Virus record (IMG/VR): IMGVR_UViG_3300030372_002865
Location: 1-46,417 of that record
DNA: 46,417 bases
Source of the DNA: a virus
Lineage: Duplodnaviria; Caudoviricetes
Direction: 5' to 3' (one strand)
Under the pieces are notes generated by a model. That model saw only the letters and a list, made by a program, of their open reading frames with translations. It did no database searches and was not told where the DNA came from. The translations under genes were made by a program, and so were the position numbers. The first letter of the stretch is position 1; every line of letters starts with the position of its first letter. Positions 1 through 46,417 of the stretch are shown piece by piece.

Positions 1-2217
1 GAGATATGCGTAATCGTCCGAAACATAATTAGTGCTTTTACCTATATTATCGTATACAGAGTCATCTGCCTTTATAATGGCGTCTTCATCAAGTTTTCTT
101 ACAATTTTTTTAAGCGTATTTGGTAGAATTTCGTCATAAAATTTTTGAAGTCCTTTATTACGTGTATTATTTTTAGCAAAATAATTCTGGCTAAAATCTC
201 CTGATGTCCCCGTAGGAAAAGAAACGTACTCATGTCCCTCATCAACAGCTCTTTTTAGTATTCTTCTTAAAGAGACCGCTAACCAGTTTCTATCATTATT
301 TTGATCCGTTACAAAGGGGGCCTTTGGAATATTTGATTCTAAAGATCTTAAGTTTTTTCTGAGTTCATTGTATATGTCTTGTGCTGAATTTTTAGGGTTT
401 GTAATAACATCTCTATTGTTACTATCTTTTTCTTTTCGTGTTTCTAGTTTTTTACCATCTTTATATATACTTCCTTTTCTTATCTGTTGGTTAAATTCAT
501 CCATTATCCGTGCAGATACAATCGTACGATCTAAATCATCGTATGAGGGAAAGGCAGTTTCTCTAGCCCAATCTGCAAAGGGCATTTTTCTTCCATCAAC
601 TTCTATTTCAAAAGTATTTAATTCTTTTTTTAGATTTCTGCTAAGAGTAACAACTTCTTCTTTAGCTTTAGCAAATTCCTCCCCAGATAGTCTAAAGCCT
701 TTTCGTCTACCTGCTTGTGCCCAATCTGATTGGAGTTCTTCTATAAAAAGAGCTTGTTCTCCATTTGAAAGTGGTAGGTCATTTGTTCGATAATGGGCAA
801 AAGCGTTTTCCGCATAATGCCCTCTATAGATAGGCAAAGGTTTATTTGATAGCCTACTTCCTCCCTCTGTCGGAAGAGTTAAAACAAATTCTCTATAATT
901 GTTGTTAGGCATAATCGTATATTCAGGGAATTCTACACTTTTACCAAGTTTAGATCCCCCCGCAAAATCTCTAAGCTGTATTTCCGCTTCATCAAAATCA
1001 AATATAAAATCATCGTTCAGAGCTTTTAGTCCCGGCATTGTTGCAATGCCTAGTTCAAAGAAGTCCTGCGGTGCGTCTATGTTTGCTCTCATAAAATCTA
1101 AATCTTCTTGCGGGTCCATATTAAGATGAGAAGCTATTCGTGGATTGTCTGAAAGAGCGTCTTGTTTATTTCGATATATACTATACCCAAAAGTGTCGCT
1201 TCCTTTGATGACCATACCACTTAGTGCATCTTCAAAAATTCCCACAGGATCTTGATAGTAGTTTCCCAGCATATTTCTTATTGCTAGATTGTAACTTTGT
1301 TCCTGCCTAACAGCGGGCTGCATGTCTGATTTTAACTTCGCCTGCTTTTCTAAATTACCTTTACCAAAATATTGGTCAAAACTAACCGTATTTGTTATGC
1401 GGCCATCTTCAACGGCTTTTTTAAAAGCATTGTCTATTCCTACATAATCTGTTCTGCCAAGTATAGGTTGACCAGTGTTTTTTTCTATTTCCCTAAAATT
1501 GCTAACTATTTCTCTATATGCGTTCCTGTCAGCAGTGCTTTTCTTTGCACTATTACTAAAGTCTGTGGCTATGGTATAGTCGAATGTTTTAGCTACTTCC
1601 TCAATTCTTGTGTCTTTTAAATTTTCGCGGGCTTTTTCTATAAGCTCTTCTTTGACTACTTTGTCATCTTTTAATAGAGAGCCCAAACCAGAATACTTTA
1701 GCTCCTCGTCTTTAACCCCCGCTTTCTTTAAAAGAGATAAAAATTCCTCTCCAGTGCCCGTATCTTTTTTAATGTTTTCCAAGCTTCTTAATGCTTTTGA
1801 ATAAAAACCTAACGGATCTATGTCAGAAACAACGGGTTTTGTTGGACTTACAATCTCACCCCTAGAAAGAGGCTCTCCCCCACCTGAACCACTATCGGGT
1901 GGGCTAAAGGCCCGTGTTCCCTCTTGTAAAGTTCGATAAGAAAGACCGGGAATAAGCATAGCAAGTCCCGAACCTGTAGTATCCAACGCATCCTGAAAAG
2001 TAGAACTATCCAACTGGCCCTCTTTAAGTTTTTCCCCTAGCTGACCTCCGTAAGTAAAATAATCCCTTACGTCCGCCGCGTCAGATAGTTCAGGCACAAG
2101 TCTCATTATTCCCGATGCCACATTGTAGCCATGAGGGCCTAAAAAATAACGAGCCTTTTCATCTATATACTCTTCAGCTTGTTGTTTTCCAGATCGTATG
2201 TCGTCTAATATGCCCAT
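1..2217 (-). CDS. Large polyvalent/virion-associated protein with possible GNAT-like domain (3' end runs off the window; absent from the ORF track)
   Basis: ATG at 2217 with AGGA upstream. The frame is open in the segments I translated and reaches position 1 (>=739 codons). Motifs GFYSKAL..GTGEEF..GVKDEEL, NYREFVLTLP, LFIEELQSDWAQAGRRKG and LRRILKRAVDEGHEYVSFPTG..GLQKFYDEILP resemble large phage polyvalent proteins. Confidence 0.75.
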   Translation of the reverse strand, partial: MGILDDIRSGKQQAEEYIDEKARYFLGPHGYNVASGIMRLVPELSDAADVRDYFTYGGQLGEKLKEGQLDSSTFQDALDTTGSGLAMLIPGLSYRTLQEGTRAFSPPDSGSGGGEPLSRGEIVSPTKPVVSDIDPLGFYSKALRSLENIKKDTGTGEEFLSLLKKAGVKDEELKYSGLGSLLKDDKVVKEELIEKARENLKDTRIEEVAKTFDYTIATDFSNSAKKSTADRNAYREIVSNFREIEKNTGQPILGRTDYVGIDNAFKKAVEDGRITNTVSFDQYFGKGNLEKQAKLKSDMQPAVRQEQSYNLAIRNMLGNYYQDPVGIFEDALSGMVIKGSDTFGYSIYRNKQDALSDNPRIASHLNMDPQEDLDFMRANIDAPQDFFELGIATMPGLKALNDDFIFDFDEAEIQLRDFAGGSKLGKSVEFPEYTIMPNNNYREFVLTLPTEGGSRLSNKPLPIYRGHYAENAFAHYRTNDLPLSNGEQALFIEELQSDWAQAGRRKGFRLSGEEFAKAKEEVVTLSRNLKKELNTFEIEVDGRKMPFADWARETAFPSYDDLDRTIVSARIMDEFNQQIRKGSIYKDGKKLETRKEKDSNNRDVITNPKNSAQDIYNELRKNLRSLESNIPKAPFVTDQNNDRNWLAVSLRRILKRAVDEGHEYVSFPTGTSGDFSQNYFAKNNTRNKGLQKFYDEILPNTLKKIVRKLDEDAIIKADDSVYDNIGKSTNYVSDDYAYL

Positions 2218-2230
2218 TAAAGTTTATCCT

Positions 2231-4396
2231 TTACGATAAAAACTGTTGAAATGAAGATATGCCCCGTGGACCGCGAAACATGTTTCTTGCTATGTGTTCC
2301 ATTCCCGCTATGCCGCCTTTTGCCATAGGCTCTGCCGTAAGCTTAGACCTAATAACGGGATCTGATTTAGCCCTATCTATCAACATAACATTACTAATAT
2401 TTCCTGCGTCTTCATAATCATTAATATACGGAATGTTTGTATGGCCCTCTTTTGCAAGTTTTTTTCTAAAATCCGCTATAATCTTTAAGATATCTTCTTT
2501 TGGAATTTCTCGTGCCTGATATAAATCGTTAAGATCTTCGCCTATGACTTTCTCTACAATATAGTTTTGTAAAGTCTCTTCTGTCCAAACATCCTGCTCC
2601 ATAGCCTTTTTTTGAAAATTAGCCCACCTTGGAATTCCAAGGTCAGTAGCAGCATATTCGTCAAGATCTGGAAATTTAAAACCCGCTGTTGAAGGTGTAA
2701 AAGGTTTTGAGGTATCTATAGAAAGGGGCAGGGAATGCCCTAAATTCTGGTTTTTTCCTATACCCGCGTCGAAACTTCCACTTTCAATTATATCCGCAAT
2801 CCGTGAAGACCCCCGTTGTCCTGCGGCTTCTTTTGTTCCAACATGCGTTCCTAAAAAATCAATCCAACTCTCAGAATATTCATTTGCCGCTTCTACCGTT
2901 TTATCTATGTCAAACCTTTCAAACGGCGTTCTGCTTTTTGTATAATGATATGCGTCCTCTCCAAAGTCTCCCTTAATAGCTTTGGCTAAATTAACACGCT
3001 GATACCCTATACCAGAGCCCTTGGGCCCCGTGCTGCGGACCTCGGTTATATTGTCAAGATCTCCAGCAGCTCCCATAATAACATCCTTATATTCCTTACC
3101 GCCTTGCAAAATAACCTCTTTATACCCAGATAAAGTATTCTTAATTGTATCTACCTGATCCTTGTTAGATAAGAATTCAGAAGCTCTGTCCGTATTCATT
3201 CTTCTATCGTAATCAAAAATTCTTTTATCTCCGCGTATAAGTCCGTGTTCCGCGGACAAAATAGCTACATCAAAGTCCTCTTCTTTTAAATTTTGCTTTT
3301 TAAGGGTCTGAAAAACAGGACCCATGTACAAGTCCATAGCCTTTTTGTCTCCGGGCAACGGACATTTACTACCGCTACAAGAAACCACAATTAAACGCTT
3401 ACCTTTTTTAGATTCGGGGGCAAATAAGCTATCTCCTCTTTTGACGATTTTAGAAGAATCTGAAACCATTCTATTAATAACGTCAAAGTTACCGCGCTCG
3501 GTGTTAATTGGCTCAAGCCGTAAAATATCCCCTATCTTTTTAAACTTTTCGTCATCCTTTAGCGCGGCCTTTACTTCTGGTTCTATATCGTCAAGAAAAC
3601 TAAAGGGTTTGTGTCGTCCTCTTTCCTCTAAAACTTTAACAATCTTTTCTTTAATACCCTTTTCTCGTAGTAAATCGCCTGTGCCAATACCGCTATGGGG
3701 TTCAAAATAAAGCATTTGATTTATTCTATCTAACTCTACGTCTGATAGTTTTCTTAAATCCTCTATAGACGAATTGGCTATAGCATCCTTTACTTCTTTA
3801 AGCTGTGCATAAAATTCGTCGCTTTGCTTGCTAAGGGTTCCGTAAGACTCAGGCATAGTTTTTGCGAATATATTTCTTTTAAATATTTCAACAGCCTGCT
3901 CACTAAGTTCACCCCCTTTTGATTCGAGACCCGTGGACGCTTTGATGTTGCCCTTCAATATATCCACACTAGACTTTATCGCCTTTTTGGGAAAAATATC
4001 TAATTGGTCAATAGCGCGGATAGCGGGTAATGACGCAATGCCTGCCAGAAGTTTTCTTCGGGTTGGATCTACACCTTGCTTGGCCCCTTTAATGAGCGGA
4101 TCGACAACGTCGTCCGTTGCACCCAAAGGACTAAGAAGTTCTGTAAAAGCTGCTTTCATTGGTTGCGCCGTGCGAGACAACCCATAAGATAAAGGTAAAG
4201 CTACTACTTCCCCCGTTTTAAGTAACGCATCCAAACCAGCGCCATAATCCACACCCGGTTTGTCGTCCGTAAGGCTTCCAAAGAATTTTCCACTACTGCC
4301 CTGTGCCTGTCTTATAATTTCAACAGGATTTAAATATTCGTTAAAAGCGCGTAACGAAGGTCTTAATGGAGGAGGGATGTAGTATTCTAAACCCAT
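2231..4396 (-). CDS. Polyvalent protein with a DUF6884/YaaA-like domain and an ART-PolyVal-like ADP-ribosyltransferase domain
   Basis: LIVVSCSGSK..AMDLYMGP.F..ILSAEHGLI..YDRRM..GGKEY..GIGYQ is DUF6884-like. YHYT..FERFD..GTHVG..LPLSI..KPF..EGHTNIPYINDYED..IRSK is ART-PolyVal-like. Confidence 0.7.
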   Translation of the reverse strand: MGLEYYIPPPLRPSLRAFNEYLNPVEIIRQAQGSSGKFFGSLTDDKPGVDYGAGLDALLKTGEVVALPLSYGLSRTAQPMKAAFTELLSPLGATDDVVDPLIKGAKQGVDPTRRKLLAGIASLPAIRAIDQLDIFPKKAIKSSVDILKGNIKASTGLESKGGELSEQAVEIFKRNIFAKTMPESYGTLSKQSDEFYAQLKEVKDAIANSSIEDLRKLSDVELDRINQMLYFEPHSGIGTGDLLREKGIKEKIVKVLEERGRHKPFSFLDDIEPEVKAALKDDEKFKKIGDILRLEPINTERGNFDVINRMVSDSSKIVKRGDSLFAPESKKGKRLIVVSCSGSKCPLPGDKKAMDLYMGPVFQTLKKQNLKEEDFDVAILSAEHGLIRGDKRIFDYDRRMNTDRASEFLSNKDQVDTIKNTLSGYKEVILQGGKEYKDVIMGAAGDLDNITEVRSTGPKGSGIGYQRVNLAKAIKGDFGEDAYHYTKSRTPFERFDIDKTVEAANEYSESWIDFLGTHVGTKEAAGQRGSSRIADIIESGSFDAGIGKNQNLGHSLPLSIDTSKPFTPSTAGFKFPDLDEYAATDLGIPRWANFQKKAMEQDVWTEETLQNYIVEKVIGEDLNDLYQAREIPKEDILKIIADFRKKLAKEGHTNIPYINDYEDAGNISNVMLIDRAKSDPVIRSKLTAEPMAKGGIAGMEHIARNMFRGPRGISSFQQFLS

Positions 4397-4399
4397 AAA

Positions 4400-4627
4400 T
4401 CAGTACATACCTTTATAGTACTCTATAGAGGTCCCAAAGCCACCTTTCTTCTTCACCACCCCACCTTTACCAAAGCGCTCTCCTGCTTTGTAGGAATTAA
4501 TCTCGTCGCTAACCATTCTATATTCATCGCTGTCTTTATCCAGACCACTTAATATTTCATACAAGTGTGAAAGCCTCGTGTAAGGCTTAATTTTTATCGT
4601 AGGATCTTTTCTTTTATTAGCCATCAT
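4400..4627 (-). CDS. Small basic hypothetical protein with FGKGG motif
   Basis: 75-aa ORF with a GGAGG RBS, packed between terL and the 721-aa gene. Confidence 0.7.
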   Translation of the reverse strand: MMANKRKDPTIKIKPYTRLSHLYEILSGLDKDSDEYRMVSDEINSYKAGERFGKGGVVKKKGGFGTSIEYYKGMY

Positions 4628-4636
4628 ATCCTCCTG

Positions 4637-6097
4637 TTAGTAATACGCTCGCATTCTAACAGAACTTTCGCCATCTTCCAAGTCATCTGTTGGCAACGTC
4701 ACAAAATTACCCTGACGATACCGCATTAACGCCTGTGTCATACTATCCACCAAGTCGTCATACTCGCCATTTGGAAACGCCGCTACCTCCTCTATCAACT
4801 CGTCCGCAAACGTCTCGTCAGGGGCCCAAACCATTCCCGCCTCAAACAATGGCGACACCGAATGCACCCTCGTCACCTTATCGTTCCCCTTACTTGGCGT
4901 GAAGTTCACAACAGGTATTCCCATATTACGGAGTTCGTGGGTCAGTGGCATACCGCTCGCCTTCGCCTCAACGATGACGGTATCGGGGTCCCAGTACTTA
5001 TACTGATCCAACGCCACCTCTTTGAGTTCGGGAAAGTCCCACCGACCCTTTTGACTGTCTAACAAAATTAAACCGGGAGTTCCAGACTCTTCTGGATAAA
5101 AAACACCCCAAGTCGTAATCGCACTAAAGTCGCTCGTCTCACGTTTACTAAACGCCGTATCATAACTCTGAATTACATACTGCAAATTAGGAACCACCTT
5201 ACGCTCCCACTTCTTCCACCACTCCCTACGAATAATCGCATTCTCATCGCCCGTAGGATTTTGCTGATACTGCGCATTCCATTTGCTCGGAGGTATAGAT
5301 GCGCGGACCGCGGACAGATCATCGTAAGACCAGTACTCAGGCCAACAGGGTTTGTCGTCCTCAAACAAAGCAGGAAGTTCCACAATTTCCCATTGATCGG
5401 CTAACGGATCTTTAGCCATAGAACGGAGTAACTGACCAGTCATATCCTTCTCGGACCACCGCGTCTGGACCAAAACAATACTACCTCCCGGCTGGAGCCT
5501 CTGTCGGGGGCCCCCTGTGTACCATTCCCATGCATCATCAAAACCATTCAAGGACATCGCCGTCTGCTCCGAATGCGGGTCATCAATAATCACCAAGTCA
5601 CCACCACGGCCCGCTAAGTTCGATCCCACACCAACAGCATAATACATCCCACCATTGCTCGTGTCCCACCTGCCCGACGCTTTACTGTCCGCAGCTAACT
5701 TTACGTTTGGAAACACCTCCTTGTAATCATCACTATCAATCAGGTTCTTCGTTTTACGGCCAAAATTTACCGCAAGTTCCGTCGTGTGTGTTGCCTGAAT
5801 GATCTTCATTCGAGGGTTCCTTCCCATCATCCACGCGGGAAACAAAAAGCTTGCAAATTCACTCTTCGTGTGCCTCGGCGGCATGTTAATAATCAGCCTT
5901 TTTAGATCACCGTTAGCGACCCGCTCTAGTTTCTGGGATATTATTTTATGATGTTTACCCGTTATGAACTCAGGCCACATTGCTTTTACGAACGGTAAAA
6001 AATGATTTTGACAGGCTTCGTTTCTCTGTAATTGAGCTAATCTTAGTTCTAATTTTAGTTTCTGCGCTTCTTGCGACGAAGTAAAGTCAACATCCAT
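4637..6097 (-). CDS. terL: Terminase large subunit
   Basis: Walker A LIINMPPRHTKSE, Walker B VIIDDP, coupling motif VQTRW, nuclease acidic motifs QSYDTA and YDDLVDS. Confidence 0.96.
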   Translation of the reverse strand: MDVDFTSSQEAQKLKLELRLAQLQRNEACQNHFLPFVKAMWPEFITGKHHKIISQKLERVANGDLKRLIINMPPRHTKSEFASFLFPAWMMGRNPRMKIIQATHTTELAVNFGRKTKNLIDSDDYKEVFPNVKLAADSKASGRWDTSNGGMYYAVGVGSNLAGRGGDLVIIDDPHSEQTAMSLNGFDDAWEWYTGGPRQRLQPGGSIVLVQTRWSEKDMTGQLLRSMAKDPLADQWEIVELPALFEDDKPCWPEYWSYDDLSAVRASIPPSKWNAQYQQNPTGDENAIIRREWWKKWERKVVPNLQYVIQSYDTAFSKRETSDFSAITTWGVFYPEESGTPGLILLDSQKGRWDFPELKEVALDQYKYWDPDTVIVEAKASGMPLTHELRNMGIPVVNFTPSKGNDKVTRVHSVSPLFEAGMVWAPDETFADELIEEVAAFPNGEYDDLVDSMTQALMRYRQGNFVTLPTDDLEDGESSVRMRAYY

Positions 6098-6299
6098 CAG
6101 GGGCCCCTATAAGAGTATATGTGACCTTTATAGCCTATATGTTTTTTTATGTAAATATTTGCGTGGAACTGAGCTCTTGCAAGCGCAGCCAGAGATATAT
6201 GGGCCTCGCGCCTAGGCGCTTAAATTTTGGATTCTGGGGCTGGTAAATTGACACGATAGCAGCGGGCCCCGCGCCTATTTTCGCGAACCTAGGGCCAAG

Positions 6300-6530
6300 G
6301 ATTCGGAGCTGCTGCTGGAGCTGCTACCAGTTAGCATGACTCGCGCAGCTGCTTCCAGAATTCGCGGTCCAGCTGGCGCAGCTGCTGGAGCTCATACGAT
6401 TCAACGTGGACCATGGGGCGTGGTTCAGCAGCATTAACTGTGAAATTAAAAATACCGGGCATTTATAAAAAGAATAAAAAAAGGCCCTGTAACAGGGCCA
6501 ATTTTAGTGCAGCTGGAGCAGCTGCTAAAC
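6300..6530. repeat. Non-coding cluster of AGCTG/GCTGCTGGAGC motifs
   Basis: AGCTG occurs at 6307, 6319, 6347, 6371, 6380, 6511 and 6520 in the gap upstream of terL. Confidence 0.6.
6476..6500 (-). terminator. Intrinsic terminator
   Basis: GGCCCTG-TTA-CAGGGCC hairpin followed by a T-tract on the minus strand, just after ORF 6525..6743. Confidence 0.75.
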
Positions 6531-6743
6531 TTCTCGTGGGTATTCTTCCACGAGTCCAATGTATTTATCTACAAATTTTATGGCAGCAGCTTTGTTTTTA
6601 TATCCCTTATTAATTAAAGTTCTTTCCCTAACATATCCTCCGCCATCTTTAAAAAATCCAATTAGCTGGCATGAATACATAATTTTTTCATTAAGTAAAA
6701 AAGTGGATACTCTCATTTCTTCAGATATTTTATATTGTGACAT
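6525..6743 (-). CDS. Hypothetical early protein
   Basis: 72-aa ORF with GGGAAAATAAAAA leader, followed by a terminator. Confidence 0.7.
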   Translation of the reverse strand: MSQYKISEEMRVSTFLLNEKIMYSCQLIGFFKDGGGYVRERTLINKGYKNKAAAIKFVDKYIGLVEEYPREV

Positions 6744-7503
6744 TTTTTATTTTCCCATAACTATTTTCATTTTCATTTTTATCGATGAGTCCAATATCTC
6801 CAGCCACATGGTGGCGTAATATTGACCTAGGCGGAAGGCCAGCAGCAAACCGCGTAATATGTTCCGCGTCGGATTCTTCCGTCGCAGCATTTGAATCGCG
6901 TCGCGATAAATCGGCCCAGTGTTTTGACACTGGGAAATTGCCAGCATAGCAGCCACCAGCAGCAGCGGACTCGGCAAGCTTTTTCTTGCTGCCATGCATC
7001 GTAAAGCCAATTACGTAACCGCGGTTCAATCTGCTGCAAAGCGGTCCATCGATTCCGCCACAATTAGCGCAGCTAATATCTTCTAAATATTCTGCTGGAC
7101 ACCTCACGACGCGAATCCCGTCAACAGTTTTATTTTTATTGCTGCTGCTCCAAAAAGACTCGCTTACCATGTGGACCGCATCCGCTCCAGCAGCTGTAGC
7201 AGCTCTAGCAGCTGCCCACGAATCCGCGCTGTAATTAATAAGCGTTTTACCAGCTCGCAATAATTTAGAATAAAATTTGTAATGAAAATGGGAAAAGGTA
7301 AAAGCATAACCGCCCTTTGGAACGGCGTTAATTAATGCATTTAAATATTCCGTATCAATCTTTTTCGTTCCTGTTTTACAGGCTGGCATTAGAGCGCAGC
7401 TGCTAGGGCAAGTTCCGTATTCATTACCGAATCCAGCTCTATAAGTAACCGCGATACCAGCGGTTTTTTTGGCAGTAGAAAGTTTTGTACAATTCAAAAC
7501 CAT
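6730..7503 (-). CDS. Cys-rich phage protein (DUF7227/gp88-like, possibly a degenerate radical-SAM-like Fe-S protein)
   Basis: Motifs KKTAGIAVT..TCPSSC, FTFSH, CPA..CANC..LC..IGF.MHG and GCYA..HW..LP..RHHVAGD. Has its own promoter and an ACGGAG RBS. Confidence 0.65.
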   Translation of the reverse strand: MVLNCTKLSTAKKTAGIAVTYRAGFGNEYGTCPSSCALMPACKTGTKKIDTEYLNALINAVPKGGYAFTFSHFHYKFYSKLLRAGKTLINYSADSWAAARAATAAGADAVHMVSESFWSSSNKNKTVDGIRVVRCPAEYLEDISCANCGGIDGPLCSRLNRGYVIGFTMHGSKKKLAESAAAGGCYAGNFPVSKHWADLSRRDSNAATEESDAEHITRFAAGLPPRSILRHHVAGDIGLIDKNENENSYGKIKNVTI

Positions 7504-7539
7504 TTTTAAAGCTCCGTAGTTAAATTAAAAATATAACTA

Positions 7540-7569
7540 GTTTTACCATTTTTTAAACGATTTTGTAAA
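7540..7569 (-). promoter_or_regulatory. Sigma70-type promoter
   Basis: TTTACA-N18-TAAAAC, preceded by ATAAAGTTA as in the promoters at 9468 and 10549. Confidence 0.6.
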
Positions 7570-7644
7570 TAACTTTATAAAATAGACTCTTAAATTTTAG
7601 CGCTAAGGGCTAGTAAATCAATTTTAGGTATTAGGGACAAGGGC

Positions 7645-7670
7645 AAAAAAAAGGCCCTGTGTAGGGCCTT
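7645..7670 (-). terminator. Intrinsic terminator
   Basis: AAGGCCCT-ACAC-AGGGCCTT plus T-tract. Near-copy of the terminator at 6476. Confidence 0.75.
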
Positions 7671-7725
7671 AATTTTTATTTAGTTTTTTATTCCGCAGCA
7701 CGATTCCGATGCGCAGCAATAAAAC

Positions 7726-7878
7726 TTAACCGCCAATAAATAATAATATTAGGGCGTCAAATGGGAATGGAAAAACAAACGCCAGCCCTAGAAACAGAAT
7801 TAAAAATGCTGCTGCTGCAATCTTTTCGCATAGGTCAAGTATAGGCTGCTTGAATTGTTTTAAGATTAAAAACACCAT
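7726..7878 (-). CDS. Small membrane protein, 50 aa (not in ORF track)
   Basis: MVFLILKQFKQPILDLCEKIAAAAFLILFLGLAFVFPFPFDALILLFIGG. TAATG coupling to the upstream ORF and a long hydrophobic segment. Confidence 0.6.
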   Translation of the reverse strand: MVFLILKQFKQPILDLCEKIAAAAFLILFLGLAFVFPFPFDALILLFIGG

Positions 7879-8135
7879 TACTTTAAATATATAACGCCAG
7901 CTGGCGGAGCTATTGCAGCAATGTTGAATTTATCTAATAAATCTTTTTCCAATGCATTCGGTTCTAAAGATTCTATTTCTATATCAATACCTTTTAACCC
8001 ATTAGGTAAGGCTGCAATAACTTCGGTTAATTGCCTATAGAGCATTACCGCATGATTAACATTAGACACTCTAACTTCAATCATAAATTGACCAAGTAAA
8101 TCAGCTAATTTTTCTTTTACAAAATATTCATTCAT
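7878..8135 (-). CDS. Hypothetical early protein
   Basis: 85-aa ORF with AGGAAAATAAAA leader and its own promoter. Confidence 0.75.
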   Translation of the reverse strand: MNEYFVKEKLADLLGQFMIEVRVSNVNHAVMLYRQLTEVIAALPNGLKGIDIEIESLEPNALEKDLLDKFNIAAIAPPAGVIYLK

Positions 8136-8156
8136 TTTTATTTTCCTATATTAATT

Positions 8157-8216
8157 AAAAAAAAGGCAGACCCGAAAGTCTGCCTAAAATTTAGAATATA
8201 TAAAAAGTAATGTAAA
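8157..8216 (-). promoter_or_regulatory. Promoter overlapping a terminator hairpin
   Basis: TTTACA-N17-TAAATT (8216-8188) immediately followed by AGGCAGAC-TTTCGG-GTCTGCCT and a T-tract. Confidence 0.65.
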
Positions 8217-8227
8217 GTTATATATCT

Positions 8228-9385
8228 TTACGCAGCTGCAACACGACTCCAGTCGGAAGGGCTAAGGTTTAAAACTTGACCGCCTTTGCGCTGCCATTCG
8301 CTCCTATCATCGTCGTTGATTTCATCAAAATTTGAAACCGCAGTTACTGCATTCATCAGGGTTGCGCGACTAACAGGCTGGCCCACAAATCCGCGCTGCT
8401 GAAGGGTAGACATAAGACCTTCTAAAACATTTTTAGATTCAGCTTTTGTGAATTGCATTACCTTTGACAAATTATCTACCGCGGTGGTTGTGTCACATTT
8501 CACAGTATCTGTACCAGCTGCTCTAACCTTCTCTAGAACTTCGTCAAATTTTTCACGATTACTAAAATGCTTTACGTGAGATTCAATAGCTAGTTCTAAA
8601 GCTTTATTATCTGCTGCCTTAGCGTCTTCGGAAAGAATACTCCAGCTTTCAGTTTCTCTAGCAGAAGTAATATGCGCTTTACGAATTTTGTTTTCAGTCT
8701 CCATGCCATTTAGACATGCTAATGTCCAATACATTTGATAAACGCTAACAGATCCATGCCCAGTCTCTGAGTTTTGAACACCAAGTCCGTTTGCCATAAT
8801 GTCTCCGACGTTGGCGCCTTCTCCTGTATGATTACGCGCTTTGAAACGTGCATACAATTTTCGCTCAGTTATGTGATAATTAACCAGCTCAAACCCAGCC
8901 TCCGCGTCGAGAATAGGAAGAACAGAAGATGCCAATAGATGAGCATGGTCAAAAGTTTTATATCTATCGCTTAAAAGAGCTCTGCCTGTTAAATGATCTT
9001 CCCCAGCGTAACTGCCAGCATCATAGGTCCTGAGCAATTTAGGTTTATTTTCTTTTTGATGAACCGCATTAATCAAATTATCAAATTCGGTAGGATAGTT
9101 CTGCTGCAATCGTTTAGCCGTTCTGGAGTCTATTCCAGCGTTATCTGCAAATTGATTAAACGAAACATCGTTAAGTGAAACGAGCTGCGTATTATCCCCA
9201 TGAGTTGCCTCTCGGACTACTCTTGAGGTCCGCTCCTCTCCGTCCGATCTCGGTTCAATAGTCTCAAACTTGAGCTCACTCATAGGCGTTGGAATATCTA
9301 CCATTTTTCCTCGCCTCGTCTCTATTTCTGATATTAAATTATTAAGTCTAGATCGTGGGTCATTTGAATTATTAAAATCTAACAT
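8228..9385 (-). CDS. DUF932/DUF945-family protein
   Basis: RALLSDRY, NSETGHGSVSV and LACLNGM (CxNG motif). Confidence 0.8.
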   Translation of the reverse strand: MLDFNNSNDPRSRLNNLISEIETRRGKMVDIPTPMSELKFETIEPRSDGEERTSRVVREATHGDNTQLVSLNDVSFNQFADNAGIDSRTAKRLQQNYPTEFDNLINAVHQKENKPKLLRTYDAGSYAGEDHLTGRALLSDRYKTFDHAHLLASSVLPILDAEAGFELVNYHITERKLYARFKARNHTGEGANVGDIMANGLGVQNSETGHGSVSVYQMYWTLACLNGMETENKIRKAHITSARETESWSILSEDAKAADNKALELAIESHVKHFSNREKFDEVLEKVRAAGTDTVKCDTTTAVDNLSKVMQFTKAESKNVLEGLMSTLQQRGFVGQPVSRATLMNAVTAVSNFDEINDDDRSEWQRKGGQVLNLSPSDWSRVAAA

Positions 9386-9411
9386 ATTTATTTTCCTTAT
9401 TTAAATGTTAA

Positions 9412-9477
9412 AAAGGCCAGCAAAATTGCTGACCCTTACGTTTTAAACTAATTATCTTATATTGTAAATAACTTTAT
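9412..9477 (-). promoter_or_regulatory. Duplicated promoter-hairpin cassette, copy 1
   Basis: TTTACA-N17-TAAAAC then GGTCAGCA/TGCTGGCC hairpin and T5. Near-identical to 10494-10558. Confidence 0.75.
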
Positions 9478-9479
9478 GT

Positions 9480-9902
9480 TTAAGCAGCAGCTCCGCTGGC
9501 TACCTCCTTTTCCTGTTCGTTACGAATGCTAGCTGCAAGCTCTCTCTCCAGCAGATCCCAAATTTTCTTTTTAAAATCTTCAGCTGAAATTTTTTTGGCA
9601 TTGGTATGTAAACCTATAAACTTTTCTACAGTAGAAAGGTTAATACAGGATACCAGAGCTCCGTTTATTTCTTGTTGGCAGAAAAAACTTTTACTAGCCA
9701 TTTCATATAGCCTGAGACAACCATAAAAACGAAAGTAGTTTAATGGAGTAATCTCGTTTATTCCAAGAGCCATTGTTGCCTCTATCAATCCGCGGAGTTC
9801 AGGCACAATTTCGTATTCTCCTGTAGGAAGGCTGCTAGTGTTTTTCTGAAAACAAATATTTTTCCAATTATGGATTCTACCAAAGTCACGATTTAAAGAC
9901 AT
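9480..9902 (-). CDS. Hypothetical early protein
   Basis: Probable start MSLNRDF at 9902 (GGAAGGA RBS), overlapping the upstream stop. Confidence 0.7.
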   Translation of the reverse strand: MSLNRDFGRIHNWKNICFQKNTSSLPTGEYEIVPELRGLIEATMALGINEITPLNYFRFYGCLRLYEMASKSFFCQQEINGALVSCINLSTVEKFIGLHTNAKKISAEDFKKKIWDLLERELAASIRNEQEKEVASGAAA

Positions 9903-10471
9903 GTTACTTCCTTCCACCCAAACGCTTCACAAAGAAAAGTTTTATCATTCAGGACAACCGCATCTCCCACATTAGTAGATCTTCTCAAACGATCAGAAGT
10001 TAATGTCTTAACTTCCTCGTTGAGCCACCAGCCTTCATCAATGGAATTCGTTAGTTTGAATGCCCTAGCCAAGTTATCTTCCTGACTAAGCTCTGTGTCT
10101 ATAGCTATTGCAGCTACATCGACGAACTCGGTTGAACTCTCCAAAGCTTCACGAGACCTATAAATGTTTTTATGTTTAACAATCATATTTAAAACTTCTT
10201 TTGTCTCTGGAGCGTCTTTTTTAAAACGATCAATACTCCAAGAAATAATTTTGCTAAACCCTAGGTTATCTTGATGATCCCATTTTCCAAGGTCATAACC
10301 AGATTCTTTTAGACCGTGAACGAATTGACCAGCATCGCCAAGGCACTCGCAGCTAACGGCTATGCCTTTATGAAAAGATCGTCCATTGTATTTACCATAG
10401 TATCGCATGTCGTATTCTTCAGCGTACCTTTCTACTTCGTCTTTAAATTCTTCTATGGTTGGTGTTATCAT
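9893..10471 (-). CDS. Hypothetical protein with C-terminal YodL-like motif
   Basis: 192 aa with AF..TN..RSTNVGDAV. GGAAAATAAA leader. Confidence 0.65.
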   Translation of the reverse strand: MITPTIEEFKDEVERYAEEYDMRYYGKYNGRSFHKGIAVSCECLGDAGQFVHGLKESGYDLGKWDHQDNLGFSKIISWSIDRFKKDAPETKEVLNMIVKHKNIYRSREALESSTEFVDVAAIAIDTELSQEDNLARAFKLTNSIDEGWWLNEEVKTLTSDRLRRSTNVGDAVVLNDKTFLCEAFGWKEVTCL

Positions 10472-10493
10472 TTTATTTTCCTTTCTAAATAAT

Positions 10494-10558
10494 AAAGGCC
10501 AGCAAAATGCTGACCCTTAATTTTTAAACTAGTTATCTTATATTGTAAATAACTTTAT
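10494..10558 (-). promoter_or_regulatory. Duplicated promoter-hairpin cassette, copy 2
   Basis: TTTACA-N17-TAAAAA then GGTCAGCA/TGCTGGCC hairpin. Confidence 0.75.
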
Positions 10559-10644
10559 TTTCTCCTGTTTCTATCTGTTAACTGTTGTAACCTTTTATAA
10601 TCTTTTCCATAAATTATTTTAGCTAGAATTCTAAACAAAAACAT
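10555..10644 (-). CDS. 29-aa amphipathic basic peptide (not in ORF track)
   Basis: MFLFRILAKIIYGKDYKRLQQLTDRNRRK with a strong AGGAGGTG RBS. It fills the gap exactly. Confidence 0.6.
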   Translation of the reverse strand: MFLFRILAKIIYGKDYKRLQQLTDRNRRK

Positions 10645-10648
10645 TTGC

Positions 10649-11068
10649 TCACCTCCTTTCTATTGAAAAAATATGAGGCATAAATCCATACACAGTATTG
10701 CCTTCGCGGACAGGCTGCAAACGCTCGCCTTTAGTAAGGTTGACTATAAGGATCATCTCTCCTTTAGAATTATGCTTGAACGTCAGCCCAATTCTGTGCC
10801 CAGCTTTAGCTTTGTGGTTTATGCCTTTGATGCTGATACGTCTATCTGAACGTTTTTGAGTTCGATAGAAGCTGATTTGAGATTCCGTACCATCGAAAAA
10901 TTCTGCTTTGACTATAACTTTATCACCAGCCTTCATCTCGTCATAATCAGCCCCAAATAATTTACTAAAATTTCTAATACTGACGTTGGCATCAATCGTA
11001 GATTTTTCCAGCATAGTTTTTGTTAAATTTAAAAACGCTGGCTCGTGGTTCTGTAGATCAACTATCAT
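10649..11068 (-). CDS. Hypothetical protein, possible B3/EcoRII-N-like DNA-binding domain
   Basis: LTKTMLEKSTIDA..IR and ISFYR..KRSDRRI recall N-terminal domains of MvaI/BcnI-type restriction proteins (inference). Confidence 0.55.
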   Translation of the reverse strand: MIVDLQNHEPAFLNLTKTMLEKSTIDANVSIRNFSKLFGADYDEMKAGDKVIVKAEFFDGTESQISFYRTQKRSDRRISIKGINHKAKAGHRIGLTFKHNSKGEMILIVNLTKGERLQPVREGNTVYGFMPHIFSIERR

Positions 11069-11276
11069 TGTTTATCTCCTTTTCTAGCTCCCAAACATCT
11101 ACTATTTTTTCATTTTCATAACCATAATCCAAACCATTACCTGTCATTTTTTCGCGTACTAGGCTTGATTCATAAGTACCTTCATTGACTAAGTCTTCAG
11201 CAGCTTTTTTTGAGGGTGCTTTAAGTATTATTTCAGAATATCCAATCCATTTTGTTTTAACTTTAAACTTCTTCAT
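11058..11276 (-). CDS. DpnD/PcfM-like small protein
   Basis: Start MKKFKV at 11276 after GAGGAGGAG. Motif KFKV..IILKAPSKKAAEDLV. Confidence 0.65.
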   Translation of the reverse strand: MKKFKVKTKWIGYSEIILKAPSKKAAEDLVNEGTYESSLVREKMTGNGLDYGYENEKIVDVWELEKEINNDS

Positions 11277-11571
11277 TTTCCTCCTCCTCTTTCTTAATTT
11301 GTTCGTTTCCATTATTAATCATTTCTCTAACTGTATTTTCACCAAAAGGTTTATACGCAAGTATGTCTTTTATGCCTGTCGCGTCTTTTTCTAAAGGATT
11401 TTCCTCCTCCTCTTTTTTGAGTAGTTCCAGCACAGTATCTAGGGCATTGATAACCTCATGGTGAGCGGTATGCGTAGCCAGCTCGTGCCAGCCGTCGCTA
11501 CAGTTAAGGTAGTCTTCCCATTGTGTTGTTTTAAGTTCTTCTAATTTATCCTTAACGTACTGTAGGGTCAT
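11263..11571 (-). CDS. Hypothetical acidic protein
   Basis: 102-aa ORF overlapping its neighbours in the operon. Confidence 0.7.
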   Translation of the reverse strand: MTLQYVKDKLEELKTTQWEDYLNCSDGWHELATHTAHHEVINALDTVLELLKKEEEENPLEKDATGIKDILAYKPFGENTVREMINNGNEQIKKEEEENEEV

Positions 11572-12142
11572 CTTCTGCCTCCTTTTTACAAAGAAAGGTC
11601 ATCTCGCATTGTGCTTCATTTTCAGCAGCACCAATGCACCTAGCCAAGGTATCAAGGCCAAACTCCTCTGCCTCGTAGTACAGGGCGGTAAGCTGGTCCT
11701 CAATTTTTTTAAGTTTTTCTTTAGTTGTTTCTTTATTTTCTTCTTCAGAAAGCTCACGAACATTTTCCAAGGTCCAATCGTGACCATCGTCTGTTTGCTC
11801 CCAATCTACTTCAACCTTTTGGGAATATGCAGTATCGTCATAAGCCATATCTAGCGTATCGCCTTTAGCTATCTTCCAAGCTTCTTCTTCGTTAGGGGCT
11901 AAGATGATTGCAGCATACCCAACGTCTTTTGTTGCCGTTACTTTAAATTTTTTATTCTCCCCTATTAGTGTATAATACGGCTCACCTTCTATCCATTCGT
12001 TCCAACCTTCTAGGAAATCTTTGCTATTATATTTTTTCCAATCGGAACTCCTATCGCGGTTAATCTCTTCAAGCATTCGATCAATGGTCCAAACATCGGT
12101 TTCACCATTAGACAAATCTTTTATTACAAAAGTTCTATTCAT
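11552..12142 (-). CDS. Hypothetical acidic protein with internal DpnD/PcfM-like segment
   Basis: 196 aa with KKFKVTA..IILAPNEEEAWKIA. CTACGGAGAAAATAA leader. Confidence 0.75.
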   Translation of the reverse strand: MNRTFVIKDLSNGETDVWTIDRMLEEINRDRSSDWKKYNSKDFLEGWNEWIEGEPYYTLIGENKKFKVTATKDVGYAAIILAPNEEEAWKIAKGDTLDMAYDDTAYSQKVEVDWEQTDDGHDWTLENVRELSEEENKETTKEKLKKIEDQLTALYYEAEEFGLDTLARCIGAAENEAQCEMTFLCKKEAEDDPTVR

Positions 12143-12177
12143 TTATTTTCTCCGTAGTTAAAATTTAAGATTCTTAT

Positions 12178-12206
12178 AATCTATAGTAATATATATAACT
12201 TTACAA
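12178..12206 (-). promoter_or_regulatory. Sigma70-type promoter of the early operon
   Basis: TTGTAA-N17-TAGATT upstream of the ATG at 12142. Confidence 0.55.
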
Positions 12207-12216
12207 GACCCTACTT

Positions 12217-12470
12217 AAAAACACCATTTCTGTATATATAGAGCAAAAAATAAAAAAAATAATTTAACTAAATCTAGGTGTAACCAACGTAACCCTGTAA
12301 CTTTTCATTTAACTCTTTATATTATAAGACTTTTTCAGTTACATTTTTAGTTACACTTTAAAATACAAATATGTAACCATACCCTTAATGTCCAAAATTG
12401 CCTTAAAGGGGGGTAAAAAGTTTTTTTAAAAAAAATAATTTCTGGCTATATAAGTAGAAATGTGTTTTTT
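12217..12470. repeat. Origin/pac-like element A
   Basis: GTAAC x3, AT-rich core, GTTAC x2, then GTAAC. Flanked by imperfect inverted arms AAAAACACCATTTCTGTATATA / TATATAAGTAGAAATGTGTTTTT. Confidence 0.6.
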
Positions 12471-12505
12471 AATAGTACTATCTGAAATTAACGTGAGAAT
12501 ATTTA

Positions 12506-13087
12506 ATGACTGAAAACTTACCAAAAAAGCGAGGACGTAAAAAGAAAACTGCTGCTACACCTCTGAACCGCAGACAAGAACTTTTTGTCAAAGAGCTTGT
12601 GACCAAAGACGGACAAATCACGATGCGAGAGGCTGCAATAAATGCTGGCTATCCAACCGCTTCGGCTCATACCAGAGCATATGAACTGACTAACCCACAC
12701 ATAAATCCGCATGTAGTATCCAAGATCCGTGAATATCGACGCGAGTTAGATGAAAAGTTTGGAGTGGACTACAAACGTCATATCCGAGACCTTCAGGTAA
12801 TCCGAGATAGAGCCTTGGAAGAGGGTGCATTCTCAGCTGCCGTGCAAGCGGAAAAAGCAAGAGGTTTGGCACAGGGAGACATTTACATTAATAAATCGGA
12901 AGTTCGCCACGGATCTATAGACAGTATGTCGAAAGATGAGGTTCTGAAAGCTTTAAAAGAACTGAAAGGAATAGATGAACATGTCACAATCGACATTACT
13001 CCCACGCATAATACCAGCGACGGCAAAAAAGCGAGAAAGCGCCTTGTGGAGCGAATTTCGGACGCAAGCAAAGAAGCTACGGCCTGA
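12506..13087 (+). CDS. terS: Terminase small subunit
   Basis: LNRRQELFVKE..EAAINAGY..A..RAYEL..P HTH pattern typical of Terminase_2-like TerS. Confidence 0.8.
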   Translation: MTENLPKKRGRKKKTAATPLNRRQELFVKELVTKDGQITMREAAINAGYPTASAHTRAYELTNPHINPHVVSKIREYRRELDEKFGVDYKRHIRDLQVIRDRALEEGAFSAAVQAEKARGLAQGDIYINKSEVRHGSIDSMSKDEVLKALKELKGIDEHVTIDITPTHNTSDGKKARKRLVERISDASKEATA

Positions 13088-13433
13088 GTGGATTTTAACC
13101 AGAATAGAGACAAGACTAACTCCAGGAATTCCAGATGTACTGATGTGCGATGAGAAGGGCACGTTTCATTTTATTGAATTAAAATACACGACGTCGCATG
13201 TTGTGGATTTGAGACCTCATCAGGTGGCGTGGCTCACAAGGCATGCCCATAGTAATTCTTGGATATTAGTTCGTCAGGGAGACAGAAGGGGGAAGGGGGA
13301 TAGAAAGACGTATTTGTATCCAGCTGCTGAAGCTATGGATCTGAGGATGGGGGGCCTTGCTCGTACACCTTTGTTTCAATGCGATAAAGAAGTACCGTGG
13401 GCCGCGATCTTTGATGTAATGTCTGTGAAATAA
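12975..13433 (+). CDS. VRR-NUC / PD-(D/E)XK nuclease (putative Holliday junction resolvase)
   Basis: RIE..PGIPDV..FIELK..LRPHQVAW. Confidence 0.85.
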   Translation: MNMSQSTLLPRIIPATAKKRESALWSEFRTQAKKLRPEWILTRIETRLTPGIPDVLMCDEKGTFHFIELKYTTSHVVDLRPHQVAWLTRHAHSNSWILVRQGDRRGKGDRKTYLYPAAEAMDLRMGGLARTPLFQCDKEVPWAAIFDVMSVK

Positions 13434-13435
13434 AA

Positions 13436-13455
13436 AGGGCGGTTTTGAACCGCCC
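13436..13455. terminator. Hairpin between convergent genes
   Basis: GGGCGGTT-TTG-AACCGCCC, with an adjacent tract that reads as T on the minus strand. Confidence 0.65.
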
Positions 13456-13462
13456 CTAAAAA

Positions 13463-13729
13463 TTATTTCTTTTTGATTTTTTTAGAAACGTCATCGTCTG
13501 ATTTAAAGAATTGCATGAATCTTTCTGTAATAACATCGCCATTACAGCGCTCGCAAGCTCTTCCTTTGCCAAAATCTTCAAAGGGCATGGGATTATTTCC
13601 ATATCCGTGATTATTTTTGCTGCCACAAAGCACACAATCGTAACGAGGAATACCATCAACAACCTTTATTCCGGGTAAGCCTGTTACGGGACAAATTTCT
13701 ATGCCTAATTCATTTTTTTCTTTTTTCAT
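13463..13729 (-). CDS. Small Cys-rich (Zn-finger-like) protein
   Basis: CVLC..GYGNNPMP..CERCN. GGAAAATAA leader and its own promoter. Confidence 0.7.
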   Translation of the reverse strand: MKKEKNELGIEICPVTGLPGIKVVDGIPRYDCVLCGSKNNHGYGNNPMPFEDFGKGRACERCNGDVITERFMQFFKSDDDVSKKIKKK

Positions 13730-13760
13730 TTATTTTCCTTTCTATAAATTCCTGGAATCA

Positions 13761-13789
13761 GGTATAGAAGTTTATTTGCATAGTGTCAA
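13761..13789 (-). promoter_or_regulatory. Sigma70-type promoter
   Basis: TTGACA-N17-TATACC. Confidence 0.7.
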
Positions 13790-13794
13790 TAATT

Positions 13795-14049
13795 TTATTT
13801 CTGGGGCTCTACCAGCTGCGGTGGCTCGCGGTCCTTGGGCAACGGCCTGTGGTTCGTGGGCCGTGAGGCTGGAAGCGGTAACGTATCTTTAAACTTATAC
13901 ATCTTATAACAGTAAGCATCGGTCCATAACAACGGATCAACCTTACGCATATAATGAATACATTTCTCTCTATCGCGGAAAGTAACGTAAGAGAGCCCAA
14001 TTTCTGGATTAAGTATTAACGTTATATAAACTGTATACTCAAACATCAT
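13795..14049 (-). CDS. Hypothetical protein
   Basis: 84-aa ORF in a chain of overlapping small genes. Confidence 0.55.
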   Translation of the reverse strand: MMFEYTVYITLILNPEIGLSYVTFRDREKCIHYMRKVDPLLWTDAYCYKMYKFKDTLPLPASRPTNHRPLPKDREPPQLVEPQK

Positions 14050-14209
14050 CTTTGCCGTCGGTGGCTACATAGTAGTCGGCACTTTCTCGAATGCGTTGAT
14101 CCAAGGGTATGGCGTCCTGTGGTTCGAGAAGTTGTTTTTTTTCTAGCTCGGCTATACGCTCTTTTAGTTTTTTATTTTCTGCCTCAAGTTTTCTTATTTC
14201 GCTTTTCAT
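14039..14209 (-). CDS. 56-aa coiled-coil protein (not in ORF track)
   Basis: MKSEIRKLEAENKKLKERIAELEKK... with AAGGAG RBS. Confidence 0.65.
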   Translation of the reverse strand: MKSEIRKLEAENKKLKERIAELEKKQLLEPQDAIPLDQRIRESADYYVATDGKDDV

Positions 14210-14369
14210 TTAAATACTCCTTTTTCGGATTACCTATATTTTTGCCACATTTGTAACACTCGAAAGTATTCCAGAACATATGACTAAGAACGTGCATAGT
14301 CTGGCAATGGGGGCATTGAAACCCGTACAATTTTTGATGTTCAAAGCGAGGTTTCACGACTGTACTCAT
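14184..14369 (-). CDS. Small Zn-ribbon protein
   Basis: CPHC..CYKC. Confidence 0.65.
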   Translation of the reverse strand: MSTVVKPRFEHQKLYGFQCPHCQTMHVLSHMFWNTFECYKCGKNIGNPKKEYLNEKRNKKT

Positions 14370-14508
14370 CTTCTCTGTATCTCCTGTAACATTCGCGACA
14401 AAGGTAGATCGTCGCTTTAGGTTGGGCTGGCGTACCTACAGGTACAATCTCCTGATCTGTGTAAAACTCGTAGCCACAATCGTGACACAAATCCCACGGA
14501 TCAGGCAT
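14341..14508 (-). CDS. 55-aa Zn-finger protein (not in ORF track)
   Basis: MPDPWDLCHDCG..YLCRECY, overlapping neighbours on both sides. Confidence 0.6.
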   Translation of the reverse strand: MPDPWDLCHDCGYEFYTDQEIVPVGTPAQPKATIYLCRECYRRYREDEYSRETSL

Positions 14509-14605
14509 TTTTTAAAATCTTTCTAATCTTTGCTGCCTTTTTTGTGGAAATATACCGCAGATCGGCTAGAATCCTCTGAATAGCAAGTTTTTCTGAACTA
14601 CTCAT
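14501..14605 (-). CDS. 34-aa basic peptide
   Basis: MSSSEKLAIQRILADLRY... The internal start fits the overlap chain. Confidence 0.45.
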   Translation of the reverse strand: MSSSEKLAIQRILADLRYISTKKAAKIRKILKNA

Positions 14606-14828
14606 CTTCTTCAAACTCCTTTTTAGCCTCATCAAGTTTATCCAGATAAATCTGATGCTCTTTTTCAGTAAGGTTTTGTATAACAATTTTATACAAATCA
14701 TCGCCGTTTTCATAAACTTCCACAGACTTTCGGTAAGTATGGTCTCCCATATGGCCTAGCCAGCTGTGTTCCATTTGCCAATGCCATGGGCCAGAACAAT
14801 TTGTCATATCCACTCCAATCCTTCCCAA
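14598..14828 (-). CDS. Hypothetical protein
   Basis: 76-aa ORF. The true start may be the internal Met near 14807. Confidence 0.6.
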   Translation of the reverse strand: MGRIGVDMTNCSGPWHWQMEHSWLGHMGDHTYRKSVEVYENGDDLYKIVIQNLTEKEHQIYLDKLDEAKKEFEEDE

Positions 14829-15001
14829 CTCAATTCATCACACAAAGAGTTGTACGCACAATCCTGATAGTAGTCTAAGTCGGTAGTGTAAAAGTCAGGC
14901 TTACACTCTTTGTCCTCTTCTTGCATATCTAGTGCCCATGAATTACACGCATGCTCAAAGCTATGCTCATGGTTTAATGGTAGTTCATTTTTAAATATCA
15001 T
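14804..15001 (-). CDS. Hypothetical acidic protein
   Basis: Start MIFKNELP at 15001 after GGAGAAAATAAA. The longer track ORF would cross a terminator. Confidence 0.65.
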   Translation of the reverse strand: MIFKNELPLNHEHSFEHACNSWALDMQEEDKECKPDFYTTDLDYYQDCAYNSLCDELSWEGLEWI

Positions 15002-15013
15002 TTTATTTTCTCC

Positions 15014-15040
15014 AAAAAAAGGGGGCCAGAGAGAGCCCCC
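15014..15040 (-). terminator. Intrinsic terminator
   Basis: GGGGGC..GCCCCC stem followed by T7. Confidence 0.65.
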
Positions 15041-15053
15041 AAGTTTGCACCAA

Positions 15054-15368
15054 TTATATGAGTGCGTCAGATTTCCACTTTTTTGCAAAAGTCTCTCTAT
15101 CGCACTCGTGAACATACTTTTTCACAGTATTTGTATCCGGGTGGTCAGGTAAAACCGAATCACCGCAGAAGTCATTGTCTACACGACAAAAATCAAACAA
15201 ATCGCCTAACTTCCTCGTAACTTTTTTTGCCGTTCTTACATCCTCAGCAGAAGGTTCGCTACCAGCAAACCTTAAAAGAATGTTGTACGCTTGTAATATT
15301 AACGCTAACTCGTCACGATTTAAAGTAACGGATTTAATCATTTCGATTTTTTGTTTTTGAATTTCCAT
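15054..15368 (-). CDS. Hypothetical protein
   Basis: 104-aa ORF with upstream promoter and downstream terminator. Confidence 0.65.
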   Translation of the reverse strand: MEIQKQKIEMIKSVTLNRDELALILQAYNILLRFAGSEPSAEDVRTAKKVTRKLGDLFDFCRVDNDFCGDSVLPDHPDTNTVKKYVHECDRETFAKKWKSDALI

Positions 15369-15408
15369 TATATTTTTTTCCCTTTTAAATTATATAAAGA
15401 TATCTAAC

Positions 15409-15437
15409 TATATAAGAGCTGCCTAAAAAAATGTCAA
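15409..15437 (-). promoter_or_regulatory. Sigma70-type promoter
   Basis: TTGACA-N17-TATATA. Confidence 0.7.
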
Positions 15438-15457
15438 TAAAAATATTTAATTTAGTT

Positions 15458-15550
15458 CTTGTCACACCTGTCACACCTTAAAACTAACTTTTTATATATA
15501 AAAAAAATCATATAATAAAAGTTATAAATCACCTGTGACACTTGTGACAG
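15458..15550. repeat. Origin-like element B
   Basis: TGTCACACC x2, ~55-bp AT-rich core, then inverted TGTGACA x2. Confidence 0.65.
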
Positions 15551-15552
15551 AA

Positions 15553-15675
15553 ATAAAAAACCCCCAGACCTACGGAAATCTGGGGGTTTAAGGCTCAATG
15601 TCCACAGGCAAGAAGACAAGAGCCCTTTGGGAAACTAGATTTCAACTGGAAAATAAATAAAAAAATTGAAATCTA
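15553..15675 (-). ncRNA. Predicted three-hairpin antisense small RNA
   Basis: Promoter TTGATA-N17-TATCTA (15710-15682) places the start at the base of a perfect 10-bp stem. Three consecutive hairpins follow, the last a terminator with a T-tract. G-U pairs favour the minus strand. Confidence 0.6.
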
Positions 15676-15706
15676 AATACTTAGATAAGCGATTATATAA
15701 GATATA

Positions 15707-15865
15707 TCAAGCTTTATTTTGTAATTTTAATAAATTTTTTTTATATTCTTGAAAAATTACTCTTAACTGGCCGGAAATAGTTCTTCCTTCCTGACTAGAA
15801 AGCGATTTTATCTGTTCGTACACTTCACGAGGTACTAAAACACTCTTCCATTTCTTTGTATCCAT
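15707..15865 (-). CDS. Ribbon-helix-helix (CopG/Arc-like) DNA-binding protein, 52 aa (not in ORF track)
   Basis: MDTKKWKSVLVPREVYEQIKSLSSQEGRTISGQLRVIFQEY... fits a strand-helix-GRT-helix pattern. AAGGAG RBS and its own promoter. Confidence 0.75.
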   Translation of the reverse strand: MDTKKWKSVLVPREVYEQIKSLSSQEGRTISGQLRVIFQEYKKNLLKLQNKA

Positions 15866-15888
15866 GCGACAACTCCTTATTTTGTGGG

Positions 15889-15917
15889 ATGTTATAGGAC
15901 TAGATACAACAAGTCAA
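15889..15917 (-). promoter_or_regulatory. Sigma70-type promoter of the RHH gene
   Basis: TTGACT-N17-TAACAT. Confidence 0.7.
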
Positions 15918-15919
15918 AT

Positions 15920-15945
15920 AAAAAAAGACCCCGCAAAGCGGGGCC
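15920..15945 (-). terminator. Terminator of the replication operon
   Basis: GGCCCCGC-TTT-GCGGGGTC followed by T7 after polA. Confidence 0.8.
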
Positions 15946-15981
15946 AGTTTCAGGGAGGTTAAAATATGGAAACCCGTCAGC

Positions 15982-17880
15982 CTAACGAGCTTCACCCCAA
16001 CTCGGACCGATTTCTACGTCGCATAAATTGGGGACCTCTAATTCTATCGCCGTTTCCATGATTCTTGCAACCTCTTTTGCATCTTCTTGCGTTTTTACGG
16101 ACATAGCGATCTCATCGTGTATCTGGATAAGCGGTACGAGCCCTTGTTCATATAGGTTTACCATAGCTTGTTTAGTCATATCGGCAGCTGACGCCTGTAT
16201 CAACCTGTTAAGCGCTTTGTAAGTATACGCTCTTTTTAGTCTGGTCGTAGGTCCGTGGGCTTGGGTTGCTTCTGCGTAAGGCAACGCCTTGTGCATTGCA
16301 AAGCTATCTGGCTCCCATAGATCAAACCTACATTTTCTTCCTTTAATCGAACGAATAGAGCCTCCGCTGCTTCTAGCATTCAGTCTGTCGGTCACGCCGT
16401 TCATTAGCTTTTTTACAAACGGAACACGCTCATGGTATTTTTTCATCAGGTCCTTAGCTTCTTCAATTTCTATGTCCAGCTGGTCGGAAAGTTTATTCAC
16501 GCCCATCCCGTACATTAATGCTAGATTGACTACTTTAGCTATTTTCCTGGGGATAGACGCCATCTCCGCTACCATTGTGTGGAAGTCAGTGGTCGGGTCG
16601 TTGCGGTACGCCTCTACAAACTCATCAACTTTCGGCAGCGGTCTGTCCAGCGTTTGCCCATAGACTTGTGCGTAATGCACCAAGATCCGCGGTTCTTGCT
16701 GGGAGAAATCAACACTCGCCCACTGCTCGCCTTCTTCTGGGAGGAACAGACTACGGATCATTGGCCCTATTTCAGGGTCTCTGGCTGGTATCTGTTGTAA
16801 GTTAGGATTGTTCATGCTGATACGTCCTGAAACTGTGCCTCCATCGTCAGACCTAATTTGATTTATGTGGCTATGTATCCGCCCATCCTTGCCAGCATGC
16901 TTCATAATCGTATTTATGAACGTGCCGTGAGTTTTGTTAAGGTTTCGGGCTTGAACAATAAGCTTGGGCAGCTCGTGCTCATGCTCCGACAGAAAGAGCT
17001 TTGTAAACGAAGGAGCCCCTTTATCGGTCTTTGGGTAAGGTATGCCCTGTTCGTTAAAAGCTTTTGCCAAAGATTGTGCAGCCCAGATCTCAACGTCCGT
17101 TCCTGTCATGCTCTTAATCTGCTTCAGTAGATCTTTCTCACGCTTCAGCAAAGCATTTCTTGTACGTTCTAGTTTGTCGATATCTACGCGGACCCCTTTC
17201 CAAGTCATGTCGATAAGACAGGGCAAAAGGTCGAGCTCCATATTAACAACATCCTCAAGGTCTTCTTGTTGCGTCTTTATCTTAAAAAACTTCCAGAGGT
17301 CCAAGGTCAGCGTTGCGTCTGTCTCGGCGTATGGCCCCACATGCATGGCTGGTAACCGCCACATCTCGCCCTTGGGGTCTACGCCAAACTCTGTAGCAGC
17401 CTCTACAAGCCCTTTTTCAGATTTGGTTTTGTTAAGATAATCATAAGCTAACGCATTCAAACTGTAACTAAAACGGTTCTCGTCTAGTAATGCAGCTATG
17501 ACCATAGTATCTATAATCTTGCCGTTGAGCTGAAACCCTTCGCGCCGTAACCAGCCAGCGTCATACTGTGCATTATGCATAATCTTATCCGCTGGGCATT
17601 CAAACACTTTCTGTAGCCACTTGCTAACAATACGCTTATCGAGATTGCCCCCACCTTGGTGACCAACAGGAATATATCCTTTCCAATCGTCTGTCGCGAC
17701 GGCATATCCCACAACCTCTCCATCACCTACGGCCCAGCCCGGTCCGTTGGTCTTAATATTGGGGTCTCTTGTCTCAACGTCTATTGCGATCTGCTTTGCA
17801 GAAAATATATCGGGCAGCTCCGCTGGTGGAACCCAATCGGACTTCGGGGCAAACATTGCCATTTGTAAAGGTTTCACCAT
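15982..17880 (-). CDS. polA: DNA polymerase family A with 3'-5' exonuclease
   Basis: Exonuclease motifs AIDVET, HNAQYD, YAETDA. Polymerase motifs SGRISMNNPNLQQIP, DFSQQEPR, AKVVNLALMYG, QIHDE. Start at 17880 by TAATG coupling. Confidence 0.96.
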   Translation of the reverse strand: MVKPLQMAMFAPKSDWVPPAELPDIFSAKQIAIDVETRDPNIKTNGPGWAVGDGEVVGYAVATDDWKGYIPVGHQGGGNLDKRIVSKWLQKVFECPADKIMHNAQYDAGWLRREGFQLNGKIIDTMVIAALLDENRFSYSLNALAYDYLNKTKSEKGLVEAATEFGVDPKGEMWRLPAMHVGPYAETDATLTLDLWKFFKIKTQQEDLEDVVNMELDLLPCLIDMTWKGVRVDIDKLERTRNALLKREKDLLKQIKSMTGTDVEIWAAQSLAKAFNEQGIPYPKTDKGAPSFTKLFLSEHEHELPKLIVQARNLNKTHGTFINTIMKHAGKDGRIHSHINQIRSDDGGTVSGRISMNNPNLQQIPARDPEIGPMIRSLFLPEEGEQWASVDFSQQEPRILVHYAQVYGQTLDRPLPKVDEFVEAYRNDPTTDFHTMVAEMASIPRKIAKVVNLALMYGMGVNKLSDQLDIEIEEAKDLMKKYHERVPFVKKLMNGVTDRLNARSSGGSIRSIKGRKCRFDLWEPDSFAMHKALPYAEATQAHGPTTRLKRAYTYKALNRLIQASAADMTKQAMVNLYEQGLVPLIQIHDEIAMSVKTQEDAKEVARIMETAIELEVPNLCDVEIGPSWGEAR

Positions 17881-18134
17881 TATCTTTCTCCCATTAAGGC
17901 TGCATAGCCACAAATATCAATGGATGAATCTTCGTGGTCAGGCGTTTCTATTAAACGGCTAAGTTTCACCGCTATCATGCATTGGTACACCTGAGCCACA
18001 GTCACTTCCTTTTGAAGAAGCACGGACCACATCTTAGCTATCCGCTCGTGATTTTTGTAGGCATCTCCATAATCCTTGGCCCGTGGGCCGTTAATCGCTT
18101 TCTCTGCTGTTTGTAATATTTCTGCTCGTTTCAT
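17880..18134 (-). CDS. DUF6378-family protein
   Basis: R..DYG..NHERIAKMWS..KLSR..HEDS.IDICGYAAL. Confidence 0.8.
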   Translation of the reverse strand: MKRAEILQTAEKAINGPRAKDYGDAYKNHERIAKMWSVLLQKEVTVAQVYQCMIAVKLSRLIETPDHEDSSIDICGYAALMGER

Positions 18135-19645
18135 ATGTTATAGCTCCTCGTGGCATCTTCTGCCTCTACAATGTATAAGTTTTTCTTTGTTCTCGTTACA
18201 CCAACGTAGAACGTTCTGTGCATATCATTTGGACTGATACGCATTTCTGCATCAGCTGCTGGACTGAGGTCCGTGAACAGCACGACATTTTCCGCTTCTC
18301 CACCTTTAGAACCGTGGATCGTGGAAATAGTAATACGGGGCTCCCCGTTGAACTTCTCTCCCTTTCGTAATAACTTTGTTATGTAGGCTCTGTCGGTCTC
18401 AGGTAGTTTATCCATAGCCTCGTGCCATATTAACTCTTTCCCGACAACAAGTCCAAATTGCTCTTGTAATTCTTCTAAACTTACCTCGTCTTCATCAGAC
18501 AAACCTGTAAGTTTTTTAAACCCACGTTTAATTCTGTCTCCTGTAGACATAAAAGAGTAGATATGTCTCGCTGTTTCGCCTATAATTCGCTTTCCTTTTC
18601 GCATCTGTTCCCATCCATTTACCGCAGAACTGATCTTCTCACTGATACTACGATTTCCCATGTGGCTAAATAAATATCCGTTTGACTTTAAATCTTCCTT
18701 GACAGGCGATAGCATGTAGCCCGCCTGAGAAAGAATCATCCAAGTTCCCTCATCCATATTTACATCATTAATAGAATATATACGGCTCACCTGTCCGTTT
18801 TCTTCTTTTGGTTTGTATTCTTTTGGAAACCTTGTCGTAAGTCTACGAGAAACTTTATCTGCTATGGAATGCACATTTTTAGGAATTCGGAAAGACTGCG
18901 ACAGCGTTTCACTACCGCCATCCAGATTAATAAAATGATTAACATCCGCTCCAGCCCATCTAAAGATAGCTTGGTCATCATCTCCAGCTACATACATCTT
19001 TTTTGATTTTCGGTCCAAAGCATGAGCGATATCCCATTGTAAAGGAGACAGGTCCTGTGCTTCATCCAGAAAAGTAATTTCAAATTCTGGGCAATATCGG
19101 TCCGCTGTCTTTGAAAAGGCTTCCAGCATATCGGTAAAATCGTAGCGAATTCTTTTTTCTTTAAATACTTTTAAAGCACGGCTGATAAAACTTACCAACA
19201 TCCAATCCATGTTGATATGACTATCATTATATTGGTCTCTTAACTGCACCTTTCTTAATCTCGCAAGGTTAATCAGACCTAATACAGGGTCGTTTGCCTG
19301 AATCTTATCGGAAAAACTATCTGTTTCTGTAGGGGTCCCCGCTGCAAAAGTATAGCCTATTTGCTCTCCCAATTCTCTGTAATCTTCTGGCTGCATGATT
19401 TGTTCAACACGAATGTCGCTTTGGGCCAGAGCAAGACTGTGCAAAGTACGAAAATAGGGTAAATCTTCTTTTGGGTCGAGGTCAAAGCGCTTTGCCGCAC
19501 GGTCTCGTGCCTCGTTAGCGGCTTTTCGTGTAAACGCAAGAAAAGCTATCTTGTGCGGATGAATACCTTTTTCAAGGGCCTTGTCCACCATATCCAGCAG
19601 CGTCGTTGTCTTTCCTGTGCCCGGTGGGCCAAATATTCTAAACAT
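18131..19645 (-). CDS. UvrD/Rep-like SF1 helicase
   Basis: GPPGTGKTT, AFTRKAA, DEAQD, GDDDQAI, STIHGSKGGE, YVGVTR. Likely start MFRIFG at 19645. Confidence 0.93.
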   Translation of the reverse strand: MFRIFGPPGTGKTTTLLDMVDKALEKGIHPHKIAFLAFTRKAANEARDRAAKRFDLDPKEDLPYFRTLHSLALAQSDIRVEQIMQPEDYRELGEQIGYTFAAGTPTETDSFSDKIQANDPVLGLINLARLRKVQLRDQYNDSHINMDWMLVSFISRALKVFKEKRIRYDFTDMLEAFSKTADRYCPEFEITFLDEAQDLSPLQWDIAHALDRKSKKMYVAGDDDQAIFRWAGADVNHFINLDGGSETLSQSFRIPKNVHSIADKVSRRLTTRFPKEYKPKEENGQVSRIYSINDVNMDEGTWMILSQAGYMLSPVKEDLKSNGYLFSHMGNRSISEKISSAVNGWEQMRKGKRIIGETARHIYSFMSTGDRIKRGFKKLTGLSDEDEVSLEELQEQFGLVVGKELIWHEAMDKLPETDRAYITKLLRKGEKFNGEPRITISTIHGSKGGEAENVVLFTDLSPAADAEMRISPNDMHRTFYVGVTRTKKNLYIVEAEDATRSYNI

Positions 19646-19646
19646 C

Positions 19647-19826
19647 TTAACGTATGATTTTTGAGCAGTCGTTGCATCGGCGCCAGCGTTTACCATTCTT
19701 TTTATATATAATAGCAGTCTTCTGACAATTTTTATGGCCTTCACAAAGAATCTCCTGAGCTTTACGCTCTCTTTGTGTAGTTAATCTCCACGGGATCTCG
19801 TTGTCTCTATAGTCACCCACCTTCAT
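19647..19826 (-). CDS. 59-aa Zn-ribbon-like protein (not in ORF track)
   Basis: MKVGDYRD..LCEGHKNC..RRCNDCSKIIR, with TGATG coupling to the upstream gene. Confidence 0.6.
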   Translation of the reverse strand: MKVGDYRDNEIPWRLTTQRERKAQEILCEGHKNCQKTAIIYKKNGKRWRRCNDCSKIIR

Positions 19827-20272
19827 CAGGTATCCCCTGATTTAACGCTTGCTACGTCTTTCTCTAAGCGCTGGGCTTCTTCCTCGTATCCGTTCACACG
19901 CACAGCCTGTATAAAGGTATCAAAAGAACGCTCCCCAATACCGCCTTCTACATACATGTAGTAAATACCGTAATCCTCTACGAAATCTTTTATAGTCATG
20001 TCCTGTAATTTTTTTTCTCTAAAAAAATTGTGAAGTCTGGGGGGTAAAATCATGTCTTTAAGAAATACTGCTGGCACAAGAAAACGATTGGCGCCGTATC
20101 CGTATTCCTCCATACGCTTTATGAGTTGCTGCACCCTTTGTCGCGTAAGTCCATACAGTCGCGCAATATAAGACATGGTCCTTAATTCATCCCTATACAT
20201 AGAGTAAATTCGTCTATTTCTCTCACTAAAAGTATGATTAGTGATTGGTGGCTTGCTGGATAACGTCTGCAT
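19826..20272 (-). CDS. Transcription regulator with sigma-region-4-like HTH and RNAP alpha-CTD-like domain
   Basis: RNRRIY..TMSYIARLYGLTRQRVQQLI, then LKDMILPPRLHNFF..TIKDF..GIGERSFDTF. Confidence 0.7.
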   Translation of the reverse strand: MQTLSSKPPITNHTFSERNRRIYSMYRDELRTMSYIARLYGLTRQRVQQLIKRMEEYGYGANRFLVPAVFLKDMILPPRLHNFFREKKLQDMTIKDFVEDYGIYYMYVEGGIGERSFDTFIQAVRVNGYEEEAQRLEKDVASVKSGDT

Positions 20273-20519
20273 CTTCCATCTCCTTTAAGGTCATTTTCCA
20301 GATAAAAATAGGAGTACCCTTACCCACATAGGCTCCCGAAACATTAAACGTAAAAAACTCTAAAGCTTCCTCCCTGTCCATCCCGTCACGAGACATCAGG
20401 ATCTTTAAACATTTTTCTATATCATAAACTAAATTCAGCTGGCCTCCGAAGCCATTCTCTGTAATTCCTATAACGGCTTTGTCAAAGCCATCTGCTTGCA
20501 TCATTGGTTCTTCTTTCAA
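20238..20519 (-). CDS. Conserved phage hypothetical protein
   Basis: ADGFDKAVIG..VYD..DGM..EEALEFF.FN..GAYVG..TPIF. Confidence 0.75.
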   Translation of the reverse strand: MKEEPMMQADGFDKAVIGITENGFGGQLNLVYDIEKCLKILMSRDGMDREEALEFFTFNVSGAYVGKGTPIFIWKMTLKEMEDADVIQQATNH

Positions 20520-22054
20520 AACGGTCCCTCCTCTGTAGCGTTTTTAAATGTTGGTGGTTCGATTTCGACTTCTCCTTTGTCGAAAGATGGTATTGACCAG
20601 ACGCGAACAGAGCGCCCTTTAATCTTCATAACGGTGCTTTCTCCATTAATATCTCTTAGCCTCTGGGCAATTCTATGGGCTTTAAACTCAAAGAACTTAT
20701 TCTTTTTGAGATGAGCCTCAAAGTCTCTTAACCTAAAATAGGTCATGTTATCTTCTTCATCGGTCCAAGGTCGGCGTAACAAGATCTCTTCTTTGTCGGA
20801 AGCGATCTGTAAATGACTACAAAACTCCTCCAGATAATCGTAAAACTGTCCGCTAGTGCTTGCATCCTGGGATACCTCTATGACCGCGCTCTCATTTTCT
20901 TTCATCTCGGACAGAAGCGCCGAGATCCGCGCCTCCCAAACAGGCTTCTGTACACTACGAGGCATAAAGTTAAGCTGCTCCATGCAAGCCTTTTGAAAAA
21001 CAGGCTGACTTTGCAGTGCATCTGTATCTAATTCCAGTGGTTCGCTATTGACGTCCAAAAACCACACGGGAGGCGTCGAATTGTATTTGCGGAGGTTTGC
21101 TATAGCTGCACCCTGAACAGCAGCTCCTACGCCAAATTTTCGCGTCCTACAGAGCTCTTTATTACAATAGGCATTGATAGGACTATCAGAACACTTATAG
21201 GCGTACTCTTTTCTATCTAATTGTTTGGCAACTATGTTCACTTCGCTCAGAGGTAACGGAGGTTCCAGATACTGCATATTGTAAGTCAATATCTCGGTTT
21301 CCCAACTGTCGGGATACGCCTTCCTCAAATACACGCCTATGTTGAATAATCCGTTGTTGCGTCCCCCTTCGCTTATTTTATCTTTACACAGGGTTTGAAG
21401 GCATGGAGGACCGTCCTTTAATATAGCGTCAGGCGTCTCTGTAATTTGTAATTTCAGTATCTGTTCTGGAGTTTGCACATTCTTCTCTACCATAGCAAAG
21501 AATTCATCTAGTGTGGCGGAGGTTCCATCCTCTTTAATGGCGTACCGCAAACCCTCTTCAGCATTATAATAGGGGAGATTTAAAAAGTTTCCTACGTCTC
21601 CACGATCCAAGTGTAGCTTCACTTGCTTAGGAAATATCTCACTGCCCCCATAACCTAATGCAGCGCTAATACTCTGTAAGGTAGTCTGTAGGTCCTTGGC
21701 GTCTATCCAGTCTGTCGTAAACAAAAAGCAATGCGCTCCTCCCGACTTACTTCTACAAACCACTAAAGGTAACTTTAGCTTGTTAATCTTTTCTACCAGC
21801 GTTTTGTGGTCGAGGGGGTATTGATCTACGTCAACGCACCCCCACTTACACATATTGTCTTCATTTATAGGTATAATACCTATGCCTGTTCCCTTACCCG
21901 ATAAGTGCCCTTCCCATAGTTCCATGGTCCGTGGCTCCCGAATAATGGCTGCTTTACCTGTATTCTTGCCATTTGCTGCGGTTTTCTCGATTTTAAACAC
22001 GCCATAAGCTTCAGCGAGCCCCTCGAAAATTGCCGCAAATCTAGTTGCTGACAT
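20516..22054 (-). CDS. Archaeo-eukaryotic-type primase with PriCT-like domain
   Basis: WGCVDVD, RSKSGGAH, GNFLNLPY, PPCL..EGGRNNGLF. Start MSATRF at 22054 after GGGAGG. Confidence 0.88.
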   Translation of the reverse strand: MSATRFAAIFEGLAEAYGVFKIEKTAANGKNTGKAAIIREPRTMELWEGHLSGKGTGIGIIPINEDNMCKWGCVDVDQYPLDHKTLVEKINKLKLPLVVCRSKSGGAHCFLFTTDWIDAKDLQTTLQSISAALGYGGSEIFPKQVKLHLDRGDVGNFLNLPYYNAEEGLRYAIKEDGTSATLDEFFAMVEKNVQTPEQILKLQITETPDAILKDGPPCLQTLCKDKISEGGRNNGLFNIGVYLRKAYPDSWETEILTYNMQYLEPPLPLSEVNIVAKQLDRKEYAYKCSDSPINAYCNKELCRTRKFGVGAAVQGAAIANLRKYNSTPPVWFLDVNSEPLELDTDALQSQPVFQKACMEQLNFMPRSVQKPVWEARISALLSEMKENESAVIEVSQDASTSGQFYDYLEEFCSHLQIASDKEEILLRRPWTDEEDNMTYFRLRDFEAHLKKNKFFEFKAHRIAQRLRDINGESTVMKIKGRSVRVWSIPSFDKGEVEIEPPTFKNATEEGPF

Positions 22055-22073
22055 TTCGCCTCCCAATGTAAGT

Positions 22074-22091
22074 GGTGGCCCGAAGGCCACC
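22074..22091 (-). promoter_or_regulatory. C(UUCG)G tetraloop hairpin between the SSB-like gene and primase
   Basis: GGTGGCC-TTCG-GGCCACC with no T-tract. Could be an attenuator or stability element. Confidence 0.55.
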
Positions 22092-22096
22092 TTTAG

Positions 22097-22861
22097 TTAA
22101 AATGGAATTTCACTATCGTCCGCATGCTTAACGTTTACATCGCCAGCCATAATACTTTCGTGAAAGGCGTGACACTTGGCAAACAGATCGGCATCTTCCA
22201 TAGGCTTAACGTACTCCACGTTCCAGCCATGCCAAGACCCTTTGGAATTGTCTTGCTTTTTAGAAGTCACTTTAAACAATAAGCTAAATCTAGGGGCTGC
22301 AAACATTTTACCGTCCTCATCTTTTAGCTGTACGCCAGCAATCTTAGAATTCCACTTCTTTGATTCTTTCAGCTGAGATGATTTCATCGCGATAAGTGCT
22401 GGTTCACATGTGCCGTCATCATTCACGATCATTACAAACTGCTGTGCTGTCTGATCAAGATAACTACCCTCACCCTCTACCACATAATCACGATTGTCCT
22501 CAGAACCTTTTTGCGTCTTCGGCATCTCGTCATCAGGTGAATAAACGGCTATTGGAGCTCCAACGCCTGTGCCTCTAGCAGCCCAATGTATAAACCTTCT
22601 TTGATAGGCACAAGGCACGACTGTTATGCCCTGATCTCCTTTGTACAACTTACCAGTAACAGTGTTATACAGATCTCCTTTGCGAGCATCAGGCAAGTCA
22701 TCAAGAATAGAATCTATTCCCTGTAGTATCTTTAAAAAGGGTAGCGCCAGATCTTCCTGACTGACACTCTCATTACCCTTTCCAGAGTGCTCTTTAAACA
22801 TAGACGTAATGCCCATGCTTGCCACTTGTGTGGACTTCTTGTCGGCTACTTCTTTAGACAT
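22097..22861 (-). CDS. Putative single-stranded DNA-binding protein
   Basis: DLALPFLKILQ, NSKGSWHGW and an acidic tail ending DDSEIPF, within the replication operon. Confidence 0.7.
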   Translation of the reverse strand: MSKEVADKKSTQVASMGITSMFKEHSGKGNESVSQEDLALPFLKILQGIDSILDDLPDARKGDLYNTVTGKLYKGDQGITVVPCAYQRRFIHWAARGTGVGAPIAVYSPDDEMPKTQKGSEDNRDYVVEGEGSYLDQTAQQFVMIVNDDGTCEPALIAMKSSQLKESKKWNSKIAGVQLKDEDGKMFAAPRFSLLFKVTSKKQDNSKGSWHGWNVEYVKPMEDADLFAKCHAFHESIMAGDVNVKHADDSEIPF

Positions 22862-22878
22862 ATTTTTCTCCTTTTTGT

Positions 22879-23433
22879 CTATTTAATGGTAACTTTGTGA
22901 AAATAATACGGTTCAATTTGTTCAGGTATAGGATCTCCAGCAGCAACTTGAGCTCTATACCACTTTTCTAAAGTGTTTGTGGCAATGTCCTCTCTTTGCT
23001 GCATATCATAAGTTTTTTCTGTGCCAATCCTTAACAAATCAAGCGCCTTTTGGTCTTCTCCAGCTTTAAAAGAAGCTGAAATAACATTTCTAATTAAAGA
23101 GTCGTGACCATTTTTTCGCATCCAATCATAAAGTTTTGGTTTATCATCTTTCAAAATGTTTAACTTAACTTTTTCTTCTAAAGTAACTACTCCGCCACCT
23201 TTAAGATGAAATTTTATTACGCCAGCCTCTTCCATTTTTGAAGGAAAAAGCTCATCTCTATAATATCTCAAATCTGCGTTTGCTTTTTTAAGTTGCTCTT
23301 CTAAATTAGCTATATGTTTTTCTTTTTCTTTAACAGTTAAAGCCATAGCGGTAAGACTACTTTGATCATTTGAGTGTAAGTCCTCAAAATTCTTTTTGTC
23401 CGCGGCTTCCTTAATTTGTTTAATTAAATCCAT
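22879..23433 (-). CDS. Coiled-coil replication-module protein
   Basis: 184-aa first gene of the operon, with W..NGH..LI motif. Confidence 0.75.
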   Translation of the reverse strand: MDLIKQIKEAADKKNFEDLHSNDQSSLTAMALTVKEKEKHIANLEEQLKKANADLRYYRDELFPSKMEEAGVIKFHLKGGGVVTLEEKVKLNILKDDKPKLYDWMRKNGHDSLIRNVISASFKAGEDQKALDLLRIGTEKTYDMQQREDIATNTLEKWYRAQVAAGDPIPEQIEPYYFHKVTIK

Positions 23434-23454
23434 ATTTGGTTTCCCTTATAATTT

Positions 23455-23498
23455 ACTTGCAATATCTTATAGATAGACATATATTCTTATAAGTCAAT
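23455..23498. promoter_or_regulatory. Divergent overlapping promoters
   Basis: Plus strand TTGCAA-N17-TATATT. Minus strand TTGACT..TATCTA. TCTTATA direct repeats at 23465 and 23485. Confidence 0.65.
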
Positions 23499-23522
23499 AA
23501 AAAAATTAGATGAAAGAAAAAA

Positions 23523-24992
23523 ATGTCAACAAAATATAAATTTAAGACAAAACCGTTTCAGCACCAGCTGGACGCTTTCAACGAATCATGGAATAAACCA
23601 TTTTACGCTTTATTCATGGAAATGGGTACAGGAAAGACTAAAGTCGCTATAGATACGATGGGGGCATTATATACTGAGGGCAAGATAGCGGGAGCTATTG
23701 TTATAGCGCCTAAAGGGGTTTACGACAACTGGATAGAAGGAGAAATACCGCAGCATTTACCTGACGAAATCCAACGTATAGTGCTTCGTTGGAACCCGGC
23801 AAAGAGTAAAAAATTCTACAGAGATCTGGAAGACATTAAAAATGTTTTGAATAAAGAACTAAAGATTTTAGTTATTAACACAGAAGCCTTTAGTTCTAAA
23901 AAAGGCGCTAAGGCAGCAGTCGATTTTCTTATGTCAATAAAAGATTCTGGGCAAAACGTTATGACTATAGTAGACGAATCTACGACAATAAAAAACAGGG
24001 AGGCTATTCGTACTAAGACCATAGTAGCTTTTGGCGATGAAAGATATTCTAGCTATAGACGCATATTGACGGGTTCCCCTATTACTAAATCTCCTATAGA
24101 TTTATTTAGTCAATGCAATTTTTTAAGTGAAAAGGCTTTGGGGTATAATAACTTTTACACCTTTCGGGCTCAATACGCTATTATTCAGAAAAGAACAATG
24201 GGGCATCATAGTTTTCAGGAGATTGTAGGATATAGAAATTTAGACGAACTTAATGAAAAATTAAACAGATTGTCTTGCCGTGTATTGAAAGAGGATTGTT
24301 TAGACCTTCCTGAAAAAACTTATGTTACTCGTGATGTATCTATGAGCGAAGAACAGATAAATTTGTACGCACAAATGAAGCAGTTGGCTCTAGCGCGGTA
24401 CGACAATGGAGAGCTGGCTACGACAGCTAGTGTGCTGACCCAGCTTATGAGGCTGCAACAGATATGTTGTGGTTTTCTTAAAACAGACGATGATGAAATA
24501 CAGGAGCTGAAGAACAATAGGCTGGAAGAGCTTATGAATATTCTATCTGAAACAAGTGGAAAAGCTATAATCTGGGCCACGTTTACACACGACATACATC
24601 GTATTGTAAAAGAAATTCAGAAGGTTTATGGCGATGATTCGGTAGCCGCGTACTTTGGTGAAACGCCACAGGACGAACGTCAAAAGATTGTTTCAAAATT
24701 TCAAGATAAGCAAAGCCCGTTGCGTTTTTTTGTAGGGCAACCCAGAACAGGGGGCTATGGTATTACTCTTCACGCCGCTACGACGGTGGTATATTATAGT
24801 AATAGTTTTGATTTAGAGATACGGCTACAGTCCGAGGACCGCGCTCATCGTATAGGTCAAACAAACAAAGTTACTTATATTGACCTTGTTTCGCCTAAGA
24901 CAGTAGACGAAAAGATTATTAAAGCATTGCGTAAAAAGTCAGAGCTGGCGGGTAAGGTTTTGGGGGAAGAGGTGAGGGACTGGCTGACTTAG
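23523..24992 (+). CDS. SNF2-family (SF2) helicase
   Basis: EMGTGKT, VDES, LTGSP, GGYGITL, QSEDRAHRIGQ. Confidence 0.94.
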   Translation: MSTKYKFKTKPFQHQLDAFNESWNKPFYALFMEMGTGKTKVAIDTMGALYTEGKIAGAIVIAPKGVYDNWIEGEIPQHLPDEIQRIVLRWNPAKSKKFYRDLEDIKNVLNKELKILVINTEAFSSKKGAKAAVDFLMSIKDSGQNVMTIVDESTTIKNREAIRTKTIVAFGDERYSSYRRILTGSPITKSPIDLFSQCNFLSEKALGYNNFYTFRAQYAIIQKRTMGHHSFQEIVGYRNLDELNEKLNRLSCRVLKEDCLDLPEKTYVTRDVSMSEEQINLYAQMKQLALARYDNGELATTASVLTQLMRLQQICCGFLKTDDDEIQELKNNRLEELMNILSETSGKAIIWATFTHDIHRIVKEIQKVYGDDSVAAYFGETPQDERQKIVSKFQDKQSPLRFFVGQPRTGGYGITLHAATTVVYYSNSFDLEIRLQSEDRAHRIGQTNKVTYIDLVSPKTVDEKIIKALRKKSELAGKVLGEEVRDWLT

Positions 24993-27900
24993 CCCATTAA
25001 CCCACCGATACCACTTTTAATCAAGTTACTTGCCATATCGTTTGGAAACAAGGCTGCGTACTTGTTCCTGTCTACAGGGCCACTAGACGTATTGGTCTGA
25101 GGTTGTACTGGAGGCAAATTTTGAGACGTTAAAATTGGTTTTGTTGTTTCATTTAAATTTGACGTATTTATTTCTCTTGATTTTTTAAAACGTTCTAAAA
25201 GTCTTTTGTTTCTTTCTATTGTTCCGGGTTCTGGCTCAGGTAATCCAGGGTAACCGTAATAAGGTCTATCTTCTTCTGTTCTCTGGTCCTGTTCATATGC
25301 TTCTCGAATTGCATAAGGAATTACAGGCTGACCTGTTTCAAAAAACTTTTTCGTTAGGTACTCTGTAACGTTTTTGTATTGAATAGTTAAATTTCTATTA
25401 CCTTCGGCTCCTTTAAGCTCTCCCGAAGCTTTTCGCATTAACATAGCGGCAAGTTTTGGATCTCTAAAAACCATGTCAACAAGTTCCATTTTTTTAGTGG
25501 CGGGTAATTCTTTGATTAAGTTTCTAAATTCACGAACAGCTATTCCTGACGCGGTCAAAACACCGGGGCCACTCTGCCCGCCTGTAACTGTTTTATAGGC
25601 CGTTGAACCAGCTGCCGAACCTATAATACCTGTTACTAAATCTATCAAAACGGAGCTTTCTTGATCGCTTAATGCATCTAACGATTTTGCAGCAGCAGCA
25701 GATTCTACCCTTACCATTTGAGAGCCCATTAATTTAAATCTGTAAGCCTCTTGCTTTGTAAAAATCCCATTTTTTTCAGCTAAATCCATTAAGGAAATAG
25801 TTCTTCCGTCTTGTAACGGAGCAAATAAAGTTTTATAAAAAGTAGAAAAAGACATTGTATCAGGGTTTTCTACTCCTGATCTAAGGCCCGCTAAAGAAAA
25901 AATTGTAGATCGTAAAGCATCTTTAGTTATTTTTTCATCAACTCCCGTTCTTTCTCCGTTTCTTAACGCATTTTGAAATAACTTATCTACATTAATAAAA
26001 GGAACGTCTGATCTCATAGTTTGTTCAAGTAAAATACTTGGAGAAACACCATTTAACAGAGAAGATAGTGTTTTGTTATTTTTAATAGCTTTCTCAGTTC
26101 TTTCTTGAGTTACGTCAAAGACACGCAACATATTTGTAGTTCTAACTACTTCTCTTGTATCTTTTTCTAATTGTGGAAAAACGTCTAAAAGATCTTTATT
26201 TTGATCTCTCCATTGAGCTAAAGCATCTGCGTTTACTACATATTCTACTTTTTTTGTTTTAGGGTTAAATTTTTTGGTAACTGCCATTTCTTTAAGATTT
26301 CTTACATGCAACTGCACCAAATTACCTACCGTGCTAAACAAGTTTCCTTGTAAATTTTCAGGAACGTCAACGTTATTTTTTTTAAATTGTTTTGTAGAAA
26401 AGTTTGCAAACTCTTCAAGCTGTCTTATTCTACTTATTGTAACGGAAGGCCCCCCGCGAATAAATTCTGCTATTGAATTTTCTGGGGAAACTGTACGTTT
26501 ACCCGCTCTAGTTGTGTCTACAAGTCTACCAAGAACAAGCCGATCTATTACGTCATGTTTTCCTTTTGTAAAACTTCTGGCTGTATTATATAATTCAGTA
26601 AATTCTTTGAGTTTGTCAACATCTACAAATGTTTGAGCACTTCCTTCTTTAACAGAAAGTGTTTCTAAATCTTTTAAAATAGATTCTCCTATTAAACCCA
26701 ATCTTCTTCCATAGTCTGCTGTTTCTGGATTGTTATATAAAGAACGAGAAGCTGCTAAAATTTCAGATCTAAGTTCGGTTAATTGTTTAGAACTTAGGGG
26801 CCCCGTAATTTCTAAATCACTAAAATTGCGTTCTCTTGCTTTTGCTATATTTGTTTGATTTAATTTAACAGACTCAAGTTCTCTATATTTTTGGACAGTA
26901 TTAAGAATTTTTCTTCCATAACTTGCCACAGGAGGTGAAAAACCCTCTTTCAAGTTTTCTTTAATAGTTGCCTCTATTATATCTAAACGTTCTATTCTTT
27001 CCAGAGGAGATAATCCGTCTATGTCAGCTAAAATGTCTGTAAAGTTTCTAAAAGCTCCTTTTGTATCATTATATAAAGGATCGGAAATAGACTTGGCTTT
27101 TTGAAAAGCCTCTTCATATTCAGATATTATTTTTATTTGTGTTGCTTCTAAAGGGGGATTTACCTCTAACCCAAGAGATCTTTTGTGGTCGTGAATAACT
27201 CTAAATATTTTTTGTACGGCACTATTTTTAAAAAATTCAGATCTTAAAGAATCATTTTCAAAATCAGTGCTGATTTCGTCAAACATTTTCATATAATTAG
27301 GTAAATTTTCTTGAATAGCGTTAAACGCTTCGATGTATTCTGGGGAACCTTTTTCTGCAACAATAGTAAAATCGTCAGGGCTAAACATTTCTACTTTAGG
27401 TAATTTGTCCCAAAGTTTCGTTTCTAAATCCCCTAACTCAGCCATGGTTTCTTCTATAAGTTCCATAAACTTTGAGCTTATTTGTGCTTGGCTTGGTGCA
27501 TCTTTTGGCTTTAACGTAAGAACAGCATCCATAAAAGGCGTTAATTTTCTCTGAAGGTGGAACTGCATAAGTTCTTCAAAAAGACCTGTTCGTAATTTAG
27601 CCGCTTGTCGTAAAGAGTCTGGATCTCCCATCTCTTCATAACCTTTTATCATTTTAATAAAAATGTCAGTTGCTTTTTGTTGTGCAACTCGTCGGGCTTT
27701 GTCTAATTCAGGGTTTTTAGAAGCTCGTGCCGCTTCAAAAAATTTAAAAATAGGATCGTCGGCTCTTTGAGCTACAGTAAAATCTACTCCGGGAAAAGCT
27801 TCAGCTAATAAAGCGTTTATTTCGGGATCGTCTAAAGCGTTAGCAAGATTCCTTGCGTCCGTTTCACGACCATATCTTTCGTATATTTTTTGTAATTTAT

Positions 27901-28939
27901 TAAATAAACTTTGTTGTTGTTGCTCGGATATTTTATCAATCGCGCCGGGGAAACCTCCTGTTTCGGTAAGCACTTTCGGCAACATTTTAGCTAACAACAC
28001 ACCTCCCGCAGAACTTCCTATTAATTCTGAGCCTAAACGAGTTCCCGCTCCTCCGGGGTCTATCGTTTCAGCTAAATAAGCTGCCGTACTTGCACCGGGA
28101 ACCGCTAACCCTTCAAGAAAAGCCGTGGTTTTAGGCGAATACTTTGCAGATTTCCCCATAGTTTCAAAAAGACTTTCAAAAAAAGCGGTGGCTTTTATAG
28201 CAAAAGGTGTTTTTTCTCCAGCATCAATAAAGTTTTTTGCTAAGGTTCTTGCTCCCACATCTACCGTCTCTTTTATTAAATGTGGAAAAAATATACTAGC
28301 AAGTCCTCCTCCCATTGTTCGATAAGACTCATACAGAGCTTTTTGGTTTGGTAATATAACGGGATCTTCTCCCATAACAGCTTCTTCAATCGCATCCGCT
28401 CCCTCATATAATAAAAAGCTGCTGGCTAAAAAAGATGTAAGGGTTGTTGCTAACCCTCCTCCTATAAGATACGGATTTCCGCTTCGTATGGCTGGCGGCA
28501 TAACTTTAGAACCAACATAAGAAGAAGCTTTTAGACCGCCATAAATACTAGGAGCCGTTTTAAACGCTTCTCCAAGAACAGGTCTAGCAAACGTAGCGGG
28601 TTCGACATTACTAAATAAAATTTGAATAGGGTCATCGGAAGGACCAAACAAAGCTCTTCTTTCTGCCACGGATAGGTCTTTGTATTGGTCAATATAATTA
28701 AAAATTGTTGCTTCGCCCGATTTTAAAAGAGGGTATGATAAAAAGTCTGGATCTTTTTCTATTTCTTTTTCAAAAACCTTTTCGTAAATACTTACTAATT
28801 CATTAGTAAAGATTTTTCCCGGATCTTGCGACTTTGGATACTGCAATCGATAGTCATCAATCTGTTCATTAGTTACAAGTAATGGATCGATAGTTAGTTT
28901 ACCGTCTTTAATTTCGCTTTTGTTTTTGCTTACGTCCAT
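24989..28939 (-). CDS. Large internal virion/ejection protein
   Basis: 1316 aa, helical, with hydrophobic Gly-rich segments. Last gene of the structural operon. Confidence 0.65.
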   Translation of the reverse strand: MDVSKNKSEIKDGKLTIDPLLVTNEQIDDYRLQYPKSQDPGKIFTNELVSIYEKVFEKEIEKDPDFLSYPLLKSGEATIFNYIDQYKDLSVAERRALFGPSDDPIQILFSNVEPATFARPVLGEAFKTAPSIYGGLKASSYVGSKVMPPAIRSGNPYLIGGGLATTLTSFLASSFLLYEGADAIEEAVMGEDPVILPNQKALYESYRTMGGGLASIFFPHLIKETVDVGARTLAKNFIDAGEKTPFAIKATAFFESLFETMGKSAKYSPKTTAFLEGLAVPGASTAAYLAETIDPGGAGTRLGSELIGSSAGGVLLAKMLPKVLTETGGFPGAIDKISEQQQQSLFNKLQKIYERYGRETDARNLANALDDPEINALLAEAFPGVDFTVAQRADDPIFKFFEAARASKNPELDKARRVAQQKATDIFIKMIKGYEEMGDPDSLRQAAKLRTGLFEELMQFHLQRKLTPFMDAVLTLKPKDAPSQAQISSKFMELIEETMAELGDLETKLWDKLPKVEMFSPDDFTIVAEKGSPEYIEAFNAIQENLPNYMKMFDEISTDFENDSLRSEFFKNSAVQKIFRVIHDHKRSLGLEVNPPLEATQIKIISEYEEAFQKAKSISDPLYNDTKGAFRNFTDILADIDGLSPLERIERLDIIEATIKENLKEGFSPPVASYGRKILNTVQKYRELESVKLNQTNIAKARERNFSDLEITGPLSSKQLTELRSEILAASRSLYNNPETADYGRRLGLIGESILKDLETLSVKEGSAQTFVDVDKLKEFTELYNTARSFTKGKHDVIDRLVLGRLVDTTRAGKRTVSPENSIAEFIRGGPSVTISRIRQLEEFANFSTKQFKKNNVDVPENLQGNLFSTVGNLVQLHVRNLKEMAVTKKFNPKTKKVEYVVNADALAQWRDQNKDLLDVFPQLEKDTREVVRTTNMLRVFDVTQERTEKAIKNNKTLSSLLNGVSPSILLEQTMRSDVPFINVDKLFQNALRNGERTGVDEKITKDALRSTIFSLAGLRSGVENPDTMSFSTFYKTLFAPLQDGRTISLMDLAEKNGIFTKQEAYRFKLMGSQMVRVESAAAAKSLDALSDQESSVLIDLVTGIIGSAAGSTAYKTVTGGQSGPGVLTASGIAVREFRNLIKELPATKKMELVDMVFRDPKLAAMLMRKASGELKGAEGNRNLTIQYKNVTEYLTKKFFETGQPVIPYAIREAYEQDQRTEEDRPYYGYPGLPEPEPGTIERNKRLLERFKKSREINTSNLNETTKPILTSQNLPPVQPQTNTSSGPVDRNKYAALFPNDMASNLIKSGIGGLMG

Positions 28940-31582
28940 TTATTTATTAAAATCCTCTGTTGCGTCTGATGCAAAACTTGAGGCATCTAGAATGTTAGAA
29001 CTAGTGTCGCTTGAAGCGCTCATTGCTTTACCAACAGCATCTCCAAATATATTTGCCTCGTAAATACCAACAGCTACGGTTAATTCTGAAATCATACCTT
29101 GTAACTCCTGTGCGCCTATTCTTGCTTCTACCAAATCATTAAAACCATATAATCGAGGTTGGTCTAATTTTGACAATTCTCTTTCGTAGGCATCAGTAAA
29201 ACTATCTCGTAAAGCTAATAAAGCACTTAATGCATCTATATCGGATTTTAACGCACCCGGTTCAATGGCAGAAGCTAATTTTTGAATATTTGTAACGTCA
29301 AGAGCAAACGCTTTTCCTGTAATTTCTCGTCGTGAAACGATTTGAATTTTTCTTGAAAGGTTGTCTAATATTTTCTTAGCTTGTGAATTTATCTTACCTG
29401 AATCGCCAGCATACCCCTCACCGACGCCAATAGGTTTAAATATAACGCCAGCCATAAAATTTCCAAAATCTGGTAATATTTTACCAATGTCTTGAGCTAC
29501 GGAAAGATCGATTGTGCCATTTACTAAAAAGGTTGGTTTTGCTGCAAAGTTGTCATAATCAACTGCGCCTGTTTCATCTCTCTCAATCGGCACTAAATCC
29601 TGTTTAATCTCACTAGGCTGTATTGGGTAAGCTGGTATTGATAACTTGCCTCCCTCTTCGTTTATTTTTTCTCTACTATTAATCGCCTCTAAAATATTTT
29701 TAGGTAACGTCATTTTTGGTTTTGTTATTTCATACCCAAGGTTAGGGTCCATACTCGTTTGTGTTTCAGATAAAACAGTTATCAAATTATTTATCATATT
29801 TACTTGAGCCGGATTGGATTGATCTAAGGTTCCGTTAGCATAAGCCTCTACAATTTCTGGATTAGAAATTAGGGTGAGGAACAACCCTCGTTCGCTGTCT
29901 GGTAATTCGGGAATACTTTGTATCGCTTGCTTATATAAATCACCATTATCTGTATAGCCCTCCTCCGTAATAAGTTTTATAATTTCAGCTTTATTAGCTA
30001 CACTATTATCAAAAGTTCTTACAGTAGATCCATCGGAGCTAAATAATGTAATAAGGTTAGCGGGCTGAGGCGCAGCACCCAAACTTCCTTTGAAAGCAGA
30101 TATTTCTTTATTTGTTGCGTAGAAACCCTCGCCTTTAGCTATTTTGTCACCATTTAGTAGTGTAATAGGAGAAGTTGCATATACAAGTTTCGTGGGTTCT
30201 CCTTCATCCGCTCTAATAAGAGATCTCGCCTTTGCTTCCATATAAGGCCCTATTTGCTCTGAGGTCATATAAGATTTATTTGAGTTTAAAAACTTAAAAT
30301 AGTCATCATTCTTTGACTTAAACCTTTTAACCATTTGAAGCGTTCCGTCTTTATCTAGCTCATAGACAATTGACTCATCAATCGTAAATTCTTCCTTTAT
30401 AACCTCTTTCTTTCTAAAAGTATCTAACTCAATAAGCTGTTTTTGTTTCTCAGAAAGATTTGTATTAAAACCTGATTTAATTTTATCATTAATTTCATTA
30501 ATAGTAGCTATAAAATCTCCAGGAGTTCCTACTGTAATTTCTGTTACGGATTCTGTTCCGTCCTTGGCTACTTCAGTTTTGTACATAGGCACTTGAGAAG
30601 TGTCAAAATTTCTTTGTCTTAAATCGTTTTCAATTTCTCTAATAGATGCCACGGCAGTATCATACTCTGTAGATATTCCTTCTAACCAATTATTCTTTTT
30701 AAGAAGAGCAGCTGCACCTGTATCACTTGCCTGAATTTGTCTTATTTCGGGAATAAGGATGTAATTTTCGGCTTTTACTCTTTCCTCTTCAGGTAATAAA
30801 GGATTAGGCCCTCTAGACACTCTGTAAAAAGTTGAAATGTCAGTAGGCTGTAAATCTGTTTGTGTTAATTTGACACCCTTTTTAATAAGCCTGTTTGCAG
30901 CAAACGGAGTTAAAGATAATATTTCACTTTTGTTGTAAGTCTTACCACCAATAATTCTAGTGTTTCCAACAAAATAGTTGGTTGGAGCTTTGCCAATATC
31001 CTCAATTAGGGGTTTTACTGTTGTTTCGGTGAAAAAATTACCAGTTTTAACTTTAGCATCATAATTTTTTTTCTGTGTAGGATCTCTATAGTCAAATTCT
31101 CCTTGTATTGAAAGATTTCCTTCAGGGTTTATAAAATATAGGGTCCTCATGTCTGGATTTTTAACTTCATAAAGTTCTTTTTCTCTTTGAAATGCCTCTC
31201 TGGTGTCTCTTTTTGTTAACATTCTATTCACCGCAGCCATATCTACCTGACGCTGTTGTGCGTCCATAGCAGTTTTTGTTTTTTGTAGTTCCGCGGACCG
31301 TGCGCCGACTTTCGGTAAGAATTGACTTGCCGCCGCTGCTCTTGCCAAAGTTGCTGCGGGGCTCTCTCCTCTAACAGGAGGCGTAGACGCAATAATTAAT
31401 CCAGCCTGTGCCAGATCAAACAGAATGTTAGCCCGTGTCATCTTTTTCTGTTCTTCAAGTTCCGAGGCACGTTGTTCGGGGGAACCCAAACCAAATTGAC
31501 TAAACAAAGCCCGTGTTTGCGCTAAGTTCGTCTCGTCTTCTGTACCTAAACCAAACTGACTAAGATCTATCTCTTCCGCCAT
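28940..31582 (-). CDS. Putative internal virion protein
   Basis: 880 aa. Position and N-terminal amphipathic/coiled segments. Confidence 0.6.
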   Translation of the reverse strand: MAEEIDLSQFGLGTEDETNLAQTRALFSQFGLGSPEQRASELEEQKKMTRANILFDLAQAGLIIASTPPVRGESPAATLARAAAASQFLPKVGARSAELQKTKTAMDAQQRQVDMAAVNRMLTKRDTREAFQREKELYEVKNPDMRTLYFINPEGNLSIQGEFDYRDPTQKKNYDAKVKTGNFFTETTVKPLIEDIGKAPTNYFVGNTRIIGGKTYNKSEILSLTPFAANRLIKKGVKLTQTDLQPTDISTFYRVSRGPNPLLPEEERVKAENYILIPEIRQIQASDTGAAALLKKNNWLEGISTEYDTAVASIREIENDLRQRNFDTSQVPMYKTEVAKDGTESVTEITVGTPGDFIATINEINDKIKSGFNTNLSEKQKQLIELDTFRKKEVIKEEFTIDESIVYELDKDGTLQMVKRFKSKNDDYFKFLNSNKSYMTSEQIGPYMEAKARSLIRADEGEPTKLVYATSPITLLNGDKIAKGEGFYATNKEISAFKGSLGAAPQPANLITLFSSDGSTVRTFDNSVANKAEIIKLITEEGYTDNGDLYKQAIQSIPELPDSERGLFLTLISNPEIVEAYANGTLDQSNPAQVNMINNLITVLSETQTSMDPNLGYEITKPKMTLPKNILEAINSREKINEEGGKLSIPAYPIQPSEIKQDLVPIERDETGAVDYDNFAAKPTFLVNGTIDLSVAQDIGKILPDFGNFMAGVIFKPIGVGEGYAGDSGKINSQAKKILDNLSRKIQIVSRREITGKAFALDVTNIQKLASAIEPGALKSDIDALSALLALRDSFTDAYERELSKLDQPRLYGFNDLVEARIGAQELQGMISELTVAVGIYEANIFGDAVGKAMSASSDTSSNILDASSFASDATEDFNK

Positions 31583-32749
31583 TTATACCCCCTGTGGTTG
31601 ACCCGCCATGGACATAATACCGCCCGCCATTTCTCCTTCAATAGGTTGGGTCATTTCTTCCTGAGCCAGACCGCCTATACCTTGATCTACCGAAGCCATT
31701 ACCATTACAGGCTGTACCAAAGCAAGAACAGATTCAGGTGTTTGGGTTGCGTCCTCTTCTCCAACAACCCCTGCCAGTTCCTCGTACCTAGCTTCTATAG
31801 GCTGTTCATCCCCTCGGATTGTATTCATCATCTGTTCGTAATTTTCCGCATCGTCTATTTGAGGGACCTGTCCTTCCATTTGAGATAGAGTCTGCTCTAC
31901 CATAGCAGGATCTATTCCAGCCATCGGGGCCGCGGGCATTGGTGGGGAAGATTGTCCCGCCCCCATTTGTGGTAGAGCAGCTATACCAACGTTGCCACCT
32001 TCCTGCATAGGTACTGCAACCTCTGGTCGAGGCACGTTGCCCATTTCAAGATTATTCAAAATACGCATTTTTTCCCCTTCGGTAAGCATATCCCATTCGC
32101 TAGGTCTGGGGCCACCCTGTTGCATTACAGTTGCGCTAGGCGCATCGGGGTAAGGTATATTTGTTGGGGCCATTTCTTGTACAGGTGCGGGTGTAGGTGG
32201 ATTAGCTGGTGTTGCTCCCGCCGCATTAGCCAAAGCTAATAAACGTAGAACCTCTTCTACAGACACACCTCTTTGCTCTGCTATCTTCTGAATTATAGTG
32301 GATTCTCGCTGTTGTCTCATTCTGTCTATCTGATCTAGTTCATTCGCCATCTGAACACTAACAGGAACAGGCGGTCTTCCAGCAGCTGGCATGAACTGTG
32401 AACCTTGGTCCGCGTACATCGGGGCGCCACCGTTTGCCATAAGCACAGGAGGTTGTTCCTCTGTCGCTTTATCTGGGGAATCAAACACATCTGCTTGTGT
32501 CGCTTTTTGTGTAAAAGCAATCGCTCTTGGAGGTTTAAGCCCCCCAATGCCGTACATATTTCCATCAAAATCGATCTCAAAACGATCTTCTGCCATATCC
32601 CGAACTTCTCCGAGAAAACCGCCTATATTACCTTCTTCCTTACGCCCAATCTGGTCCATAATATCTTTACCAAAAGGACTTAAAGCTCCGTATTGACCAC
32701 CAAACATAGGTCTTTGAAAAGGATTGTTGTTATAAAACCTATAAGACAT
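31583..32749 (-). CDS. Low-complexity M/P/Q-rich virion-associated protein
   Basis: 388 aa with repeated MxxGG motifs. Confidence 0.6.
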   Translation of the reverse strand: MSYRFYNNNPFQRPMFGGQYGALSPFGKDIMDQIGRKEEGNIGGFLGEVRDMAEDRFEIDFDGNMYGIGGLKPPRAIAFTQKATQADVFDSPDKATEEQPPVLMANGGAPMYADQGSQFMPAAGRPPVPVSVQMANELDQIDRMRQQRESTIIQKIAEQRGVSVEEVLRLLALANAAGATPANPPTPAPVQEMAPTNIPYPDAPSATVMQQGGPRPSEWDMLTEGEKMRILNNLEMGNVPRPEVAVPMQEGGNVGIAALPQMGAGQSSPPMPAAPMAGIDPAMVEQTLSQMEGQVPQIDDAENYEQMMNTIRGDEQPIEARYEELAGVVGEEDATQTPESVLALVQPVMVMASVDQGIGGLAQEEMTQPIEGEMAGGIMSMAGQPQGV

Positions 32750-33567
32750 TAGCCGAATAACCCCGCTTCTTTAGCTCCCGCAAAAGCGCTCAACCCAGAA
32801 ATACCTAAACCAAGAGCGGTTTGAAGGGGCGATACGTTAGGCGTAGAGGCCGTTGTAATTGTTTGTTGCGTGGACGGCGCACCTCTGTAAATGTCCGAAA
32901 GATAAGATAGTCTCTGATATGGTTCGTAAAGTTGTGCCATTTGTGCTTTATAAGCATTATCATACATAGACTGCAAGTTGCTTCTTTCCAGACCGCCAAG
33001 TTGTGTCAAAGCGTTAATGTCTTGCAAATTCTGGCTTTGTAACTGTCCGCCTAAACTCGCTATGCCTCCTGCGGCTTGTGCCCGTCTAGCCATTTCGTTT
33101 TGAGCCATGCCTCCTGCCGCCTCATACGCTTGCGCTTCCGCAAGAGCTTGCTGTTGCGCCCTCTGCCCGCCAATCATTCTTTGGTTTATCGCGCCCGCAG
33201 AACCTCCAAAAGGATTTGCTGTACCACGATTAGACTGCGCTAATTGTTGGTCAAAAGACCTGTCTATCTGTTGTCTCAAAGCTTCCTGATAAGGATTTTG
33301 ATATTGAGCTATCATTTCAGGAGTAATTGCTTCCCCACTACCTTTGTACGCGGCTAACGCATCCTGTATATATGGCATATAGGCGCCAATACCTGACGTA
33401 GCCAATCCCATAGCTTCCCGCTCTAATGGACTGAGGCCCGCGATCTGTTGTAAAGGAAGATTAATTGGTTGATCCGTAAGCCCTTTAGCGGCGTTTAGTA
33501 ATGCCAGCTTGTAGGCTTCTACCTCTGGAGATTCGCTAACTATCTGTTTTGTTGTCTCTATTGCCAT
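32749..33567 (-). CDS. Putative DNA ejection/pilot protein
   Basis: Q/A/G-rich with YQNPY motif and a C-terminal hydrophobic Gly-rich segment. Confidence 0.6.
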   Translation of the reverse strand: MAIETTKQIVSESPEVEAYKLALLNAAKGLTDQPINLPLQQIAGLSPLEREAMGLATSGIGAYMPYIQDALAAYKGSGEAITPEMIAQYQNPYQEALRQQIDRSFDQQLAQSNRGTANPFGGSAGAINQRMIGGQRAQQQALAEAQAYEAAGGMAQNEMARRAQAAGGIASLGGQLQSQNLQDINALTQLGGLERSNLQSMYDNAYKAQMAQLYEPYQRLSYLSDIYRGAPSTQQTITTASTPNVSPLQTALGLGISGLSAFAGAKEAGLFG

Positions 33568-35087
33568 TACGCCATCATCCTTCCACGATTTTCAAGGTTT
33601 CGCATCATGTCGTACATGTTATTTATACCTTGATTTAAGTTCCCGTTTCCCGCACCTTTGACTGCATTGGTTGTCATCACGAACTCGCCCGGCATCAACA
33701 TAGCTCGTACACTATCCTTACCTGCTACACCCTCATCAGGTGCTATGCCTCCTGTCCGTCTGGGAAATATTTCCCCACCATCTTTAACAGATTGCACAAA
33801 CGGGTTTTGCATTTGTAGGTTTGCAGAATAATACTGATTTGGTATGCCAAATAGGGATGGGTCTAAATAATTTAGAGCATAGGCACTTGCCTCTGGGTTA
33901 TATTTTTTTGGATTTTTATCTAATTTTTGTTGGCCTGTTTCAAAAGTTATTTCAGGATCTTCTGTCGTGTCCAGCATACCAGTCGCTGCCATTACCCCTG
34001 TTCCTGCCAACGCAAGAGGTCCATACTGTCTAAGAAGATTAGGTTGTAATTTTTCGGTGGCTGTTTTAACTAACTCCGATTGGGTAAGTTTAGCAAATTC
34101 TGGTAAAGTTTTTAACTCTGCAACTTTTGCATTAATAGCTGCGTCGGTAGGGCCCGCAGGAAAGAAAGTATCTTTAAGCAAGTTGCCCGCTGTTTTATAT
34201 TGTTCTCCCGTAGATTGTTGTAAAAAAGGTACTTTAGGAGGGGCCCCTTGAACTGCAAGATTGGTATTTGCCCCATATAATTCACCACTTGCAGTCGGAG
34301 GTCCTTGAACAGGTCCCAGAACATCTGCGGAGGCTTTTCCACTTGGAAAAATGCTTTTGCCTTTTGGCACATATGTGCCTTTTAAGTAAGCATCGATAGG
34401 ATTTTTTAAAAACGCTTTTCCAAAAGTTCCTGCCTGTTGTAACATTGCTGATGGGTTAAGGGCTGTTCCAATACTTTCCATGCCTCCCGTCATGCCTGTA
34501 GTAATTCCCCCCGTCACGCCAGCAAATAAAGCGGACTTTAAAGCGTCTTTAGCAGAACCACCTTGTATTAGCGTTCCTATGCCTGAACCTAAGGCTGCAC
34601 CATAGATGGGACCTAGCAGAGGCGTAAGCAAAATAGCGCCAATAGCAGGAGCTGCTTTCTTCAGTACCTTACCCACCTTCTTAAAAATTTTTCCTACGCC
34701 TCTTAGTATTTTACCAAGAAAAAACTCTGGCATTCCTGTGTCAGGATTGATACTATTCGCGCTCGAACCCACAACGTATCGTTCTGGGTCTTCTATGCCC
34801 AGTTCTTTTAAATGATTAAAGATGGATTCTTTTAGTACGGGGTTCTGCTCGATAAGTGCCTTGGGTACAATAATTTCTCCCTTTTGTAAATGAGCTACTG
34901 TATCATCCCCGAAACGCCCGTATGAAGACATTCTGGAGGCAATTTCTTCAAAGTTTGCTATACCAGAATCGCCGAACTGCTCTCTCGCCTCAAGAGCCTC
35001 AATCTGCTTGATTTCATCAGAAGTCATAATGAAGTCGGCAATACCTCCGCTAGGTACTTCGTTTTCCTTTAATAAGGGTTTGCCCAT
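33567..35087 (-). CDS. Putative internal virion protein
   Basis: GRFGDDTVAH..GE, INPDTGMPEF, membrane-like GxxxG stretch, DSVRAMLMPGEFV. Confidence 0.65.
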   Translation of the reverse strand: MGKPLLKENEVPSGGIADFIMTSDEIKQIEALEAREQFGDSGIANFEEIASRMSSYGRFGDDTVAHLQKGEIIVPKALIEQNPVLKESIFNHLKELGIEDPERYVVGSSANSINPDTGMPEFFLGKILRGVGKIFKKVGKVLKKAAPAIGAILLTPLLGPIYGAALGSGIGTLIQGGSAKDALKSALFAGVTGGITTGMTGGMESIGTALNPSAMLQQAGTFGKAFLKNPIDAYLKGTYVPKGKSIFPSGKASADVLGPVQGPPTASGELYGANTNLAVQGAPPKVPFLQQSTGEQYKTAGNLLKDTFFPAGPTDAAINAKVAELKTLPEFAKLTQSELVKTATEKLQPNLLRQYGPLALAGTGVMAATGMLDTTEDPEITFETGQQKLDKNPKKYNPEASAYALNYLDPSLFGIPNQYYSANLQMQNPFVQSVKDGGEIFPRRTGGIAPDEGVAGKDSVRAMLMPGEFVMTTNAVKGAGNGNLNQGINNMYDMMRNLENRGRMMA

Positions 35088-35132
35088 AATGCCTCCAAAT
35101 TTACCTATTCTATCTAATTTTTTATAAAGAGT

Positions 35133-35348
35133 CTACGAAACAATATAATACCCGTCAGGCCAACAGCCCTCTTCTAAACAATGAGATCCTCTATGTTCTG
35201 GACCATCAGGTTTTATTTTTAAACCATGAGTGCGTGTGTTCTTACATTTAGGGCAAGTGAACGTAACGTGAGTGCCCTCTCCCTTCCAAACGGGCCCACC
35301 TCTCGTAACGTGCATGGTGGGTATTAAATTTTCAATTTGTTTTTCCAT
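35133..35348 (-). CDS. Small Cys/His metal-binding protein
   Basis: CPKC..HG..HRGSHC, with GGAG RBS. Confidence 0.6.
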   Translation of the reverse strand: MEKQIENLIPTMHVTRGGPVWKGEGTHVTFTCPKCKNTRTHGLKIKPDGPEHRGSHCLEEGCWPDGYYIVS

Positions 35349-35366
35349 AACTTAGTTCTCCTTATT

Positions 35367-35741
35367 TTAGTTCTTAACCTTTGTAAATTCCTGTATGCTT
35401 GCAACGACATGCAGTTTGTTTGCATCCGCCGCCGTAACTTTTAATATTTCCCCCGATTTCAACACCAAATCTCTTGTCAATAATTCTACTGTCGTAAGAT
35501 ACTCTACACTTAAATTCTTAAATAGAGAAAAAGTAGCTGGCGAATCCGCAGTATCTGTTATTGTAACGGTAATAGTACTTGAACTGGACTGGTCATTAGA
35601 CACCAATATAGAACTAACGATAGACACATTAAATAACGATGCCGAAGGCGCCGTATAAAGTACCGTCGCACCTGTTGACGTTAAATCAACCTTAGCGTTT
35701 GTTATACCCTGTAAATACTGATCTATACCGTTTATAAACAT
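35367..35741 (-). CDS. Small beta-rich virion protein
   Basis: LYTAP..SILVSN..LVLKSGEILKVTA. Confidence 0.7.
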   Translation of the reverse strand: MFINGIDQYLQGITNAKVDLTSTGATVLYTAPSASLFNVSIVSSILVSNDQSSSSTITVTITDTADSPATFSLFKNLSVEYLTTVELLTRDLVLKSGEILKVTAADANKLHVVASIQEFTKVKN

Positions 35742-37903
35742 TATCGCCTACCGTCTGGTCTAATATCTATTCGGGGTGACCCTAAACGCCAACCCACTCC
35801 TGCCCCCGTACTTTCCACTTTTAAAGCAAAAGAACGCCCTCTCAAGCGTAAATGGGTTTGGTTTGTAAACTGTTCTACGGGAGTAGTAGCTGAACGTTCC
35901 GTGGTCCCCGATACGCTTTCGGAGTAATTTGCTCCGGGGAAATCTCTTACTTTAACAGTAAAATCGGCAGAAGGAGTGATTGATTCTGAATTTCTAAACG
36001 TAATGTCAGGTATTAGACGACGTACAAGCGTAAACTGCTCTCCGTCCCCCATATCTATCTGACTACTTTCTATACTTGCTGTGATGGCTGAAGAAGGACT
36101 AGTACTACCGTCATCAAACCCGTCTTCATGGTAATATAAGTACCCATCTGTGCCCGCGGCTATAGGATTTCTATGAACGCCACGATCTTCCCAAGCTGTG
36201 CGTACCATGCTTCCGTTATACCATACTTGCTGCTGGTAGTTATATACAACGTACCTGTCTATAGTAGAGCTATTTTCGGAAGGGTAAAACCACCAGACTT
36301 CTCCAAACGAACTATTATGCCCCGCGGCTATCTTTTCATTCTGTTCGTCATTAAAAGAAGTAAAGACGTAATCGTGAAGCGTACAAGGCATCTGCCTTAC
36401 GTTACCGTCAAACATATAAAACGAATCCCTACCCATCCAGAATACAAACTCGCCCACCGCAACGGCGGCTTTTGGACTTGTTATAGATATACTTTCTGAT
36501 AACGTTTGCAGAGAATAAGGACTTGTGCCCCCCTGATACGTCATTGCGTATGCTGCATTGTCTGTAATAACAAGAATAAGTGTACGGGTTTTGATCGCCG
36601 CAACAATAGCGCTACCTGAAGCTAGTCTAAGTTCCTGTGCCGTTTCTGTGTCCTCTACCTGCCATTTTGTTAAACTTGCTGCTACTGAGGTATTTGAGCT
36701 TGTTCGTATAATTAATGGGTCTTGAGTACCGGGGTTTGCTTCTGTATCACAACCAAAAGCTATAACATGGCCTTGATTTGATACCATAATCTGTTTAGCT
36801 ATCGTGGGGGTAGCTGTAGCGCCACCTTCAGCGCTGAGAAGCGTGGCCCGCGTACCAAGCCCATCGGACCTATCCCAATAGTAAATACCCCCATCTCTAA
36901 TGTTAATAAGCAGGTCTTCTCCAAAATTGTCGTGTGACCACGTTCGTAAAGTTGCTTCTGTAGTAAGGGCAGCAGCTTGTCCCCATCCAACGTAGTCACT
37001 ATCTGTACTTGCATTACCAGCTATTAAAATTACTTTAGCTCCATTAGCATGAGTTGTAGCAGAAGTTCCTTTTTGGGCTCTTGTCACAGTTAGATCATTT
37101 GTAGAAACGTTTGTAACTTTGAGTATTTCACTATCAATAAGTATAAAATCATTAGTCGCTATTTGATGGGTTGGGTTTGAACTTGTAACGGTCAAAGTTG
37201 TATCTGAATTTGAAAACGTACCGCCCTCGTTAATTGTAGTTTCTTTTGCCGTCTCGGTTGTCCCAGACCAAAAGCCCGCGCCCCAACCTGTGCCACCGAC
37301 TTGTGTGTCTAAACCAACACTTACTTGATATTGAGCCTGTACATCGGCCCCTCCATTTTCATCATCCGTAGAACCATCAGCTGCCGTTGGAACCTCTATA
37401 GAATAAGTGCTTGAAGAAAGTCTGGTAATTTGAAAACCTTCCGTTCTTTCTAATATAGCTTTTGTAACATTACCCCCAGAACCTAACCCATCCGCCTGAA
37501 CACCTGAAAATACAACAAAATCGCCTGTTCCCGCAGCATGCCCAGCGTCAGTAACTGTTACTGTAGTGCTTCCATTTGTAGCGGCAAATACCACCGCACT
37601 TGAACCTCCCGCTTGCGTCGCACGAATAGGTGTTATATCAAACAAGCTACCGCCTTCTACAATATAGTATTTGAGGTGCGTAGCTAACCCAAGATATCGA
37701 GACCCATCCAAAGCCACCCAAGCATGTAAGTCTCTTGCCGTTCCCACAAAAGCAGTAGAATTGTATTTTGTCCACCCGCCTATTTTTTCTGCAAAGCCAA
37801 ACCTAAAACGAACTTTGTCGCACTCGCGCCAACCACCTTCATTAGAATAAGAAGAGGCTTCCCTGTCTATTCCCGGTTTAAATTGTAGCTTTGTTAAAGG
37901 CAT
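35741..37903 (-). CDS. Tail tubular/nozzle (head-stabilisation-like) protein
   Basis: Start MPLTKLQFKPGI. Beta-propeller-like W-rich repeats (FWMG, EVWWFYP) and C-terminal WRLG..PDGRR. Confidence 0.75.
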   Translation of the reverse strand: MPLTKLQFKPGIDREASSYSNEGGWRECDKVRFRFGFAEKIGGWTKYNSTAFVGTARDLHAWVALDGSRYLGLATHLKYYIVEGGSLFDITPIRATQAGGSSAVVFAATNGSTTVTVTDAGHAAGTGDFVVFSGVQADGLGSGGNVTKAILERTEGFQITRLSSSTYSIEVPTAADGSTDDENGGADVQAQYQVSVGLDTQVGGTGWGAGFWSGTTETAKETTINEGGTFSNSDTTLTVTSSNPTHQIATNDFILIDSEILKVTNVSTNDLTVTRAQKGTSATTHANGAKVILIAGNASTDSDYVGWGQAAALTTEATLRTWSHDNFGEDLLINIRDGGIYYWDRSDGLGTRATLLSAEGGATATPTIAKQIMVSNQGHVIAFGCDTEANPGTQDPLIIRTSSNTSVAASLTKWQVEDTETAQELRLASGSAIVAAIKTRTLILVITDNAAYAMTYQGGTSPYSLQTLSESISITSPKAAVAVGEFVFWMGRDSFYMFDGNVRQMPCTLHDYVFTSFNDEQNEKIAAGHNSSFGEVWWFYPSENSSTIDRYVVYNYQQQVWYNGSMVRTAWEDRGVHRNPIAAGTDGYLYYHEDGFDDGSTSPSSAITASIESSQIDMGDGEQFTLVRRLIPDITFRNSESITPSADFTVKVRDFPGANYSESVSGTTERSATTPVEQFTNQTHLRLRGRSFALKVESTGAGVGWRLGSPRIDIRPDGRR

Positions 37904-38163
37904 TACACGGCGCTCCACTTATTAAGGGGACAGGCGGTTCCGTTTATACGAACTTTCAAAGGTATTACGCAAAGACATTCTAAACAAATGTTTAGCTTTT
38001 TCTTTATGCAAGAGTTACAAATACTAAGTCTTTCTTCAACAATACTCATTGTAGAAAGTTCTTGGGGATTAAGGTTTTTTTCCAAATCCTCTATAACACC
38101 TTCCGAATAATGTTCAGGGTGTTTTCTAGCTAAGGTTAAATAAATTTCTTTTAGCTTATTCAT
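37903..38163 (-). CDS. Cys-rich DUF6171-like protein
   Basis: RLSICNSC..CLEC.C..K..CPLNKW. ATGA/TAATG coupling at both ends. Confidence 0.7.
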   Translation of the reverse strand: MNKLKEIYLTLARKHPEHYSEGVIEDLEKNLNPQELSTMSIVEERLSICNSCIKKKLNICLECLCVIPLKVRINGTACPLNKWSAV

Positions 38164-39206
38164 GCAGTTCTTTTCCACATGTAAACAACAATATAAGGTT
38201 GAACGTTAGCCACGGCGGTTCCAGAACCAATAGATCCAGTAGAGCCTGAAATGGTGTGCGTGTGCGCTCCAGCGGAATTTGTGTTTGAACTTGCACTACT
38301 ATTTGGGCAACAAGATGGGCCTAATGTTCCATCTCCATCGCCAGATCCGTTAGAATTAGAGTGTGTAATTGAATGCGTGTGCGCTCCAGCACTTGCTGTT
38401 GCTAAGGACCCCGCCGCATGCGTGTGTGCGGGTAGGTTAGCCTCTGCAAGAGTTACTGTCTTAGCCCCGCCAGTTTCTTCGACTGTATCGAAATCCGTGT
38501 CAGAAGCATCAATACCGACAGGAACTTTACCTGCACCAAAAGCCGCCCAAGTACCAAAACCTAGTAAAGTGCCGGGGTTCGTGGACACCGAAGCGTTAGT
38601 GTAAATTGATCCTACGGGATATATGAGCTTCATTATGTTACCAATCGTAACTTGTGCATTTCCCGTTCCTACATCATGCACGAACAATCTGTCCGTAAGA
38701 GCTAAGGTTGGTGTCGTTGCCGCGGTATCCTGATCTAATACGTTAAGTTCTGCCGAAGTCGCGCTGGTTTGCCCCTCGGCAACAAGTTTACTGGATATAT
38801 CAAGAATGTTACCCGACCCATCGCTTGCTATCATAGCAATCTTACCATGTGCTATTGTTACTGTGCCAGACCCTCCTTGAGTAACCGTAATACTTTGCCC
38901 TCCCGTAGTTGCGTTTTCTAAAACCCAAACTTTAGATGTGCTAGAAGGCAGTAAAGTTAGCGTTCTTGTTGTAGATAGTGTTGCACTTCCTGTAACTTTA
39001 TAATAAAAACTTCTTACGGAGTCTGTTGAACCATCGGCTATAGTTGTAGATTTATTTTCATCGGCATCAAAAAGAGCTTCTGTTCCGTAACCTAGAGCTT
39101 CTCCAATAAGTTCTAAATTCTTGTTTGTGGTATCACCCCAAGTTCCCGCCTGTTCTCCTGCGGTAATTTCTTCAAGCCTTAACTCATTTTCATATGTACT
39201 AGCCAT
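38160..39206 (-). CDS. Tail fibre with collar/gp10-like C-terminal domain
   Basis: N-terminal GEQAGTWG, YPVGSIY..NP..LGFGTW, three HxH motifs, QPYIVVYMWKRTA. Confidence 0.85.
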   Translation of the reverse strand: MASTYENELRLEEITAGEQAGTWGDTTNKNLELIGEALGYGTEALFDADENKSTTIADGSTDSVRSFYYKVTGSATLSTTRTLTLLPSSTSKVWVLENATTGGQSITVTQGGSGTVTIAHGKIAMIASDGSGNILDISSKLVAEGQTSATSAELNVLDQDTAATTPTLALTDRLFVHDVGTGNAQVTIGNIMKLIYPVGSIYTNASVSTNPGTLLGFGTWAAFGAGKVPVGIDASDTDFDTVEETGGAKTVTLAEANLPAHTHAAGSLATASAGAHTHSITHSNSNGSGDGDGTLGPSCCPNSSASSNTNSAGAHTHTISGSTGSIGSGTAVANVQPYIVVYMWKRTA

Positions 39207-39215
39207 AACAACTCC

Positions 39216-40220
39216 TTATGCCGCTTTATCTGTCCAAGTCACGGAAGAACTTGGCTCTACTTCTGTATACGACTGACTCACCCCTGTAGTCAAGGTTGTA
39301 TACGATTGACTCACCCCTGAACTTACTTCTGTATAAGACTGGCTCACCCCTGTGGTTATGTTTGTATAAGTTGGAGAGGCTGCAATATTGTCTATAAAGA
39401 ACCCCGGTGGTTGTGACGCCGCTTGCGCTCTTCTTGTTAAACTTCCTTGTACTACAGCTTCTATTGGAGAAGTTTCTGTCCATACGGTTACATTTCCTAA
39501 AGAAATTGTAACAGAAACGCCAAATTCATCATTTAGTTCTCCTGCACTGGTTACAGTGCCCACGGAACCTGTGGCAGAGTTTCCTGTAACCGAAACAGAA
39601 ACAGGTATTCTTACAAGTTCTTCACCAAGGGCAGAGGTTGCTGCAAATCCAGAAACGGAAACGCTAGAGGTTCCAGATACGGTTTCACTTCCAAGGGCAG
39701 ATGTTGCCCCTATATTAACAGGCGAAGTAGAAGAAATTGCAATATTAGCATTTGCACTTACAGTTTCATTATCTAATGTAGTTGTTCCTGCAACACCTGT
39801 AGCAGATACCTCTATAGATGGAACTACAGTTTCATCACCTAATGACGTAGTACCAACATTTGTAGAAGCCGTAACATTTGAACCCCCTGAAACAGCTTCG
39901 CTTCCAAGTGCAGTTGTAGCCCCAAGGTTAACAGGAGAAGTAGAAGAGATTGCAATATCAACACTTGCACTTGCAGTCTCATCCCCTAATGCCGTAGTTC
40001 CTGCTACTCCTGTAACGGCAAAAGTACAAGTACCTGTAACGCTTTCTTCACCAAGCGATGCTGTTCCTGTAAATCCACTAAGACCAGTAACACTTACAGA
40101 AGTGCTAATAGACTCATCACCTGCTACACCAGTTCCATTAACCCCTGTTACATGAACAAGAACAAATCCACCAGATTCAGCAAAAGCTGTTTCTGAAAAG
40201 GATTTGAATGAAAAAGACAT
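39216..40220 (-). CDS. Repetitive S/T/G/V-rich tail protein
   Basis: V.V.G..GT..LG.E repeats. Confidence 0.75.
   Translation of the reverse strand: MSFSFKSFSETAFAESGGFVLVHVTGVNGTGVAGDESISTSVSVTGLSGFTGTASLGEESVTGTCTFAVTGVAGTTALGDETASASVDIAISSTSPVNLGATTALGSEAVSGGSNVTASTNVGTTSLGDETVVPSIEVSATGVAGTTTLDNETVSANANIAISSTSPVNIGATSALGSETVSGTSSVSVSGFAATSALGEELVRIPVSVSVTGNSATGSVGTVTSAGELNDEFGVSVTISLGNVTVWTETSPIEAVVQGSLTRRAQAASQPPGFFIDNIAASPTYTNITTGVSQSYTEVSSGVSQSYTTLTTGVSQSYTEVEPSSSVTWTDKAA
39261..39370. repeat. 33-bp tandem repeat, about 3.3 copies
   Basis: Unit core TGTATA(C/A)GA(C/T)TG(A/G)CTCACCCCTG, encoding an 11-aa GVSQSYT repeat. Confidence 0.85.
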
Positions 40221-40399
40221 TAGTCAGCGTCCTTAATGGTTAGTGTACCTGCTTTGACTTGTTTTAGTATTTCGTCATAATGGCGATTGCCCTCTAAAGT
40301 AGGCACTGACCACTGTTTTCCATCAGCAAGTTCAATAAGTATGTTAGTATTATCTTGTTTGTCTAACATTTTGCCATATTTAGCCGATTTAATATCCAT
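40220..40399 (-). CDS. 59-aa tail-fibre accessory protein (not in ORF track)
   Basis: MDIKSAKY..VPTLEGNRHYDEIL..GTLTIKDAD. AAGGA RBS and TAATG coupling. Confidence 0.7.
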   Translation of the reverse strand: MDIKSAKYGKMLDKQDNTNILIELADGKQWSVPTLEGNRHYDEILKQVKAGTLTIKDAD

Positions 40400-40411
40400 A
40401 CTTTCGTTCCT

Positions 40412-41506
40412 TTATAACTCTGCATCTGCCTCTAGATATGCGTTTTCAGTAGCTCTTGAACCAGACGCATACCCTGCTGTCACTGTTCCACCTCCCCAAC
40501 CTCCAGTCATCCAGCCAAAATCACTAGCGGCTAAGTTATCTATTGTGGCATTTCCTGTATCTGAAGAACCTGTCTGAGAATATTCAAATGTTCCACTTTG
40601 ACCTACTGTAGGTTTTGCTATACGCAAAGGTGCAAGGTATGGTGCTAATAAGCCAAACACTGATGCACTAGCGTATGCTTGTAGAGTTCCAAGATAATGA
40701 TTACTAGCGGCTGTGCCAGTAATTCTTTGATAATATCTTAAACACTTTTTATAAGTAACATCATATGGTTCATGCTCAAATTCCGTAGCCTTCTCGCCAA
40801 TCTCCATTTGCAATCCTGTCATAAAGAATGTTCTATCCGTGCTGTCAAATATAGATGAGCCACCAACTACACGATTAGCCGCAGTTATACTTCCCCAAGA
40901 TGTATTTAAAGTTCCTGATGTATAATTACTTCCTGCGTGTAAATGAAAATACAGACCTAAACTACCTCCGTTATCATCATTAAATGCACCTGATGTATCT
41001 CCTGCAAAAGTTAGTTCTATTCTATTCCAAGATGTAGTCACAGCAAAAGTTTGTGCTATATTTCTAGTGTTATCCCAATCGTATAATTCAAGCACATAAG
41101 TAGCAGAAGCATTACCTTTAACCCAAAAGCTAACAGTTACTGGTTTAGCATCTGACGTACCTTTTTCTAATCTCTGAACGTCTTGCCCTTCAAGTCCAGT
41201 ATAAAATCCAAATTGTTCTCCTGCGGCAACAGACGTATCTGCTGTAGTACAAGCAAACTTCATACAATTTGCAAAACCTGCTGGGCCATCTGATTCTTGT
41301 GTCATTGTTACTCTACCTGCTGTACCTGCTTGAAAACAACCAAATCTATCTACAGTAAAATAACCAGAACTTGCACCAATACCTGTACTTGACGTTCCTC
41401 TCTGTGCCACGTTTTGTGCACCATTTATGATAAAATTCTTTGACCCTAACGAGCTACCTTTGTTTACATTGGCAATTAGTGCCGCTAGTTCTGCCGCTTT
41501 ACTCAT
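40412..41506 (-). CDS. Tail fibre / carbohydrate-binding virion protein
   Basis: KNFIING..VAQRG, DRF, GLQMEIG..AT.FEH, CLRYYQ. Confidence 0.8.
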   Translation of the reverse strand: MSKAAELAALIANVNKGSSLGSKNFIINGAQNVAQRGTSSTGIGASSGYFTVDRFGCFQAGTAGRVTMTQESDGPAGFANCMKFACTTADTSVAAGEQFGFYTGLEGQDVQRLEKGTSDAKPVTVSFWVKGNASATYVLELYDWDNTRNIAQTFAVTTSWNRIELTFAGDTSGAFNDDNGGSLGLYFHLHAGSNYTSGTLNTSWGSITAANRVVGGSSIFDSTDRTFFMTGLQMEIGEKATEFEHEPYDVTYKKCLRYYQRITGTAASNHYLGTLQAYASASVFGLLAPYLAPLRIAKPTVGQSGTFEYSQTGSSDTGNATIDNLAASDFGWMTGGWGGGTVTAGYASGSRATENAYLEADAEL

Positions 41507-41931
41507 GCTAAGTCTCCTACAATAGTAATAGTGTTAAAATATCGGTCACTAGTACCTGCCCCACTAGCACCTACCCAAACAGCAGATGTTTGAATACTTG
41601 AAGTTGCTACTGAGTCATCTTCTCTGGGTTGTATGTTATATTGATAAGCTGTTACAGCACTGGTATGAGCCATTGTTCCTTGAGCGTGATAGCCTTTAGC
41701 TGTAGCCATGTTAGTTGTATAACTTGTGGTTTGGTTTCCTGCTCCATTATCTGTATCACCACTAACATTAAAACTATCTGTAATACTATCATCATTTTTA
41801 TTCCAAATACACCAAGCCTTAGTCAGCCCTTGTTGCAGATTAGTCGTAGTACTACCACCTTCACCTGTGACTGCAATGCTACCTGCTGTGCTAACTCCTG
41901 TGAGTGTATTTACTTTGAGTTCACTTGCCAT
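41503..41931 (-). CDS. Short tail-fibre module, GDLA family
   Basis: GEGGSTTTNLQQGL..AW..SFNV..GDLA. Confidence 0.75.
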   Translation of the reverse strand: MASELKVNTLTGVSTAGSIAVTGEGGSTTTNLQQGLTKAWCIWNKNDDSITDSFNVSGDTDNGAGNQTTSYTTNMATAKGYHAQGTMAHTSAVTAYQYNIQPREDDSVATSSIQTSAVWVGASGAGTSDRYFNTITIVGDLA

Positions 41932-42413
41932 TATGCTAAGTCTCCTACAATAAATATATCGTGGTGCATGTCAGTTTTAGAACCACCATCATCAGTACAC
42001 TCAACTGCCACTACACCTGCTGTATCATTAGAAGTATCTCTAGTTATAGCTCGACCATCCGCAGTACCTCTACCTATTCCTGATTGAGCGTATGAGTTTG
42101 CATTTTCCATATGATTAATCAAGTTATATGAATAAGTTCCTGTTCCGTGGTCTGTCGAACCATCAAAGTTAAAACCATAATTTCTACTAGCGTCATTATC
42201 TGCATTTACCCAAGCCTTACATAAACCGTTTTGTAGATTAGTAGTAGTTGTACCACCTTCCCCAACAATCGTGGTCTGACCTGTAGCGTTCATAGTTAGG
42301 CGAGTAGTGTTAGCAGTCTTGAGAACTATCTGGTCATTAGTAGACAGGTCAATGCCACTATCGTTGTCTCCACCTTCGTTATGTATTTTGTCTACTCTTA
42401 GCTCACTTGTCAT
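41931..42413 (-). CDS. Short tail-fibre module, GDLA family
   Basis: GEGGTTTTNLQNGLCKAW..GDLA. Confidence 0.75.
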   Translation of the reverse strand: MTSELRVDKIHNEGGDNDSGIDLSTNDQIVLKTANTTRLTMNATGQTTIVGEGGTTTTNLQNGLCKAWVNADNDASRNYGFNFDGSTDHGTGTYSYNLINHMENANSYAQSGIGRGTADGRAITRDTSNDTAGVVAVECTDDGGSKTDMHHDIFIVGDLA

Positions 42414-42844
42414 TATGCTAAGTCTCCTGATACCATACTATTCACCGTGTCTTGGTCTGTTAAAGCAGTAGCATTATTTGCATACGCATTAAATCTAATG
42501 GCGGCTGTGCTATGCAAACCATAACTATTAGCTGAATCTCCTGTTGTCACAATAGCTGTATATGAGTTATTAGAACCTTTAGTTGAAGCACACCCTACAG
42601 CACTATAGTTTGCATTACCCATAGGGTTTGTAAAAGGATACTCATATATACCTAAACCTTCATCTGTAATCGTAGACGCATTAAAACTATCTTTATAAGC
42701 AGGAGTTGCCGCAGTTAAATTTACCCACTGTTTAATTAAACCCTGCTGTAGATTAGTTGTTGTACCATTGCCCTCTGCCACCACAGATATACTACCTGCT
42801 GTAGTTCGTCCTGCTATGTTATCTAAGACTAGCTTACTTGTCAT
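42413..42844 (-). CDS. Short tail-fibre module, GDLA family
   Basis: Start MTSKL at 42844. AEGNGTTTNLQQGL..GDLA. Confidence 0.75.
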   Translation of the reverse strand: MTSKLVLDNIAGRTTAGSISVVAEGNGTTTNLQQGLIKQWVNLTAATPAYKDSFNASTITDEGLGIYEYPFTNPMGNANYSAVGCASTKGSNNSYTAIVTTGDSANSYGLHSTAAIRFNAYANNATALTDQDTVNSMVSGDLA

Positions 42845-43305
42845 ACTATACTCCAATGTCCTGCAACAGTCACAGTGCTAGATGAGCCTACTGTAATTGG
42901 TCCTGCTGATAATCCATTTGTGCTACTGCTTATTGTAATGTCTGTGCTGATAGAGTTACCATTTGTTCTGATGATTGAGTTGTTACCTAAGAATGGATAG
43001 CGTGTATCTGAGTCAGTCTTAGAGTAGCTATCAGCTACGTCAAACACATCGTAGACTACCATTTCTACTACGTCATTTGCTGATGCAGAACTAACTAAAA
43101 CCATAGTCGTACCTGTGGTCGCTGTATAGTCCGTTCCACTTTTAAGTAACACCCCATTTTGATAAACGTCCATATACAAACTATCTGAATAGCTGAGTGT
43201 CAAAGCGTTAGCATCACTGCCACTGAATGATGTTTGTCCTGCTGTCGCTTGATATGTGAAGCGACTACGGACTGAGTTCTTTGGTGATTTACCTATATAT
43301 GGCAT
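42841..43305 (-). CDS. Tail-fibre adaptor-like protein
   Basis: MPYIGKSP..ATAGQTSF..DVYQNGVLL..DY. Confidence 0.7.
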   Translation of the reverse strand: MPYIGKSPKNSVRSRFTYQATAGQTSFSGSDANALTLSYSDSLYMDVYQNGVLLKSGTDYTATTGTTMVLVSSASANDVVEMVVYDVFDVADSYSKTDSDTRYPFLGNNSIIRTNGNSISTDITISSSTNGLSAGPITVGSSSTVTVAGHWSIV

Positions 43306-43568
43306 TACTTCTCTCTATCTGCTCTGTTCTTATAATCACTTCTAGCTGTAACCAATGTTACAAAGTCTGCCTGATTACTTGGAATTGGGTCTGTGAAACT
43401 ACTGTCGTTCATTAACTTAGTAGTCCACTCTGACTGCATCCTTTTCCAAGCGTTATTAACCTTACCTGACATAGCAGCCTGTAGCCATGCGTTTAGGTCT
43501 AGCAAATCATTCTTTAATATAGTTTGTTCTGTATCGGTCAACTCAACCGTTAGTGTTAGTTTTGCCAT
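43305..43568 (-). CDS. Tail-fibre accessory protein
   Basis: 87-aa ORF following the C1q gene. Confidence 0.65.
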   Translation of the reverse strand: MAKLTLTVELTDTEQTILKNDLLDLNAWLQAAMSGKVNNAWKRMQSEWTTKLMNDSSFTDPIPSNQADFVTLVTARSDYKNRADREK

Positions 43569-43578
43569 GTGTTTCTCC

Positions 43579-44106
43579 TTAACATACTAGACAGCCTGTA
43601 AAATAAGTATAAGACGCAGAACCATCAATATCAGTTTGTGCAGTACCACCATCTTGATACATAGTTGCATAAGCAGTGTCACTCGCATCCATGTCTGCTA
43701 TCACACTTAATAGTACAAACCAATACACTTGGTCTTGCCCAAAATCAGGGTCAAAAATTGTTCTATACTCTTGGTTGCTTGTTATAATTTTAAAAACATA
43801 ATAATTAGCGGCAGAATCTACATTGTCCAATCTTAAGTTTAAATTTAATTGGTACTTACCAGTTACAGGTGCAGTAAAAGTGTTTGACGCAAAATCAGAA
43901 TTAACATCAAATCTTTCTGTACTCCAAGTTATTGTTGTGTGCGCACCTGTTGATACATTAGATTGGTCTGTACCATTTTTATGAGCAGAAAAGGCAGGTT
44001 GTAATGGCTTGGTCATAATACCATCAGTATCTAATACTAAGGTATTACTACCTGCTAGAGTTGTTTGAGTACCTAGTCCTCGTCCTATAACCTGTGTCAG
44101 TGCCAT
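43579..44106 (-). CDS. C1q-domain tail protein
   Basis: QPAFSA..RFDVNSDF..FTAPVTGKY..FTGCLV. Confidence 0.8.
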   Translation of the reverse strand: MALTQVIGRGLGTQTTLAGSNTLVLDTDGIMTKPLQPAFSAHKNGTDQSNVSTGAHTTITWSTERFDVNSDFASNTFTAPVTGKYQLNLNLRLDNVDSAANYYVFKIITSNQEYRTIFDPDFGQDQVYWFVLLSVIADMDASDTAYATMYQDGGTAQTDIDGSASYTYFTGCLVC

Positions 44107-44116
44107 TTACTTATCC

Positions 44117-44491
44117 TTATGCGTAAGGGCTAGTACCCAATGTGCTTGCATCCCAAGCGGCCTTTAGTTTAGCTATAGTGTCAGCACTATTAATCGCAGA
44201 AGCGGCAGGTGCATCTCTAAGAGCCTTCTTCTTATTAACGCTTGCAGTTTTAGCAGAAGCATCATCAGCTTCCAGTGCTTTCATGTACACTACATCTTCA
44301 GCCTCAAGCAGAGGTTTACGAACTTCTCTAATCTTGTCTTTAAAGATTTCTTTTGCTTTGGTCATATCCTCAGAGATAGTAGAACCACTAAGTTTCCAAG
44401 CACCCCTGAAGTGTCTATCAGATGGTTTGCTTACAGCAGATGCATCAACAGTCTTACCATCCATGTCAGTTATATAAGTTTTAGTTGCCAT
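44117..44491 (-). CDS. Tail-fibre assembly-like protein
   Basis: RHFRGAW..KIREVRKPLL..KKALRDAP. Confidence 0.7.
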   Translation of the reverse strand: MATKTYITDMDGKTVDASAVSKPSDRHFRGAWKLSGSTISEDMTKAKEIFKDKIREVRKPLLEAEDVVYMKALEADDASAKTASVNKKKALRDAPAASAINSADTIAKLKAAWDASTLGTSPYA

Positions 44492-44503
44492 AATAATACT
44501 CCT

Positions 44504-44992
44504 TTATGCGGCTTCGGTTTTATCTACAGTGAGTTCATCACTTATTTGCCAAGCGTTTCTCCATTCCCTAGATGCAGGGAGTTGTGACTTTTGGCAAATT
44601 ACTAAGCGTGGCTTATTGGATTTATCCCAATCACGCCAAACGTGTTCGGGTATATCCTTCATTATTAAATACTCTATTGCTTCTTCTTCAGTCATAGCGT
44701 CAATAGGTTTCATATTATGTAGAAGCTCTGGACCTCGTGTATGCTTTACAAAATCAGGCTTGTTCTCATCCTTCTTCAGTTCCCAATAGGATTGCACTGG
44801 TGGTAGTATCCCACCCTGTAATGCACAGGCCATCCAGTTTGGGTCTGGGTGTGTAACTTTAGCAGGATTTTCCATATCGTTAGGGTCTTCCCACACTACA
44901 CAGTACTCGCTTCTGTAAGGCTCTAGCTTTTCCTTTGCCCAACATAGACGCTCCCATAAGTGTGTGCCTTGAAATTCTGGTGTTTCTATCAT
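44504..44992 (-). CDS. Conserved phage hypothetical protein (tail region)
   Basis: Start MIETPEF by ATGA overlap. EEAIEYLIMKDIP..LP..REWRNAW. Confidence 0.7.
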   Translation of the reverse strand: MIETPEFQGTHLWERLCWAKEKLEPYRSEYCVVWEDPNDMENPAKVTHPDPNWMACALQGGILPPVQSYWELKKDENKPDFVKHTRGPELLHNMKPIDAMTEEEAIEYLIMKDIPEHVWRDWDKSNKPRLVICQKSQLPASREWRNAWQISDELTVDKTEAA

Positions 44993-45405
44993 GCTAATGC
45001 TCCTACACACATAAAAGAAGTAAATACTCCATCATCAAAGCTGTCTCCATTATCTATACCTTGTAATCGTAAATTAGCCGCTGACCTAGTATAAGACCTG
45101 CTATAATATAAAGAGACATAACCTATTGTACCATCTTCGGTAGACATACCACTAGCACTGTAATATTCATTATTAAAAGCATTAGTCCAAGTATAAGTAA
45201 TATCTCCTGTGCCGTTATCGGTTAAAGTAGCAATATTAAAACTATCATTCATACTTGCTGTTGTAGGACTATCCCCTGAATGATGTCCGTATGCTTTAAT
45301 TGAACCATTATAAAGATAACTAGTATCTAGTGACTTCTCAGTGCCAGTATTTACTTGGTCAGACGTTGTGAGCGTGTCAAATGCTATTGTTCCATGTGCT
45401 ACCAT
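44989..45405 (-). CDS. Short tail-fibre module, divergent GDLA family (ends GALA)
   Basis: G..KAY..DSFNIATLTDNGTG..GALA. Confidence 0.7.
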   Translation of the reverse strand: MVAHGTIAFDTLTTSDQVNTGTEKSLDTSYLYNGSIKAYGHHSGDSPTTASMNDSFNIATLTDNGTGDITYTWTNAFNNEYYSASGMSTEDGTIGYVSLYYSRSYTRSAANLRLQGIDNGDSFDDGVFTSFMCVGALA

Positions 45406-45818
45406 TATGCTAAGTCTCCGAATATTCCAACTAGGTTTTGGTATGAATCAAAATTAGTAGAAGTGTAAGCATTTTGACTACAAGAACCTGTCGCAAAACT
45501 TCCAAAACCACCAGTAAATGCGTTACCAAAGTTATCGTAGCCAGTTCCTGTTGACGCACTTGTATAGTAGTATCCGCTATAATTAGCATTACCCATATCA
45601 TTGTTAATGTTTACTGTTGTTTTACCTGTTGCTACGTCTGTTAAAGAACTAACATTAAAACTATCACGAGATGCAGTAGTAGATATGCCTGTGTAGTTTA
45701 CCCACATCTTAGCCAATCCCTGTTGCATATTCGTAGTTGTAGAACCACCTTCGCCTGTCACCACGATAGACCCTGCGGAGGTTTTGCCTGTTAGTGTGTT
45801 TAATAAGAGGGTGCTCAT
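45405..45818 (-). CDS. Short tail-fibre module, GDLA family
   Basis: GEGGSTTTNMQQGLAKMW..DSFNVSSLTD..GDLA. Confidence 0.75.
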   Translation of the reverse strand: MSTLLLNTLTGKTSAGSIVVTGEGGSTTTNMQQGLAKMWVNYTGISTTASRDSFNVSSLTDVATGKTTVNINNDMGNANYSGYYYTSASTGTGYDNFGNAFTGGFGSFATGSCSQNAYTSTNFDSYQNLVGIFGDLA

Positions 45819-45825
45819 GTTTATC

Positions 45826-46056
45826 CTATGATGGCTTTGTTGGGAATGTTACACTAGACATATCTAATGAAGTAATAGGTTCATCTACTATAATTTTAGG
45901 ACTTGCTGTTTTTGTTAAATCTCTTAGAGCCTGTCTATATGTTTTCCACTCAGCTTTTTTACTATCAGAAAGAGGGCTATCTGCCGCTTGTGTCCAATCA
46001 GACTGAGCTAATAAATTATTTCTATGCTGTCGTAATAATGTTAATTCTATACTCAT
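45826..46056 (-). CDS. Phage tail assembly chaperone
   Basis: LR..RN.LL..SDWTQ..D..W..YRQALRDL. Confidence 0.85.
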   Translation of the reverse strand: MSIELTLLRQHRNNLLAQSDWTQAADSPLSDSKKAEWKTYRQALRDLTKTASPKIIVDEPITSLDMSSVTFPTKPS

Positions 46057-46059
46057 GTT

Positions 46060-46416
46060 TTATCCTACTAAAAATCCAGTAAAAAGCGGAGGGTAATTTG
46101 AAGCTAATGTACTAGCATATATGTATCCAGTTGGTACATTAACTCGTACATACTCATTAGCCACAAGTGAAGCTGTACCACTTATTGAAACAGGGTAAAA
46201 AATATCTGCACCAGTACCAAATGTGTAAACTGTAGCAATCATAGTTGGTGAACCAAAACTTGAATCTGTATCTTGCTCAATATATACTTTAACTGCCTCA
46301 CCATCATCCTGACCACTTGCACTACTATCACAAGAAAATGCAGTAAGACTAAAAAAGTAAATTCCTGCTACTGGAGCTTGAAATTTATTTGTACCATCCC
46401 AACAACTTCCTACATT
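46060..46416 (-). CDS. C1q-domain tail protein (5' part outside the window)
   Basis: Frame open to the window edge: NVGSCWD..KFQAPVAGIYFF..FTGFLVG. Confidence 0.75.
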   Translation of the reverse strand, partial: NVGSCWDGTNKFQAPVAGIYFFSLTAFSCDSSASGQDDGEAVKVYIEQDTDSSFGSPTMIATVYTFGTGADIFYPVSISGTASLVANEYVRVNVPTGYIYASTLASNYPPLFTGFLVG

Positions 46417-46417
46417 A

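Follow-up and report, generated by a model that had tools for sequence, protein, structure and literature searches.

The c4 RNA of phages P1 and P7 acts on a single target, the icd-ant operon. The comparison draws on PMC3203893, PMC7302621, PMC4351075, PMC11373665, PMC5320573, PMC2864571, PMC10149686, PMC9599517, PMC4615179 and PMC12197685. There, c4 is described as a phage-encoded, trans-acting RNA of three stem-loops, cut by RNase P from a longer transcript; two of its loops jointly act on the target, the loop seeds occlude the ribosome-binding site, specificity arises from co-varying seed and target, and the setting is temperate immunity (PMC5320573). Start-associated sequences (SAS) of Cluster K mycobacteriophages are short asymmetric repeats before the ATG of many non-structural genes, conserved past the Shine-Dalgarno sequence, and four of these genomes carry a single reversed copy without a linked start (PMC3203893). 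SAS occur in Cluster EF Microbacterium phages too, and papers of 2011, 2020 and 2024 state their role as unknown. The cuckoo/CcsR RNAs of alphaproteobacteria consist of 2-4 adjacent hairpins, in which the stems vary and the pyrimidine-rich loops are conserved (PMC4615179). The phage RNAs P22 sar, lambda OOP and PreS, VP882 VpdS, 24B_1 and BTP1 STnc6030 act through pairing on translation or stability (PMC12197685). The latter review tabulates 38 uncharacterised phage sRNAs, which could bear on novelty; searches of the open-access literature listed no paper on a phage RNA that addresses standardised leaders of many own genes.

Here we describe a unit in a single contig of an uncultured marine tailed phage, 46,417 nt long, the whole of which is called the window. 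To judge from the sequences, the unit is a real, conserved and covarying candidate regulatory RNA. It is probably a phage sRNA gene with its own promoter and a terminator, whose loops 1 and 3 would pair in trans with early leaders of the same phage and block translation initiation.

The closest known systems are c4 by mechanism and the mycobacteriophage SAS by anatomy. Like c4, the sRNA has loop seeds that cover target ribosome-binding sites in predicted duplexes and that covary with them. Unlike c4, it consists of three side-by-side hairpins with no enclosing stem, and its separate loops would address separate gene sets, about eight genes in all. As to the temperate immunity context of c4, no integrase or antirepressor was found among the 63 proteins scanned in the window, which is probably incomplete. 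No Rfam family reached threshold over the unit (best match there NsiR1, E = 0.99, far from threshold; 10 matches at E<=5 in the window as a whole) or over the units in 20 related loci, and the c4 family (RF01695) was absent from those 10 matches and from the 20 loci.

The leader word GGAAAATAAA resembles SAS in being asymmetric, in one orientation and directly before ATG in all five minus-strand copies, with a single reversed copy (plus strand, 15648) unlinked to a gene start. Unlike in Cluster K, the 13-bp consensus is absent, the leaders differ entirely and the hosts are unrelated; moreover, the reversed copy is here part of a structured unit with promoter and terminator, and it covaries, whereas the texts consulted identify no RNA partner of SAS. 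The original prediction had also likened the unit to alphaproteobacterial anti-Shine-Dalgarno RNAs. That likeness proved loose: adjacent hairpins within the range of 2-4 and variable stems are common to both, but CCUCCUCCC, present in every cuckoo loop, is absent from all three loops of the sRNA, and the phage seeds are genome-specific and match phage leaders. The phage RNAs from sar to STnc6030, which the text consulted presents as cis-antisense to one gene or as parts of host- or Hfq-dependent networks, differ from a unit that would address standardised leaders of many own genes.

The unit and its genomic setting

The PolA of the contig is 48-56% identical to homologues of DSL-LC04, 023Pt_psg01, HTVC023P and HTVC027P, and its terS matches three of the same four phages. 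DSL-LC04 is a metagenome-assembled genome (PMC10611076), and HTVC023P-type phages are one of the most abundant marine phage groups (PMC10149686). Related genomes measure 57-62 kb. A blastn search against deposited phages gave short chance matches only, and related DNA at the region of the unit is present in four contig runs. The top five bins with relatives name five unrelated taxa; therefore, no host is claimed.

On one side of the unit lies a 52-aa ribbon-helix-helix gene, whose protein has tblastn matches in 122 sequence entries, counting duplicates. On the other side, small unknown genes follow one another in promoter-led cassettes between polA and terL. The region has 35% G+C. These genes are regarded as probably early on the grounds of their size, position and promoters. 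The coordinates are collected in Table 1.

Table 1. Features of the sRNA unit and of the leaders it is predicted to address (window coordinates)
Feature	Position	Strand	Basis or remark
52-aa ribbon-helix-helix gene, conserved upstream neighbour of the unit	15707..15865	-	passes the cut-off of Pfam RHH_5 (E=9.5e-7)
Predicted -35 box TTGATA, overlapping the ribbon-helix-helix stop codon	15705..15710	-	sequence; TTGACA there in the sister lineage
Predicted weak -10 box TATCTA, 17 nt from -35	15682..15687	-	sequence; TACTAT there in the sister lineage
Predicted ~125-nt sRNA, three hairpins and U tail	15553..15677	-	fold z -6.8
Loop 1 seed UUUUUUUAUUUAUUUUCC, antisense to GGAAAAUAAA leaders	15646..15665	-	identical in L216, L219, L240; absent from the sister lineage
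Conserved linker GUUUCCC	15627..15635	-	invariant in 5/5 aligned relatives; without leader target in the window
Hairpin 2, loop core GCCUGUG kept, stem replaced	15590..15626	-	without leader target in the window
Terminator hairpin; loop UUUCCGUAG (15578-15570), family-wide seed	15553..15589	-	terminator called 15589-15558
Leader of 65-aa gene (15001), GAAAATAAA, weaker match	15002..15010	-	sequence
Start region of 88-aa gene (13729), 18 bp with loop 1, one G-U	13719..13738	-	predicted duplex
Leader of 12142, 9 bp with loop 3, 13 bp with loop 1 into the start codon	12143..12157	-	predicted duplex
Leader of 192-aa gene (10471), GGAAAATAAA, 10 bp with loop 1	10472..10481	-	predicted duplex
Leader of 385-aa gene (9385), 12 bp with loop 1	9386..9396	-	predicted duplex
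Leader of 85-aa gene (8135), GGAAAATAAA, 10 bp with loop 1	8137..8146	-	predicted duplex
Leader of 257-aa DUF7227 gene (7503), CTACGGAG, 8 bp with loop 3	7512..7519	-	predicted duplex
Leader of 72-aa inner gene (6743), GGAAAATAAA, 10 bp with loop 1	6746..6755	-	predicted duplex

A minus-strand unit of three hairpins ending in a terminator had been predicted, and it is borne out: the fold has -47.6 kcal/mol (z -6.8 to -7.7), none of 200 shuffles was equally stable, and the terminator was called by prediction. The three-hairpin fold is shared by all 5 relatives that were compared, of which one is truncated on its 5' side. The promoter assigned to the unit stands in part. Both boxes are present, but the -10 box matches at 3/6 positions only and the promoter is absent from the 30 that were called; its position supports it, because the sister lineage carries TTGACA-N17-TACTAT at the same place. 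Of the hallmarks of a trans-encoded base-pairing sRNA, the unit has a called intrinsic terminator and an uncalled promoter in the window, with better boxes in relatives.

Loop 1 is predicted to be open, and loop 3 is partly closed by its own stem. Loop 2 had been described as without evident target; in agreement with this, none of its 7 window matches (9-11 bp) falls within a leader. In L001, of the sister lineage, one 5' region ~2640-2700 nt past the polA end matches loop 2 and the linker (10 bp each) as well as loop 3 of its own RNA; that gene is absent from the window, and the duplex energy there, -36.2, is slightly ahead of the -34.2 at an unrelated site (1007 windows). GGGCAAG stands at a similar position in homologous genes of L292, L286 and L288; the RNA loop of L292 reads GGUUGCCCC. 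UUGCC as a second family seed, pairing with GGCAA in 5' regions, was suggestive but unclean and was set aside; the GCAA may simply be a tetraloop.

Several further elements were noted in the surroundings. The spacer of the sRNA promoter holds TATCTTATA (15704), whose complement TATAAGATA is found in two early promoters and near the start of the replication module (10542, 9461, 23471), and kindred TAT(G/C)(G/C)GATA words recur at promoters of relatives; the pair is a candidate operator for the ribbon-helix-helix protein. Directly after the sRNA terminator, at 15460-15549, TGTCACA repeats form two inverted pairs flanking an A+T-rich stretch, an origin- or operator-like arrangement present in L200 too. 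Right after the polA stop and before a terminator, at 15959-15927 (minus strand), stands ACCUCCCU; a word of this type occurs at this place in 37 of 78 related loci and the sense word in none. Its opposite strand looks like a strong ribosome-binding site, with an ATG behind in 13/39 and no conserved frame length, and the region gives a weak Rfam match to SorX (E=0.011). Possibly, the 3' end of polA gives rise to a second RNA here, of generic anti-Shine-Dalgarno type. Farther away, four tail-region genes (41506, 41931, 42413, 45405, minus strand) have a common leader, GGAGACTTAGC(ATA), and several of their neighbours are phrog_11355 paralogues; these leaders are probably repeats of duplication or cassette exchange. 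Two further sets of repeats (6150-6420, 12260-12380), G+C-rich ones of the CAGCAGCT type ahead of terL and GTTAC/GTAAC ones ahead of terS, are possibly packaging or genome-end signals.

Leaders of the window and predicted duplexes

On the minus strand of the window GGAAAATAAA occurs five times (5' ends 13738, 10481, 9396, 8146 and 6755), and every copy belongs to the cassette region and is followed within 0-3 nt by an ATG. Models of order 0, 2 and 4 give 0.25-0.34 expected copies, against the five observed. The only plus-strand copy, at 15648, is loop 1 itself, with no gene start behind it; a 125-nt unit would contain the complement by chance with a probability of about 0.002 per word, a figure uncorrected for the post hoc choice of words.

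The original prediction named the targets gene by gene. The loop 1 complements before 6743, 8135, 10471 and 9385 and GAAAATAAA before 12142 and 15001 were found in their places; 6743, however, is an inner gene and not cassette-first, and the 11 nt given for 13729 were too short. For loop 3, the minus strand holds just two copies of CTACGGAG, one in each of the claimed leaders (7503 and 12142), but pairing with CUACGGAG is reached only by including one G-U pair, with only 4-6 bases of the loop predicted to be open.

The loop 1 duplexes, being AU-rich, are weak (about -10 to -13 kcal/mol, not counting the cost of opening the loop). The predicted pairing spans the GGA(G) Shine-Dalgarno core and in several cases the AUG too. 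An antisense duplex over this core or the AUG has the geometry that blocks 30S binding, and since the seeds lie there, repression of initiation is the likeliest effect. Activation or stabilisation of the messages through pairing with the leaders, or recruitment of a protein to them by the RNA, is improbable. The covariation described below is silent on the direction of the effect, and the sRNA promoter resembles the early promoters, so that the RNA may be co-made with its targets; nevertheless, the blocking geometry speaks against activation, and the leaders are AU-rich with no inhibitory hairpin visible over the ribosome-binding site. Terminator-like hairpins lie between early promoters and leaders at 10519-10493, 9437-9412 and 8185-8164 (minus strand), the first two being near-identical copies, and from this position the transcripts would begin within the 5' arm.

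Covariation of seeds and leaders

Covariation of the loops with the leaders, which the original prediction had proposed as a test, was found in sister lineages, in a genome matrix with its controls and in orthologous genes with different leaders. Among close relatives, L216 and L219 keep loop 1. L240, whose contig shows 94-95% protein identity, retains the linker together with loops 1 and 3; one stem-1 pair has become G-U, stem 2 is replaced and stem 3 is altered, and GGAAAATAAA stands before 4 of its starts and CTACGGAG before 2. In the sister lineage (L001 and its like), loop 1 is missing and an unchanged stem 1 closes a loop of 3 nt; loop 2 recurs unaltered on another stem, and loop 3 reads UCUCCAUG. 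The leaders of this lineage read ACAUGGAG. No copy of GGAAAATAAA was found in the contigs of L001 and L242, which overlap by 77 identical end bases, and ACATGGAG stands in 5/6 cassette-first early leaders of L242. L200 may be a counter-example to the covariation of loop 1 with leaders: its hairpins 2-3 are nearly identical to those of loop-1-bearing L216, six TTA(C/T)GGAG leaders fit loop 3, no start has GGAAAATAAA, and the contig ends before loop 1. The 26 metagenome matches to the loop-2 pattern comprised 9 true homologues and 17 chance matches; a loop-1 pattern scan returned mostly unrelated contigs, and L081-L196 were left out, as were 9 further loci without loop 2. A consensus fold (2/16 pairs with two-sided change) was dropped because MAFFT misaligned hairpin 1 of the sister lineage, and single folds were compared instead.

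Farther out, HTVC023P/DSL-LC04-like relatives have short promoter-seed-terminator units behind the same ribbon-helix-helix gene, with a seed word shortly before the terminator in 77 of 88 loci (at least 1.8 kb each, duplicated strains included, seed patterns drawn up post hoc). At least ten distinct seed/leader codes were found, with the pairs UUUAUUUUCC/GGAAAAUAAA, UCCGUAG/CUACGGA, UCCCGUAG/CUACGGGA, CUCCAUG/CAUGGAG, CACCUCAUAAAAA/UUUUUAUGAGGUG, CCUUCGUAG/CUACGAAGG, CUCCGUGU/ACACGGAG and UUCUCCAUUG/CAAUGGAGAA, and with GACUCCU/AGGAGUC and UUUGUGUG/CACACAAA, both predicted from the leaders of previously unused contigs. The nine orthologues of the 385-aa gene, that of the window included, have six leader types, each with its complement among the seeds of its own unit. 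At 8 bp or more, the L040 seed matches 5/9 own leaders and at most one in each of 23 other genomes, and the private seeds of L323 and L320 match 3/7 and 3/10 own leaders and at most one elsewhere. At this length loop 1 matches 6/11 leaders of the window, 5/8 in L240/L319 and 0/10 in the sister lineage; in 22 other genomes it never matches more than 3. Two seeds go with two leader classes in the L021 group. The ancestral seed of the family is loop 3. Loop 1, the second address, was likely acquired in the lineage of the window as an inverted copy of a gene start, as its 18-bp match to the 13729 start suggests.

Among deposited relatives, DSL-LC04 (32668) has UUCCUGUAUG before a terminator in a 3' untranslated region, complementary to its own repeated CAUACAGGAG leaders. 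The cultured HTVC023P has ACTAACAAA before four starts after terS (13057, 13767, 15285, 16137) and no reversed copy of it in the 26,859 nt examined. A related phage, L014, carries a glutamine riboswitch aptamer (RF01739, 55.9 bits, above threshold) at 8301-8351 (minus strand).

For the matrix, genes were called by a simple script in 49 non-identical contigs of at least 5 kb, of which 5 without an RNA zone were left out. Leaders were the 22 nt before cassette-first ATGs and RNA zones the non-coding stretches before terminators, with thresholds adjusted without regard to pairing. The best 12-mer of each zone was scored against the leaders of each genome using stacking energies, and the matrix was double-centred. 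Own-genome pairing was better than expected in 34 of the 44 genomes. With one genome per cluster, the permutation p was <=0.001 in 200/200 resamplings, at 15 and at 21 clusters, the clusters being defined by common 14-mers and not by phylogeny, so that their count is not the number of independent code switches. For 21 fixed representatives the own-pairing effect was -1.56 kcal/mol (p=5e-5). On the same representatives, three shuffled-zone controls gave 0.0, -0.12 and -0.18 (not significant) and an upstream target window (-50..-29) gave +0.07, while reverse-complemented zones retained a small signal (-0.43, p=0.004), partly expected because stems are self-complementary. The effect was -0.42 for the leaders of inner genes (p=0.03, 16 genomes) and -0.20 for those of the replication module (p=0.15, 14 genomes); early leaders in these 14 genomes gave -1.72, and cassette-first leaders reached about -1.7 in both sets.

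Pairing was no better than expected in 10/44 genomes. The zone finder missed the unit in 4 of these, the other six (L016, L047, L070, L071, L072, L249) being real weak fits; L025 has no recognisable seed. An exact 8-mer prediction found the unit in 6/20 mostly difficult genomes and succeeded in 2/5 contigs not used before.

That U-rich loops and CUCC words match A-rich leaders with GGAG by composition, or that an opposite-strand gene uses the reversed copy as its ribosome-binding site, is hardly credible. The G+C content of the region and the part of the anti-Shine-Dalgarno word included in all seeds would favour such chance matches. Against this, shuffled zones and upstream targets were without own-genome effect, private codes run 4-8 nt past the Shine-Dalgarno core, and the 20 seeds checked were always antisense with no conserved opposite-strand reading frame; chance is already largely refuted by these results.

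Alternatively, a phage protein such as the ribbon-helix-helix protein might bind the motif on DNA or RNA, with the reversed copy as one more site. The regulator gene lies directly upstream, and SAS have been proposed to bind RNA or protein (PMC3203893). This is very unlikely, as the odd copy is reversed in every genome that has one and lies in the loop or linker of a promoter-terminator unit, and the motif changes wholesale while the protein stays similar. In addition, 12/14 single leader changes are C>T opposite a seed G and keep pairing, although AT mutation bias could yield the same, which makes this wobble test weak, and 1 of its 13 genomes (L076) was misassigned to class.

A predicted timer and its meaning

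With pairing of the sRNA to leaders of its own phage as the preferred reading, its role is most likely a timer-like shut-off of early accessory cassettes. We infer that the sRNA would be transcribed from its own early-type promoter to the terminator and that, in the cell, loops 1 and 3 would base-pair with the ribosome-binding leaders of early genes and so block initiation. The stable RNA would accumulate after entry and turn the early accessory cassettes off with a delay, sparing the replication genes. As a by-product, co-infecting relatives with the same address would be silenced.

Immunity or exclusion could conceivably be the main job instead, with carrier-state repression and silencing of superinfecting relatives as for c4, and codes that diversify to escape. 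The number of codes and the fixed linkage to the ribbon-helix-helix regulator agree with it, and so does c4, where a 4-nt difference limits P1-P7 cross-reactivity (PMC5320573). We consider it rather unlikely: apart from the missing integrase and antirepressor in the probably incomplete window, CCGUAG-type seeds cross-pair widely between genomes, and with this core common to 50/88 loci most relatives would cross-silence. Nevertheless, exclusion is compatible with the shut-off explanation as a second role.

The switching-off of early phage genes is usually ascribed to proteins. The predicted unit would extend trans-acting antisense control by phages to one RNA with many leaders, and the natural codes, at least ten, are ready-made compensatory pairs that could also serve as roughly orthogonal translational switches. 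Such a circuit turns the function of SAS, unexplained since 2011, into a directly testable question. More tentatively, a large group of marine phages may possess an RNA address code, in which one sRNA would control an accessory regulon through standardised leaders, captured inverted gene starts would provide new addresses and diversified codes would define exclusion groups, and which may explain the SAS of actinobacteriophages.
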